Of a DNA stretch of 64,000 nucleotides, positions 1 through 64,000 are shown in pieces; positions within the stretch are counted from its first letter, which is position 1, and the number at the start of each line of letters is the position of its first letter. The stretch lies in assembly GCA_965644495.1 (NCBI GenBank), contig CBFFSA010000004.1:248001-312000 (forward strand), read 5' to 3'. The DNA comes from Perkinsela sp. CCAP 1560/9 (taxonomy: Eukaryota; Protista; Euglenozoa: Kinetoplastea). Under the pieces are notes generated by a model. That model ran no database searches and was not told where the DNA came from. It worked only from the letters and a program-made list of their open reading frames with translations. The position numbers and the translations under genes were made by a program.

Positions 1-84
1 AACAAACAGGTGTATACATGTATATGTAGCTTTCTAAGACAACCTGTCAATGCGGGTCGGTGCGGGTAACTGGCTCGCAGACCC

Positions 85-116
85 GGGTAATTACCCATTT
101 ACCCGACAGGGGTATG
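85..116. mobile_element. Right terminal inverted repeat of a hAT-like (CATACCC-ended) DNA transposon that extends off the window
   Basis: GGGTAATTACCCATTTACCCGACAGGGGTATG is nearly identical to the right TIR ending at 60021. Confidence 0.8.
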
Positions 117-523
117 ACAAGATACCCGTGCTTGGACAGTGGAATCTCCTCCTAAAATGGCCTATTTTTTTAGTAAAAAAGCGAAAAAGTAGTTTTCGAG
201 CTGTACGGCTGAAGTCGCATTCTCTCTGGTGCGGAGTTATGTGGCCCTGATCATAACACATAAATGGGTGCCCCCATAGTTATATGTCACGACTATTCGA
301 GAAAAGATGACTTTGCTAAATATAAAAGGTGACATTGCTAACTAAAATACAGTAGTTACACAGATTGCTGCGCATCTTGTTACACAGACTGTATCAAGAA
401 AGTGCATCGTCGAAGTCGTGTAGTCAGCGCGTGGTGCTTTCTGATAACTAGTAGTTGTACAGACATTGTCAAGAAGACGGTTCTACAGCTCTGTCGAAGT
501 GTTCTTTGCCGAGGAATGAAATT

Positions 524-1215
524 CTACAAGGAAGAAGTACGACTTTTTTTTCCGGTTTAGGTATGATACAGGTGTCCACGAGTGAAAAGGACCTCGGATT
601 CGGAACGAATGGGTCGAAAAACAGTCGCATACAAAATATTTCCAAAATCGAACAAAATACAAGACCTGTAGGGGGGGGGTAAAAGAGGCTGAACACTACT
701 GTATATGAAATATTCAATGACAAACACTCAGTCGTAACATTTCCCTCCAATTGCTCATTGTTGTGCAGCGTTAAGTCGGTCAATTTAACTGGAATTCGAT
801 CAAAATACACGTGACCACTGAATTCATTATTATCAAGCCTGAGCTCTTGCAGAGCGGAGGGTAAATGCCTTAGATCGGGTGTTCCCGTGAACGCATTATA
901 AGCAAGATTTACCGAATACAGAGTGGATGGTAAGTTTGAGAGGTTTGCTGCGCCACTAAACTGGTTGTGACACAGACTTATTTGTTCCATTGTCAATGGA
1001 AGCTTATGTAGATCAACACTAGCCTCAAAACAATTGTTTTCCAACCACAGTTCTGTCAAGCCCTCTGGAAGATGTTGTAAATTAACGGGACCAGATAGTC
1101 TATTGTACGCCACCGCAACAATGGAGGAAGATACTGGCAAGCAGGCCAAATCTATACTTCCTTGGAAGTGATTTTCGCTGAAATACATTTCATACAGGGA
1201 ATGAGGTAATTTTTC
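524..1215 (-). pseudogene. 5'-truncated LRR gene copy with an insertion near its 3' end
   Basis: Near-identical to 5815-6364. It breaks at ~1215 into the 3' UTR of the next copy. Foreign sequence at ~545-701 ends in CACTACTG|TA (Tc1-type end). Confidence 0.8.
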
Positions 1216-1360
1216 TTCACTTCACTGTATCACGAAAGTGCATCATCGAAGTCTGTGTAGTCAGCGCGTGGTGCTTTCTGATAACTAAGAGTTGTACAGA
1301 CACTGTCAAGAAGACGGTTCTACAGCTCTGTCGAGGTGTTCTTTGCCGAGGAATGAAATT

Positions 1361-2311
1361 CTACAAGGAAGAAGTACAAATTTTTGTGTTCCTTTTATAT
1401 GAAATATTCAATGACAAACACTCAGGCGTAACGTTTCCCTCCAATTGTTTATTGTCGTGCAGCGTTAAGTCGGCCAATTCCTCTGGAATTCGATCTAAAT
1501 ACACGTGACCACTGAATTCATTATTATCAAGCCTGAGTTCTTGCAGAGCGGAGGGTAAATGCCTTAGATCGGGTGTTCCCGTGAACGCATTATAAGCAAG
1601 ATTTACCGAATACAGAGTGGATGGCAAGTTTGAGAGGTTTGCTGCGCCACTAAACTGGTTGTGACACAGACTTATTTGTTCCAATTTCAATGGGAGCTTA
1701 TCTAGATCAACACTACCCTCAAAATTATTGTTTCCCAACCACAGTTCTGTCAAGCCCTCTGGAAGATGTTGTAAATTAACGGGACCAGAAAGTTCATTCT
1801 GTTCCGCAACAAAAATTATAGAACATGCTGGAAAGCAGGTCAAATCTATACTTCCTTTAAAGTTATTCCAGCTGAAATACATTTCTTCCATGGATTGGGG
1901 TAGGCTCTGTAAATTCAGAGCTCCGAAAAAATTGTTTCTTTGAATATCAAGCATTTGAAGTTGAGGAGGAAGGCCTTCAAAACTGACCTGCCCATCGAAT
2001 TCACAACTTGAACAGTCGAAAGTAAGTAGGGAGTCCGGTAAATACTTCCAATGAATAGTTCCCTCTAAATTGGAACCCCGCCAAAAGATATCAATAACTT
2101 GCCCTTTATCATCACATGTGATTCGTTCCCACTCGCATGCCGGGGTCGTTACTTCCCATGATGGAAGTGGGCGTTTGATGCTTGACGTGAGTCGTACAAG
2201 TCCGTATTCTTGAGGTAACGTCGTCGTGTGTACTTTATTTGCGACGATTCCCTTCTTTCGCCGCTTTGGTGCGGGAGGTGTAATATCAGACAGCTGTGAG
2301 GGTAAAATCAT
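1361..2311 (-). CDS. Leucine-rich repeat protein (LxxLPxxLxxLxLxxNxFxG family)
   Basis: About 8 LRR units of ~24 aa plus an N-cap SW..ACEW..I.C. First ATG is at 2311 (the ORF track used an upstream TTG). Confidence 0.9.
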   Translation of the reverse strand: MILPSQLSDITPPAPKRRKKGIVANKVHTTTLPQEYGLVRLTSSIKRPLPSWEVTTPACEWERITCDDKGQVIDIFWRGSNLEGTIHWKYLPDSLLTFDCSSCEFDGQVSFEGLPPQLQMLDIQRNNFFGALNLQSLPQSMEEMYFSWNNFKGSIDLTCFPACSIIFVAEQNELSGPVNLQHLPEGLTELWLGNNNFEGSVDLDKLPLKLEQISLCHNQFSGAANLSNLPSTLYSVNLAYNAFTGTPDLRHLPSALQELRLDNNEFSGHVYLDRIPEELADLTLHDNKQLEGNVTPECLSLNISYKRNTKICTSSL

Positions 2312-2762
2312 TATCAACGCGTAAGGCAAAGAGAAGGAAAAATGTAAAATTAAAATAATCTTAACGCTGTGGTTGGTTGCTTGTAACTCATCATTTCCTT
2401 AAATCTTGATCTTAGTTAGGATTAAACAGGAAAAAAAGAAACTCCCCACGACGAATAAGTCACCCCCCTCTTTTTTTGTACAACGAGGCTTAGGGGGGTT
2501 GCGGCACTTCTTTTTCGTTCAAAATTTTGAGATCTGCACGTTCCCGCTGTTTTTAGACCTTTTCACAAATAAAAAATTAAAACACTTTTTTTTAATGAAG
2601 TGTGCCAATGTTACCCTGAAGTCATGCTAATGTTACCCGAAAAATCTCATGTTCCTCAGAACTCGACCTCGGGGGGGGAGAAGGGGGTCAACATGAAAAT
2701 GGCGTCACAGATCTTCGCTAGGGGAACGAGATCTCTCGATTGCAACAAAAATGAGCAAAAAT

Positions 2763-4410
2763 GGCGAAACTGAAGCAAATTTCGTTTTTTTTCAGTTTTT
2801 GTCCATCAAATTCTCTGATCGTAGAAAATACTTCTCCAGAGATCGTACTCATATTTTCTTGAGTTTTTCGCTTCTTTTCGTCATTTTCAGTTACTTGGTC
2901 TATCTTTCCATGCCTTGCACGGGGTGTGTTGGGTTTGCTTGTCGGTGAAAGCTGACAATAAGTAAGATTGCAACTTGGACTGAAAGCCAGTCCGCAGTGC
3001 GTGGAGTGGCTACAAAATCATAAGTTGGTGGCACAAAAGGTCATACATTGGTCATATATTGTATGTTGCAAGCGAAATCACACGAGTGACCACACTATGT
3101 AAATGAATGGTGAAAAATGGAAGTGCACGAAGTCTTGCAAAGGGATATATGAGAAGACGGGTCCACTGTTGCCGGACAGGGCGCAGCGAAGCACTAAACA
3201 AACACTGAAGTACATTGTACTTTACGTTCGGGGAAATAGACATGAGGTGTCTGTTGCAGAGACGGAGCTCAGTGAGAAAACAATTATATCACTACGCCAG
3301 TGGATTGATTCCATCATGGCAACTTGTCATGTGCGTCGACGCGCCCGACAAAGAGAGAGCGTCCACTCGATGCAGTGTGATGAAACTTTTTTCTCGGTTC
3401 GGAAACGTCACCGAGGTAGTCACGGTGCGAGGCGCGTGCGCGCAGAAGGTACGCAAGTACAGTGCGCCCAGATAGTAAAGTTTTTTTTAGTAGTTACCAC
3501 CGATTTACTAAAAAAACTTAACTATTACTATTAACTAGAACTACTAAAAAAACTTTACTATTTAGGAAAACCGTTTTTTGGGACTTTACTAACTGGGCAA
3601 TCAATTGTCGTTGAAGCACAGAGAAAAACCTTTCTCTGTTTTTCAAACCTTGTTTTCGCTTTTCGAGACATGCCCAACGTCTCCCTTCGTCGTTTTTCGT
3701 CTTTTTCAATGGAACACTTTCCAACGCAAGTTGTATGCGAATGTCCGTTGTCAAAATTTACAAAAAAGAGAAAAACTCTAAAAAAAGGTAGCTACTAAAA
3801 AAACTTTACTATTTGGGAAAACCGTTTTTTGGGACTTTACTAACTGGGCGCACTGTAGCCCAAACGGTTGCGGTGACGACTCGAAACAACAAGTTATCCG
3901 AAATTTTAATGCAAGTAGTACCAGATCGCACTTCCGGTTCTCTTGTCCCCGGAATTACAGAACTAGCCGCAGGAGAACGTACCAGAATTTGGACAGATGG
4001 CGCTTGTCACAATGTTTGTCTCGGGGAGAACTACAAGTGGGAAAGCGTAAACCACCGTCGACAGTGGGTCACAGAGGGAGGTGTGCACACAAACACTGTG
4101 GAGTGTGCGAACTCAATCCTCAAGAAGCGTTCAAAGCGTGATGGTGGTGTGTTGGGTCGGAAAGTCGCCCGGAGAGAAGATCGGGTGCAGGCCTACGCAG
4201 AGAAGGGAAGCGGAAGTTTGAAGTGTAATGGGGGGGATGCTTTGTTGCGCGTGCTTGAAAATTAGAAGAGCATTGCGCTTGCGTGCATGTATAGTGTCCG
4301 CTTTTTAAGCCTAACGTTATTAGTTTAAGTTTTTCAACATTTTTTGAGCAATTTTTAAACAGATTTATGAAAAAAACGAAAAAAAAAACGAATTTTGCTT
4401 CAGTTTAACC
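2763..4410 (+). mobile_element. Merlin/IS1595-family DNA transposon, defective
   Basis: TIRs GGCGAAACTGAAGCAAATTTCG / CGAATTTTGCTTCAGTTTAACC. 8-bp TSD GCAAAAAT/GCAAAAAC. Motifs QCDETFF..RK, WTDG, VNH, VHTNTVE in ORFs 3103-3459 and 3858-4265. Confidence 0.9.
3460..3855. mobile_element. Tc1/mariner-type MITE inside the Merlin transposase
   Basis: TA|CAGTGCGCCCAG...CTGGGCGCACTG|TA. Removing it restores the frame TQV-AQTV. Confidence 0.9.
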
Positions 4411-5814
4411 GCAAAAACAGATAACAAACATTCAATTTCTCAGGTGGTGGAATATTTGTCTTTTATTGGTTCTTTCTTGAAATGGTGAAATTCTTTTTTT
4501 CAGCTTTCCCTATTACTTTTTGCTTGAAGGGGCCTAAGGGGGTTAAGATATCACTTTCCCATTCAAAATTCTGAGATCTGCACGTTCCCGTCATTTTTAA
4601 ATCAGTTAAAAAAATGAAAACAAAAACATAATTTTTGTTTCATTTTTTTGCATCGTCAAACCACACAATTTTGAGCAAACAAACACTCCGCGGCCAGGGG
4701 GCACAAGTGGGTCAATATTAAAAAAATGGCGGAAAAGCTATTTGCTAGGAGAACGAGATCTCTCCTTCGCAACGAAAATCAGCAAAAACAGATAAAAATA
4801 ATTGAATTTCTCATGGGAGGAAAAGATTTGAATACTTAAAATGTGAGAAATTGGTCTCTTGAAAGGTGTAAAGAAAGTGATAATACATCTATCGGATGCA
4901 CGCATTTGAGAATTTTGTCTCCATGCTTTAACGCGCAAAGTCCTTGTCCCGGGATCTGCAAAATGCAACAAGAATGAGCTCAAACGGACACTTGGCTGAA
5001 AAGTTCGAGGGGGGTGACTTTTCGCTGTGGGGGGTTTATAAATATTATTTAAAAATACTTGTATTTCTTATGCGGGCAGTAAATGTGAACGGGGGTGTAG
5101 GTGGAATTCAGCGAATTTTTCTCCAAAAAATAGAAGATTTTTTTATGTTCACATTTCGTATTTTTCAAGATTTTCGCATTTTTTTTACCAGAAAACTTTA
5201 TTTCGTAAACCGATTGATCATCCAGAAGCTGGTCTAAGCCGCCTTCTGAATGGAAAACTCATGTATGATGCCCCACAGGTTGCACAGACTGAGGTTTCTG
5301 ACCCCGAGAATTACAACATCAGTTGCAACCCACGTGGGAAAGGAAACCACTGGTCTGATATCTGTGGGTGGGTTCTTCGACTACGATACACCGATTATCA
5401 CCATATCAGTCGGAACCCGCGTGGGGGAGGACAATATCCATCCAATCCCTGCTTCAGTGGCAAGAGAGTCTCTTGACGTTCAGAGGGCTCCGCAAAATAA
5501 CACACAAGGAAAACATGCAGATACATGCAGATATCTGCGTAGGGGGGTCGTCAAGGGAACTATCTACAGGCGATCGGGGCCTTAGAAATGGTGAGCAGAA
5601 CTATATTATTTCCACAAAATAAAGGAAAACGAAAATACAGTCGTAACATTAAATACATGGTATCAAGAAAACACTTCACTGTATCACGAAAGTGCATCAT
5701 CGAAGTCTGTGTAGTCAGCGCGTGGTGCTTTCTGATAACTAAGAGTTGTACAGACATTGTCAAGAAGACGGTTCTACAGCTCTGTCGAGGTGTTCTTTGC
5801 CGAGGAATGAAATT

Positions 5815-6765
5815 CTACAAGGAAGAAGTACGAATTTTTGTGTTCCTTTTATATGAAATATTCAATGACAAACACTCAGGCGTAACGTTTCCCTCCAATT
5901 GTTTATTGTCGTGCAACGTTAAGTCGGCCAATTCCTCTGGAATTCGATCTAAATACACGTGACCACTGAATTCATTATTATCAAGCCTGAGTTCTTGCAG
6001 AGCGGAGGGTAAATGCCTTAGATCGGGTGTTCCCGTGAACGCATTATAAGCAAGATTTACCGAATACAGAGTGGATGGCAAGTTTGAGAGGTTTGCTGCG
6101 CCACTAAACTGGTTGTGACACAGACTTATTTGTTCCATTGTCAATGGAAGCTTATCTAGATCAACACTACCCTCAAAATAATTGTTTTCCAACCACAGTT
6201 CTGTCAAGCCCTCTGGAAGATGTTGCAAATTAACGGGACCAGATAGCCTATTGTACGCCACTGCAACAATGGAGGAAGATGCTGGCAAGCAGGCCAAATT
6301 TATACTTCCTTGGAAGCGATTTTCGCTGAAATACATTTCATACAGGGAATGAGGTAATTTTTCTAAATCCAAAGTCCCGGAGAATAGGTTTCTTTGAATA
6401 TCAAGCATTTGAAGTTGAGGAGAAAGGCCTTCAAAACTGACCTGCCCATCGAATTCACAACTTGAACAGTCGAAAGTAAGTAGGGAGTCCGGTAAATACT
6501 TCCAATGAATAGTTCCCTCTAAATTGGAACCCCGCCAAAAGATATCAATAACTTGCCCTTTATCATCACATGTGATTCGTTCCCACTCGCATGCCGGGGT
6601 CGTTACTTCCCATGATGGAAGTGGGCGTTTGATGCTTGACGTGAGTCGTACAAGTCCGTATTCTTGAGGTAACGTCGTCGTGTGTACTTTATTTGCGACG
6701 ATTCCCTTCTTTCGCCGCTTTGGTGCGGGAGGTGTAATATCAGACAGCTGTGAGGGTAAAATCAT
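5815..6765 (-). CDS. Leucine-rich repeat protein, recent paralog of 1361-2311
   Basis: Same LRR architecture and near-identical N- and C-terminal thirds. ATG at 6765. Confidence 0.9.
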   Translation of the reverse strand: MILPSQLSDITPPAPKRRKKGIVANKVHTTTLPQEYGLVRLTSSIKRPLPSWEVTTPACEWERITCDDKGQVIDIFWRGSNLEGTIHWKYLPDSLLTFDCSSCEFDGQVSFEGLSPQLQMLDIQRNLFSGTLDLEKLPHSLYEMYFSENRFQGSINLACLPASSSIVAVAYNRLSGPVNLQHLPEGLTELWLENNYFEGSVDLDKLPLTMEQISLCHNQFSGAANLSNLPSTLYSVNLAYNAFTGTPDLRHLPSALQELRLDNNEFSGHVYLDRIPEELADLTLHDNKQLEGNVTPECLSLNISYKRNTKIRTSSL

Positions 6766-6963
6766 TATCAACGCGTAAACGAACAGAAGGAAAAATGTAA
6801 AATTAGGATACCTAAAATTAGAATAATAACGTTGTGGTTGGTTGTTTGTAACTCATCATTTCCTTAGATCTTGATCTTAGTTAGGATTAAACAGGCAACA
6901 AAAAATATGTGTTGTATTTCTTACCTATAAGAACATTATTCGACGAAATCACAAGTCTCATTC

Positions 6964-7266
6964 TCACTTCATGAGTTCTAAAATTGCGCTCGTCTGTGGC
7001 TTATGATACGGACTAATTAAGTACGACTTTCGAAGTCTGAATCCATAAAGATAACATTCTCTCAAGAGATTTCTCAGCTGCACATCTTGCAGCAAATCAT
7101 TAGACAAAACATAGAGTGCCATGGTGCCCCAAGCGTTCTTTGCGGGCACCTTTAGCAACTCCGTCAGTCCCTCACCCGTATCCAACACTAAAACAACGAT
7201 GTGCCTTTGCTCACGAGATGGGAATTCCATTTCAAATTTCGGCGTAAATCGATTCCGTTCAACAAA
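6964..7266 (-). pseudogene. Duplicated 3' end of the RlmD/TrmA-like gene
   Basis: 6810-7266 is near-identical to 15003-15458. Confidence 0.85.
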
Positions 7267-7715
7267 TTTATTTATCTTTTGTTTACCTTAATTTCCGTTT
7301 CTACGGTATGATGCAAATTAAAATTAATCCGAATTTTCTTTTTTTCCATGAGGTCCACAACACGGTACATAAAAACACGAATTGCGGAACTTTATGATAG
7401 CGGGGTTTCCATGAGTTCCATTTCACAGATCTCGCGCTTTGAGACGAGGGGATCTTTGGACATGGGGGATCCCTGGGGAGGAACTGGGGGAAAAGGGGAG
7501 TGATCCCTACGGTCACATCGCAACTGCGTCAAGAGGGTGTTGCGGATGTCGTTCCACAGCCCATCCGCGTTTCGATGAAAAGTTTCGGGCACAAGGGCAG
7601 GAAGCGCGTCCGAAAGCCATTGGGCACCAGTAGTGTGGTCCGACGAGAACGAGATCTCGCGCTTGAAAGAGATTATTACATACTAGAGATACTACTTCTT
7701 GGAAGGCTAGTTACT

Positions 7716-7979
7716 AATATTATTTACTAATCGTAGTCAACGAACGTATGGAAAATCTCAAGAAATTCAAAGCTCAAGACAAGGAAAGAAGCAGAATACA
7801 TGCGATGTAAATGCTTCATACTCCAACAGTTAGTTAACAAATCAAGAAAATATTATTTACTACTCGTAGTCAACGGATGCATGGAAAATCTCAAAAAATT
7901 CAATGTTCAAGTCAAAGACAGAAGCAGAATACATACAATGTATAATGCTTCATACCCCAACAGTTAGTTAACAAATCAA
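7716..7979. repeat. Two diverged tandem copies of a ~133-bp unit
   Basis: TATTTACTA.TCGTAGTCAACG...CAACAGTTAGTTAACAAATCAA occurs twice. Confidence 0.8.
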
Positions 7980-8185
7980 CCAATAAACCGCCTTAAAATA
8001 ACCTTTAAAATCACTAATTGATTTGGTTTACCACAGCGCGGATGCGCACAGAGGCGAAAGGATGCTTATCCTGAGCGAAAGTTGAGTCGACCTTTTAATT
8101 TTTCTAGAAGTTTATAATTATTAATGAGAGGTGGAGTATAGGCACATTAACGCGGAACGGAAAGTTTAATACATAGTAGCTTAAA

Positions 8186-8797
8186 TTACCTAAAGCAATA
8201 GGGACTGAAGGTTAGAACACAAGAAGGAAGGGATCCAGAAGGAAGAGTTAGTTCCGTATCGTAGATCGTAAGCCGTTGTAGGCCATGAGGAAGTTTCGAA
8301 AAATCAGGTACTCCTTGAATAGGATTGCGGCTAAGGTCGATCTCTATCATTGTTTCTGGCAGAGCGGTAAAATTCACGCTACCTTGTATGTTGTTTCCGT
8401 TGAGATTCAATACGCGAAGCGAAGGAGGAAGATCGCTTACTTCAAGGGATCCACTGATACTCAAATCAGAGAGAATTAATTCTAAGAGACCTCGTGGTAA
8501 TGATGCAAAATCAACGTGCGGAATTTCATCAAAACGAAAAAATCCGGACCTCATATTCAAATGCAACAAAGAGTTCGGTAGAGAAGACCATTGGAACTCA
8601 CCAGAAAGACCAAGGAGACCCCATTCGAGTCTTACGACATTATTTGTTTCGTCACATTTCACACGCTCCCACTCACACGCGGGGGTGTGCGTAGTCCATG
8701 ATTCTAGAGAATTGGGAAACGTTTTAATAAAGAGAGCGAGAGCGTACTTTTGTGGTAATTCTGCACCACGAACTCGATGTGCCACACGGTCTGACAT
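8186..8797 (-). CDS. Short leucine-rich repeat protein
   Basis: N-cap LPQKYAL..F...SW...ACEW..V.C followed by ~5 LP-type LRRs. Paralog of 20348-20956. Confidence 0.9.
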   Translation of the reverse strand: MSDRVAHRVRGAELPQKYALALFIKTFPNSLESWTTHTPACEWERVKCDETNNVVRLEWGLLGLSGEFQWSSLPNSLLHLNMRSGFFRFDEIPHVDFASLPRGLLELILSDLSISGSLEVSDLPPSLRVLNLNGNNIQGSVNFTALPETMIEIDLSRNPIQGVPDFSKLPHGLQRLTIYDTELTLPSGSLPSCVLTFSPYCFR

Positions 8798-9361
8798 GTT
8801 TATGAATCAATGAAAAGTGGAAGTATGCGGAATAAATTTCTAAAAAGTTTTCAAGCATGAAGAAATACTTTGAATAAAGTGTTTTTGTTTCCAAATCTGG
8901 TGAAAGTGAAGCATTATTTCGCATAAGGAACACTTTTTTTTGTAAAATTGTTTATGTGTTCTAAATGTTGCCTTATCATATTTTACGTGCATTGTTAAGT
9001 GTTTTTCTGACATTTCTTTGCGTACAGCTGTACTTTCTCGCAGTGACGCTTGGTGGTGGGGAAGAAGCGCGAGACACTCGGTTGAGGTTCGCCAGAGAAA
9101 TTGTGAAAGGAGGGGAGAACAGGAAGATTATGCCCTCTGTCGCCTGTTTTGGCACCTCAAATGGTATTGCGATATGGTTGACGCCATTCCTGAAGTTGTA
9201 CCCACTGAAAGCACGCTTTCTGAGGGCCGCGCTGCGTTTCTTGATCTGTGCTCCATGAAGCGCATGCGATTAATGATAAAAGAGAAGCTTGTTCAGCTTC
9301 TCCCAGCCGCCATTGCGTTTGTAAAATCCCATGTCAATTACTCCCTTGTTAGAAGAAGCTT

Positions 9362-10306
9362 ATGCAGCGGCTGGAGATGGAGACACGCGGCGCACAAGTG
9401 ATCATCCGCACCGTAACTGCTCTCAAAAGTGGTAACGTTTCTTCGCGTGATGTTTCTCAAGCGGTTCTTGTGGCTTTGCGCGATCAGCTGTGTGTTCACG
9501 AGGGCGCCCTCACTGCCCCTAGTTCTCAATCTGTAGCTCCCCAAGCAGACGACCAGCATAAGGTGGGCCGCCTGCCCAAGAATATGCAAGAGGCTTTTCG
9601 TTCCGTTGTAGGAACACAGGAGGATCCCCGTTGTTCTGAAGCGCTGCATCAGTGTCTTACCCAAACTGGGTTTAGCGCTGCGACTTGGCTCACGCCACGG
9701 GTCAAGGAGGCTGTGCGTAACGCCGTCGGCACCCTCCCAGACTCAGTTTACTATGCAAAGCTGGTCTCCGAATTCCCCCCGGATTCGCGGCTCACCTCCT
9801 TGGATTCAGAAGGAGTTCGTCTTGGAGTTTGGACCCTCCTTTGTAAGCTGGGGGGCGTTCTCCTGTCCTATCAGCTGGCGCACGAAAATGCCCACGTGCC
9901 AGCCGAAACCCTGGTGAAACTAATGCTCGACGACGCATCAGAACGGTCAAACAAGTCGATCGTCTCCTTTCTTGCGGGACACACGCGAGCGCTCAGTATC
10001 ATTACTGGTGCGCAGCAGCAAACAAAGCGAGTCCCCCATCAGTCTTTCTCTGGTCCCCGCCCTCAGTCTTTCGTTCCCCGCCCTCAGTCTTTCGTTCCCC
10101 GCCCTCAGTCTTTCGCCAGTCAAGTTCCACTGAGAGGGATGAGCGTTAAGAAAACCTGGCCTTTTCCAAATGCCCCGGAGGACACGTGTCGGCATTGCGG
10201 AAAGCGGGGGCATCGCATGAGTGAGTGCCGTGTTCCCGAGGCCAGTGTCCTGCGCACTCTCAATCGGGACAAGGGGAAGGTGCGACCCGGAAATAGTCAA
10301 CACTAA
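9362..10306 (+). CDS. Gag/ORF1-like protein with C-terminal CCHC zinc knuckle (probably mobile-element derived)
   Basis: CRHCGKRGHRMSEC fits CX2CX4HX4C. Homologous to 33100-33967. Internal 21-bp repeat x3 (PRPQSFV). The true start may lie upstream across frameshifts. Confidence 0.65.
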   Translation: MQRLEMETRGAQVIIRTVTALKSGNVSSRDVSQAVLVALRDQLCVHEGALTAPSSQSVAPQADDQHKVGRLPKNMQEAFRSVVGTQEDPRCSEALHQCLTQTGFSAATWLTPRVKEAVRNAVGTLPDSVYYAKLVSEFPPDSRLTSLDSEGVRLGVWTLLCKLGGVLLSYQLAHENAHVPAETLVKLMLDDASERSNKSIVSFLAGHTRALSIITGAQQQTKRVPHQSFSGPRPQSFVPRPQSFVPRPQSFASQVPLRGMSVKKTWPFPNAPEDTCRHCGKRGHRMSECRVPEASVLRTLNRDKGKVRPGNSQH

Positions 10307-10646
10307 GCTTACAGACGGCTTTTTATTTTCGACAAAAAGGATGTTTCTTAGTCATTGGCATGCGTTATGATATACGATTTGTATGTTCTTCCTAATTGTT
10401 TCTCAAAGTTTTTAGTTGATTGCAATGTTTATCGCAAACTAGTTGTGTTTTCGTTTCTTGGCGCCTAGTTGTTAAATGAGCAGCGCTTAGTTTTTTTATA
10501 GCTTTATTACATGGACAGTATCTTCGTACGCTTACTATTTTTTAATTCAAGGTACATACTCTTACATGGGTTATCATCAGATTTAGGCACGATTTATTCG
10601 ATACGTTGTTCAATTTATTTATACAACAAGGAGTATTGAAAACATA

Positions 10647-11425
10647 CAGGGGTGCAAATCAGATGCTGGGGGGGGGGTCTAAAATTAGCAATGTCTGCGC
10701 AATTTATTATTTTGGAAAATAATAGCGCATTCGAGAGCTCTCGCAGAGATCTATGTATTTGGATAGGCGGTTTCCCGGGGTGTAAGGGGGTGGTCAACTG
10801 AGAAGCCCAAAAACGTCAAAAAGCAAAAAATGAATGAAAATTTTTGTACGTTCAATAATTACAACTTTCCCCTTTTTTTTCTACTACTATGTCGAAACGC
10901 CGCGGCATGCTGTTTAAAGAGTTTATGAGCATGTCATGACCATCTGTTTTAATGTAATCAACCGCCTTTTCAATAGAACATCCACGGTTTCCTCAAATCG
11001 CTTAACCCACAACTTAACAGTGCTGTCGTGGACGCCTTGTCTTTGGCAAGTGGCACTGTAGGAGTTTGTATTCTCGTAATCTTTAACGAGAAGCATCCTG
11101 TGTGAATATTTTGTGTTCCCCCGGGGTTCATGTGATCTATCAGATAAGCTTTTACTCTTTTGCTTAGAGCGGGATCGCTTTTGCGGCATAATAGTAAGCT
11201 GAAAAACAAAAATAACACGGAAAAAACTGCAAAAATTTAAAAAACTGCAACTTTTAGGGGGATAAAAAACCTTTAAAAAAAGTATCTTTTTCAAATTTGT
11301 TTTCTTTTAACGTGATAATAGCGCCAAAACATAGATCTCTGCGAGAGCTCTCGAATGCGCTATTATTTTCCAAAATTGCGCAAACATTGCTAATTTTAGA
11401 CCCCCCCATCTGATTTGCACCCCTG
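10647..11425 (-). mobile_element. Internally deleted Tc1/IS630-type element with ~110-bp TIRs
   Basis: TA|CAGGGGTGCAAATCAGATG...CATCTGATTTGCACCCCTG|TA. Retains an N-terminal HTH (SATCQRQGVHDSTVKLWVKRFEET). Confidence 0.85.
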
Positions 11426-11600
11426 TATACTGGACTCAAAAATAATGTTCAACAAATAGTTTAGTTTTAAAATCCATATTTAGCAAGAAAAGTCTTCCTA
11501 CGACACAGGAGAAGAAATATTTACAATAAAGATTTTTAAACTAAAGCTTTTTTACCCGAAAAAATAGATTATTCATACTGTTTGGGCAATTTTTCCTTTT

Positions 11601-11699
11601 TAGGCTCTTCGTTAAACGCGGAGGTGGTTTTCAACGCGAAGCGCGCAGCATGAGTGACTTCGAAGTTGAAAATAACCACCGCGTTTAACGAAGAGCCTA
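11601..11699. repeat. ~100-bp near-perfect hairpin, copy 1 of 3
   Basis: TAGGCTCTTCGTTAAACGCGG...CCGCGTTTAACGAAGAGCCTA; other copies at 38511 and 50341. Confidence 0.85.
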
Positions 11700-12771
11700 A
11701 AATAAATTATATTAACATTGTTTATTAAACGGGGGGCCGGGATAACATACCTGTAACACGATAACATACCGGGGGGTATGTTATCGTGAACAGGGGTGGA
11801 CAACATAGCTCCCCTCCGGATTTTGGAGTTTAGTGATCAATTTTTTTAATTGAAGCTTTTAATTGAATTCTACCTGCAACGATTTCTTCCTGTTCTAAAG
11901 CGCAAATTCAACCAACTCAATTTGGAAAGCGGAATCGCCGTCGTTCCAGGTTGGGAACACTGACCCCAGAAAGGCATCGGTCGGTAACATCGCCTACGAG
12001 CTTCGTGTTCCCCCCAGTCACCCCCCTCTATCAGCCAACCGCATTGAAGCTCAGCATCATAAACAAATATTGGAAGTGTCTGAAGAAAGCCTAACGTCTC
12101 GACATCGTCCTCCAAGGGAGCGAAAAATCACAGATTTTGTAGGACTTCGAAACTCTTCCCAAGAGTACCGATCGAGCAAAAAAATTGACATTTTTTTAAT
12201 TTGGTCCTTCGAGTTCGAAAAAAAAGTCGGACCAATATTTATGTGGACCAAAATTATTGGGGCCAAATTTTTCGTGCATTGAAACAAAAAAGATATATTT
12301 TCTTGGCCTCCCTCGAGGCTTGATATCGTTATTAGATTTTTCGTTTTCCAGAAAATGAAGGACCGTACTTTTAGATTGTTTTTGCTTTGTGTGCTATTCC
12401 AGTAGCTCACAACACTTGCAACCTTTCGTGTCACACACAATTCTTAAATTGCTCTAACTTCAGCCTCACCTTATAGTGATGACCCTACGTGCGTAGAGTA
12501 AATATCTTGATCAAAGATTTTCTGCACCCATTCAACAGACTGAGACATTACACGAAGACTAAAAAATGAAGTGTCGATTGAAAGAAGCAAAAATTTCTAA
12601 TGACGAGTTCTAAACGTTGAAAACGACTGACAATAAAGTCAAAAAGTATTTTAGACCGCCGCCGAAAGAAAAATAAAGTCGGACCAAAATTTATGTGGAC
12701 CAAATTTGTTGGGGACAAATAAAAGTGGACCAAATTTTCTGCTCGACCGGTAAATACGACATTGATTATTA

Positions 12772-14101
12772 TAAACCCCGCGTCACTAATAAGTGACCCC
12801 CCCTTATTTTTAGCACAGGGGGTCGTGGGGAGGTTATCATACCACGTTGTCGTTCAAAATTTTGAGATATGTACGTTCCCGCTGTTTTTAGCCTTAAAAT
12901 TCAGTTAAAAAAAAATAATTTTTTCAACTTTTTTTTTCAAAAATGCCAAAATCACCATATCGACTCCCAAGAGGGGGGTTGACTTCTAGTGGAAAGGTTC
13001 TTTTAAAGATGAGGCACGGACAAGGAGTACCAATAAATGAGCTAGCCCGTGATTTCAACGTTTCTAGAAGGATAGTTAAAAAATATTTGAACGAAAAAAA
13101 AACTACCCCAGTATACACTTTGAGTCCTGAGCGAAAAAAAATAACGAAAACTCGTAAAACGAAAATTGAGAAGATAATAACCCCTCTTGACCCCGCTGGA
13201 GTACCGAGACTCAATTCATCAAGGCGCATAGCAGCCCAATTGAAGAAAAAGAATATGCAAGTTTCAAAAAGAACTCTACAGAGAGACTTATCATCCATGG
13301 ATTACAGTTATGCCGCTCGATCGCTATGCCAAGGGCTTACCGAACGACAAAAAGTAAAAAGAGTTCAATTTGCGTTGAATTACAATATGGATACTTCCTG
13401 TGTCATCTTTACAGACGAAAAAATATTTGATACGAATGATGGCAGAAGAAAAATGTGGGTAAGGCGCGGTCAAAAAGCAGCCCCACGTCAAAAAGTACGT
13501 TGGGCACCAAGATGCCAAGTTTGGGGTGCTGTAGGGGTGGGGTGGAGGTACTTGGTAATTCTACAAAATGACACATCTATTACAAGTGAGACGTACATAG
13601 AAACATTAAAAGAGGTAGATTTCCCCCCTAATCGTATTTTTCAGCAAGATGGGGAAACGGCACACACTGCTCGTGCCTCAAAGGAGTACATTGAAAGCGC
13701 AATGAGTGAGCTTCTGAAAAATTGGCCCCCCAACTCACCAGATCTTTCCCCAATAGAAAACGTCTGGTCTATGGTCCAAGGGGCGGTGGACGAACAGACC
13801 CCATCGGATAAGCCTTCACTCATCCGATGTGTACGCAAAGCGTGGTCTCGCTTGTCTCAAAATGTGATCGACAAAACGGTCTTAAGCTTTGACTCACGCC
13901 TTAAGGAGTGTATAAGATTGAAAGGCGAAAAAGTGAAAAAATGGTAATTCCTCAATAAAATATACGTATTCGCTTCTTTTTGTTTCATTTCTTCACGCGC
14001 AAAGTCCTTGTGTTGAGATCTGCAAAATGCAACAAAAATCAGCTCAAACGGACACTTGTACGAAAAAAAGTGGGGGGTCACTTTTCATGACGCGGGGTTT
14101 A
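12772..14101 (+). mobile_element. Full-length Tc1/IS630-superfamily transposon
   Basis: TA|TAAACCCCGCGTCA...TGACGCGGGGTTTA|TA, enclosing an intact transposase ORF. Confidence 0.95.
12943..13947 (+). CDS. Tc1-like transposase (DD35E)
   Basis: HTH region, then FTDEK, VWGAV, FQQDG..AH, WPPNSPDLSPIENVW. 35 residues between D2 and E. Confidence 0.95.
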   Translation: MPKSPYRLPRGGLTSSGKVLLKMRHGQGVPINELARDFNVSRRIVKKYLNEKKTTPVYTLSPERKKITKTRKTKIEKIITPLDPAGVPRLNSSRRIAAQLKKKNMQVSKRTLQRDLSSMDYSYAARSLCQGLTERQKVKRVQFALNYNMDTSCVIFTDEKIFDTNDGRRKMWVRRGQKAAPRQKVRWAPRCQVWGAVGVGWRYLVILQNDTSITSETYIETLKEVDFPPNRIFQQDGETAHTARASKEYIESAMSELLKNWPPNSPDLSPIENVWSMVQGAVDEQTPSDKPSLIRCVRKAWSRLSQNVIDKTVLSFDSRLKECIRLKGEKVKKW

Positions 14102-15155
14102 TATTTATCATGTGACAAATCCATGCACGTAAGTTAAAGATTTTGTGCTGCTTTCTGCCATTGTGAATCTAAAGTGTGAAATACTCGTATTATTCACAAA
14201 TACAGTTATTATTAACGATCAGACTGATTTTCATTGTAAATAATAACTGTGGGGGGGTTTAACTTGTTGCAGCATATTTCTTTAGTAACATGGCAGACTA
14301 ATTCACTCTATCGAAACATTTCCCATAGGTAGATCACCCAGAAATCCAACATTCTGGTCAAGAGTGCAATAAATCAGCGTGGCAAGACGTTCTTGTGGGC
14401 GCTTGAACGCTCCCGACCATTGCTTGGGAATGGTCCGTTACTTTGTTTCTTCTCGGCGATCTGACGGAACATCCTTCTTATAATCTCCCTCTTTCGGGCG
14501 CTCTAGAGCAGTTTCGACGCTTTGATCCACATGAAATCAACATTTTCTTAGCTGACAAACGGAGGTGACGATCGCAGGACGGCGTTTCTGAGTGAATGAA
14601 GGGCACCGGGTCGCCCAGGCTGGCCGCTTGCTCCCTCAGGATGTTCCTCCTTTGGGAAGTTGCAACCCTCCTCCAAGGGTGACATACTAGGTCCTTCACA
14701 AACGGTTTGGGGTGCGAGGTCCGAACGCCTCTACCAGTTTCCGCCGACGTATTTAACGTTGTTTAACGACCACGTCGAGTACGGGAGTGGGTTCCATTCG
14801 GGAGGGTCCGAGTCGATCCCCCAGATCTCAGTCCTATTCGGAGGGTCTGGGCCCCTACTGTGAGGCCGTCAGGGAAACTGTCATACCCGGGCTTGGGCGT
14901 TTCTTGGATAGCAGCAACTGCGTGGGCATTATAACAAAAAAGGGTTAAAAAATTTTGTATTCTTTTTTCGGAAAAAAAAGTGTGCAATCTTCGCTGGATT
15001 CCACCTAAAATTAGAATCTTAACGCTGTGTTTGGTTGCTTATAACTCATCATTTCCTTGAATCCTGATCCTAGTTAGGATTAAACAGGCAACAAAACTAT
15101 GTGTTGTATTTCTTACCTATAAGAACATTATTCGACGAAATCACAAGTCTCATTC

Positions 15156-17402
15156 TCACTTCATGAGTTCTAAAATTGCGCTCGTCTGTGGCTTATGATA
15201 CGGACTAATTAAGTACGACTTTCGAAGTCTGAATCCATAAAGATAACATTCTCTCAAGAGATTTCTCAGCTGCACATCTTGCAGCAAATCATTAGACAAA
15301 ACATAGAGTGCCATGGTGCTCCAAGCGTTCTTTGCAAGCACCTTTAGCAACTCCGTCAGTCCCTCACCCGTATCCAACACTAAAACAACGACGTGCCTTT
15401 GCTCACGAGATGGGAATCCCATTTCAAATTTCGTCGTAAATCGATTCCGTTCAACAAAATCTTCAAGTTGATATTGTGCGGAAAACGCCTTTGACACCTG
15501 TTCGGACACCCCCATAAACACGCGCTCCAGCCCAGGCACCAGCTTCGCCAGCGCCGCAACCTCCGGACACAACCTCGCTGCTAACCCTCTCCCCCCTCCG
15601 CATACCACCAAACCCATTGGACTTAACGGCACCACACACTGCAACAGTGTGCGGCACACCAGTCGCATCCCCTCCACATCCAGACGGTACCCCCAGCCGG
15701 GGGCATCCATCCGTAGCGGGAGCACAATCTGTACCCCTGCGAGCCCGAGGCGGTCGTACACCACCCCTTGACCATATAAAATCTTTGTAAATATTCGCCC
15801 CTCACCTCCACTCGGGGTCGTGTCCTTAATTTGTACCGCAATATGATGCGACCCGGTAAGCACCGGGTACTCCACCCCCTCCAGAAGAGACTCCACAAGG
15901 GAGCGCTCTCGTAACGAGAGTCTTGGGGTACACTTTAGAGCGTGTGGGGGAGGCTGCGAAGAGGAGAGGTTTCCCCCTCTTCTCCATCCTGTTCCCATTG
16001 CCCCCCTCCGGTCTATCCCCCCCTCCTCCCCCTCCTCCTCCATCTCCCCATGACACAAACAGTAGTTATGGGTACCGCGGCCATACACTCGAATACGAGT
16101 AAGCAGCTGCTCCTGCTCCTCCGTACCCTCATCCACAGGGGTACTCCCCCCCCTATGTTGGGCGTACTCAGGAAGTAGACCACGACCACCACGACTACTC
16201 GTGTGATCCCTACCCGTGTGATCCACAACACCCATCGTACCCGTATGGCCCCGATCACGGGGATCACGACTCCTCTGTGCGGGGTCGTGAGGGCGTAGAC
16301 CACTCGTACCCCTCCCACGGGTAGGGTCCAACCCCTGCAGGTGGGCTGTACCTGTCGGTGGGCTACCCCCCGTGGCACTACCCCTCCCCGCGGCTGCCGC
16401 ACTCGTGTGGTACACACTCACACTCACGACGTGGGAGGTGGGGGTCGGGACCTCATGGGGTCCCGGGACCAGGGGGTGAGCGGCCCACCAGGGGGTGAGC
16501 GCTTGAAGGGCGTGTCGGGTCACGCGGGTGAGGAGGGGGCAGATGGGGTGGATGGGGAACACGAGGGTGGGGGGAGGGAGGGGAGGGGTGGAGAGAGGTT
16601 GTGGGTTACCCCCTTGGTGGCTACCCCCTTGGTGGCTACTCCCTTGGGGACTGCTCCCTTGGGGGCTACCCTGTTGGTAGTTCCCCCCTTGGGGGTTCCT
16701 CTCTTGTGGATTACTCCTGTGTTCTCTTGTTGGTTCATTGTGTTCTTCTTGTGGGTTACTCGTTTTTGTAATTGAAGAAGAGGAAGAAGAAGCAACCGTA
16801 GAGTCTACGTTGTTGTTGTTCTTCGTTTCTCTTCTATTACTTGAAGAGACGAGGAGGGGAGAGGAAAAGGAAGGGAGGTCGGTTCCGGGACGTACCCCGA
16901 CGGTACGTTGGCCTGTGTGGGGGTGACGTCCGAAAAAGAAGGTGTGGGATCGGGTGGGGGTGTTGGCGAGGGGGAGGACATTCGCGGAGAGTACCTGGAA
17001 AGGGGGATGGGTTTCCGCCACGCCGTGCTGCGGGGGGAGACAGGATTGTAGAAAGTGGGTCGCGAGGACGGTTTTGTACTTTTCTTGGTAGGCCGCGGAC
17101 ATCGCACGCCACGGACAGCGAGAGCAGGTGAGCCCGGAGAGAGGGCAAGGGGCGTGCGTAAGGTTTCGACGAGAGGGGCTCACGGCGTGGAGCTTACCCT
17201 GGGAGCGAAGCAGGGAGGGGGCATTGCGTTCATTGCATTGAGCGAGTACGTCGTGGTCGAGCTCGATATAATCCCCGGGAAGCACCCAGGAGAGGGGGAT
17301 GCCACGGGATGGATCCCCCGGCGACGTGTGAGGTTGGGATGAGGGAAGTTTTACTCCGAACGGGTGGCTCGTGGAGTTTACGACTTGCACAGGGAGTCGC
17401 AT
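15156..17402 (-). CDS. Divergent RlmD/TrmA (m5U RNA methyltransferase)-like protein with low-complexity inserts
   Basis: LPGD...SPSR...APCPLSGLTCSRCPW....YQEKYK resembles the RlmD TRAM/Fe-S segment. The C-terminus is only weakly similar. Uninterrupted 748-aa ORF. Confidence 0.6.
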   Translation of the reverse strand: MRLPVQVVNSTSHPFGVKLPSSQPHTSPGDPSRGIPLSWVLPGDYIELDHDVLAQCNERNAPSLLRSQGKLHAVSPSRRNLTHAPCPLSGLTCSRCPWRAMSAAYQEKYKTVLATHFLQSCLPPQHGVAETHPPFQVLSANVLPLANTPTRSHTFFFGRHPHTGQRTVGVRPGTDLPSFSSPLLVSSSNRRETKNNNNVDSTVASSSSSSITKTSNPQEEHNEPTREHRSNPQERNPQGGNYQQGSPQGSSPQGSSHQGGSHQGGNPQPLSTPPLPPPTLVFPIHPICPLLTRVTRHALQALTPWWAAHPLVPGPHEVPTPTSHVVSVSVYHTSAAAAGRGSATGGSPPTGTAHLQGLDPTRGRGTSGLRPHDPAQRSRDPRDRGHTGTMGVVDHTGRDHTSSRGGRGLLPEYAQHRGGSTPVDEGTEEQEQLLTRIRVYGRGTHNYCLCHGEMEEEGEEGGIDRRGAMGTGWRRGGNLSSSQPPPHALKCTPRLSLRERSLVESLLEGVEYPVLTGSHHIAVQIKDTTPSGGEGRIFTKILYGQGVVYDRLGLAGVQIVLPLRMDAPGWGYRLDVEGMRLVCRTLLQCVVPLSPMGLVVCGGGRGLAARLCPEVAALAKLVPGLERVFMGVSEQVSKAFSAQYQLEDFVERNRFTTKFEMGFPSREQRHVVVLVLDTGEGLTELLKVLAKNAWSTMALYVLSNDLLQDVQLRNLLRECYLYGFRLRKSYLISPYHKPQTSAILELMK

Positions 17403-17946
17403 GAGTGGGTTAAAGGTATTAAGCTACGCTCACGTAAAGCTTGTGAGGGAATTTGCTCGTCGCGGACCAGAAAACGCTATGTCGCTGTCCATTACACATA
17501 CATGTATGCGTGTGCAAAAGGAGTACATGTGTGCGTTGATATATTGTAAATTACGTTTCTTTTAATGCTCTTTGTGATAGAGACCGATTTCAGGCTACTG
17601 TAAGTTGGCTATAAATGGGACTTAGTTATCGAATAAATTCTGTCATGAACTAAAAAATTGTTAATTTTAGAAAATAATAGTGGCGTCGAGAGCTTTCAAA
17701 AATCCGTCTTGTTGGACATGCATCGTTTTTGAGGTTTTGATATGAGTGCTGTCACCCCCCCGCCGGTTTCGGTACTTTCCTTTTTCCCCTCGAAATCCTG
17801 CCTAGTCGCCAAATAGCATATTTGGCGACTCATTACTCAGGAAATGTCACCGCATTTTTCAGGTGCACGTTGTGGTTCCAAGGAACACGGAGCACCGTTG
17901 TAAGTACGTACAATGCAATTCTTGTTTAAAGATATGTATTTATGTG

Positions 17947-18467
17947 GAGGGTTGAAACCTATGAAAGGCAAAACTTGGCAAAACCCGCATATTCCTCATT
18001 GACGTGGCGAAGAAAAGTACTATGTCAAATTTAGTGAAGAACATACTTGGTCTCCATCGTGCGCTGCAAAACATTTTTTGCGCCACAGAAAATGAAAATT
18101 TTGAAAAAAATACTTTTTGAAACAGACCCCCAGAAAGGGTAGCCAAGGTCTTGGCGCACATTTTCCACCCTCGTACTCGGGGACAACCCCCCTGGTATCA
18201 ACAGGACGGGGCCGCCGAGTTCAGTTTTTTCCTAAAAAAACTTGAAAAACAGGTCAACTTGGCGAAAATCATGGCTTAAAAAATAGTTTTTCAAAATCGT
18301 TTCACCTATTTTGAGAGTTTGAGACCCATACTAGCTTTCTACGCCGTTGTTTTCACAAGATACCCCTTCTGACACGCCTCCCGAATGACGCCCAAAAAAA
18401 TAGGTGTCCTGACAAAACCAGGCAAAACTTGGTAAAACCCGGCAAAACCTAACAGGTTTCAACCCTC
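17947..18467. mobile_element. Non-autonomous TIR element (hAT-like MITE)
   Basis: GAGGGTTGAAACCT...AGGTTTCAACCCTC with GGCAAAACTTGG subterminal repeats. A similar end is at ~43723. TSD unclear. Confidence 0.6.
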
Positions 18468-20347
18468 AGAGTATTACGATCCCTTTTTATCTCCAAATTA
18501 CATTATGGGACGTCCCTCTAAGTCTTCTTGTACGCCTAGGCCCCCTGGATCAGTTCCCATTCGGATTCCCGCGCACATTGCGGAAAGACTCCCCCACGTT
18601 GAAGCACGGCAAACCCCATCTTCAAATTCAGAAATTGACCCTGAGGCTTCGGAACCAACTCCTAGTTCCACATCATCATTTTCTCAGCGGACATAAGTAG
18701 AGCGAAAGGACGCGGCTGATACTCTTCGTATGCATTGAGTATACGCCCCAAGTTAAACTGCCTTGGATTTTGCGTCTAGTGCGGCACAATTTCATCGAAA
18801 GCGGAAGGAGCGGGGCGGCAACAAAATGCTCCAGAAAGCATGGATAACGGACAACTTCGAAGAGGAGCTTTGCACTGATCGTGTGGACTGCACTTTATAC
18901 GGCAGAAAGCACGCTGATGAACAAAAGACACTTCGTGACAACATGCGGCAGCTGTTTCACCTGAAGTGCCGACATTGCGGCGAAATTTCTCGCTCCTATG
19001 GCGAGAGTCATTACAACGCGTCCCGGCCTTCAAAAGTCCGAGCCAAAAAAAGCAATGCCTGAACAGGGCTCGGCTCGAAACGTCCAGGAATACTGGAGTC
19101 ATGTATTTCCATCGGTCATCGCAACAACAAACATTCCCTTATCAAAGGCTCTCCGTACACAACAAACTTTGATGAAATTGGTACCAAACGGTACACGCAA
19201 GGAAGATATAGTTGTATAGTGTCAGTGTACATTTGCATATGTTTTGGCTTGGGACTGGAAACTGCGGAGTTAGAAAGCTATGTATACATCCCTAATCATA
19301 ACACATAGACGTGTTAAAATAAAGCAAAATTCGCTTTTTCAAAAAAAAGTCTTTTTCTGTTCATAAAAATGTTGTGTAAAGAAATTAAAACTTTCCGCCT
19401 CTAGCTCTCAACCTAAAATGAATACAACGACGATGTTCTTGTAGATTATCTAGGATGCGCAGCATTACATCGCCGCCATTGCATCGTACACTGCAGTTGC
19501 ATTTTAAGAATGGTGCCACTGCACCATGAGAACCTCTGTGACGTTACATCCTTTACAGGGCATATCTTGGAGTTGAGAAGAGTGTGAACCTGAACAAAAA
19601 ACGATTTTTTTCGAAAAAATTTGCTCGACCATGACCCCCCCCCTGGACCCCCCCTCTGGACCCCCCCCTGGACCCCCCATTTTTTTCAATTTTTTTTTTC
19701 AGTTTTGGTCCACCGGAGCCCCCTTTTATATTTTTTTCTTCTATTATATTACTGTGTTCCCCTTTATATTTTCACTGCTTTTGTTCACTTTTTTTGCAAT
19801 AATCGACGGTAGAGCGGTAGTTATACAACCACCGCAACTGTATACTGTAGTTCAAAGTTCAAGCCTGCTGTACAAAAGGTGCTATACAATCAATGACCAT
19901 TTACTGAATGATTACTCTTTTTAGAAAAAAAATTGTAAGCGTACCTGCCATAAATACCTGCAATCTTGGCAGTCACTGGAGGTCAGTCGCTGGCAGTCAC
20001 TGGAGGTCACAGGAGTCCACATCCGACTTTCAGAAAAGCTGTTTTACCGACTATAAAATTATTATAAATTTATAATATAGAAATCAATGAGAGACAGGAT
20101 ACTAGTGCTACTAGAAACCTAGAAAGAACACGACCGAGGAAACTCGTGAAAATCTTACTAAATCTGAACTGAAACCTCACTGAACGAAACTGAGGCCCTC
20201 AGCCCTTCACATGATGGAACCGTTCCAACTTTTTTCTCTAATTTTTAATTTTCGAGCATGCAATTTTTTTTATTACTTATTCACAAAAAAGAGAATTTAT
20301 GACTCTGACGATCTGTGTATCATAGAACTAATACATTGTAACTTAAA

Positions 20348-20956
20348 TCACTCCCAATAGGGAGTGAAAGTTTGAACACAAAGAGGAATAAATCCAGAAG
20401 GAAGAGTTAGTTCGGTATCGTACATCGTAAGCATTTGTAGGCCATGAGGAAGTTTCGAAAAATCAGGTACTCCTTGAATAGGATTGCGACTAAGGTTGAT
20501 CTCTATCATTGTTTCTGGAAAAGCGGTAAAATTCACACTACCTTGTATGTTGTTTCTACAGAGATCCAATAGGCGAAGCGAAGGAGGAAGATCGCTTACT
20601 TCAAGGGACCCGCTGATACCCAAATCAGAGAGAATTAGTTCTAAGAGACCTCGTGGTAATGCTGCAAAATCAACGTGCGGAATTTCATCAAAACGGAAAA
20701 ATGCGGACCTCATATTCAAATGCAACAAAGAGTTCGGTAGAGAAGACCATTGGAACTCACCAGAAAGACCAAGGAGACCCCATTCGAGTCTTACGACATT
20801 ATTTGTTTCGTCACATTTCACACGCTCCCACTCACACGCGGGGGTGTGCGTAGTCCATGATTCTAGAGAATTGGGAAACGTTTTAATAAAGAGAGCGAGA
20901 GCGTACTCTTGTGGTAATTCTGCACTACGAACTCGATGTGCCACAGGGTCTGACAT
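20348..20956 (-). CDS. Short leucine-rich repeat protein
   Basis: Close paralog of 8186-8797. Confidence 0.9.
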   Translation of the reverse strand: MSDPVAHRVRSAELPQEYALALFIKTFPNSLESWTTHTPACEWERVKCDETNNVVRLEWGLLGLSGEFQWSSLPNSLLHLNMRSAFFRFDEIPHVDFAALPRGLLELILSDLGISGSLEVSDLPPSLRLLDLCRNNIQGSVNFTAFPETMIEINLSRNPIQGVPDFSKLPHGLQMLTMYDTELTLPSGFIPLCVQTFTPYWE

Positions 20957-21022
20957 ACAATAATGTTTATAATTTAGAATTGTAAAATCAATGCCTAAGT
21001 AAATTCAGTGATAGTTCGTATA

Positions 21023-21951
21023 TAAACCCCCCACAGCGAATAAGTCACCCCCCTCTTTTTTTTGTACAACGAGGCTTAGGGGGGTTGCGGCACCACTTTC
21101 TCGTTCAAAATTTTGAGATCTGCACGTTCCCGCTGTTTTTAGACCTCTTAACAGATAACAAAATAAAACTCATTTTTTTAATGACGTTTTTACATAGTCA
21201 TGCTAATATTACCCAAAAAATCTCATGTTCCTCGACCAGGGGGGGAGAAGGGGGTCAACATGAAAATGGTGTCACAGATCTTCGCTAGGGGAACGAGATC
21301 TCTCGATTGCAACAAAAATGATCAGAAACAGATAACAAACATTCAATTTGTCACGTGGTGGAATATTTGTCTTTGATTAGTTCTTTCTTGAAACGGTGAT
21401 AAATCAACTTTTTTAAGCTGTCCCCTTTACTTTTTGCTTGAAGGGGCCTAAGGGGGTCAAGATATCATTTTCTCGTTCAAAATTCTGAGATCTACACGTT
21501 CCCACCATTTTTAGATTATTTTAGAAACTGAAAAAGAAAATTGTTTTTAGGTTCTATTTTTTTGCATCGTCATACCATACTAATTTAACAAAACAAACAC
21601 TCCGCGGCCAGGGGGCACAATTGGGTCAATATTAAAAAATAGCGGCAAAGATCTTTGCTAGGAGAACGAGGTCTCTCGTTTGCAACAAAAATCAGCAAAA
21701 ACGGACAAAAATAATTGAATTTCTCATGAGAGGAGAAGATTTATTTTGTTAAAGTGTGAGAAATTGGTCTCTTGAAAAATGTGAAGAAAGTGATAATCCA
21801 TCTATCGGATGCACGCATTTGAGAGCCTTGGTTCCATGCTATAACGCGCAAAGTCTTTGTGTTGGGAACAGCGAAATGCAACAAAAATGAGCTCAAACGG
21901 ACACTTGGCTGAAAAGTAAGAGGGGGATGACTTTTCGCTGTGGGGGGTTTA
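21023..21951. mobile_element. Tc1-type MITE related to the element at 12772-14101
   Basis: TA|TAAACCCCCCACAGCGAA...TTCGCTGTGGGGGGTTTA|TA. Shares subterminal blocks (CGTTCAAAATTTTGAGAT, GCTCAAACGGACACTT) with the autonomous copy. Confidence 0.9.
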
Positions 21952-22428
21952 TATTGTATGCAACCTAAATGCTGAATATTTCTAAAACGGTATACATTAA
22001 GTAAGTTCATAAAATATCCGGCTAATTTATTTTTCCACTATAATTTTTCATCACCTGCCCAACTTACGACTGGGAAATTTCTCGTTTACAGTTCGTTCTC
22101 CAGTCGCAAATGCCCTGCTCGCTTGTGCTGTGCCGGCTCGCTGCTAGCTTTATGTCGTAATTTTCGCTGACTACGTAGAATTTGAATATCCACAAGCTTA
22201 ATTTCTCAAGTCTTACAAAATAAATTCAAGATGGTACATAGTTTTTTTTTTTAGCCAGTCGGGTTAAACCCGAGTCCCAGCAAACAATAAAATTTTTTTT
22301 TGTTGTAAAGTTAGTCAATTAATATTTTGTACATCCATAGCGGTGGCCCCCGCTGCAGATGGTTTTATTTTAGCGTTTGAACAATTATTTTCCTTTCCGG
22401 TATGATTATGCCTGCATATTTTCATTGC

Positions 22429-25400
22429 CTAATCCTGAAACTTCCTGCTCCAAGAATCAGCGATGTTTTCTTCTGAGCGGATATAGGATGGTTCAATCTT
22501 TAGTCTACGCGCTTCGGTAAAATTTAGGATTGTATCGAGGACAGAAGACATGGCGCTGGAGTTCGACCATTTTCGCTGTATAGCAGCCGCTGCACTCGTG
22601 TTATCTATTCGCAATTTAATATGTGTAATGTTAGACCAATGGTCATCGAATGCATGTAAGGCATTAAGTACAGCTTGCGTCTCCCCACGATTTATTTCTG
22701 TGTCGGTTTTCCTTTGGGCACCAGTGGCGTAAATTGTGCCGCGCGGCAAAAAGAGTACTGCTCCCCATCCGCTGAGCGACGCGTCAGTGTATAACGTTGC
22801 CGTTTTGTTTGTAGTACGTTTATCTATCTCATACTTGGTCCAAGGATTTCGCAGTACACATTGCAGCCATTCCGATAACTGGTGCCTCACTCCGTGTGAT
22901 AGGATTAGTTCAGTATTATCATGTATTATCGCCTTATTTAACCGCGAAATCTGACGTCTTGTATACTTAATGGCCCAATAGTAAAGAGGTAGATGAATAG
23001 GAAGAGTACCGCTGGCATATATCAAGCGTGCCGTCAAGGTCTCTAGTTCATGAAACGGCATTTTTGTTGGAATGACCGCAGGCAACTTCTTTACAAACCT
23101 ACAATGTATCTGCTAATTTATACATTTTGGCGCTGTGGTCATATTGCACACCGAGGAATTCATATTCAGGTCCATTGTTGGAATCAATTTTCTTAAAAGT
23201 CATTCGAAGTGGCTTGGCGCCATCCATTTCTCGTATTGGCGGCGCTCATGCTCCGATCCGGACCACCGTAACCCGTCCGAATAAATGTCGAGATCTCCGC
23301 ATTGGGGAAATGAAGTTTGTGCATAATCAGGATGTCCCGCCATAACCGCTGTCAGTGTATGCTGAATTTCAGGTGCGCACATGTGCCCCATAGGCATCCG
23401 TGTTATTTGATAAAGTTTTCCTTTGTACTGAAACCGGTAGTATGCCCGCGTGATCGGGGGCAACCCAACCTGGTAAAATCCGCATTGTAAATCCCTCTTA
23501 ATTGCACCACTATGTTTAATTCGAGGAATCTAACTACCAGGCTGTGAGACAGGGACGTTTGCTGTATAGTGCGGCTCTATAGCCGAATTTTGCGCCTTCG
23601 GCCAAACGATGAATCGCCGCCGCGGACCGTCATTCCGAAACTCTAAAGCCGTGAAAGGGACTGTGAAAGGGTGTACTGTGCCTTTTGTGGGGTGGAGCTG
23701 CTCCTCTTCAATACTTTCATGTTCAATTATACCGGTTTCCTTTAGGTTATCAATGTCCTTACTACTTAATGATGAATCATTCGAATTGTTCAAGTTAACG
23801 TATGGAACCGGAGGCTTGTATACAGGGGGGGGGGGCACGAAAACTGACTAGCTTCGCATTTTAGCCTCGTGAGGCCGTTTGAGCTAATTTTTGTTGCAAA
23901 CGAGAGATCTCGTTCTGAATATCGTGTCTACGCTATTTAGAACTCGTTTGTATAAACCCGATATTTTGCATTTCGAAAATACTGAACTTTAAGACGATTT
24001 ATTTTGCAAAAAGCATAAAAAATAGTAAAAAAGTTGGTTTTCTCTTCTTTTTTCTTCACTATGGGCAAGCGGCATAGATTAAACCGTCGCCAATTGTCCC
24101 CAGAGCAGTCTTCGTATTCCATACGCATTGTTTGCGCACACGAAAGACATCGTGGTACAAGTATTGAAGACACGGCACGAATAATGAACTGTTCTGCGAG
24201 CTCTGTCTATCGGTACAAGGCACGTTTTGATGAGTCAGGTGACACGTGCGAGCTACTCGCGCGATAATGCCGTTGATACGGAGGAATTCCGTGCTATGCT
24301 CTGTACCCTTGTTGATGATGAGAAAGACACGCCATTCGGGTGTCCGGGGTTCAAATGGGTACACAAGAGAGTGGACAAGACACTTTATCCTTGTAGTCTG
24401 AACACCGTAAAACGGAGTTTGAAAAGGATGGGATACGTCATTAAGACTATGTCACACAAACCTTTCTTAACTGCTGAGCACAAGGCTGCCCGATTACAAC
24501 TTGCTGATTACTTCGATGGATGGAGTCCAGATCAGCTGTCCCGTGTGGTATGGTGTGACGAGAAGATTTTCCGATGTGGTTCACATGGGAAAAAAATCAC
24601 ATATCTTGCAAAAATCACTGACCCCCCAAGGAAACACCAGTAGAAATGGATAGGTGGTACGGGGGGAAGGGAGTGCATGTATTCATGGCAACCAGTCTGC
24701 GTTGGGAAGTACCCGATGCGTGTTTCCACGAGTTTTCCCAGAATGAAACCGTAACAAACGAAGTTTTTCTGAGAACAATGAAGAAGCGAAATGGGTTTTT
24801 TAACTGGATGCATCGGCGGCCGGGGGCTGCTGTTGTCCTTGACAATGCGCCAGGGCACGGGGCAGCCCGGAGAATAGGTAAGCTGGAAGGAATTAAAATT
24901 ATTGACTGGCCTTCGAAATCTCCTGATCTCAATTTGATTGAGAATTTGTGGAGTATGATGGATAAGTACATCCACACCCATCTTCGTCCGAAAAATCGAA
25001 CGGAATTGCAAGCTGCTATTCCTAAGGCGAAGGACTACTTGTTGGCAGAGTGTCACGAGGCGTATGTGAACACGTTACAGAGTCTTCCCACACGCCTCGC
25101 TACTCTACGTGAGCGTGGAGGTGGGAATACTGGATATTAAGACTTAGTTTCTACCGCGAAAGGCCAAAAATTACTATTTTGCGCTCTTTTTTCAATTTGC
25201 AAAATCTCAAAAATTTCAGTTTTTCGACCCATGGGAAAGGCTTGCTTTCATCAGTTTTTGTATTCTAAATAGCGTAGACACGATATTCAGAACGAGATCT
25301 CTCGTTTGCAACAAAAATTAGCTCAAACGGCCTCACGAGGCTAAAATGCGAAGCTAGTCAGTTTTCGTGGCCCCCCCTGTATATCACTCATCACTGCGTC

Positions 25401-25650
25401 AAACCTTTTACGTACTTCCGGTTTCATGTATTCACGTGCCTTTGTTATATCCATGATCCCCGTTTTGCGAGCATGAATCGGGTATTCCATTTCTTTTTGA
25501 TTTGGTTTACGCGTTCGGTTTCGGATCCTACCCAAAGATCTTCATGGAGCCCAGAGTATCGCGTCATCCTCGTGTGCCCACACGCTTCGGGAGAGATCAA
25601 AACGGGCAATTTTCGCTTTAATTTGATTATTCAAAGGAGGAACGATGCAT
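22429..25650 (-). pseudogene. RT/RNase H ORF of the YR retrotransposon, with frameshifts and a Tc1 insertion
   Basis: DLQCGFYQ, RMPMG..APE, IYSDG, FLGVQY. RNase H motifs YTDASLSGWGAV, E, IDNTSA, SEENIADSWSR. Confidence 0.85.
23823..25379 (+). mobile_element. Tc1/IS630-type transposon with ~120-bp TIRs and a frameshifted transposase (24061-25140, DD32E)
   Basis: TA|CAGGGGGG...CCCCCCTG|TA. Motifs WCDEK, LDNAPGH, WPSKSPDLNLIENLW. Excision restores the host RT frame SDI-YKPP. Confidence 0.92.
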
Positions 25651-26484
25651 TTTGCGTGCCCATTGCGATGGTCGTGGTCTCGTTTATCCCTGAGTATCGT
25701 AGTAGAGTACTGAGATGCTTGTGGTTTGCAATTCTCATGATATGCTCGAGTTCCACTTTCCCCTGAGCCACGTACCGCATCAGCGTACGTACTGCTCCAT
25801 GCTTGATGGAGTGGGAAGAGAATGCGTTGCCGAACTTGGCCCGAAGAAACTGTGTTACTTGCATTGTTGTCACTGGAGCCACCTTTTGCCGTGGGCGAAG
25901 GTGACGAATATAATCGTAAATCTCTTGTACATGCTTTCCCTCGATCACTACGAAGCTGTCTGGGCGGTAAGGCTGATCTTTTGTCGTTTTGGTTTTGCGC
26001 CCCCAGTAAATGACTATTCTGGTCGGAGTTAACAGTATGAAATCTTGTCTTGTTAGGTTCGCCACTTCTCCAATTCGTGAAGCTGTTTTGTATGCGATTT
26101 TTACGACCATATCGAAGGGCATGGTCCGAACAGCGAGTTCGAGATTCCAAGGTGATATTGGCTCCGCTTGATGTATTGGTTCTGCTGCCCCTTGTCTCGT
26201 TAAGACCTTTGCGTACATCTCGGCTCTGTTTTTCCGTATGTTGCGCTGTTTCCCGTTTTGTGATTTCTATTTGCTGGACGTGGTTTGCCGATGTTATTAG
26301 ATGTGCATTGTTTGTTCGCGTTGCTGGACACGTTTCCTGGGGGAGAGTCATATAATCGGCTTGTTTTAGTAATTGATAAGTTTGGGGAAGGAGCGTATAA
26401 CTTACTGGTTGTAATTGACGTACTCGTTTTGCTGTATGGTTTGAAAACTGGCTTTCTGCCGGGAGGCGGACTGTAGCTAGTCAT
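25631..26484 (-). pseudogene. Tyrosine recombinase of the YR retrotransposon (one frameshift near 26340)
   Basis: TASRIGEV (R), KT (K), HSIKHGA, ANHK, LRY catalytic pattern. Confidence 0.85.
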
Positions 26485-27722
26485 CTTGTTGCGCCAGGCC
26501 CCCCTGTGGAAAAATCCTGACCACCACGGTAGCGTACTCCAGGTCTCCCTCGTGAGTATGATCTACCACGTCCACCTGCGAATCCCCGAAAATAAGCACG
26601 CGAATAAGAAGGGGAATAATTTAACTGAGTATTAGGGTATTGTGACCTGAAACTGTACCGATAAGGAACTTGAGCTCTGTTGTAATCAATACTCCGGCGC
26701 AACATAGTACCCAAACTATCGTTTGGCTCACAAGAATTCGAATACTGTGTAACGATGTACTGGAAGTCACCTCCTCTCATGATGGCAAGTTTCATGCGCA
26801 ACATATCAAGAACGTGTTGTCCTTGTTGCGCATGCGCTTGGTACATGTGGGCATCAATGCCTCCACGTGCAAATGTGTCTCGAAGAAAATACATTAAACC
26901 ATCCCATGCCTCCAACACTGATTGTGGCATGCTCGCAGGCACATGCAATTCCGATCGAATTCGCTGGACCAGGATCTCTAGTGCGAACTTGTTGTCCGAA
27001 GAGAAATATACATTCTAAGTCTTAATGTCATAAATTTTGAACTGGGATTCCTTGACATCATTCTCTGGTCCATCTCCCCCACACGTCATGAGTTCAATGC
27101 GTTTGTATTTTACTCCTGCATTCGGAATTGAGTAGACACAGCCATTCCGAAATATCACGTCCAGCTTAACCCTAACTTGTTCATCCAATACTGCGCGCGG
27201 TGAACCAATCCATGTTGCGTCACGTTCCGGGCCAAAAGTTTCGCTGTACCAGGTGACCTTGATCTCACAATCACGTACTTCTAAAGCGGCAGCGATTTCG
27301 TTTATTTTGTCTCCCAGTTCGTGGTCTGTCATCGTGGAAGTTCCGTGAGATGGTACAAGGGTAGGTTGAGGTTCAGCCGGCAGGATCGATTGCAATTGAG
27401 GTCGTGACTGTGGTTGAGTATTGCTCCGCTCACCTTGGTCGTATAGCCAGTCTTCTTGACGCACCTGTGTTGACGTTGTGCTGTTCGCATTCCGTTGTGT
27501 TCCAGTCAAATTACTTAATTGGGTAGATATGTCCGCCACTTTGTTCACGAGCTGTTCCACTATAGAACGAAGTGCCATGCTCGTTTCCGTCATCTCATTG
27601 CTTGCTTGGGTAACCGGTTGTGAAGCCGTTGCAGCCTCTGCACTCTCGGGGCCACGAGAGCCCAAAGCTTGTGCTTCATTTTCACTCGATGCCGCTGCGA
27701 TTTGAGAGCGAGTTTGCGGCAT
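26481..27722 (-). pseudogene. Gag-like ORF1 of the YR retrotransposon, one in-frame TAG at 27015-27017
   Basis: ORFs 27015-27722 and 26481-26948 are in the same frame. RG-rich C-terminus overlaps the YR start. Confidence 0.7.
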
Positions 27723-28599
27723 AAATCAAAACTTTTATCGTGAATAATCAATGGATGAATCCTACCATAAAACAAATGTACATGTAATACAAACATTGAG
27801 CCGTTATAAAATATTCCTAATTATATAGACAATTCCAATTAATATCGCAGGCTCCTATGAACCAATGAGAACTGAAAGTATACGGAATCGGTTTCTAAAA
27901 AAATTTCAAACATGAAAAACGTTCGGGTAATATGCAGTATAAATGTAGGTTGAACGTGAAATTTTTCAACATTTTTCGAATTCATTTTTTTTGAAGGAAA
28001 TACGCGTACGCAGGAGAAATAAATTCAATAGGAATTCGAACTTCTTTGGAAACGTACTCCCTGTATTTCGGACCTTTTTCACTTCCCAAATGTTCTGTGC
28101 AACGTGTACTACTTTTATCTGGATGCAGCCTCAAGAAACCTCGATGACACCTTTCGGAACGTCGATGAAACTTCGCGAAACCTCGGTGAAACCTAACGAA
28201 ACGTTGAGAACATGATGAATCCCTGGTCAAACTTCGCGAAACTTCGCCATCCGTTGCCCCTCAAGTAAATGATGACATCTAGAGAGCAATGTTTTCTCGA
28301 GGGAATCTAGAAGAAATCTAAAGAAAAATCTAAGCACTAAATAGGGGGGATAGTAAGTGTAAAGTCGAGTGTAAAAGAGCTGAAATACCACTTTGAACGC
28401 CGCTAAAGTCGTTTACCATACGTCTAAATACAATAGAACAACCATTCAAGGTTGAAATTTATTAAAAGATTTCTTTCCAAAAAAGCTTTTTTCGACCTAC
28501 ATTTATACTGCCGGTGACCCAAACTTTCAATACAGCGTTTTTGTTTCAAAATCTACAGCAGAAAATCATCTACAGCTGCCGTAGATCTACTGCTACTAC

Positions 28600-30035
28600 G
28601 GCTACAGATGACTTATATTGTAGTCATTTTTCGGAAATTTGCGAAAGTGCATGAAAGGACTATTACTCATTTTTTCGAAATATGAAATGCGGTTTTTCGA
28701 TATGCTAGATGTTATTTCCCTATATTTTCCATTCCTTGTCTCAAAAGAAATACAGATCCTGATACAAATACATATCCTGATTGAAGAAATACACCGATTT
28801 TGATTATAACTGCAATCTTTGTATGAACTTCCAATCTTCATCTTCACTTTCATCAACAAGCGACTCACTAGAGTCTTCTTCTTCTTCTTCTTCTTCTTCC
28901 ATTTTGTCGTGTTCAAACTCGCTTTCCACTTCATCTTCTTCCGACTCGCTTTCACTATCACTTTCTGTCCCCATGTCTCGAGCTACTTTAAACGCACATA
29001 ACAGTACTTGTAACTTCTCTTGCCAAGACGGCTTTTTAAAAAATAAGGTAAACAACGCCACCGTCCGCTTAGACTCTCTCAACGACATCGATAACCTACC
29101 TTGTTTACGTATAGCCCGCGTCACTGCTGAATGACATGACTCCGCGTTGTTGGTCTGAGTTCCATCAGCAGTTACAAACTTAAACTTTCCTTTACTAGAA
29201 TGGTTCACAGTGCGGTGATCGCGAAATGCAATAACGTTCGAGTATCCTTTCCACCCGTCTGTAGTTACTATGGTACGTTGGCTGTCCAATGTGTGCTTCC
29301 TGATCGCCTGCTCCAAGGTTTCCTTATTTCGATTTTTTACGTGTAACCACACCGTGCTTACCGATTTACCGTTCCTTGCAACTTCCGTAAGAGTCAATAC
29401 CCACGTTGGTTTCTTACGAGTTCTTCGTCCGCGGTTGTACTTCCGGCTCCATAAATAAGTCTCGTCAACCTGACAACGCGAGTACTGTATCTTGGAGTTC
29501 CGATACTTCATGTACCGATAAACTGCATCTAAGAGCTCTTTTTTCCACGTAAATGCAGTTTTCCGGTCAACTTCGCATTGCGAAGCAATTGAGCTCATTG
29601 GAACACCTTGACACAGTTTTACCCAAAAAGAGAATTTCTTCTTTCTTTTCTTTTGTTTGCAAGACATGTAGGGATACAGCAGTGATAGACGTTTTCGACA
29701 ACTCCCCTTCTTCCGTCGTTTCCAGCAAATGTTTTCAAAGCGTCTCGCTGCACACCCTGTACCCCCATGCCTGCGACAAGTTTCGGACTTCACAATACCA
29801 TGGCTTATAAGAAATTTCTCGAATTGCTCGAATGGAATTGGGCCATCGTTTTTCCACTTGAGAACACAACGCATATCCGAGCACGAACAGGAGGCCATTT
29901 AGTGGAAAAAAAAGAAATGAAATAAGCCAAATCTTGTTTCACGCATAAATACAATGTATTCTGAGGGAGATGTCATGTTATATATTTGCTTCTCAACGTT
30001 TCCCCAAAATGACTACAATATATCACCCCATTAAC
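28600..30035 (-). mobile_element. Full-length Merlin/IS1595-family transposon
   Basis: Imperfect GG-starting TIRs sharing TATATTGTAGTCATTTT. Perfect 8-bp TSD GCTACTAC (28592-28599 / 30036-30043). Confidence 0.93.
28804..29898 (-). CDS. Merlin (ISXO2-like DDE) transposase, intact
   Basis: QVDETY..RKYNRGR, TDGWKGY, TVNHS, TNNAES. Cys-rich N-terminus and acidic tail. Confidence 0.93.
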   Translation of the reverse strand: MASCSCSDMRCVLKWKNDGPIPFEQFEKFLISHGIVKSETCRRHGGTGCAARRFENICWKRRKKGSCRKRLSLLYPYMSCKQKKRKKKFSFWVKLCQGVPMSSIASQCEVDRKTAFTWKKELLDAVYRYMKYRNSKIQYSRCQVDETYLWSRKYNRGRRTRKKPTWVLTLTEVARNGKSVSTVWLHVKNRNKETLEQAIRKHTLDSQRTIVTTDGWKGYSNVIAFRDHRTVNHSSKGKFKFVTADGTQTNNAESCHSAVTRAIRKQGRLSMSLRESKRTVALFTLFFKKPSWQEKLQVLLCAFKVARDMGTESDSESESEEDEVESEFEHDKMEEEEEEEEDSSESLVDESEDEDWKFIQRLQL

Positions 30036-30788
30036 CGCTACTACGTACTGCGATATCTACAGCAGCAAATGTATGCCTTTTGGGAGTGTGAGACATCTGC
30101 TAACCTACTTCTGTATCTCTTTCGAAGTTTTCTCACTAAATAGGCCTCCTTACCTTTTCTACCACATATTGGTTGGTACTATTTTTTGTGAATTCCAAAT
30201 AATGGGCTCGAGATCATGTCTTCGCGCTTTAGACTTAAAGTGTGCGGGACAGAACGTTGGGAGAAGTGAAACCCTTCGGACTGAAGGTTTGACGCGAGGT
30301 TTGATTACGACCGAATTCCTTACGGCCAATCTCGTGTACCTGACTACATAATTTTTGGAGAATAATAGCGCGTTACACTTCCCAAAAAACATATTTCCAA
30401 AAAAAGTCTTTCCTGAAACTGCTTGTCTCCTAAAAGCGCACTAAACCCCCCCAAATTTAGGGAAAGCACAAAAGTGCAAATTCACAAATCAAGAATAACA
30501 ATAATAAAAATCCATCAACAAACCTACATATTGGTTCAATCAATCTTACAGATGCACTTTGTACGTTCTATTCTTTTAAATCTAGACTTCTATTTTTTTT
30601 AAATCTATCAGTAAATGGAGCGTCATCGTGGGTGTATTTTCTCTTTCAAGACATTTACAAAACTACATTGTATAACAACAAGGTTGCAATGACATTCATT
30701 CTAGTATTGTTCGTAACTTTTTCACTTTATCAACTCTACGTTTCGCATTTAGATGCATTTTATTTAATCTTTGAATGAAGCGACAGGG

Positions 30789-31292
30789 TTACTTTTTCTT
30801 CTCTACCAGCGTTTCAATGAATGCCTTGCCCTTCTTACGGAGTCGTGCTGCTTGATCTGAAAGTGCTTTGCGTTGAGCGGCTGTCAGCTTCTTATATTTG
30901 GCAGATACCTTCTTTACCGCCGCGCGGAAACAAGCTTTAGGATTCTTGTGCTTTCCTTTCTCTGCCTGGTATATTGCTGGCATGGTACGCTTTAAGAACA
31001 AGCCATAAGGAAGGCAGCGTGCGCTTTTCACTTGTGCTTTGAGCGCTTTCTTTTGTTTCATATTCTGGGCAGCAATCTTACTCAAGGATTGGACTTGAGC
31101 AGGAGATAACTTTTTAAAAGCAGCATGTGCTCCGGCGAGATTTGGGTATCCCTTTTTACCTTTGCAAAACTTTGCTATAAATACACGCAGCACACTTGTC
31201 GGGGCCGACTTCCCAGCCCACGGCTTCTTGATAACTTTAAGGCGAAGCTTTGCGATGTTCTTGGCGAAGTTTGGAAATACACGAGCAAACAT
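30789..31292 (-). CDS. Kinetoplast DNA-associated (KAP-like) basic tandem HMG-box-like protein
   Basis: 167 aa from MFARVF (short mitochondrial presequence-like), K/A-rich. Two degenerate HMG boxes (F...AAFKKLSPAQ; PYGLF...YKKLTAAQRKAL). Confidence 0.75.
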   Translation of the reverse strand: MFARVFPNFAKNIAKLRLKVIKKPWAGKSAPTSVLRVFIAKFCKGKKGYPNLAGAHAAFKKLSPAQVQSLSKIAAQNMKQKKALKAQVKSARCLPYGLFLKRTMPAIYQAEKGKHKNPKACFRAAVKKVSAKYKKLTAAQRKALSDQAARLRKKGKAFIETLVEKKK

Positions 31293-31839
31293 TACAGGTA
31301 GAAAGACAACAAAAAAGATAAATAATCCGGGATGACATAAATTCTTTTTGTGTGACATTAAATTGACCACATAAATCTACGTAAAGATTGCCTACTCTTG
31401 GCTACTCTCCCTCTCATTAAATTCTATAATTTTAGTTGTTTCGTTGAACGGGGTTATTATCGTACAACGAAAATATACATGTTATTATCTAAACATATTA
31501 TCTATAAACATGTATTATCCAATCACTTTTACTGACGTACTTGATCTATCCATTTTCTCTAACCTGTAAAAGCATAATTTTTAAAAAGGTAAAAAGTCCT
31601 GTGCACGTAAATTTAAATTTTAAAAAGAATCTATTAGTAAATTCTATTTGTAAAGGATAATGATCCTACATGATGCATGAAAATGATCCTATATGTATGT
31701 GTATTCGCAGCGCGATCTCATTTACAAAAAAAGCTATAAAATAGCTACAATGATAAGCATTCTAGTACTTTTTATAATACTTTTACTTTATCAACTATAT
31801 TTAAAAACATTTTTTCTACCCTCGATTGAATCGAAACGC

Positions 31840-32343
31840 TTACTTTTTCTTCTTTACCAGCCTTTCAATGAAGGCCTTGCCCTTCTTACGGAGTCGTGCT
31901 GCTTCATATGAAAGAGCTTTGCGTTGAGCGGCTGACAGCTTCTTATATTTGGCAGATGCTTTCTTTGACGCCGCGCGGAAACAAGCCTTTTGATTCTTGT
32001 GGTTTCCCTTCTCTGCCTGGCACATTGCTGGCATGGTACGCTTTAAGAACAAGCTATAAGGCTTGCAGTTTGCGCTTTTCACTTGTGCTTTGAGCGCTTT
32101 CTTCTGTTTCATATTCTGGGTAGCAATCTTACTCAAAGACTTGACTTTAGAAGGAGATAACTTTTTAAAAGCGGCATGTGCTCCGGCGAGATCTGGGGCT
32201 CCCTTTTTGCCTTTGAGAAACTTTGACATGAACATACTTTTTGCACTTGTCGGGGCTGATTTTCCAGCCCACGGCTTCTTGATAACTTTACGACGAAGCT
32301 TTGCGATGTTCTTGGTGAGGTTTGGAAGTGCGCGAGAAAACAT
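31840..32343 (-). CDS. KAP-like HMG protein, paralog 2
   Basis: 167 aa, colinear with 30789-31292. Confidence 0.75.
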   Translation of the reverse strand: MFSRALPNLTKNIAKLRRKVIKKPWAGKSAPTSAKSMFMSKFLKGKKGAPDLAGAHAAFKKLSPSKVKSLSKIATQNMKQKKALKAQVKSANCKPYSLFLKRTMPAMCQAEKGNHKNQKACFRAASKKASAKYKKLSAAQRKALSYEAARLRKKGKAFIERLVKKKK

Positions 32344-32456
32344 TACAAGTAGAAAGACAAGAAAAAAGAAAAATAATCACAGCTGTTATAAATTCTTTCT
32401 GTGTGACATGAGATTGCCCACATACAGTGTAAATCTACATGCACTATGCAAAAAAC

Positions 32457-32995
32457 GGCTTATGTCGGATTCAATTGTAGTCATTTTTTGAAAACCATAT
32501 TTTTTAAAGCAACGTATTTTATTGGTCTAATATTGAGATTCTGAATACAAAAAAGAGAATATAAATTTATTCTAATACTAATGACATGCACATGTGCAGA
32601 TTTGAGTTGCGTATTGAAAAAGAAGCATGACGGTCACATTCCAAAGAACTTTGAAGATTTTTTGCGGAATCAGGGCGCTGTAACCGAGGAGAAATGTCCG
32701 CAGCATCACGAAAAAGGAAAGTTCCGTGACTCTTTCTCCAGTATTTGTTGGAAACGAAGGAACAGTGGGAGCTGTAGAAAGAGATTATCTAGGCTATACC
32801 CTTCCCTTTCTTCGGATCTGCGCAAACCATCCCAAAAGTTTTGGTTCCGGATTAAGATATGTCAAGGAGTCCCTAGCAATTGCTTCCCAGTGTCAGGTCC
32901 ATAGAAGGAATATCTTTGAGTGGAAGACAGAAGTGGTGAACACCATTAGTCGACAGGTGGGGCTTGAAAACAACAGTACAAAGCAATTCAGTATG
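32457..32995 (+). mobile_element. 5' fragment of a Merlin element
   Basis: TIR-like GGCTTATG..ATTGTAGTCATTTT and MTCTCADLSCVLK...ICWKRR...CRKRLS, homologous to the N-terminus of 28804-29898. Confidence 0.8.
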
Positions 32996-33019
32996 TAAAG
33001 GAAAAGAATATAATACCTA

Positions 33020-33967
33020 TTTTCGAGATTGCTGTTGCTACGGCGGCGAGGGGAAACACCGTAAATGGAGCGCTCATTGTCCGGCGGACCCTTGATGCGA
33101 TGGTGCGTGGTGATGTTTCGCCAGACAACGTCTCCCAAGCTGTTATTGTCAACTTGCGAGATGCGCTGTGCGGGCTTGTAATTGATCTAGCGCACTCTGA
33201 AGTTGAACCAATCGTAGAATTAGAACCTCCGAACCACGGAGATCAAAACAGCAAGAATCTCCGGAAAGCTTTTTGCGGTCTTATTGAGACGCGTGAAAGC
33301 CCTCGCTGCGGTACCCAACTTCATCAGTGTTTAACAGACACAGGGTTTACTACAGATCCGTGGCTTTCGCCGCAAGTAAATAGGACAGTGAAGGAATCGG
33401 TCGTCAACCGACCAGACATGGTGCACTACGCCAAGGTTCTGGCAGACTCCCCTCCTGACGCTCCGATAAAAAGCATTGATTCTGAGGGCGTGCGACTCGG
33501 GGTTTGGTCCCTCCTATGCAAGATGGGAGCGGTGCTCCCCATGCACCGCCTACGATATGAGGGTGCTGCGGTGTCTGCAGAGGCCCTCGAACGCCTCATG
33601 CTTGACGACCACAACAAAGCCACGAACAAGTCCATTGTGGCCAATCTCGCGGGACACGAACGTGCATTGGAAGTGGTAAACCGCGACTCGTCAACCATGC
33701 ACAAGTTTGCGGCTGGTACAGTTCCGTTGGCCCTTCGCACCCCAGCAGCGCGAAACGCCTACAAACCACCCCACCGTTAAAGTATCCTCAAGTATCGAAG
33801 TCTGGAACTACCCACATGCTCCACGAGGTACGTGCCGTCACTGCGGGAAGAGAGGCCATGAAATCCGGGATTGCAAAGTAAAAATCGAATTCTTGCCCGG
33901 TAAAGGCAACAATTATAAGCGTAGTCATTCTGGCTCAGTAGCTCAGAACAAATTTCAGAAGAAGTAG
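33020..33967 (+). pseudogene. Second gag-like zinc-knuckle ORF, frameshifted
   Basis: LHQCLT..GF, DSEGVRLGVW.LLCK, NKSIV..LAGH.RAL and TCRHCGKRGH are shared with 9362-10306. Confidence 0.75.
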
Positions 33968-34021
33968 ACAGAAGAAGTTTAGTTTAATCCACTGATATAC
34001 AGGTATCCGAACGCGTCAATC

Positions 34022-34512
34022 GTGGGGGGAGTAATCGCAAAAGAGAACGGGGTGCGAATTCTGCGCGCAGAGCTGCTGAAGAAAAAGTACACTATGAGCT
34101 TGAGCATATGTTGGCTGCACAAATTTCCATCAACAAATCTCTTGTATTCGAACTCATGCAACGTCATGGAGTATTCGAAAGCAGATCGGAAGGCTCTTTG
34201 TCCGAGAAATCGAAAGAACGGATAAACAAAAAATTTAAATACGCTTTCGGTTGGTCTTGGCAGCGTTTTGGGAGAAAACGCGTTATTGCACCTGCAGATC
34301 TTGAGGCTAGAATCGTCTCTTGGTCGAGGCAGCTGTACACGCAGCATCGCATTCGCCAATATAATTTTGTTTTTTTTGGGGACGAAACTTCAGCTTTTCT
34401 TGATGGGGGGCCGCACGACATGACCCTTGCCCCCGTTGGTTCTGAATCAATAAAGATTTCTCAAACAAATGAAGGGGAGGCAGTGACGTTTTTCTCGCCG
34501 GAATAGTGAACG
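34022..34512 (+). pseudogene. pogo/DDE_1-like transposase fragment
   Basis: FFGDETSAFLD....TLAPVGSESI resembles the pogo first-D region. Cut at TA|CAGTGCCG by another element. Confidence 0.55.
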
Positions 34513-34883
34513 TACAGTGCCGTTCCAGCCATATTGCAACAAACTTTTCGCTCATAGGAAAGGTCCTCAGATGAAATAAGTGGTGGAAACGCATCATTTA
34601 GGGTGGGGGATTTAGTGTAAAAATAGTTTGAAACAATTTCTAAATAAAATGATTTATTTTGCGGTCCCAATATTGGGTAAGACGCAATTTTTCGGCCCTG
34701 TTTTATCGAATTTTTGACATAAATACGTGTGAAATGTATACGAAGGAAATGTATACGAAGCACAGGATCGTTTGCTAAAACACAAAGCATTTCAAGAACG
34801 ACCTAGAAGTCAACAGAAAGCTCTAATATAGAATTCTATAGACTTTAGTATTGTTTCTACTCCCGAATCTAAAATTTATATCC

Positions 34884-36389
34884 CTAGTAAGGGATTTTTT
34901 TCCCTTCCTTTTGAATACAGAACTCCAACCTTTTCTTGAATGTCACATGTAATTTCTGGCAATAAATCTCGCATGATTCTGACTTTAAATATTCCTCGCA
35001 AACAGCTTTTATTTCCGCTACTGTCGATGGATTTCTCTTATTTTTTCTCCAAAGGTGTTCTATCGGGTTTAGGTCAGGAGAATCTGCTGGCCATTTCGGA
35101 GGTATCTTCTTCTCATCGAACGAAGAGTGGTACTGGCGGAGAGGTGCTTCCGCATTTTCGAATGCCACATGTGTCGTCCACCGCTCCACCGTTCTTTTTG
35201 CGGTATGCGGAGGTGCACCGTCATCAACTAGGATTGCTGTTGAGTGCAAACGCGCATAAGGAGCCCAGTGTGCTTCCAGGACTTGCTTTCTGTAATATAT
35301 GGAACCGAATTGTTTGTTTGGCGGTGGCATTTCACCAATTTCACTAAAGACCGTGCGACGCACATTCTCATCACTGTAGAACCGTCGAAAGTCGTCACAC
35401 CAATGAAAAATTACCCGACCATCACTGTCGATAGCCCCCCATAACATCACCTTTGTCGGATGATGAGAACGGCTTTTCGGAACGCGATCTTCGGGACTTT
35501 GCCAAGCGCCACGAGACAGGTCTCCAGCGTGTACATTAACCTCGTCCGTGAAGACCAGACAACTAAAAAATGATCCATTAGACATGCTGTTCTCTTTAAG
35601 CATGGCATGACAAAATTCTACGCGAGCCTTGCGTTTCGCTTCTGTCAAGTGAAGCGTGTGCTCCTTCGAGCGGAATCGATAACCATGATAATACAGAAGG
35701 GCTCGCATTCGTCGCCTAGAAACATGTAAAGGTACTTCACTCATTTGCATCATTGTGCAACGAAGATTAGTAAGTGTTCTTTGCGAGTTGACAACAGCCA
35801 ATACTTTGGGAAGCAAGTTTTTCGCATTCTCGTAACCAGACCAACTCTGTAAAGTGGTACGTGTGTGTGCAAGTTTCTTTAGTCGCTCGTCACCTTCCGG
35901 ACGTTGCAAAATTCTGCTGCAAGTGCTTCGCGTAAGGAACAGCATGTGACACAAGTCAGCTTGTGTGAACATCCCAGCCTTAAAAAGAAGTTTGACCGTG
36001 ATGACGCCTGTTTCGGTCAAACCACCTTTTCCGAACCAAATGCGCGGTAGGCCTCTTCGATTTCTTTTTCGACGACTCTGCGGACGACCAACTTGTTTTT
36101 TCGGTTCTCCTTTCCATCCCTCACTTTGCTTGAGTAAAAAATTTTCGTCCCTGAGGCGAGCGATAGAAAGTAGCAATGTCGTTTCGCTTTTTTCTAAAAT
36201 TTCGCACTGCGCTTTGTAGTGTTCGCAAAGCTCGGTAGACGTTTTCAACTCTCCTTTCAGAAGAGTTAGTTCAATTGCGAGCTCTCGTTCGCGCTGATTT
36301 GCTTTGCTTACAGACAGGTGCGGTTTATTTCCTACGTTTATTTCACTACGCGCTACGTAGTGGAAAGCGTCACTCAGAGGCTGAGCCAT
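34884..36389 (-). CDS. Atypical Tc1/IS630-like transposase (DD53E) with coiled-coil N-terminal extension
   Basis: VFTDE, VMLWGAI, VDDGAPPH, WPADSPDLNPIEHLW. One candidate end TA|CAGTGCCGTTCC at 34515; the other TIR was not found. Confidence 0.88.
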   Translation of the reverse strand: MAQPLSDAFHYVARSEINVGNKPHLSVSKANQRERELAIELTLLKGELKTSTELCEHYKAQCEILEKSETTLLLSIARLRDENFLLKQSEGWKGEPKKQVGRPQSRRKRNRRGLPRIWFGKGGLTETGVITVKLLFKAGMFTQADLCHMLFLTRSTCSRILQRPEGDERLKKLAHTRTTLQSWSGYENAKNLLPKVLAVVNSQRTLTNLRCTMMQMSEVPLHVSRRRMRALLYYHGYRFRSKEHTLHLTEAKRKARVEFCHAMLKENSMSNGSFFSCLVFTDEVNVHAGDLSRGAWQSPEDRVPKSRSHHPTKVMLWGAIDSDGRVIFHWCDDFRRFYSDENVRRTVFSEIGEMPPPNKQFGSIYYRKQVLEAHWAPYARLHSTAILVDDGAPPHTAKRTVERWTTHVAFENAEAPLRQYHSSFDEKKIPPKWPADSPDLNPIEHLWRKNKRNPSTVAEIKAVCEEYLKSESCEIYCQKLHVTFKKRLEFCIQKEGKKIPY

Positions 36390-36680
36390 AAAGGCCTCGG
36401 ATCATCAAAATCTGGCAAACAACGAAGTCCGAAGGACCTCACTACGCACCTCGTAGTGGAAAAGCGTCACTTAGAATCTGAGCCATAAAAGGCCTCGGAT
36501 CATAAAAAGTCCGGGAAACAACAGTCCAAAGGACCTCACTACGCGCAACGTAGTGGAAAGCCCAGACGCTGAGCCATAAAGGCCTCGGATCATAAAAATC
36601 CGGGAAAACGCTGAGCCCCAAAAGCGTCGGTTCATGACACACAGCCGAGTCACGAAAAACTTCACTACGTCAACGGTAGT
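36344..36680. repeat. ~96-bp tandem repeat (3 units plus a partial) with internal hairpins
   Basis: CACTACG-N5-CGTAGTG starts at 36344, 36440 and 36537; partial at 36663. Confidence 0.85.
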
Positions 36681-37546
36681 CTAAAAAGTCATTTTTTTTC
36701 TGCATGCAGTCACGGTGCCAGGCAAGCATTGGCGCATTTCGTGCGCCGAGATAATGGGTCGTTGACCTTACTGGACAGGTATCCTGGCCAGTGGGGCAAC
36801 GACCTCATCACCCGGTACTTGGATCATCCAAGGGATCCTCACTAACTCCCCCCCCCCCCCCACGATGAGGGATTTTCTCACGGGAGCAAACCTCAAGCTT
36901 TTCAACAAGTCTGGGGCCCCGGTGGGACACCACTCTTCATACAGACCTATAGGTCCCCATGCGTACAGCCACTGCAAGCCAGTGTCAGCCACTGCCAGCC
37001 AGTGCAAGCCACAACGGCCATTATTCTAGGGGACCGGAAGTGGTTGACTGGTGGAACGTGTATTTTTTGCGGCCTTCAGTCTCAGCATGGGGTGATAAAT
37101 TAAAAAAAGGGAATTTCTTGTCTTAAATGGTGTGAAATTACATTCACAAAAAAAGATGCTCCCCTTTTTTCAGCAAAAAAAATCGATGTATTTTTTTCGT
37201 GTTTCCGTTCATAGAAAAGGACGTCCTGTTCGATGAGTATTCATCGAATGCCCCCCTCCCCAAATATTGTATAGAGTTGAGTCATTCTCATGGTAATCTG
37301 GTGCTCTATTGAATTAGGAAGGATGTAAATCTACTGGTTTATTAAATAAATAAAAATTATTAGCAAACTAAAGCGTGATCTTGATATAGTGTCACCGTCG
37401 ACGAAACTAAGGAACGTTCGCTGTGCATTCGATTATAAATATACTTTTTTATAATTAATTATAATTCTACTTTTTTAACGCATTCCTATTTGTAATAAAT
37501 ATTTCTAAACCTTTTGTTTATTGTGACTCCGAATGAAGTGATACAG

Positions 37547-38050
37547 CTACTTTCGTTGTTCCACCAGCTTTTCAATGAATGCACTGCCCTTGTTACGGAC
37601 CTGTGCTGCCTCAACTGAAAGTGCTTTGCGTTGAGCGGCTGTCAGCTTCTTATATTTGGCAGATACTTTCTTTACCGCCGCGCTGAAACAAGCTTTAGGA
37701 TTCTTGTGGTTGCCCTTCTCTGCCTTGTATATCGCTGGCATGACACGTCGCATGAACAAACTATAAGGGCGACATTTAGCACTTTGAACTTGCGCTTTCA
37801 GTGACTGTTTTCGCTTCATATTCTCGGCAGCAATCTTGCTGAAGGATTGAACTTGAGCAGGAGATAACTTTTTAAAAGCGGCATGCACTCCGGCGAGATC
37901 TGGAGATCCTTTTTTACCTTTGCAAGACTTTGCTATAAATACACGCAGCGCACTTGTCGGGGCTGATTTTCCAGCCCATGGCTTATTGATAACTTTATGA
38001 CGAAGCTTTGCGATGTTCTTGGCGAGGTTTGGAAGCGCACGAGAAAACAT
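37547..38050 (-). CDS. KAP-like HMG protein, paralog 3
   Basis: 167 aa, colinear with the other two copies. Confidence 0.75.
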   Translation of the reverse strand: MFSRALPNLAKNIAKLRHKVINKPWAGKSAPTSALRVFIAKSCKGKKGSPDLAGVHAAFKKLSPAQVQSFSKIAAENMKRKQSLKAQVQSAKCRPYSLFMRRVMPAIYKAEKGNHKNPKACFSAAVKKVSAKYKKLTAAQRKALSVEAAQVRNKGSAFIEKLVEQRK

Positions 38051-38510
38051 TAGAGATAGAAAGACAGAGAAATAGAAAAAAAACTAGTATGAGATAAATT
38101 AAGATAATTTCTTAACCTTAACCTTTTAGATTTATTGAGGGAGATATAGTGAGCATCTAACTCGTCTTCTAAGGTTAATTCCGCGAGGGTGGAATGGGCG
38201 TAAAGCGAGTAATCCGAGGAACGGTATATTATTTGAATAATATAGTGTTAAAATTTCTATCAAAAGAATATAGCGTTATCTAATATTTAAATAGGGGAAA
38301 AGTGCAAGTGAAAAGATGATCTTTAGAAGTCCACACGGTAGTTTAAGGGGCTTTTAAGTTGCTATAGAGCACTAAAGAATTGTAAAAAAAATGATTTTAG
38401 CCCATAATTCAAGCTATGGCCAAATAAGTCTAGGTATTTCCAAAGAAAAATCACGACAAGTAGGTCCGCCATAATGGAAAAAAGAGGTGAATTTTACCAT
38501 TTAAATAATA

Positions 38511-38930
38511 TTAGGCTCTTCGTTAAAAGCGGTGGTTGTTTTCAACTTAGAAGTCCCTCATGCTGCGCGCTTCACGTTGAAAACTACCACCGCGTTTAAC
38601 GAAGAGACTAAAAAAGAAAATTTGGCTGGGAAAGCTGAAGAAAACGGAAAGATTATAGCCAAAATCAGCCAATTTTCGGATAAAAATGGGGTCATTTTTG
38701 GGTATTTTTGCTCTCAGAGCACTAAATCTGATATTAGCAAGTGGGGAATCACTCGTAGGCATGAATGGAAGCCTACTGAACGTATTGGGTAGAGAATGCG
38801 ACTCCAACCGCACCATTCATTTGACATAAAAAGACCCCTTTAGGCCCGAGAATTGCTTTTTTGCATTTATTGGTCAAAAATGGGCCATTTTGGGAGGCGT
38901 ACCACGGCTAGAAGGGGTATCTGGCGAAAA
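38511..38930. repeat. Hairpin-bearing dispersed repeat (copy 2)
   Basis: Hairpin at 38511-38611. Downstream sequence is homologous to 50440-50670 and, inverted, to ~120-230. Confidence 0.75.
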
Positions 38931-39131
38931 AGACGATGTAGAAGGCTAGTATAGGTCCCAAACTCTCAAAATACAATAGGGAAAAAAAGTTGAAAAACTA
39001 TTTTTTTTACCATTTTTTTCGCCACGTTGATTTTTTTTTCAATTTTTTTTTCCGAAAAAATCCGAACTTGGCGGACGGCGTTAGCACATTTATAATGCAT
39101 ATTTACCGCACGTTTATAATGCATACTAAGC

Positions 39132-39293
39132 GGCACATTCAAATTCATATAGCACATTCACATGCATAACAGCACATTCATATGCATAATGCACATTCAC
39201 ATGCATAAATCCGACACATTCACATGCATAAATCCGACACACTCACATGCATATAGCACATTCACATGCATAACAGCACATTCACATGCATAA
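39132..39293. repeat. Minisatellite of ~18-23-bp units (GCACATTCACATGCATAA)
   Basis: About 8 tandem degenerate copies. Confidence 0.9.
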
Positions 39294-39934
39294 AATTTTA
39301 GGCACCGATTTCAACTTTTTCAAAAAGTTGGTGCGGGGTGCTATGGAAGCTCACCTTTGCTCCCGGTGAGGCCCCGGAGTTGCGAGAGGCCTCCATACCC
39401 CACAACTACCACCTTCCCCCCCTATTTAGCGGGGGTCGCGCGAGGGGTTTCTTCCCTTTTTAAGGGACAATCCAATTTTGCTTATGAAAAAAGAATCCAC
39501 TTCCCCCTCCCCCCCACAAAAAAAAATCTCCCCCCAAAAAATTCTTCCCCCAATTTTGTCTCCATTAAAGCCTTTAATAGGCCTTTAATACTGACCACCC
39601 TTTAAAAGGGTGGTCAGTATCATAAATGCCCGCGAATAAGAATACTTGAGAATGTACAACTCTTCTGTTTTGAGATAAATTTATGCTAGTTGATTTTATG
39701 CGATTCTGAGAATGAAATACAGTTGATTTTCATTTTTTTGGAAAGTGTACAATATTGGCTGAATCTGACCTGCTTAAACGGGGGGAATGAGGTCCGCCGG
39801 GGTGCGCTTAAGGGGAGGCGGGACAGTGTACGAATTGTATGTAAAAAAGGACCGAAAGAATAAATTCTAGACTTCCCGAATCCGACTCGTACCTCTGAGA
39901 TTGGACCCTTTTGTGCTTTTTTATTACAGTGCAG

Positions 39935-40557
39935 TTAGAAGACTACTCCGTTAGGAATAAAGTCCGGTACCTCCAAACCATTTCCACTAAGAAGTATGCT
40001 AAGCTCAGATGAAATTCCCGTGAAATCCAATAGTCCATTAAACGAGTTGTCTCTGAGATCAAGTTTTGTTAAAGATGCCGGAAGGCGCGTGAGATCAATT
40101 CCGCTATGAAATTCGTTGTCATCTAAGGAAAAGATTTCCGGTGCCCTGGGCAAAGCGGTAAGATCTATGCATCCATAAAATTTATTCATGCGTCGAACTC
40201 CGTTAACGACCCTGGAAGTAAGGCAAGGTTTATGGTGCCCGTCAAGTCTTGCCGATATGCTACGAAGGAAACAAGTGTCTGGGGTATATGTTCCCACTGC
40301 AGTGTACCTTCTAAACTAAGATAGTTGGAATCAAAAAATCCGCTATTCCAGCAAAGATGAGTCACCTGCTTTTCGCTGTTACACTTAACATGATCCCACT
40401 CACACGCAGGTGTCGACTCGCTCCACGATTTTTCTGAAGTAGTTACATTACTTATGAATCGCACGAGAGTACACTCCTGTGGTAACAGAGAGCCGTGCAC
40501 CTTTCGAGGACGAGATACGCCATCCTTTGTCAAGCATGTGTTACTGTTCCGAAGCAT
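39935..40557 (-). pseudogene. LRR gene with a 1-nt frameshift near 40190 (pseudogene or assembly error)
   Basis: ORFs 40186-40557 (N-cap plus LRR) and 39935-40190 (NKFYGCIDLTALP...) join into one family member. Confidence 0.8.
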
Positions 40558-40571
40558 GTTGAAATATGAAA

Positions 40572-40592
40572 CTGATAAAAGCGAGAAAAAAG
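40572..40592 (-). promoter_or_regulatory. Putative trans-splice acceptor (polypyrimidine tract + AG)
   Basis: Minus strand TTTTTTCTCGCTTTTATCAG, 14 nt before the ATG at 40557. Confidence 0.5.
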
Positions 40593-40839
40593 CTGAAAGC
40601 TCCTTTTACAAGTCTAAACAAGTATTTAAATAACTCAGACCTTTTATTAAAAGGTCTGAGTTATTTAAAGTAGTTACTTAAAATTTAAAGTAGTTATTTA
40701 AAATTTAAACCCGAAACTAAGGTTTTTTACATTGTCCCACGGTTCACCAACATTGTGGGGCCCGCTTAATTGGAGCACCACCCTTTGTCACGGATAAACG
40801 GAACCAAAAAATACCGATTCTCAGCAAACAGCGAATGAC

Positions 40840-41889
40840 CTACGCTCGATACAGTCCCGCCCTCAGGACATACTCCATCACGGTCTCCGGTATAAGATAC
40901 CGCACACTCCGCCCCTCGCGGAGCAACGAGCGTACGTGGGAGGAACTCACGTCATTCCGCTCCCCGGCCGCACAGACGACCACAGTCGTGCGGGTGTACT
41001 CTGCAAAGTTCACCTCACAGCCGTTGTCATCCTTTAACACACAGTTCAACACATCCGTAAAGGAGGGATGTTCTTGTTGCTGCTTACAGTCAAGTTCAGT
41101 CAAGTTCTTGTTGCTGCTTACTGTATGTTCTTTTTTGTGTTTATCTTCTGGTGAGGGGAGAACGGCACTTTTTCGTGTCTTCTCCTCCCCCACGTAGTCC
41201 GCCTCGGTGCAGCGGTCAATCACCACCAGCGGGTAGTGCTGGAGTAACGGACGAAGCGTGTCCAGTCGCCACACCGGGCGCCCTGACGCACCGTCACACA
41301 GTGCCATGGAGCGAAACACATCGGCTCCGATCACGAGATGGACCTCGAGGGCATACGACCCCAAGGGAGAAGCTTTATTTTCGCTTTCCTTTTTTGTATC
41401 CCTTTTATTTGGGGATTTTGTTTCTTTCTCAAGAGTTTTATCTCGAGTGTGAGGACTGAGCTCACCTTGTAGCCATTGGGCCACGTTTTGATAGATGTGG
41501 TCCAGGACATGGTAGGTCCGGGTGTAGGACTCCCGGGTCCCCTCCCAGGGGTCACACATCAGCCATGGGCTGGAGGCGAGGGCCTCGGTGGTCATGTGGA
41601 TGCGAGTGGACGCGGGCGCGAGATCTTTTTTGTGGTACGCACTCGCGACGGGACTGAGGTAACCGCCAAGGACGATTTTCGTATTCGGCGTGTCAAGGGA
41701 GGTGAGCCCGTCGTTTGGGTTGGTTTGCGGGCGCTCAATTGCATCGCGAGCGAGTTCCATCATACGTAGATGAGCGTAGGTGATGGGGTTAAAGGATCCA
41801 CACGCGACGAGTACGACGTATGTGGTAGTAGTAGTCTCCTTGGGGGGTGGAATGCATAACTTTCCAGTGGGAAAGTCAATGGAATCCAT
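40840..41889 (-). CDS. NMNAT: Nicotinamide/nicotinate mononucleotide adenylyltransferase
   Basis: ACGSFNPITYAHLRM, GGYLSPV..AY.KKDL, DPWE, GAD, NDVSSS.VR, SVRYLIP are eukaryotic NMNAT motifs. Confidence 0.95.
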   Translation of the reverse strand: MDSIDFPTGKLCIPPPKETTTTTYVVLVACGSFNPITYAHLRMMELARDAIERPQTNPNDGLTSLDTPNTKIVLGGYLSPVASAYHKKDLAPASTRIHMTTEALASSPWLMCDPWEGTRESYTRTYHVLDHIYQNVAQWLQGELSPHTRDKTLEKETKSPNKRDTKKESENKASPLGSYALEVHLVIGADVFRSMALCDGASGRPVWRLDTLRPLLQHYPLVVIDRCTEADYVGEEKTRKSAVLPSPEDKHKKEHTVSSNKNLTELDCKQQQEHPSFTDVLNCVLKDDNGCEVNFAEYTRTTVVVCAAGERNDVSSSHVRSLLREGRSVRYLIPETVMEYVLRAGLYRA

Positions 41890-42321
41890 GGATAAGGGGG
41901 TATGAATACGTACTACATTTTTTTATAGTCGAGACGTAGTCATGATTCCTATTTATAGTATGGTGAGAATAATATACAGGGAGTCACAAATCTAAGCTTA
42001 AAATTTCTATTTTTAAACGAAAATCGTGTAGTTTACCTTTTAACCTACATTACGTCCCGTGGTTAAAGCAATCTTTCCTGCAGAAGCGCGTTGCTGAAAA
42101 TACGAGTAAAGCGAGCGAACAAAAAGAAATGTGAGGGAAAACGGATAAAACATCATATTTTTGAAAAATATGAAAAAAATTCTGGAAGAGGAATCATTAC
42201 GAGACGGGCTAGAGGGAATCGATTCTGACTGGACACGTGTACACACGGGATATTTAGTCACACCACTGAGCCGTTTGCTCTCGTTCCACATCAAATTCCG
42301 TACCTGGAGTGAAAACCGTAT

Positions 42322-42939
42322 CTAGAATTCTTCTACCTTTATGCGGGTACCGCTGCACTCAAAATAATTCAAAGACTCGGGAAGATCCCGGCGACAAACT
42401 ACACCTTCAAGAAAACAGTTGTTCTCTAGAGAAAGATTCATAATACCGTCCGGGAGCCGACTCAGCGTAACTTCCCCTTCAAACTTGTTCGAATTCAACT
42501 GTATTTCCACCAACGTAGAGGGGAATCCTTCAAAATCAATCGTTCCCGTAAACTGGTTGTGTTCGAGAAGAAGGGACTGCAGGGACCGAGGAAGTTCCTT
42601 CGTTTCCAGAGTCCCGGAAAAATTATTAAAACTCAAATCCAACTCTACCAAAGTGTTGGGAAGGTAAGACCAATGCAGAAACCCTGTGCTCTTTGCATTC
42701 TCCCAATTCAAATAGATTACGTTCTCGTCCAGATCACAGAATACTCCTTCCCACTGACATGCATGGGTTGCCGTGGTCCAAGAGGGATGGCAAGGGAGAA
42801 CGTCTTCAGCAAACCGGCTGAGGTCATACTGGGGGAGCCACCTCGCTCCCCGAACGCGTCCTAAACGAGATGAGACATGAGAAGAGGGATCGGAAAAGTG
42901 AAGACGCGAAAAAAGGGAAAATAGGATGAGTGCCGGCAT
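42322..42939 (-). CDS. Leucine-rich repeat protein
   Basis: RLGRVRGA..LPQ..L..F, SW...ACQWEGVFC, then LP-type LRRs. Confidence 0.9.
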   Translation of the reverse strand: MPALILFSLFSRLHFSDPSSHVSSRLGRVRGARWLPQYDLSRFAEDVLPCHPSWTTATHACQWEGVFCDLDENVIYLNWENAKSTGFLHWSYLPNTLVELDLSFNNFSGTLETKELPRSLQSLLLEHNQFTGTIDFEGFPSTLVEIQLNSNKFEGEVTLSRLPDGIMNLSLENNCFLEGVVCRRDLPESLNYFECSGTRIKVEEF

Positions 42940-42956
42940 CGTGATATTTTATAGAG

Positions 42957-42972
42957 CTAGGAGAGAAAAAAG
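42957..42972 (-). promoter_or_regulatory. Putative trans-splice acceptor
   Basis: Minus strand TTTTTTCTCTCCTAG, 17 nt before the ATG at 42939. Confidence 0.5.
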
Positions 42973-43309
42973 TTCAAATGTTTACTTTTTTTGACGAAAC
43001 AAATGAAACGAAAAAGGATTTCTTTGATACTTTTGAGTCATTTACACCAACTGTTTAGCTTTGTTTACGACTTGTACCTTTACTGTTGTACCTTTACTGT
43101 TTTTATGGACTGCTCAGGGTGCAACACTTTTACATGTTTGACGATAGCGATGTCAATTTTGTAAACATCGTAGGAGAACCTTGCTGTCTGACTAGCGAAC
43201 CGCTATTGCGGAGCCGATGCTCCATAACTTCGCTGCGGAGAGCAACCTAGAAAGAAGGAATGTTTCGAAAAGCTCGAAGACAGTTTGATGTACCGCCTTA
43301 ACTTCCTCT

Positions 43310-43540
43310 TGACGGGTAAACTAGGTGCCGATGTCGTGGTATACGGTCACAGTTGGGACTTGCCTCCAGACAGGTAATGTACAGGTGTAGTGTCTGTATC
43401 CAGACAGGTAATATACGGTGTAGTGTCGTGGAAAAGTACTCATCCAAAGTGCCATATACAGAGGTAGTTTCGATGAGTACTTTGTTTTTGGAAAACTACA
43501 AATTTCGATGAGTACTTATCCAAACTACTGCACCGCCACT
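43310..43540 (+). repeat. GATGAGTACTCATC palindrome-array repeat family, copy A
   Basis: Inverted homolog of 50705-51060 and direct homolog of 62414-62662. Confidence 0.75.
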
Positions 43541-44017
43541 TCAATACTAAAAAACTTTTTTTCATTGTGCTTCATGGCACACCGTTACATAATTTCGAGC
43601 GCTCAATCACGACTTTTATCATCCTTATGTAGGTACTGAGTACCTACAGTGAGTACTACTCACGGTAGATGTGCTCCTTGTGGAGGTATTCACTGAGTTA
43701 TAAATAAACCACCGCCCCACTTAGAGGGTTGAAACTGGTGAGTGCGTCCGGGTGCGTCCTGGTGCGTCTGGGTGCGGCTGAGTTAGGGGAGGGCCGATTT
43801 TTTTTGATAACTTTCCTCTTTTATTTTTTCTCAATGCCTAGATATTGGACACTATGAAGATTTGGATGGCACTGAATGACTAAGTTTTATGTACTTGTGT
43901 ACTACAAGTATCCAAAACTAAAATTTGTGGGACGGTTTGCGCACATCTGAATAAAAGTAAGGAAGTAATCGAGACCATCTTTTTCTAAAACTTACGTGCT
44001 TACATCGCCTCCAACAA

Positions 44018-45622
44018 CATACCCTGGACTTAGCTCCGAGCAACTTACTCGGCATGGATCAATGATGCTTAATTTACTACACTTGAATTGATCATTAAGT
44101 CATAGAAACTGATTTTTTCCCTTTCGATTTCTATTTTCTTTCTCTGTGTTTTGTGTTCCGAATCCTCCGAAGTGATGTGATGTGCATTCGTGGTGGCGCG
44201 CGGCTGAACCGTGTGTTAGGGAGGAAGGGCTTTATCGATTGACATAAGGGGAAAAAATAGAATAACTAAGGATTGCTATTATTATAGCAGGTATTATTAG
44301 GTGAACTTTAAACTTGGCCGTGATAATTCGAGTATATAGATTATAAATCGGGAACAGTGTCCTAAGAAGACCTTGTGTCAGACGATTTGTCATACGACAA
44401 CATTGACGGTGTTCGTTATCTACGAACAGCCCTATCGAAAAGCCCCTTCTTTTATGCAATGCATTGAGAAGGGGTCAGGTGTAGAATTTTACGCCAAAAG
44501 GGCGCAGCACCATGATAAGGCTTCCCAAGGAAACTTTCAAGTGGAATTGGGATTTTCCTATACATATCACAAAGTACAAGGTATTACTTGAAGAACGGTG
44601 TTATTCTTGACTTAAATGATAAGGCGTGGTCCAAGAGACCGGAACTCGCCAAGCTCACAGTAGCAATATCAAAATTACCTGCCACGAAGTAAAGCATCCC
44701 CCGCGCCAGCGGGTCTGCACACTCTCGAAGGGCGGAGTGTGTACAGTATGTTACATAGTGTTTTTTTTATGAAACTATAATAAATTAAGTAACGCGGCCC
44801 TCCTTCTCTAGGCAAGTACGGCGCGTTTCCGGTTGGTTCTTTAATTTGCGTGATGGTACATGTAACTTTTTTAAGAAATAAGAGTTGTTCATTTATTAAG
44901 TTGGATATGTATTGTGTTTTGCTCATTGATTTTAGAGTGTAAGCTTAATTCCCAAAACTTTCATTTTCTTGTCTGTGGTTTTTACTACATGAGCAAGTCT
45001 GAAGAAAGCAATTCCCCTAAAAAGGCTGTGTGTCCCTCAACACAATTTATTAAGAGCAAAGAGAAAGTTAAAAATACGGAACTTGAACTTAAAAGAGCCA
45101 AAAAGGAGTTGGAATCCGAGTACACCTTTTCATCTCTCGACCCCTTTTCAATCACCGTCAAATGTATTTCTGACAGGGCCTGTGGAAGTGAGCAAGGAAA
45201 GTTTTCGAACGTTTTTTTCGTCCTTCGGAACGATAGTCAAAATGACCCTTCTGTCTAACAAACATCTCGGCTTTGTTATGAAACAATTGAACAGGCGAAA
45301 CGTGCTGAACACTCATGCCGATGCATGCAGGTGCATCTAAAGGGAAAAAGAAAAAAGCGGAAGGAACGGGATTTTCCGAAATTGGCCAAGTATTAAAATT
45401 TTTAGTCACCCCCCAGGTCGAGCTGATCCCCCCTGTATACTGATTTTAATCGACCTAATTAAAAACACATCAGAAAAAAGAAGCTAGGGCGCTCCACGAA
45501 GTTATTTTTCGGCGCAGACTGATCTCTAAAAAAATGATTTTTTGATCCATTTATGCTCACTTTGAAAATGTTTAGTTGTGCTTAATGATGCTTAATTTAC
45601 TCGGAGCTAAATCCAGGGTATG
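44018..45622. mobile_element. Non-autonomous CATACCC-ended TIR element with 6-bp TSD
   Basis: CAACAA|CATACCCTGGACTTAGCTCCGAG...CTCGGAGCTAAATCCAGGGTATG|CAACAA. Confidence 0.88.
44500..44675 (+). pseudogene. PIF1/RecD-family (Helitron-like) helicase C-terminal fragment
   Basis: VELGFSYTYHKVQGIT, then a frameshift, then KNGVILDLN...LTVAISK, matching SF1B motifs V/VI. Confidence 0.65.
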
Positions 45623-48214
45623 CAACAAATACTAGAAACAGAGTCACGAACTTTCCCACCCTCGTGATCGTGAGGACATTTCTCTTCGGTCACAAAGCAA
45701 AAAATCTTCAAAAGTTTTTGGTGTGTCTCCATCATGCTTTCACTTTAAAATTCAACTCAGGTCCGCACATGTACATGACAGAGCACGCACAAGAAGAGAC
45801 CGAGAAAATATCTTAATTTGCAAAAAGAAAGGAAAAGACGTGTTTTTGAAAAATGAGTACAATCCGACATTAGCCGCTTTTTCATATCATGGCCATCACT
45901 TGTCCTACAACATCCGGCGGAAATGGAAACTTCTTGGGTCCTCCAAATCAAAAAAAAAGGTCTTCGGTCCTCGCTCATATCTCTGTTTTGGATGGCACTG
46001 GATGGCAGCGCATGGCACTGGATGGCAGTGGACAACTGCATAGTGTCCATTTTCAAACTCATAATTTTCTTCTATATTTTTCTATTTATACAGACGAATA
46101 TTGGCATTTCATATTTTTTCGTCTCTTCGATCTTTTCTCGAATGGCGCTTTATTACGATACCTTTTTCAACCATATTCCTTATGAACGATTTGCTTCCCA
46201 AAGATAGTGACAAAGAGGCGTGTTCATATGGACATACAGACTCTGAAAAATTCGATCGATTACCCGATTGGGTGCAACACACCTTAAAGAAGGTGCTCCG
46301 CATTCGTTTGAAAAGAGTGGAGAGAGATTTGGAGTATCTTGAGACCTCTCAGGAGGAACGAAATAGTGCCCAATTTGCCCCTGACAGGCTTCTCCAAGAA
46401 ATCATGGATCGTCTCGAAGATGATATAATTTCGAGGGCCGTTGCATGGTTAAACAACCGCCATCATCAGCTCACGACTTCTTCAGTTCCCATTATTCACA
46501 ACACTTTGTGTGGTGTTACAGCGGACGAAGAAATCCCTCTCGAGGTATCATCCTCGTTGCAAAACATCGCGAGGTAGACTTGTTGTTCTTTTCCGACGCC
46601 AAATGCCACGTGCTAAATAGCGCCCGAGAGGAAGAGATGTTAAGTTATACTTCCGTACCCCGTGCAGTCCACAACGGAACCCACACCTCTACACCACAGT
46701 GCGAAACCATCAACACACGATAGGACAGAGCGTCCCTTGAACCCAAGCGCGTACCAACTCCCCAGCTACAGAGCTCCTCTTCGAAACGTCTCGCACGATA
46801 GTGGGAGGACGCGTTCGGGTACATTTCGCAGAGGAACAAGGGGACAATATGATTGTCGCGAAAACTGAAGCACGCTGCAAGTTACGCACGCATCCGATGG
46901 ACAGCCGCGGGTGAAGGCTCGGATCGCACAGACCCATCTGCCGAGGAAACTGAGACACCCTACCTAAGGTAGGTAATCTTACAGTGCCTGTACCGGAGAT
47001 TGGGAAATTCTTTGCGGCGTCAATGTCTAAGCCAGAAGGGGCACACTGCATTCCCCATTATGAAACTAATGCCCCACCACGAGAGGCAATGATCAGATAT
47101 CGACACAGAAACGGTCGCAGTAGCCGCCGCATCCTAACGCTCTGGCGCTGCCCTCGGATCGTACACTGTATACTGTACCCAACGCGCTGCTAAAGCGCTG
47201 TGTCCCTATTTTTCCCACATGGTACATGCATGTATACGTACATACTTTTCAGAAAATTAACACAGATTAATGTTGCACCGAAAAATGTCTTCCCTGTACC
47301 TCAGGTCCTTCTTGTTGAATTTGATATACACATGGCCCTGAAACGTTGATCTTTTTCGAAAGTGTTTTCATGGTCTCACTCGATCTGCTTATCGACGGCT
47401 TCTCCTCCATAGAAAGGCTCTTTTTCATGTGATAGGGGATTCTGTGGCGAATGATGGGATGGAGGTATGTTAAGGGTTGACGAGGGCTCCAACTCGAGGA
47501 GCTGATTTTTGAGACGTAACCAGCCTGTCAGTGGCCCGATTGACATGATAGATACTAGCCGTATACATGCAAGTGCCGTATACATGTAAGTACCATAGAC
47601 CCCCCCAGTAATAGAATCGATTTTGGGCCAAAATGGACAATTCCTAATTACTGGGGGGTATGCTTTTTGGGTGAGAAAAGACCTTTTTTGTTCATGAGTG
47701 CGTTGATTTTCAGCCCATGGAACCCCGCAACCACGCCATTCGCTCCCTCGCAACCGCCCTCACCCGGCCCAGCCACCCCCACCAGCCCAAACACCACCTC
47801 ACCCCTCCAACGACCCCCCGAGTCAAATCCTTGTTACTGGAGATCAGCCGAAAAAGGGCCGAATCCTTGTTACTGGAGGGGTCTACGGTAGTAGCAGTAA
47901 AAAGATATTACTATTCATCCTTCTTCGAGTTATAAAAATATATGGAGGGAGGAGTATAAAAAATAGTATGTGACTATACTAGTTCGTAATATACCGGGGT
48001 GGCATGATAAGCTGGACAGTACAGTTGTAGTTTAGATGCAGACACCAGACTTATAGGATAGAAACTTCCCGCTTTCGGACTATACCTGTACCTGTAACTA
48101 AAAAAGTATAGTATTAAAAAAATAGCAACATCACTGTTTTTCTTGATTGGCAGACGCACGACGTAAAACTACGTAAAATCACCAAATATATTAAAAATAG
48201 AATGCAAAATAAAA

Positions 48215-48964
48215 TTACAATATGAACATTAATTTCGTTTTTTTAAAGCAGGCTAGCCAATCCTGAGAAGTACCTCGCTTGCTGTACAGCTCACGCTTGA
48301 AACGCTCCGGTAATTTACTGAAATCCACTTCACCGTAGATCTTTGCGTTATTCTGAACATCAAGAACGCTCAAAGATGGAGGCAGGGAGCTCAAATCGAT
48401 TCGGCCCTCCAAATTATTGTTCTCCAAATGCAGTTCGTTTAGTTTGCGGGGAAGCATTCGAAGCTCAGGGGAGCCTGAAAATTGATTCGAACCTAAACAA
48501 AGTGTTACGAGCGATGGGGGAAGAGATTTTAAACACAGATCACCGTCAAATTTGTTTTCATCCGCAATGAATTCCACGAGATCTTGCGGCAGAGAAGCTA
48601 AATTTAACTTTCCAGAGAACTCGTTGCGAGCAATATTCATCCACTTCAAGCAAGGAGAGAGGTAAGAGAACGACACCCCCCCACTGAGCTCATTTCCCTG
48701 CAGCGATAAACGTGTGATGGTTTGGGGAAAGTACTCCCAGTGCAATTGGCCTCGGAGTCTTCGCGATCTGTTCATCAAGACAATGCTAATGATTGTGCCC
48801 TCCGCATCACGTCGTATGTTGTGCCACATCGTCGTGGATGTCGCATCACCCCAATTCAAGGGTATATTTTCCACGCCTTGGAAAAAGCGGTCGAGATCAT
48901 ACTCCTGGGATAAGAATGCACCACGTACTTTACCGGGCCGCGTTGTTGGGACAATGGAATCCAT
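48215..48964 (-). CDS. Leucine-rich repeat protein
   Basis: RPGKVRGAFLSQEYDL.RF N-cap plus ~6 LP-type LRRs. Confidence 0.9.
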   Translation of the reverse strand: MDSIVPTTRPGKVRGAFLSQEYDLDRFFQGVENIPLNWGDATSTTMWHNIRRDAEGTIISIVLMNRSRRLRGQLHWEYFPQTITRLSLQGNELSGGVSFSYLSPCLKWMNIARNEFSGKLNLASLPQDLVEFIADENKFDGDLCLKSLPPSLVTLCLGSNQFSGSPELRMLPRKLNELHLENNNLEGRIDLSSLPPSLSVLDVQNNAKIYGEVDFSKLPERFKRELYSKRGTSQDWLACFKKTKLMFIL

Positions 48965-49822
48965 ATGTTTGTAAGTTAATGTTTGCAGTGAACGAGTTGA
49001 AAGAAAATACCAAAACTATACCACAAAAGGTGACCCAAAAATAGATACAACTTTTCGGCTATTATCCGGCAAAAATGTACCCTAAATTGACCCTATTTTT
49101 TGATAAAAAAAGTACATTTGTTTAAAACAAATGTATTTTTGTTGAAAAAGCGTAAACAAATAGTTTTCGTTTTTTGCAATTTTTTTTCGTAGTTTTGAGT
49201 ACGTCTAGTACGTTCCTTTTGTCTTTCCGTTTTCGTCTATATGGGCTGTCTAGGGTGCACACCATTAGCCTGAATAATATTGGTGACTTCGATTGTGCCA
49301 TGTGTTTTTTAACATTCCCCCCCTTGAAAAACCCTCGTGCCCCCCCCCGTGGCTTACAGGTTCACCCACTCTACCGACGAAGAGCCACCACGAGGGATTC
49401 TCAACTCTGCTCCCCTAAAGAGTCCTTCAGGTTTTCGGTACGCATGTACGCTGACGGAGTACTTTAAGAAAGTTCAAGAACGCCAAGAAAGTGAAGCAAA
49501 AGAAGTCGAAGAAAAGTCGGCGCCGCTTGGCCGCGCCATTTCATCTGTACATCCAGTAAATCAGCATGCGTGCTAGTGGTTTTTACAATCTGTACAATTC
49601 GAACATTTCGCTACATGAGCAAGCCACGGCATGTCATAATTCGAGCTACTGTCCCCCCTCCGTTTAAGTGTACCTTGTTATTCGTGAAAAGTGTGGTTAA
49701 ACAGGGGGCTTAAATGATTCTGAAGCACGAACATGAGAAAAATGATCGGCGCCGTGTACTTCAACTCGATGGGCGTTTAAACAGGGGGCCTCTCCGGGTG
49801 CGCTTAAAGGGGGGGTATTAAT

Positions 49823-50083
49823 TTATCTTTTTCGAAAGACTCGGTATAATGTCCAACAGGGTGCGCAGATGACACTGAGGCAAACAACTAGCACTAAAGG
49901 AGTGCAAAGAGTATTCATTTCAACAAAACACTGCTTAGAAACATTATTTTCCTGTAACAGTTTCCTACACCTTAAATTTGGATGCCTTAGTTCCAGATAC
50001 AGTAATGAGGCCGAGGTTAGGAAAAACGTAACTGAAAACACGAAAACATTGAAGTATCCTTTCCAAACATTTATTCCATGCAT
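49823..50083 (-). CDS. Possible small two-TM membrane protein
   Basis: ATG-started 86-aa ORF on the host coding strand with two hydrophobic stretches and a basic tail. No homology recognised. Confidence 0.25.
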   Translation of the reverse strand: MHGINVWKGYFNVFVFSVTFFLTSASLLYLELRHPNLRCRKLLQENNVSKQCFVEMNTLCTPLVLVVCLSVICAPCWTLYRVFRKR

Positions 50084-50340
50084 CGAATTAAGATAGGAGC
50101 ATTCTCGCTAGGTGCATAGATTGTGGAGCTCAGTTAGAGAATTTGCGCACGCAATGTTGAGCAGAATTGGAAAAAGGTACAATTTAAAGGTCGAAAAAAA
50201 TCTTGCAATAAGATGCAAGGGAAGCCCTCGTGGATCACGGGGGGTATAAAATTTGTCAAAATTACCGAATGTGAAGTGGTGAGCACGTATTGCAATTCGC
50301 TAAAATAGCCATACAACGTAAAAATACGGGAATTGTTTTT

Positions 50341-51060
50341 TAGTCGCTTCGTTAAACGGAACTGTTGTTTTCAACTTCAAAAGAATCGCTGTTGCGATCT
50401 TCGTTTTGAAAATTACCTCCGCGTTTAACGACGCGACCAAAAAAGAAAAAGTTTCCTCGAAAGCCGAAGAAAACGGAAGGATTCGATCTAAAAAAGCTCG
50501 TAGATATAATAGAGTCATTTTTACGTGTTTTTGCACTCAGGGAACTAAATCCAAGCTTTTGGTATGAGAGTTCACTACTGTACTTCGCGTGAGCCTTCAG
50601 AACGGAATGAGCCAAGCCATTTTTACGCGGAAAACGGACTCCTTTGGGCCCGAAAATTACTTTTCCTGATATTTTTGGGATATGATTTATCATTTTGATA
50701 GGCCGGCGTTGTAGTAGTTTGGGTGAGTACTCATCGAAACGAATCTTTAGTTTTGCGAAAAAATGTACTCATCGAAACGACCTCTTCACATGGTAGTTTG
50801 GATGAGTACTCATCGAAACGACCTCCGCACGTGGTACTTTGGATGAGTACTTTTCACTCTATTATCAACGTCTGACTCCCTAAGACTAAACTGTGAACGT
50901 AGCCCGCGACAGTGACGCCTAGTTTACCTGTCTGGAGCATTGCGTATTTATTTTCCTATATTGCATCACCTAGTTTACCTGTCTGGAGGCAAGGCCCAAC
51001 TGTGAGCGAAGCCCACGTCTAGAGGCAAAGGCCCCCGTTGGCGAGCAAGGCCCAACTGTG
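50341..51060. repeat. Hairpin repeat (copy 3) joined to the palindrome-array repeat (copy B)
   Basis: Hairpin at 50341-50439; GATGAGTACTCATC units at 50720-50852. Confidence 0.75.
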
Positions 51061-52538
51061 GGCGTAGCCCTGGGACAGAATTATAATTTTTGGCGACCCG
51101 TGCGCTCCAGCGCGCGGGTCGCGCACCGAGAACCTATGTCTGCCACTTCCGCAGGAACACCTACGGAATTGTAACTTGTGTTAAACCAGGGAAACGAACC
51201 AAGAGCGATACCTTACTTTATAATATCTCATGTCTTGACAAATAGACTACGCTCTCTGATGATTACAACGCTTTTTTCTTGTTGACTCACCTTTTTATTG
51301 AGGGTGTTTTTCGATCCTTCTTGGTCCTGTCGTTCGGAGTAGTGGTTCATAAGGGACTATATTGGAAGGAGGTCGCTTTTTGTTCGTGCTTGTAGATTAG
51401 TTCCATTGCAGTTTTATGTAGATGTATGGTGCTGGATATGCGGATACGTAATTTATGATATAATTGTAGTATTGCTTTCTACTACTCTGCTTTTCTTCCT
51501 CTCAAAATCTATGTCGGGTAGCGAAAATAGTGCAAATGACACAGCGCATTTGTTTCGATTGTTTTCGCAGTTTTTCGGAACCCAGTAAAGTAATTCACCG
51601 CGTCCCGAAGAGAATCCGCCTATGCGTCTGAGTCCCAGAGGGAGAATTTTACGTGACCACGCTTTGTGTCATGGATTGCGAACTTCGCTTGCGTGAAAGA
51701 GTGGCGTTTTAAGCTACAAGTTCCCTGCGGTGGTGATGCCATTCTTTGGTTGAAGAAACATTTTCCTTATAAGCCGGCGACTTATCCGGAGTATGGTTCG
51801 CATTGCATGTAGCAATCCGAAGAGCCTGGTATCATGATTTGCATGCACCGTGGCCATGGCCAACACAATCGATGCCGCAAAAAGATCAGCGTTCTTTCCT
51901 CCGTCATTCCGCACCATGCTCGATACGCGGCGGGCGATCTCCTGAAGTTTTGGGCCGATGTCGCTGATCATTTTTCGGGATATACAACTTATATTGCAGG
52001 TCGTCAACTTATATTCCAGGATGTTAATTTATATTGCAGGTTGTTCACTTGAATTGCTCAATATAATATCGAATAAATAATAAAATTTATAATAAAGGCA
52101 TTTATAAGCATGCCGGGATGCTCATGCAAAGATATTGGGTGCGTGCTAAAATGGAAAAGCAATGTGGATATTCCGACAAATTTTGATGAGTTTCTTCGAA
52201 AACATGACATCGTAGGGCTACAATCTTGCCCCAGGCATGGAGGATACGGCAGAAAACTTTCCAACTTCATCAGTATTTGCTGGAAGAAATGGGGAAAGAA
52301 TGATTGTAGGAAACGTCTTTCTAGTTTGTTTCCTTATTTTTCTTCCAAGCAAAAGAAAGCGAAAGAAAAATTTCTGTTCTGAATTAGCTTGTGCCGAAGC
52401 GACTTGCAATTATCTTCTGCGGCACAACTAGGAGTAAGTCGTGCGATCCTTTGTAAGTGGAAGCGACAGGTAGTTGAAGTTATCCACCGCTATATGAATT
52501 ATTTGAAAAAGCATACTAAGTTGCTCTGTGGACGCCTA

Positions 52539-53128
52539 GCTGTATTAATAATTTTTTTAATAATAATTATTAATAATTTTTATTAAAAGAAAGGGTCAAT
52601 TATTAATAATTTTGCATTTTAGGTTTTTGGTCCGCGTTAATACCATCGGTGAGAGCAGACAAGATCAAATAAAGTGGAAGCACGTTGCACGCACGTCATG
52701 TAAGAGACATTAAAAGATTCTGAAAGCAGTATGTAGGTCTTCATGGACATCCATGAAGTCTTCATGTATATACTGCCAAGCTTAAATGGAGTTGCACGTT
52801 GACATGATCATTCAGAGCCGCATTCTCATTTTTAAAACTAGACGTTTAATATCTATTTTTTTGGGATACATTAGCCAAAAAACATCATCATACATAGCCA
52901 AAAAACGTGATTTCTAAGATCTCTTAAGAACCAAAGTTTTCTGAGTTGATCCCCCCCAGGATTCTTCCTTGGCATGAAGCAGAATTAGAAAGAAAAATGT
53001 GAGGGAATAAAATATTCTGACGTTGGTATTTTTATGTCCTATCTGCCTACTAAGACCTTATTAATAATTATTAATAATTTTTAATAATAATTATTATTAA
53101 ACGAAAAAATTATTAATAATTTTACAGC
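52539..53128. mobile_element. AT-rich-TIR MITE with TA TSD
   Basis: TA|GCTGTA..TAATAAT...ATTATTA..TACAGC|TA. Excision restores CGC CTA TGT GTG GAC. Confidence 0.8.
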
Positions 53129-54300
53129 TATGTGTGGACGAAACGTTCATCCAAAAAAGAAAGTACACCCATGGACAGAAGTGTGCCCCAGGCCTGGCAA
53201 ATGCCATTTTTTTATCCGTTTTTTTCTCATTTTTGCAGCATTCGAGAGATCTCTTTGCCCTAGCGAAGAGCTTTGCCCTTTTTTTCATAGGGACCCCCTG
53301 GTGCTCTGGTGGTGACCCCAAAGTAGACCAAAAACAAAAAATGGTACATTAGACATCTAGAAACAAATCACCCTTTCAATGAGAAAATGAGAAAAAAGGA
53401 AGAAGTATCAATATCCGCAATGCTCCCCATTGGTCTGAATAACTATTTGCATACGTTTGGGAACAGATTTGATGGAATTCAACGCTTTCTGTCTATCATA
53501 CCCCTGCCGGGTAAATGGGTAATTACCCACGTGGTGGTAAACGCGGGTAATTTACCCGGGTCATTGACCCATTTACCCGCTTTCACCCAGATTTACCAAC
53601 CAACCATACGATCCCGTACTAGAATAAAGCTCGATGACTGTGCCAACTTTGCTGAGCAAGTTGTCGCTACAGAAACAGTATCTCAATCCATAGAAGGAAA
53701 AATCCGTCTTTCATTCGGTTTCCCCCCTTTCCTATCCCCTAAACCAAACAATTTTGTTTTTTTTTTTTTTATTTTTTTTTTTGATGACACTTGGAAAGGT
53801 GAATTTTTTTTTTTTTAAGTATGAATCGCGGCATTGCCTCTATATTTTGACCCATTAGACGAACCAAGTAGGTCCATTGGGGGGGGTATATGATTTTAAA
53901 ACAAGCAATCAAATTAGCAATTTCATATTTTGGAGCCCAAAACCAGCAATTCGATCTCCCGTAAGTATAAGAACAATAAAAACAATAACAATAAAAATAA
54001 GCAATCTATGCCCAATCCATTCGCGCGTTCCGGACCGGGTCTTTCGACCTCTCCACGGCCTGACTTGTGAACCCTTCCCTTGTTATACAGGAGGGCGCAG
54101 GCGCGGGCCTGTGTCGACAGCGACACGGTCACGAAACAGGATGCTGGCCGACGGGGAGGAGATTCACTACCCGTGTACTACCTCACTTGGGGTACCTAGC
54201 CCTCGCGGGCTAGGCGTGAGTATAGACTCTGTCGACTCGGCCAGCACCCGTCCTGGATATTATGGCGTCTTCGTGCTGAAACTGGACTGTCAGTAGAGGC

Positions 54301-57300
54301 TTAAGCCTCTACCAAAGGATCCGCTGGGTCCTCTACGCGGATGCGCGAAACCATCATCCTGGCTTGAGAACGCATTAGCGTCACGTTCAGATCCGTTAGG
54401 AGATCGTTTCGCGCTTGGTCTCGTGAAAGGAGCCCTTTGGACGCATTCGCCCGTTGGGTTCCGATGTCCCGGAGTAACGCTAGCGCACTCTCGCTCCAGG
54501 AACCAAAGGATTCCACCACCATCGCTGTGAAGAGATGTCCTGCTTTTTCTGCTTCTTGTCGCTGTCGCGCCTTGGTCTCCGCGAAGTGCTCAGCAAAAGA
54601 CCCCGGGGTCACCCAGCTAGCATTGTGGACTGAGTCCGAATACTTTGTTTGCTGTGCGTGAGTGACCGCAAAATCTAGGACCATGCCTTGCGCTAAAGAT
54701 CCTTTGGCGATGGAGGCCGTTGGCAGAAATACGTCCGCTGGTCTCGTGAGAGCCCCCCCAGGACCCCGATTTCCCAAACTCTTCTCTCTCTGTGGCGCCA
54801 GGAAGGCTCTGCTGCAGAACGATGTAAATTGTTGGGCCAGAGCGTTGTGCCGTGAGATGATACCATGGCCGTTCTTGCGGAGCAAAGCGTGCTCTCCATT
54901 CTTGAGCAAGGGAAGGGTGCACCCGTCAGCTGGGCAAGGCCGATCTTCGGGGAAGACGTCCATGCCTAGCCACCAGCGTGTTAGGGTACGAAACTCCGTG
55001 TGAGTGAAAGCGTAGCCTCTGGTCTTGGAGGGAGTTGCGAAAGCCCAGTTTCCGGCCCCTTTTCCGGACTGCGAGATCCATCGCGCCCGCGTTCTTGCGT
55101 CTGCCTTTGAATATGCCGTTTGAAATTCCCTATCCGAGATAGCTTGGCTGAGATGTTTTTGCCTCGGGATGATCTTTTCCTGATCCGTCGAGACCGGGAG
55201 AAGGGAGTGATTGAGGGATAGTGCGAGTTTTCTTTTCGCTGGGCGGGAAAGGATGCTCCGATTTGCATGATATTCACCAGGCACGCTAGGTTTGGTAATG
55301 CGTCCAGTGTATGGATCAACCAGATCAGTCCCAACTTTGTCATTTATGTCATGTGCTGAGCTGGAAAATCCCTCAGCTTCTGTGGGGTCCCAGTTGTCCA
55401 AGCTAGCGGCGTGCGCGACGGAAGAAACGTAGGCTGCTGACTGGTGGAGAATTGATGAGCGAAGTCCGAACCCGCCGTGGCGTTTTGGTCGTTGTATTTG
55501 GTCGCGAGCGGCGACGCCTAAGGGAGAAATTGCGTGCTCCACGGCCTGGACTAGATGAGAGTCAAGTTTTTGGCATAATTCTCCAAGGGCTTGGGGAGGA
55601 GTGGTGCGCAGTGCGTACACCATCTGACAAAACCCCGAACATTGCCGTATTAGTGCGAGAGCTATTTGGGGATCTTCTAACACAGCAGTAGCTTCTAATG
55701 TTTCGCGGGCTGGTTCAATCGCGTGTGTCATGAGAAACTCCGCACAGTGTTCCGCAGAGCCTATTGGGCTTCCAAGAATGTCGAAGTTCCCGTCGTACCG
55801 TATTTTATCACTGGGGATGTCAGGAAAGAAAACGGATGTATGAGCTGATGCTGGGGGGGTAATGATCTCGCACTTGGAGAGATTCAGGAAGAGTCCCCAC
55901 TTCGGTCCTATCTCGTCGAGGACGTCTAGGGCTTTACGGACTTCTTTGGGATCACCTACAAGCACACCGTCATCTAAATACCATAATTGTGTTCGTAGGT
56001 TAGAATTTGATGCAATTTCTTCTGTTACCTCTGCTAACACCAAAGAGAAGAGGAGTGGGCCCAGAGGGTCTCCTTGTTGCACTCCTTCTGCCGAGGGGAT
56101 AAAATCATCGCCGAATGTGAGACAGCTATGATTGGCATAACACCATTCTACCCATGGGGATAGTTCAGGGAAATGCTTTCGTGTGAGGAAGATGAAGACG
56201 GGTCGGCTCACGTTATTAAAGGCGTTCCGAAGATCCACCTTACAGAACGTTATGTTCTCATTTTCTTCATTATTTCTCATTAGACGGCGACAAAGGTGTA
56301 TCACTCTTTCCGCCCCAGCAGACGCTGCGACTCCGTATTGACGACGTCCAAAGAAGGATCCTGCTTTTTCTTTTATCGAAAGGCATACTGCCTTGCTCAC
56401 CAGGCGTCTAAGGGTTTCCCCCGCAGCGATAGGCCGCACGTCATCTTCCCCTTTTTCGAGTGCGCATAGCCGTGCCCCTGCAAAAAAAGGTTGCACTTCG
56501 TCTGGGGCTTTGCCAGCTAGAAGATGGTTTACGAAGGAAGTGAGCGTCGTAAGAGGATTCATATTCTGGTCGACGTGCTCTTGAAGCGCTGTTTGGAGGT
56601 GTTCAGGCCGGAGCCCCATAGTCCCAGCAGAGGATCCGCGACGGAAGGTATCTACTGCTTTTCTTACCTCGGATTCGTCCAGTTTTAAAGCTTCTTCTTC
56701 CAGGGGAGGTAGGGGGCACGAGATCGGATTACCATGGGGGCTGGGGTGTTTTTCCTGCAGCTTTAGCAGGGTTTCCTCGCTGTATGGTGCAAGTGGAGCT
56801 GCAGTAAGGGCAGCCATGCCTCGGGAAAATTCTCCTTGGCGAACCAGAATTTCAGCCCGTATTGCAGCCTTGTCTTCTTCACCCTCAATCTCATTATTCG
56901 GCACTTTTGAGCGCTTCCTGTCATGCTCCGAATTTGCTTGGGCCCATAGGGTGGTATATTGGCCTTGTATCCAAAGTTCCATTCGCTTTGAGATGTAGGA
57001 GGTATAGGACTTGTGAGCTTTACGGCCTCCTCGGTACGGGGCTGGTAGGACGCATTTCGGAAGCAAGGCAAGAAGGGTCCAGGCTCTCAGTGAGTTTTCG
57101 TTTACCGCGGTGGAGAGGGCTGCGGTAAAAATTCTGGTCCACAGATATCGACATCGGTGTGGGACATCCTTGCACGTGCTTATTTGGGTCGTGCAAACTT
57201 CCTCTAGGGACGGTAGACTATGCGTACCTTGCATATCGTACATGGCTTCTCCGGACTCTGACAGCTGTGAATGCTGCTGTGGTTGTGAGGGCGGCTGCGA

Positions 57301-58101
57301 GGAGGGTGGTGTAGATTGCATTTTACAATGATTCAAATGAGAAGTTTTCTTGCTAATATCGTAATGACGACCGCATGCGTCGCAGAGAAATCGTCCTTCC
57401 TTTGTCCACCAGTCATTGGGTATGTTATTTCCGTGTCGGTAAGCAACGTGGTTGTAGTACGACTGCCATTGACCTCCATGGGCACGAGTTTTCCAAATAC
57501 AGTTTTCTGCGGGGCACTCCCTTTGTGTCGGACGGTTTTGGGAAGATGGAAACGTGAGAACTGGTTCGCTCGTCGAAGGTGGGATTTCAAGGGAAGTTCC
57601 TTGTATTATTTGGCGTGGAGAGTTGTTTTCGGGGTTATGTTCCGTCGCTTCCCCTTTTCGAGGTGTAGCTGGTTCGCGCGCTTTTCGATGAGACTTTACG
57701 ATTCCCCGATTCCCTTTGACGCTTGGGGGTGTGGAAGATGGTTGGCATCGAGTAAACTTTTTAGTGATAGTGTTGCTATCAGATTGCATTTTTTGGTGTC
57801 CATGATGTAATCTGATGACTCGTGAGTGGTTTGTTTCCTCATCGCTACTATCTACCTGTCCCGTATCACGTGTCTGGTTCTCAGTTGAGATCAAGGCGGC
57901 GTTCATGTTCCATTCTTCCGGAATGTTCGCAGGAATAGGGGTCGTGTAGAGCAATTCGTTGTACGTACTCCGTTGCTTAATGAGATGTGCGTTTCCAGCA
58001 AACTGGTCCCAGGATCCTCTATTGTGTACTGCTTCCTTTTGTAAAAATGAATCGTCGTCCATCGGCGGAGGTGAGGCTTTGAGAAGATCGTCCTCAGACA
58101 T
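54301..58101 (-). CDS. CRE-like polyprotein: LsmAD-like motif, zinc fingers, reverse transcriptase, restriction-like endonuclease
   Basis: LRPEHL, RPIAAGETLRRL, DLRNAFN, GVQQGDPLGPLLF, WYLDDG, GLFLNLSKCE. RLE motifs RHN..RPAD..LDFAVT..VVESFG. Confidence 0.95.
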   Translation of the reverse strand: MSEDDLLKASPPPMDDDSFLQKEAVHNRGSWDQFAGNAHLIKQRSTYNELLYTTPIPANIPEEWNMNAALISTENQTRDTGQVDSSDEETNHSRVIRLHHGHQKMQSDSNTITKKFTRCQPSSTPPSVKGNRGIVKSHRKAREPATPRKGEATEHNPENNSPRQIIQGTSLEIPPSTSEPVLTFPSSQNRPTQRECPAENCIWKTRAHGGQWQSYYNHVAYRHGNNIPNDWWTKEGRFLCDACGRHYDISKKTSHLNHCKMQSTPPSSQPPSQPQQHSQLSESGEAMYDMQGTHSLPSLEEVCTTQISTCKDVPHRCRYLWTRIFTAALSTAVNENSLRAWTLLALLPKCVLPAPYRGGRKAHKSYTSYISKRMELWIQGQYTTLWAQANSEHDRKRSKVPNNEIEGEEDKAAIRAEILVRQGEFSRGMAALTAAPLAPYSEETLLKLQEKHPSPHGNPISCPLPPLEEEALKLDESEVRKAVDTFRRGSSAGTMGLRPEHLQTALQEHVDQNMNPLTTLTSFVNHLLAGKAPDEVQPFFAGARLCALEKGEDDVRPIAAGETLRRLVSKAVCLSIKEKAGSFFGRRQYGVAASAGAERVIHLCRRLMRNNEENENITFCKVDLRNAFNNVSRPVFIFLTRKHFPELSPWVEWCYANHSCLTFGDDFIPSAEGVQQGDPLGPLLFSLVLAEVTEEIASNSNLRTQLWYLDDGVLVGDPKEVRKALDVLDEIGPKWGLFLNLSKCEIITPPASAHTSVFFPDIPSDKIRYDGNFDILGSPIGSAEHCAEFLMTHAIEPARETLEATAVLEDPQIALALIRQCSGFCQMVYALRTTPPQALGELCQKLDSHLVQAVEHAISPLGVAARDQIQRPKRHGGFGLRSSILHQSAAYVSSVAHAASLDNWDPTEAEGFSSSAHDINDKVGTDLVDPYTGRITKPSVPGEYHANRSILSRPAKRKLALSLNHSLLPVSTDQEKIIPRQKHLSQAISDREFQTAYSKADARTRARWISQSGKGAGNWAFATPSKTRGYAFTHTEFRTLTRWWLGMDVFPEDRPCPADGCTLPLLKNGEHALLRKNGHGIISRHNALAQQFTSFCSRAFLAPQREKSLGNRGPGGALTRPADVFLPTASIAKGSLAQGMVLDFAVTHAQQTKYSDSVHNASWVTPGSFAEHFAETKARQRQEAEKAGHLFTAMVVESFGSWSESALALLRDIGTQRANASKGLLSRDQARNDLLTDLNVTLMRSQARMMVSRIRVEDPADPLVEA

Positions 58102-58141
58102 GAGAAAGAACCGCGTACCTGGAAAAGATGAAATAAAGAAA

Positions 58142-58177
58142 CAACAAGGTACAGAAACTGTATCTTTATCGTTTTTT
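58142..58177 (-). other. Spliced-leader (mini-exon)-like relic
   Basis: AACGATAAAGATACAGTTTCTGTACCTTGTTG compared with the conserved kinetoplastid SL 3' half (GATACAGTTTCTGTACTWTATTG). Confidence 0.7.
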
Positions 58178-58307
58178 TATTTTTTTTTATTTTTTTCTTG
58201 ACCTGGCGGGCTAATCCCCGCTTCATACAGTACTAATACTATACTGTATAGTAGTCACTGTACTAAAATCAAATACAACTACTGCGTACAATCCACATAA
58301 TGTTAAG

Positions 58308-59797
58308 TCAGTTATGTTCTGTATCTGACAATGATTCAAGCTCACTATCATTTTCCAGCGAATCAGAATCACCTTGAGTCATATATCCTAGCTTGTCGCA
58401 ATTTCCTCGCACGAATATCTGGTGCGATACAACATCGGGAGTAAGGGAGGCCTGGCGTGAGCTATACATATATCCAAGCACGGAAAGCCAGGAGTCGCAC
58501 TTGTTGACCAGGGGTGGCGTCCAAACGTAGTGTACGGCAGCTTCGTAAATCGCTGGGAACATTTCACACCCAGGACCACACCACCATTCGTACTCGTTGC
58601 TGAACTTAGACGGATCCCAACTGAAATCGAGGCATGCTAAGTATTTTTCCCACTCATCGGATGAAATACGAAAGATCGGCTGCTCGGCCGACGGACCGTC
58701 CGCATTTTTGTCAAAAACATTATTTGCTCGAGCTACCGAGATGGGGAGAAGACCACAAGGACGAGCGAACTGAACGATCCATCCGGGACGGAACCAGAGA
58801 ACATCGTTCCAAAAGCGCATATTATGATTTTTTTTGTAGACGAGTCTTGTGATAAAGAAGTGCTTCTCGCATTTTCATTTAAAGAAGTGCTTCTCGGGGA
58901 AATTTGGTCATATATGCGTTTGAGAGCTCCTTCGCAATTGTTACGTGCCACGTGATTCACAGAACTTCCGTCCGCGATCATGAATTTTAGCTTTAAAAGT
59001 CGGTGCTCACCAAGATTCGCCTGAAGAGTAAACACTAGTTGTTCGGCTACTGTTTTTCCATCAAAAGCACGATGACTAGGAGAATAAATGGGAGGTAAGA
59101 CGTATTCTTCAGGGCCTACATATAAGACGGACAATAAAATGTGCTCAGACTTTGCTCGGTCGATTCCTGCATCAACGGCAATTCCGTACACCATGTGTAA
59201 GTCAATGGCAGCGCAAAGCTTCTCCCAGACTTCGTGGGCTAAAATTTCACAGTGTTGATGCCACTTCTTCAAATTTGTTTCCGGAATAGCCTCTTTGATA
59301 ACATTCGGTGGAAGGTCGGGGCGGAGATCCTCATACTTGCGAATCAGCCAAACGAATTTACTCGACGGAAGGTTTGTTAGGGTTTGTAGACATGGGAGCA
59401 CCTTCCCAGCGAATCTTTGAACGGCCGCTCTCTGAATAAACGAAACCTGCGCAGTCGCCAAGCGAGCTCGCTCCACGCCCTCACGACACTTGCGTACATG
59501 CTTATGATAGACGTTTTTAAATCGGCAATGAGATTGAAACGTGCAACCCTCTGTCGTGCACACAAAGTGTACTTTTTGGTTAAGGGGGTCTGTGAGAACA
59601 TCCGCGTGTTCATGCGGACAGTTTGGCGGGCAACGAGCCAAATTAAAGTGCCCAGACAAAGACTTCACCGTCATCTTGTGCCGCTCGTTTCGCTTTGATC
59701 GCTTTGGGTCCGGGGTCACTATCTCATCCTCAGAGCTTGATTCAGATGAAACGATCGGTTCGGGCGTACTGACTGTCGATGATCTTCGTTTGGGCAT
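58308..59797 (-). pseudogene. hAT-like transposase, frameshifted in a homopolymer at ~58830 and probably internally deleted
   Basis: N-terminal Zn finger, IAVDAGID, MIADGSSVN, and C-terminal WW...FPAIYEAA....TP....CDSWLS...R..L (hAT dimerisation-like). Confidence 0.7.
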
Positions 59798-61499
59798 GTA
59801 ATAAATAGAAGATAAAAGTGCAACGCTATCAGCAAAGTAAATGATATTATGATTGAAGGAAAAAGAATCTGAGATTTTTCTGATAGATATACAAAAATAA
59901 AACATTCAAAATCATTTAAGGTACAACTTTTCAGTTCCTGTCATCGAGCGGGTAAACGTGGGTAAAGCGGGTAAATGGGTAATTTACCCGGGTAATTACC
60001 CATTTACCCGGCAGGGGTATGGTCTATGTGGGGCACGTTTTAGATCATTAAACGCCTTTTCTATGGCCTTTATCAGGGTTACAGAGTTGTGTGGCTTAAA
60101 ACTACAAAGTTGTGTGGATTTATGCTGTTTGACTATCTCTGTTCGCTCCGAAATCGACAAAGCGATGTTTCGTTTATGATTAGTACGAGGCGGGGTCCTC
60201 ATGAAGAAAAAACAGGGAGAAAAAAATAATATACTAGAAAAATTGACTGTGTTCCAAAAAAATGGGCAATAAAACCATGTTTTTTGGACCCAGGGGGTAC
60301 CAGGGGGTCCCTATGAAGCAAAGGCGGCAAAGCTCTTCGCTAGGGCAACGAGATCTCTCGAATGCTGCAAAATTGAGAAAAAACGGATAAAAAAATTGAC
60401 ATTTGCCAGGCCGGGGGCACACTTCTGTCCATGGGTGTATAATCGCGGTAAGCCTGCACGAACAGAGTCCTTCTGGGCAGTTTCTGTGACGGGTGTTGAA
60501 AGGGATGGAAAGTGCCAAGAAACAGTGTGGTTCAAAGTGAAGAATCGGAAAACTAACACTTTGTGTAATATTGTGAGGCAATGCACACTAGATTCCAAAC
60601 GAACAGTTGTGTATACCGATTGTCTATCAAGTTAACGCCCATTGTCTGCTACTCGCGATCATTGAAAGGTGAACCACTGATCCAAGATATCGGTTCAAGA
60701 CAAAAGAAGGTGTGCACAATAATAACGCAGAGTCGGCCCATTCTTCTATAAAAAAGATGATAAGACGACAGGGGCGACTGCCCAAAAACGTGATAAGTGC
60801 AAGTAGAGTTCTTTCCGTGTATACTTTATGGTTTAAGAAGACAACCTGGCAAGAACGTTTACAAGCCTTACTGAAAGCGTTCAAGGTTGTACGAAATTTG
60901 CCTCAAGTAGTTGACGTTTTATTCGACTCGTTCGATTCCACCTGCGAGGGAATAAGTGATGAAGAAGATGTTAGCGAAGTCGCATATCCCGAAGATCGGG
61001 ATATGAATGAAACACCATGTGAAGCGGAGTCCGTTGAAATTGACATAAATATGCCAACCGACTAAGACTGGGTGTTTATTGAAAGTTTGATACAGAATTG
61101 ATACATCCTTCAAGGGGATTCATACATTATATTTTGCTTTCACTATATTTACTTTCAATAGAAGTTAACAACCTGCAATATAAATTAACATCCTGTTATA
61201 TAAATTGACATCCTGCAATGTACAGTTAACGGCCTGCAATATAAGTAAGTTGACATCCTGCAATGTAAGTTAACGGCCTGCAATATACAGTAGTTTGAAA
61301 GTAGTTTGAACCCCATTTTTCAACGGGACAAATACTTCGAGAAAATGCTGTGGGAATAAAGACTCACCCAGCTTTTCAAGGATCTGTGCGACACCGCTCT
61401 GAAGCATGAAGAAAGTGAAGTGTCGCGCTTCAATCGTATGGCCGTTGATAAAACTTAGGTTGAGAAACGTAAATATCATCGCGGTAAGCGTGTTCGCAA

Positions 61500-61993
61500 G
61501 GAAGTTCGTTACTGCGACAGAAATCCTACGTGACGGTACATCCGGGAGGACCGTATGGAAGCTCGTCCAGAAGCGTGACCGACCTACTTTGACTGCATTC
61601 GTCGAGAAACATACAGGGAGTAGGTTGGACTGTTGGAAGGGTTATGCCGGTCTCTCTGAAATATGTGAACAACACCATGTAAACCATCAAGTCGAATTCG
61701 TATCGGAGGAGGGGTATCACACTAACAACGGAGAAGGCATGTACAGTATAGTGAAGGACTGGGTTAAGAAGCAGCACCGTAATTTTGGTATTAATTCTAC
61801 GCATTGTCAGGAGCGCGTGGCTCTGCAATGTGTGAAACTGGGTCGAACTCACCGCCACGGTCAAGCTGCTCGAGGAATTCGATTGGCGAATATTATCGCA
61901 TGTGTCGCACAGTACGGCGAAGGGGACCCCCCCAACTTTCGGAGGCTCTGGACCGCATGGGCCCCCGCGCGGACGAGTCGGTCAGTGGGGTAG
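61500..61993 (+). pseudogene. Merlin transposase C-terminal fragment (different subfamily)
   Basis: RDRPTL, DCWKGY, VNHQVEFV..GYHTNNGEG. Confidence 0.8.
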
Positions 61994-62299
61994 GGCGTAA
62001 GTGGAGGAAGGGAAGGACGTGTGGTGAGGGGCAGGAAGTGGGGGAAGGAAGGAAGTAGGGTGAAAGCTTTTTGGGTGAAGGATTGTGTGGAGAGTAGGAA
62101 AGTTGGAAAAGTAGATAAAAACATTAGACTCAATACTAAAAAAAAATAAAAAAAACAATGGTTGGTTCAGGGGAAAAGAATGTGAAATGGTATTGTGAAT
62201 AGCAAACGAGTTGGAGGTACGAAAAAAAATAAAACAAATTGTTTGGTTCACGGGGTCAACAGGATAAAAAGGGGAAAGGGGAGCATGCTTTCGCTTTAG

Positions 62300-62326
62300 A
62301 CGTATAAAGATTCAGTTTCTGTATTT
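62300..62326 (+). other. Second degenerate spliced-leader-like relic
   Basis: ACGTATAAAGATTCAGTTTCTGTATTT. Confidence 0.45.
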
Positions 62327-62413
62327 CACAGCGCCCTACTCGCTTCGCAGAAAATGAGTGTGTATTTTGTGTCAGAACCTGGCAACAATTTACATGATTC
62401 TTGACTACGGAAG

Positions 62414-62662
62414 AAAGTACTCATCCAAAGTACCATTCGCAGAGGTCGTTTCAATGAGTTTCTCATCCAAAGTACCATGTGGAGAGGTCGTTTCGATGAG
62501 TGCTCATCCAAACTGCCATTACAACGCGATCTATGATTTGGATGAGTACTTCCATTTTCGTCAGAGGGCGGTGATAGTAGTTTGGATGAGTACTCATCGA
62601 AACTACCACAACCCCCTAGGAGGCAATGGTAGTTTGGATGAGTACTCATCGGAGCTACCACA
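62414..62662 (+). repeat. GATGAGTACTCATC palindrome-array repeat, copy C
   Basis: About 6 degenerate units of TGGTAGTTTGGATGAGTACTCATCGAAACTACCA. Confidence 0.8.
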
Positions 62663-62823
62663 ATCCCGATAGGCCTATCAAGGCAACAAAAAGGGGTATC
62701 TTGTGTATTAAAAAAAGCTGTGGAAGCCTTCTACTAAAGAAGGCTAGTAGTAGCCGCAAACCTCTATATTATTGGAAAAAGGTAAATAGCTTAATAATTA
62801 AGGGGTAAAGCACGTAAAAACAG

Positions 62824-63912
62824 TTAAAATTTGAATACGTCCCATTGATCATCGAATGACTGCCACCAAGGGTTCCCTGATTTAGAGCCGGATGGAGAAT
62901 TTTCCTCCTTATCAGCGTCGATTAGGGTTTCGGGAACAGAACCGTTGTATACGTACCACACATCAGAAGACGTGTCCCACTTGGCAAACCGTGTTGGAAG
63001 CTTGCTGAGGTATAAGTTCTTACGTGGGGGATCGTACACACAAATCTTATCAAGGTGATTGGGCGCTTTGCTCGTATCCAGATAAACTAAAACTTCGTTG
63101 GTGAACAGCGAAAGGAAATATATTGAGTGGGGTAGCTGAGAAATATCAACCACCCCCTCAAACTTATTTCGTGCTAGCGCCAGCTGTGTGAGATCGGGAG
63201 GCACATGTGAGAAATCAAGTACCCCTGTAAATGAGTTATTGTGCAAAGACAAAGTATGTAGACCACGAGGCAGAACACTCAAATCAAGATACCCTTCCAA
63301 TCGATTGTGGTCTAGAAAAAGTTTGCTTATTGTAGGTGGCAAAAAGCCGAAAAGCACACTTCCCGAAAAATCATTCGAGTCAATTAATAGGTCTCGTATT
63401 GTAGGGGGCAAGGAGGTGAGGTCCACTTTCCCCGTACAGCAATTTGATCTTGCCCAAAAAAAGTGCAACGTGCGTGGAAGTTCACTAAACGCGATTTCAC
63501 CATTCAGTTTATTGCTATCTAGATAGCAATCTCGAAGTTTCTCCGCTGAGTGTCCAATATTGATTGGACCTGTCAAATGATTTCGTTCCACACGTAGGTC
63601 TTTCAATGTGTTTGGAATAAAGGCGAAGTTGAGGCTGCCTCGAAGGCCCAAAGCCGACCAGTAGATTGAGTGAATCTCACTGTTTTTAGATAACTGAACG
63701 CCACCCCAGTCTTCAGCAGTATTTTCTACGGTCCACGAGGGATGTGGATTGGAGATGTTCGCCACAAACTGAGCCAAGTGATATTCGGGCGCCAGGATTG
63801 ATTTATGTACTTTGGACGGCCTTGCATGAGAGGCGTCATAATTAAATACAGCCGAAAGCATATCAACGGATTGTGTAACTATAGAAGAAAAAACTCGCCA
63901 ATGTGACTTCAA
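62824..63912 (-). CDS. Leucine-rich repeat protein
   Basis: RPSKVH...PEYHLAQF N-cap, ~8 LP-type LRRs and a short unique C-tail. Confidence 0.9.
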   Translation of the reverse strand: MKSHWRVFSSIVTQSVDMLSAVFNYDASHARPSKVHKSILAPEYHLAQFVANISNPHPSWTVENTAEDWGGVQLSKNSEIHSIYWSALGLRGSLNFAFIPNTLKDLRVERNHLTGPINIGHSAEKLRDCYLDSNKLNGEIAFSELPRTLHFFWARSNCCTGKVDLTSLPPTIRDLLIDSNDFSGSVLFGFLPPTISKLFLDHNRLEGYLDLSVLPRGLHTLSLHNNSFTGVLDFSHVPPDLTQLALARNKFEGVVDISQLPHSIYFLSLFTNEVLVYLDTSKAPNHLDKICVYDPPRKNLYLSKLPTRFAKWDTSSDVWYVYNGSVPETLIDADKEENSPSGSKSGNPWWQSFDDQWDVFKF

Positions 63913-64000
63913 TGTTTGTCATTCGTTTATTCGCTAGTGCGTAGGTAAAAGGCTTAGACAATTTTAATAGATACACAGCAATTTTTATCCTAGTATGCAG

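Follow-up and report, generated by a model that had tools for sequence, protein, structure and literature searches.

Does the retrotransposon ORF found at this locus begin with a genuine LsmAD domain taken from its host, and what would such a domain do for the element? The window (i.e. the whole stretch of DNA analysed, 64,000 nt of Perkinsela sp. CCAP 1560/9, assembly GCA_965644495.1, contig CBFFSA010000004.1, positions 248,001 to 312,000 of the forward strand) carries a whole retrotransposon copy whose features are given in Table 1. A sequence-only reading had proposed that its ORF starts with an Ataxin-2/Pbp1 LsmAD-like domain and continues in the same frame with zinc fingers, a reverse transcriptase (RT) and a restriction-like endonuclease (RLE), and that this domain is a host mRNP-interaction module captured by the element, possibly so as to recruit or imitate the mRNA-stability machinery of its host. 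The span that it gave (57811-58011, minus strand) corresponds exactly to residues 31-97, with WDQF at residues 31-34, followed by STYNELLYTT and ending with DEETNHSRVIR as quoted, and the N-terminal LsmAD does lie with the zinc fingers, the RT and the RLE in one and the same ORF of 1266 aa.

Table 1. Features of the retrotransposon copy carried by the window (positions are those of the window)
Feature	Positions	Strand	Evidence
Whole retrotransposon copy: spliced-leader (SL) relic, 5' UTR, one ORF, structured 3' UTR, A13 tail	53804..58173	-	
SL relic, 32 nt, SL exon positions 7-38; adjoins the upstream A-rich tail	58142..58173	-	Exact match to the 3' part of the SL
5' UTR: polypyrimidine tract, AG just 5' of the ATG	58102..58141	-	Read from sequence
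Single intact ORF, 1266 aa	54301..58101	-	
LsmAD domain, residues 18-97	57811..58050	-	Pfam PF06741, hhalign, alignments, host PBP1 sequence
Zinc finger 1, C-x4-C ... H-x5-H, residues 196-223	57433..57516	-	Pattern scan
Zinc finger 2, C-x2-C ... H-x3-C, residues 240-259	57325..57384	-	Pattern scan
Reverse transcriptase domain, residues 550-763	55813..56454	-	Pfam RVT_1, E 1.1e-18
CCHC knuckle and putative RLE motifs RHN, RPAD, LDFAV, residues 1056-1148	54658..54936	-	Motifs aligned with those of sister families and of distant RLE elements
G+C-rich 3' UTR	53817..54300	-	Sequence

The 5' limit of the copy was set by the comparison of about 40 copies, whose common sequence begins inside the SL. 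Two observations set its 3' limit, namely the A-run at 53804-53816 and the 3' ends that are visible as upstream flanks of other copies. The match of the SL relic to the 3' part of the SL has 0 occurrences expected by chance. Right after the SL, the 5' UTR of the window copy misses 6 nt that are present in its closest sister copies. In the depth table of the DNA contigs, the abundance of one part of the 3' UTR (53950-54237) exceeds that of the element body about 100-fold. No RNA run was found to contain the element. The best relatives of the RT among solved structures (PDB) are proteins of R2 retrotransposons (E 2e-6). The fourth ligand of the knuckle is an Arg in the window copy (residue 1075, nt 54877-54879) and a Cys in every other copy that has the knuckle motif. 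No APE domain was found in the ORF (no Exo_endo_phos match in Pfam). The window ORF is thus that of an RLE-type non-LTR retrotransposon, with a putative endonuclease recognized at the level of its motifs. The class is given here as RLE-type, the membership in the CRE clade proposed by the sequence-only reading being a putative one. As in CRE/SLACS/CZAR and R2-type RLE elements, the zinc fingers are on the N-terminal side, followed by the RT, and the CCHC knuckle and the RLE are C-terminal.

Each copy has an SL at its start and a poly(A) at its end, the poly(A) sites being alternative, and is thus a DNA copy made from a mature mRNA. The true SL RNA genes (L073) have the same exon sequence, followed by a GT splice donor and an intron. 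The SL carried by the copies is nearly whole and found only on their 5' side, and they do not appear to have a fixed insertion site inside SL RNA genes. Furthermore, they are scattered across many contigs and stacked head-to-tail; what lies upstream of them varies and is often another element's poly(A) tail. The elements resemble CRE, SLACS and CZAR by their euglenozoan host and by their close tie to the SL sequence. The type of the SL, together with nearest relatives that are diplonemid, agrees with a host among Euglenozoa. However, CRE, SLACS and CZAR occupy a fixed position inside the exons of SL RNA genes, whereas the Perkinsela copies look like processed mRNAs by their dispersal, their head-to-tail arrangement, their 5' SL only and their alternative poly(A). 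It is possible that the SL sequence serves as a landing pad for insertion.

The N-terminus is almost certainly a real LsmAD domain that is under selection on these elements. As anticipated, a Pfam search with residues 1-120 matched LsmAD (E 5.8e-4, 20.7 bits), albeit below the cut-off of 25 bits that is the gathering threshold of PF06741; Pfam scores of the LsmAD of the window copy range from 20.7 to 21.5 bits. Sister copies reach 34.4 bits (best E 2.3e-8), E is below 0.01 in 17 of 20 diverse copies, and PF06741 has 139 matches across the genome, about 70 of which are above the cut-off. Furthermore, the comparison by hhalign of the element alignment with 15 cellular LsmADs gave a probability of 99.7% (E 1.9e-26) over 88 columns. 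A protein search with the element profile retrieved 971 proteins at E<=1e-3, and those sampled were SM-ATX + LsmAD proteins. The blocks W-D-Q-F..N, S-T-Y..E..L-Y-T-T and D-E-E..S.V are invariant or near-invariant in the alignments of both the elements and the cellular proteins. Likewise, most of the residues W, Q, F, N, Y-T-T, E-E and V that are invariant in the elements are also invariant or near-invariant in cellular LsmADs. The homology to the host PBP1 and to cellular LsmADs starts about 13 residues ahead of WDQF, and the similarity between the elements and PBP1 reaches upstream of the Pfam domain boundary. A likeness of residues 2-34 to tachylectin-2 (summed E 3e-8) was also considered and rejected as due to chance, the best single repeat having an E of 2.6 and the family profile an E of 0.25, with no Pfam match.

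The domain is carried by many other copies besides that of the window. Genome tBLASTn rules out a one-off chimera, the outcome that would have been fatal to the proposed capture, and reveals at least 150 LsmAD copies that belong to many diverged families (identities between 41% and 100%). Of these copies, about 60 are in open frames of more than 1,100 aa. The LsmAD is carried by the main superfamily (a clade of the RT tree with a support of 99) and by the very divergent L068 family, which has a very long branch. It always lies 13-92 residues past the initiation codon of the ORF that belongs to the element itself, with the SL and the 5' UTR of that element ahead of it. The element families are saturated at synonymous sites and, across them, the domain core shows a mean pN of 0.32 versus a mean pS of 0.83. 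Among unsaturated pairs (n=17), the median dN/dS of the domain core is 0.12, with values below 1 in 17/17. The linker that follows the LsmAD drifts (pN 0.68 vs pS 0.73). Purifying selection, for which a dN/dS below 1 had been put forward as the signature, therefore acts on the domain core at a ratio of about 0.12. Hence, these elements form an old, diversified, single-ORF superfamily that kept the LsmAD under strong purifying selection during its divergence. No intact family of LsmAD-only ORFs was found, the short LsmAD-bearing proteins being frameshifted or truncated copies. In addition, one ORF (L062) that had the appearance of an 'LsmAD + APE + RNase H' element was rejected as such: it is an RLE element, 98% identical to L063 over its first 256 aa, that is interrupted at codon 256 by an APE-type LINE inserted in frame, where the sequence changes abruptly.

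The element LsmAD probably derives from the host PBP1 lineage. The host PBP1 gene (L041) encodes SM-ATX and PAM2 as well as an LsmAD that scores 53 bits. In the LsmAD tree (97 columns, quick search, SH-aLRT support only), all 20 of the 20 element domains group with host PBP1 and two other proteins, P0041 and P0051, in one clade (SH-aLRT 97) versus about 120 other LsmADs. This grouping with the host PBP1 points to a capture from the host lineage and fits the captured host module that had been proposed. The amino-acid composition common to one genome could help to draw the host and element LsmADs together in such a tree. The RT and LsmAD trees are compatible with one capture or two.

SM-ATX, PAM2 and the MKT1-binding motif are absent from every full-length element checked. 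Only the LsmAD was thus taken from PBP1, the Lsm (SM-ATX) domain and PAM2 being left behind, and the element protein, devoid of both, carries the domain but is not a member of the ataxin-2 family. It shares the LsmAD motif blocks with ataxin-2, Pbp1 and kinetoplastid PBP1, and its nearest cellular relative is its host's own PBP1. Unlike these proteins, it also lacks long disordered regions and has its LsmAD fused to an RT. The domain is found in other proteins that do not have the ataxin-2 architecture. For instance, diplonemid proteins associate a PDZ, two LsmADs and an RRM (P0027 from Diplonema papillatum, P0035 and P0039), the fungal protein P0050 associates three LsmADs and a kinase, and P0041 and P0051 (loci L079 and L080) are small proteins with a C-terminal LsmAD. 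Hence, the LsmAD behaves as a portable module. In contrast to the elements described here, none of these other shuffles is fused to an RT or mobile.

What the domain could do for the element has to be considered in the light of its cellular counterparts. Gene control in euglenozoans with trans-spliced mRNAs is largely post-transcriptional, and kinetoplastid PBP1-type complexes stabilise mRNA and promote translation. In T. brucei, the expression of a reporter is raised by tethered PBP1, LSM12 or MKT1, the route of XAC1 into the complex being left open (bioRxiv 10.1101/2020.03.02.973057). The Lsm domain is bound by LSM12 and the PAM2 motif by PABP, which leaves the LsmAD without an assigned partner (PMC11166328). 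Moreover, the LsmAD does not itself bind RNA (PMC11898529). A complex prediction between the Lsm domain of host PBP1 and the element LsmAD gave no answer (score 0.00) and bears neither way.

The best overall explanation, which we consider modestly probable, is that a host-derived LsmAD, maintained by selection, acts as an adaptor on RLE elements copied from mRNAs. The element LsmAD would most likely be a protein-protein adaptor, docking the newly made element protein onto the LsmAD partner present in PBP1-type mRNP complexes of the host. Such docking would favour the stability or the translation of the element's own capped and polyadenylated mRNA. It could also hold the RT on this mRNA, as do the ORF1 proteins of two-ORF LINEs, which hold the RT on their own mRNA. 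We propose this mechanism tentatively. A more precise version is more speculative: the LsmAD may be an autonomous docking module whose ligand belongs to the PBP1-type mRNA-activating complex and that stands in for an ORF1 protein, coupling the RT to its own SL-capped, polyadenylated mRNA during or right after translation.

Alternatively, the LsmAD might now serve a task that is specific to the element and has nothing to do with PBP1, such as multimerisation of the ORF protein, its import into the nucleus or its contact with the spliced leader or the target DNA, only its fold or motifs being ancestral. Some features that distinguish it from the LsmADs of ataxin-2, Pbp1 and PBP1 go in this direction. 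The elements keep only weakly the central A-E-R-I-A..E-I-E helix (AERIAREIE block) that is conserved in cellular LsmADs. They also have invariant residues of their own, namely H10, P41, W48 and, in a TPDTG motif, T61, D63 and G65. The divergence of this helix and the element-specific TPDTG and Trp suggest that the function of the LsmAD may have shifted in the elements. The AlphaFold2 model of the domain, with its short helices and moderate confidence (pLDDT 67.6), agrees with such a re-use but also fits a flexible domain and decides nothing. However, the invariant residues of the elements largely coincide with those of cellular LsmADs, as would be the case for an ancestral contact surface that remains in use, and we therefore consider a re-use unlikely.

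It is even less probable that the element LsmAD is a decoy that competes with host PBP1 for its partner and disturbs the control of mRNPs or granules, for instance by allowing the element RNA to escape sequestration or repression. A lone domain, taken without the Lsm domain and the PAM2 that link PBP1 to LSM12 and PABP (PMC11166328), does resemble a competitor, and the motif blocks common to PBP1 and the elements are strongly conserved. However, a free protein would do equally well as a decoy, whereas all full-length copies have the LsmAD fused in cis to the RT and the only shorter LsmAD proteins are the damaged copies mentioned above. Lastly, the view that the domain is a neutral passenger or an artefact (chance likeness, an ORF that runs on into a fragment of an adjacent gene, or single chimera), to which the Pfam score of the window copy taken alone and the nested insertion of L062 could have given credit, is refuted by the number of copies and families, the hhalign result, the low dN/dS retained across synonymously saturated families while the adjacent linker drifts and the N-terminal position that the domain always has.

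An adaptor carried by the element protein can be compared with what is known of other retrotransposons. LINEs have accessory domains related to RNA biology, i.e. L1 ORF1p with its RRM and the esterase and PHD types of ORF1. By analogy, the LsmAD would be a further non-catalytic and selected domain with a presumed role in the RNP or on the mRNA. Unlike these ORF1 types, it belongs to the same polypeptide as the RT and is here a module of host origin. It also distinguishes these elements from CRE/SLACS/CZAR and R2-type elements, for which no N-terminal LsmAD is described in the literature searched, as the sequence-only reading had supposed for CRE/SLACS/CZAR. More generally, no retrotransposon with an LsmAD is described in this literature. 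None of the distant RLE relatives found by protein search has an LsmAD. Among 11 metagenome loci in which an LsmAD-RT fusion was sought, an RT follows the match in 0/11, most of these contigs being too short to tell. The combination of an LsmAD carried by a retrotransposon and of strong selection on it is thus absent from the literature and from the other organisms searched.

The elements from Perkinsela therefore carry a new kind of accessory domain for non-LTR retrotransposons, in a host that adds a spliced leader to its mRNAs by trans-splicing, and this domain is tied to elements whose mobile form is a fully processed mRNA, with both spliced leader and poly(A). If the LsmAD does dock the element protein onto a host partner, this would be, to our knowledge, the first case of a retrotransposon that took a piece of host ataxin-2. 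The human ataxin-2 gene is involved in disease (SCA2, ALS risk). Its LsmAD is conserved across eukaryotes, and the literature read gives partners for the Lsm domain and PAM2 and none for the LsmAD. A selfish element that retains, under strong selection, the LsmAD of PBP1 without the rest of that protein argues for a function that belongs to the domain itself. The element LsmAD is a simple bait for an LsmAD partner. Hence, if the docking is real, nature has performed in these elements a 'domain dissection' from which the long-sought partner of the LsmAD could be identified.

The N-terminal likeness to LsmAD (Pfam PF06741, the second conserved domain of ataxin-2/Pbp1 proteins) noticed in the sequence-only reading is borderline in the window copy and settled by family-level matches. 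In the window copy alone, the first 120 aa score 20.7 bits (E 5.8e-4), below the Pfam cut-off of 25 bits. Against the whole 21-Mb genome, PF06741 gives 139 matches, about 70 of them above the cut-off and nearly all where long open frames (1,200-1,350 aa) begin, and 17 of 20 diverged element N-termini (alignment A1) match LsmAD at E<0.01 (best 2.3e-8). When 1.84 billion representative proteins were searched with the A1 profile, 971 matched at E<=1e-3; those checked with Pfam carry SM-ATX (the Lsm domain of ataxin-2-type proteins) plus LsmAD (P0042, P0052, P0056) or are other LsmAD proteins. The match to P0022, a bacterial protein with Ig repeats, is spurious. Furthermore, profile-profile comparison of A1 with 15 cellular LsmADs (A2) yields a probability of 99.7% (E 1.9e-26, 88 columns). 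The element-invariant W, Q, F, N, Y-T-T, E-E and V largely coincide with invariant or nearly invariant residues of cellular LsmADs. The central helix of the latter is not conserved in the elements, which have invariants of their own (T, D and G of a TPDTG block) and a nearly invariant Trp. An AlphaFold2 model built from A1 has moderate confidence (pLDDT 67.6) and consists of short helices, which fits the report that LsmAD on its own is flexible and poorly folded (PMC11898529). A likeness of residues 2-34 (58000-58098, minus strand) to individual blades of tachylectin-2 (PDB 1tl2, 3kif) is probably due to chance: for the N-terminus plus WDQF block the summed E is 3e-8, with a best single blade at E 2.6 and a family profile at E 0.25.

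The zinc fingers, RT and C-terminal knuckle and restriction-like endonuclease (RLE) motifs, together with the absence of an APE domain (the other LINE endonuclease type) in Pfam searches, make the window ORF, by its domain content, a single-ORF, RLE-type non-LTR retrotransposon. The best solved relatives of its RT are R2 retrotransposon proteins. The residues quoted in the sequence-only reading are present, and pattern, RVT_1 and motif alignments agree that zinc fingers, RT and RLE lie in frame with them. Residue 1075 (54877-54879, minus strand), the fourth ligand of the CCHC knuckle, is an Arg private to the window copy, vs Cys in all other copies or proteins where the knuckle motif was found; apart from this residue, the ORF is intact.

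Features of the window retrotransposon and of its surroundings
Feature	Position	Strand	Basis or remark
Whole element copy	53804-58173	-	within window
Spliced leader relic, 32 nt	58142-58173	-	window copy
Single ORF, 1266 aa	54301-58101	-	window copy
LsmAD segment quoted earlier	residues 31-97; 57811-58011	-	exact coordinate match
Two zinc fingers	residues 196-223 and 240-259	-	ORF 54301-58101
RVT_1	residues 550-763	-	Pfam, E 1.1e-18
CCHC knuckle, then RHN, RPAD and LDFAV motifs	C-terminal	-	align with same motifs in distant RLE elements
A13 tail	53804-53816	-	window copy
IS1595/ISXO2-like DDE transposase ORF	28804-29898	-	window
IS1595/ISXO2-like DDE transposase ORF	61406-61993	+	window
Tc1/mariner-type DDE_3 ORF	34884-36389	-	window

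The fusion is not a one-off chimera. At least 150 genomic matches to the first 120 aa were found by tblastn; those listed range from 100% to 41% identity and include about 60 open frames over 1,100 aa. Among 20 sampled full-length copies, 19 are RLE elements with LsmAD 13-92 residues past the start codon, and the remaining one (L062) is an LsmAD-bearing RLE element broken by a nested insertion. In L062, a misleading 1627-aa open frame (302-5185, plus strand) spans the RLE element and the nested LINE; the apparent "LsmAD + APE + RNase H" protein is an artefact of this APE-type LINE, nested in frame at codon 256, which encodes APE, RT and RNase H without LsmAD in an ORF of its own starting MADASG. 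Comparisons between families show saturation at synonymous sites (mean pS 0.83) and, in the domain core, a mean pN of 0.32, vs 0.68 (pS 0.73) in the linker right after the domain, which evolves about neutrally. This conserved core beside a drifting linker indicates that LsmAD has long been maintained by selection. Moreover, median dN/dS is 0.12 in the 17 unsaturated pairs, all of which fall below 1. Hence, both the many copies and the dN/dS below 1 that the sequence-only reading had raised are observed. Contigs C30 and C62 of the host genome G000 also contain tandem arrays (period about 2.28 kb; e.g. C62:29098-45362), in which every unit has a short LsmAD-bearing open frame of 170-220 aa.

Every examined copy (loci L001-L040 and the window) starts with the organism's nearly whole spliced leader (SL) joined straight to the 5' UTR, whereas in the true SL RNA genes (L073), arranged as 297-bp tandem units, the same 38-nt exon precedes a GT donor and an intron. 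Variation between copies in the SL is limited to the first 3-6 nt, which are varied or partly duplicated; in kinetoplastids, the first nucleotides of the SL bear the hypermodified cap. The SL/5' UTR junction has no AG acceptor, and a good polypyrimidine-AG site lies further downstream. One copy (L036) has tandem truncated SL pieces, and about 500 matches to the 3' part of the SL are dispersed over the genome. Within one family, copies end at alternative poly(A) sites (53804-54300, minus strand; upstream flanks in L009, L010, L012 and L027), and the sequence directly upstream of a copy is very frequently another element's poly(A) tail. With these features, the copies look like reverse-transcribed mature mRNAs in head-to-tail stacks. 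Depth in DNA contigs is about 100 times higher over 3' UTR positions 53950-54237 than over the body, suggesting that this tail is shared by many 5'-truncated or non-autonomous partners. Members of a non-coding repeat family (L046, L047, L049, L075, L076) start with a partial SL, then have GTAC and a conserved hairpin-rich stretch; they differ from the true SL RNA genes and could be an SL-RNA-derived SINE-like element. The window itself is transposon-rich, with only six ORFs of at least 350 aa in 64 kb. Just upstream of the element, 58174-59905 (minus strand) ends in an A-rich tail abutting the SL relic; its two overlapping ORFs (390 and 170 aa) have no Pfam matches, and the stretch could be a further retro-copied unit, stacked on the window element.

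In the genome, PF06741 scores highest (53 bits) on a cellular gene of contig 3 whose product carries SM-ATX, LsmAD and a PAM2 motif and which is, by this architecture, the host PBP1/ataxin-2 orthologue (P0043, from a near-identical assembly, is this same protein). Its LsmAD is strikingly similar to those of the elements, the likeness beginning about 13 residues before WDQF. In a tree of 146 domains, all 20 element LsmADs, host PBP1 and two small proteins with a C-terminal LsmAD, P0041 (L078, metagenome) and P0051 (L077:8001-9083, same or near-identical organism), form one clade (SH-aLRT 97), vs about 120 others. The element LsmAD is thus likely, though not surely, from the host lineage, since this tree was built by a quick search from only 97 columns. 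The host-to-element direction is the economical one because no LsmAD retroelement was found outside the host organism and the near-identical assembly. The clade fits the capture of a host module proposed in the sequence-only reading; recruitment or mimicry of the mRNA-stability machinery, proposed with it, stays conjectural. None of SM-ATX, a PAM2-like motif or an MKT1-binding motif was found in any element checked, and LsmAD is the only part of PBP1 to have been captured. P0041 seems intermediate, with an element-like stretch before WDQF and a PBP1-like central part; L079 and L080 likewise encode small cellular proteins with a C-terminal LsmAD of the group that includes host PBP1 and the elements. 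Elsewhere, proteins with PDZ, two LsmADs and RRM occur in Diplonema papillatum, Flectonema neradi and Lacrimia lanifica (P0027, P0035, P0039), P0040 and P0045 are similar two-LsmAD proteins, and the fungal P0050 has three LsmAD copies and a kinase domain. These diplonemid and fungal architectures indicate that LsmAD has been shuffled as a module in several lineages.

The element kind, a euglenozoan RLE non-LTR retrotransposon tied to the SL, is already known. The elements here, putative members of the CRE clade, do not appear to share the fixed-site insertion typical of CRE, SLACS and CZAR. A protein search with the whole ORF yielded ten close relatives, every one of them in a single ENA assembly from the same organism or one very near to it; seven have the LsmAD motif, and the three others (P0001, P0006, P0009) are shorter models starting further along the element protein. 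The motif is absent from six distant RLE elements (26-32% identity, all with RVT_1). The main LsmAD-bearing superfamily forms a single clade in the RT-RLE tree (support 99), apart from these six, and a second LsmAD-bearing family (L068/L069; about 23% RT identity) has a very long branch there. One capture, two captures or transfer between element lineages would all be compatible with this tree. LsmAD followed by RT was not found in a metagenome scan, in which most contigs are short. In full-text literature searches, no publication was found that connects LsmAD with a retrotransposon, and neither the text nor 14 supplementary files of a 2026 survey of ataxin-2 "chimerisms" mention reverse transcriptase or transposons. 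As far as these searches reach, the fusion is undescribed, as the sequence-only reading had supposed.

The data show that selection has maintained a lone LsmAD, most likely of host origin, in fusion with the RT protein of mRNA-like elements. In ataxin-2-type proteins, LSM12 is the partner of the Lsm domain and PABP that of PAM2; LsmAD has none assigned (PMC11166328). Together with MKT1, LSM12 and XAC1, T. brucei PBP1 raises the expression of bound mRNAs, and the route by which XAC1 joins the complex was left open (bioRxiv 10.1101/2020.03.02.973057). We tentatively suggest that the element LsmAD might be a protein-protein adaptor to the LsmAD partner of PBP1-type complexes. That the module was re-used for a new, element-specific task seems unlikely, and a decoy that competes with host PBP1 is quite improbable. 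A mere passenger or artefact is ruled out by the selection and copy data. Should LsmAD act as an adaptor, a new element protein would be linked through it to the LsmAD partner in PBP1-type complexes, on or near the element's own capped, polyadenylated mRNA, and the element may benefit from a more stable or better translated mRNA, or from an RT that stays on its template.
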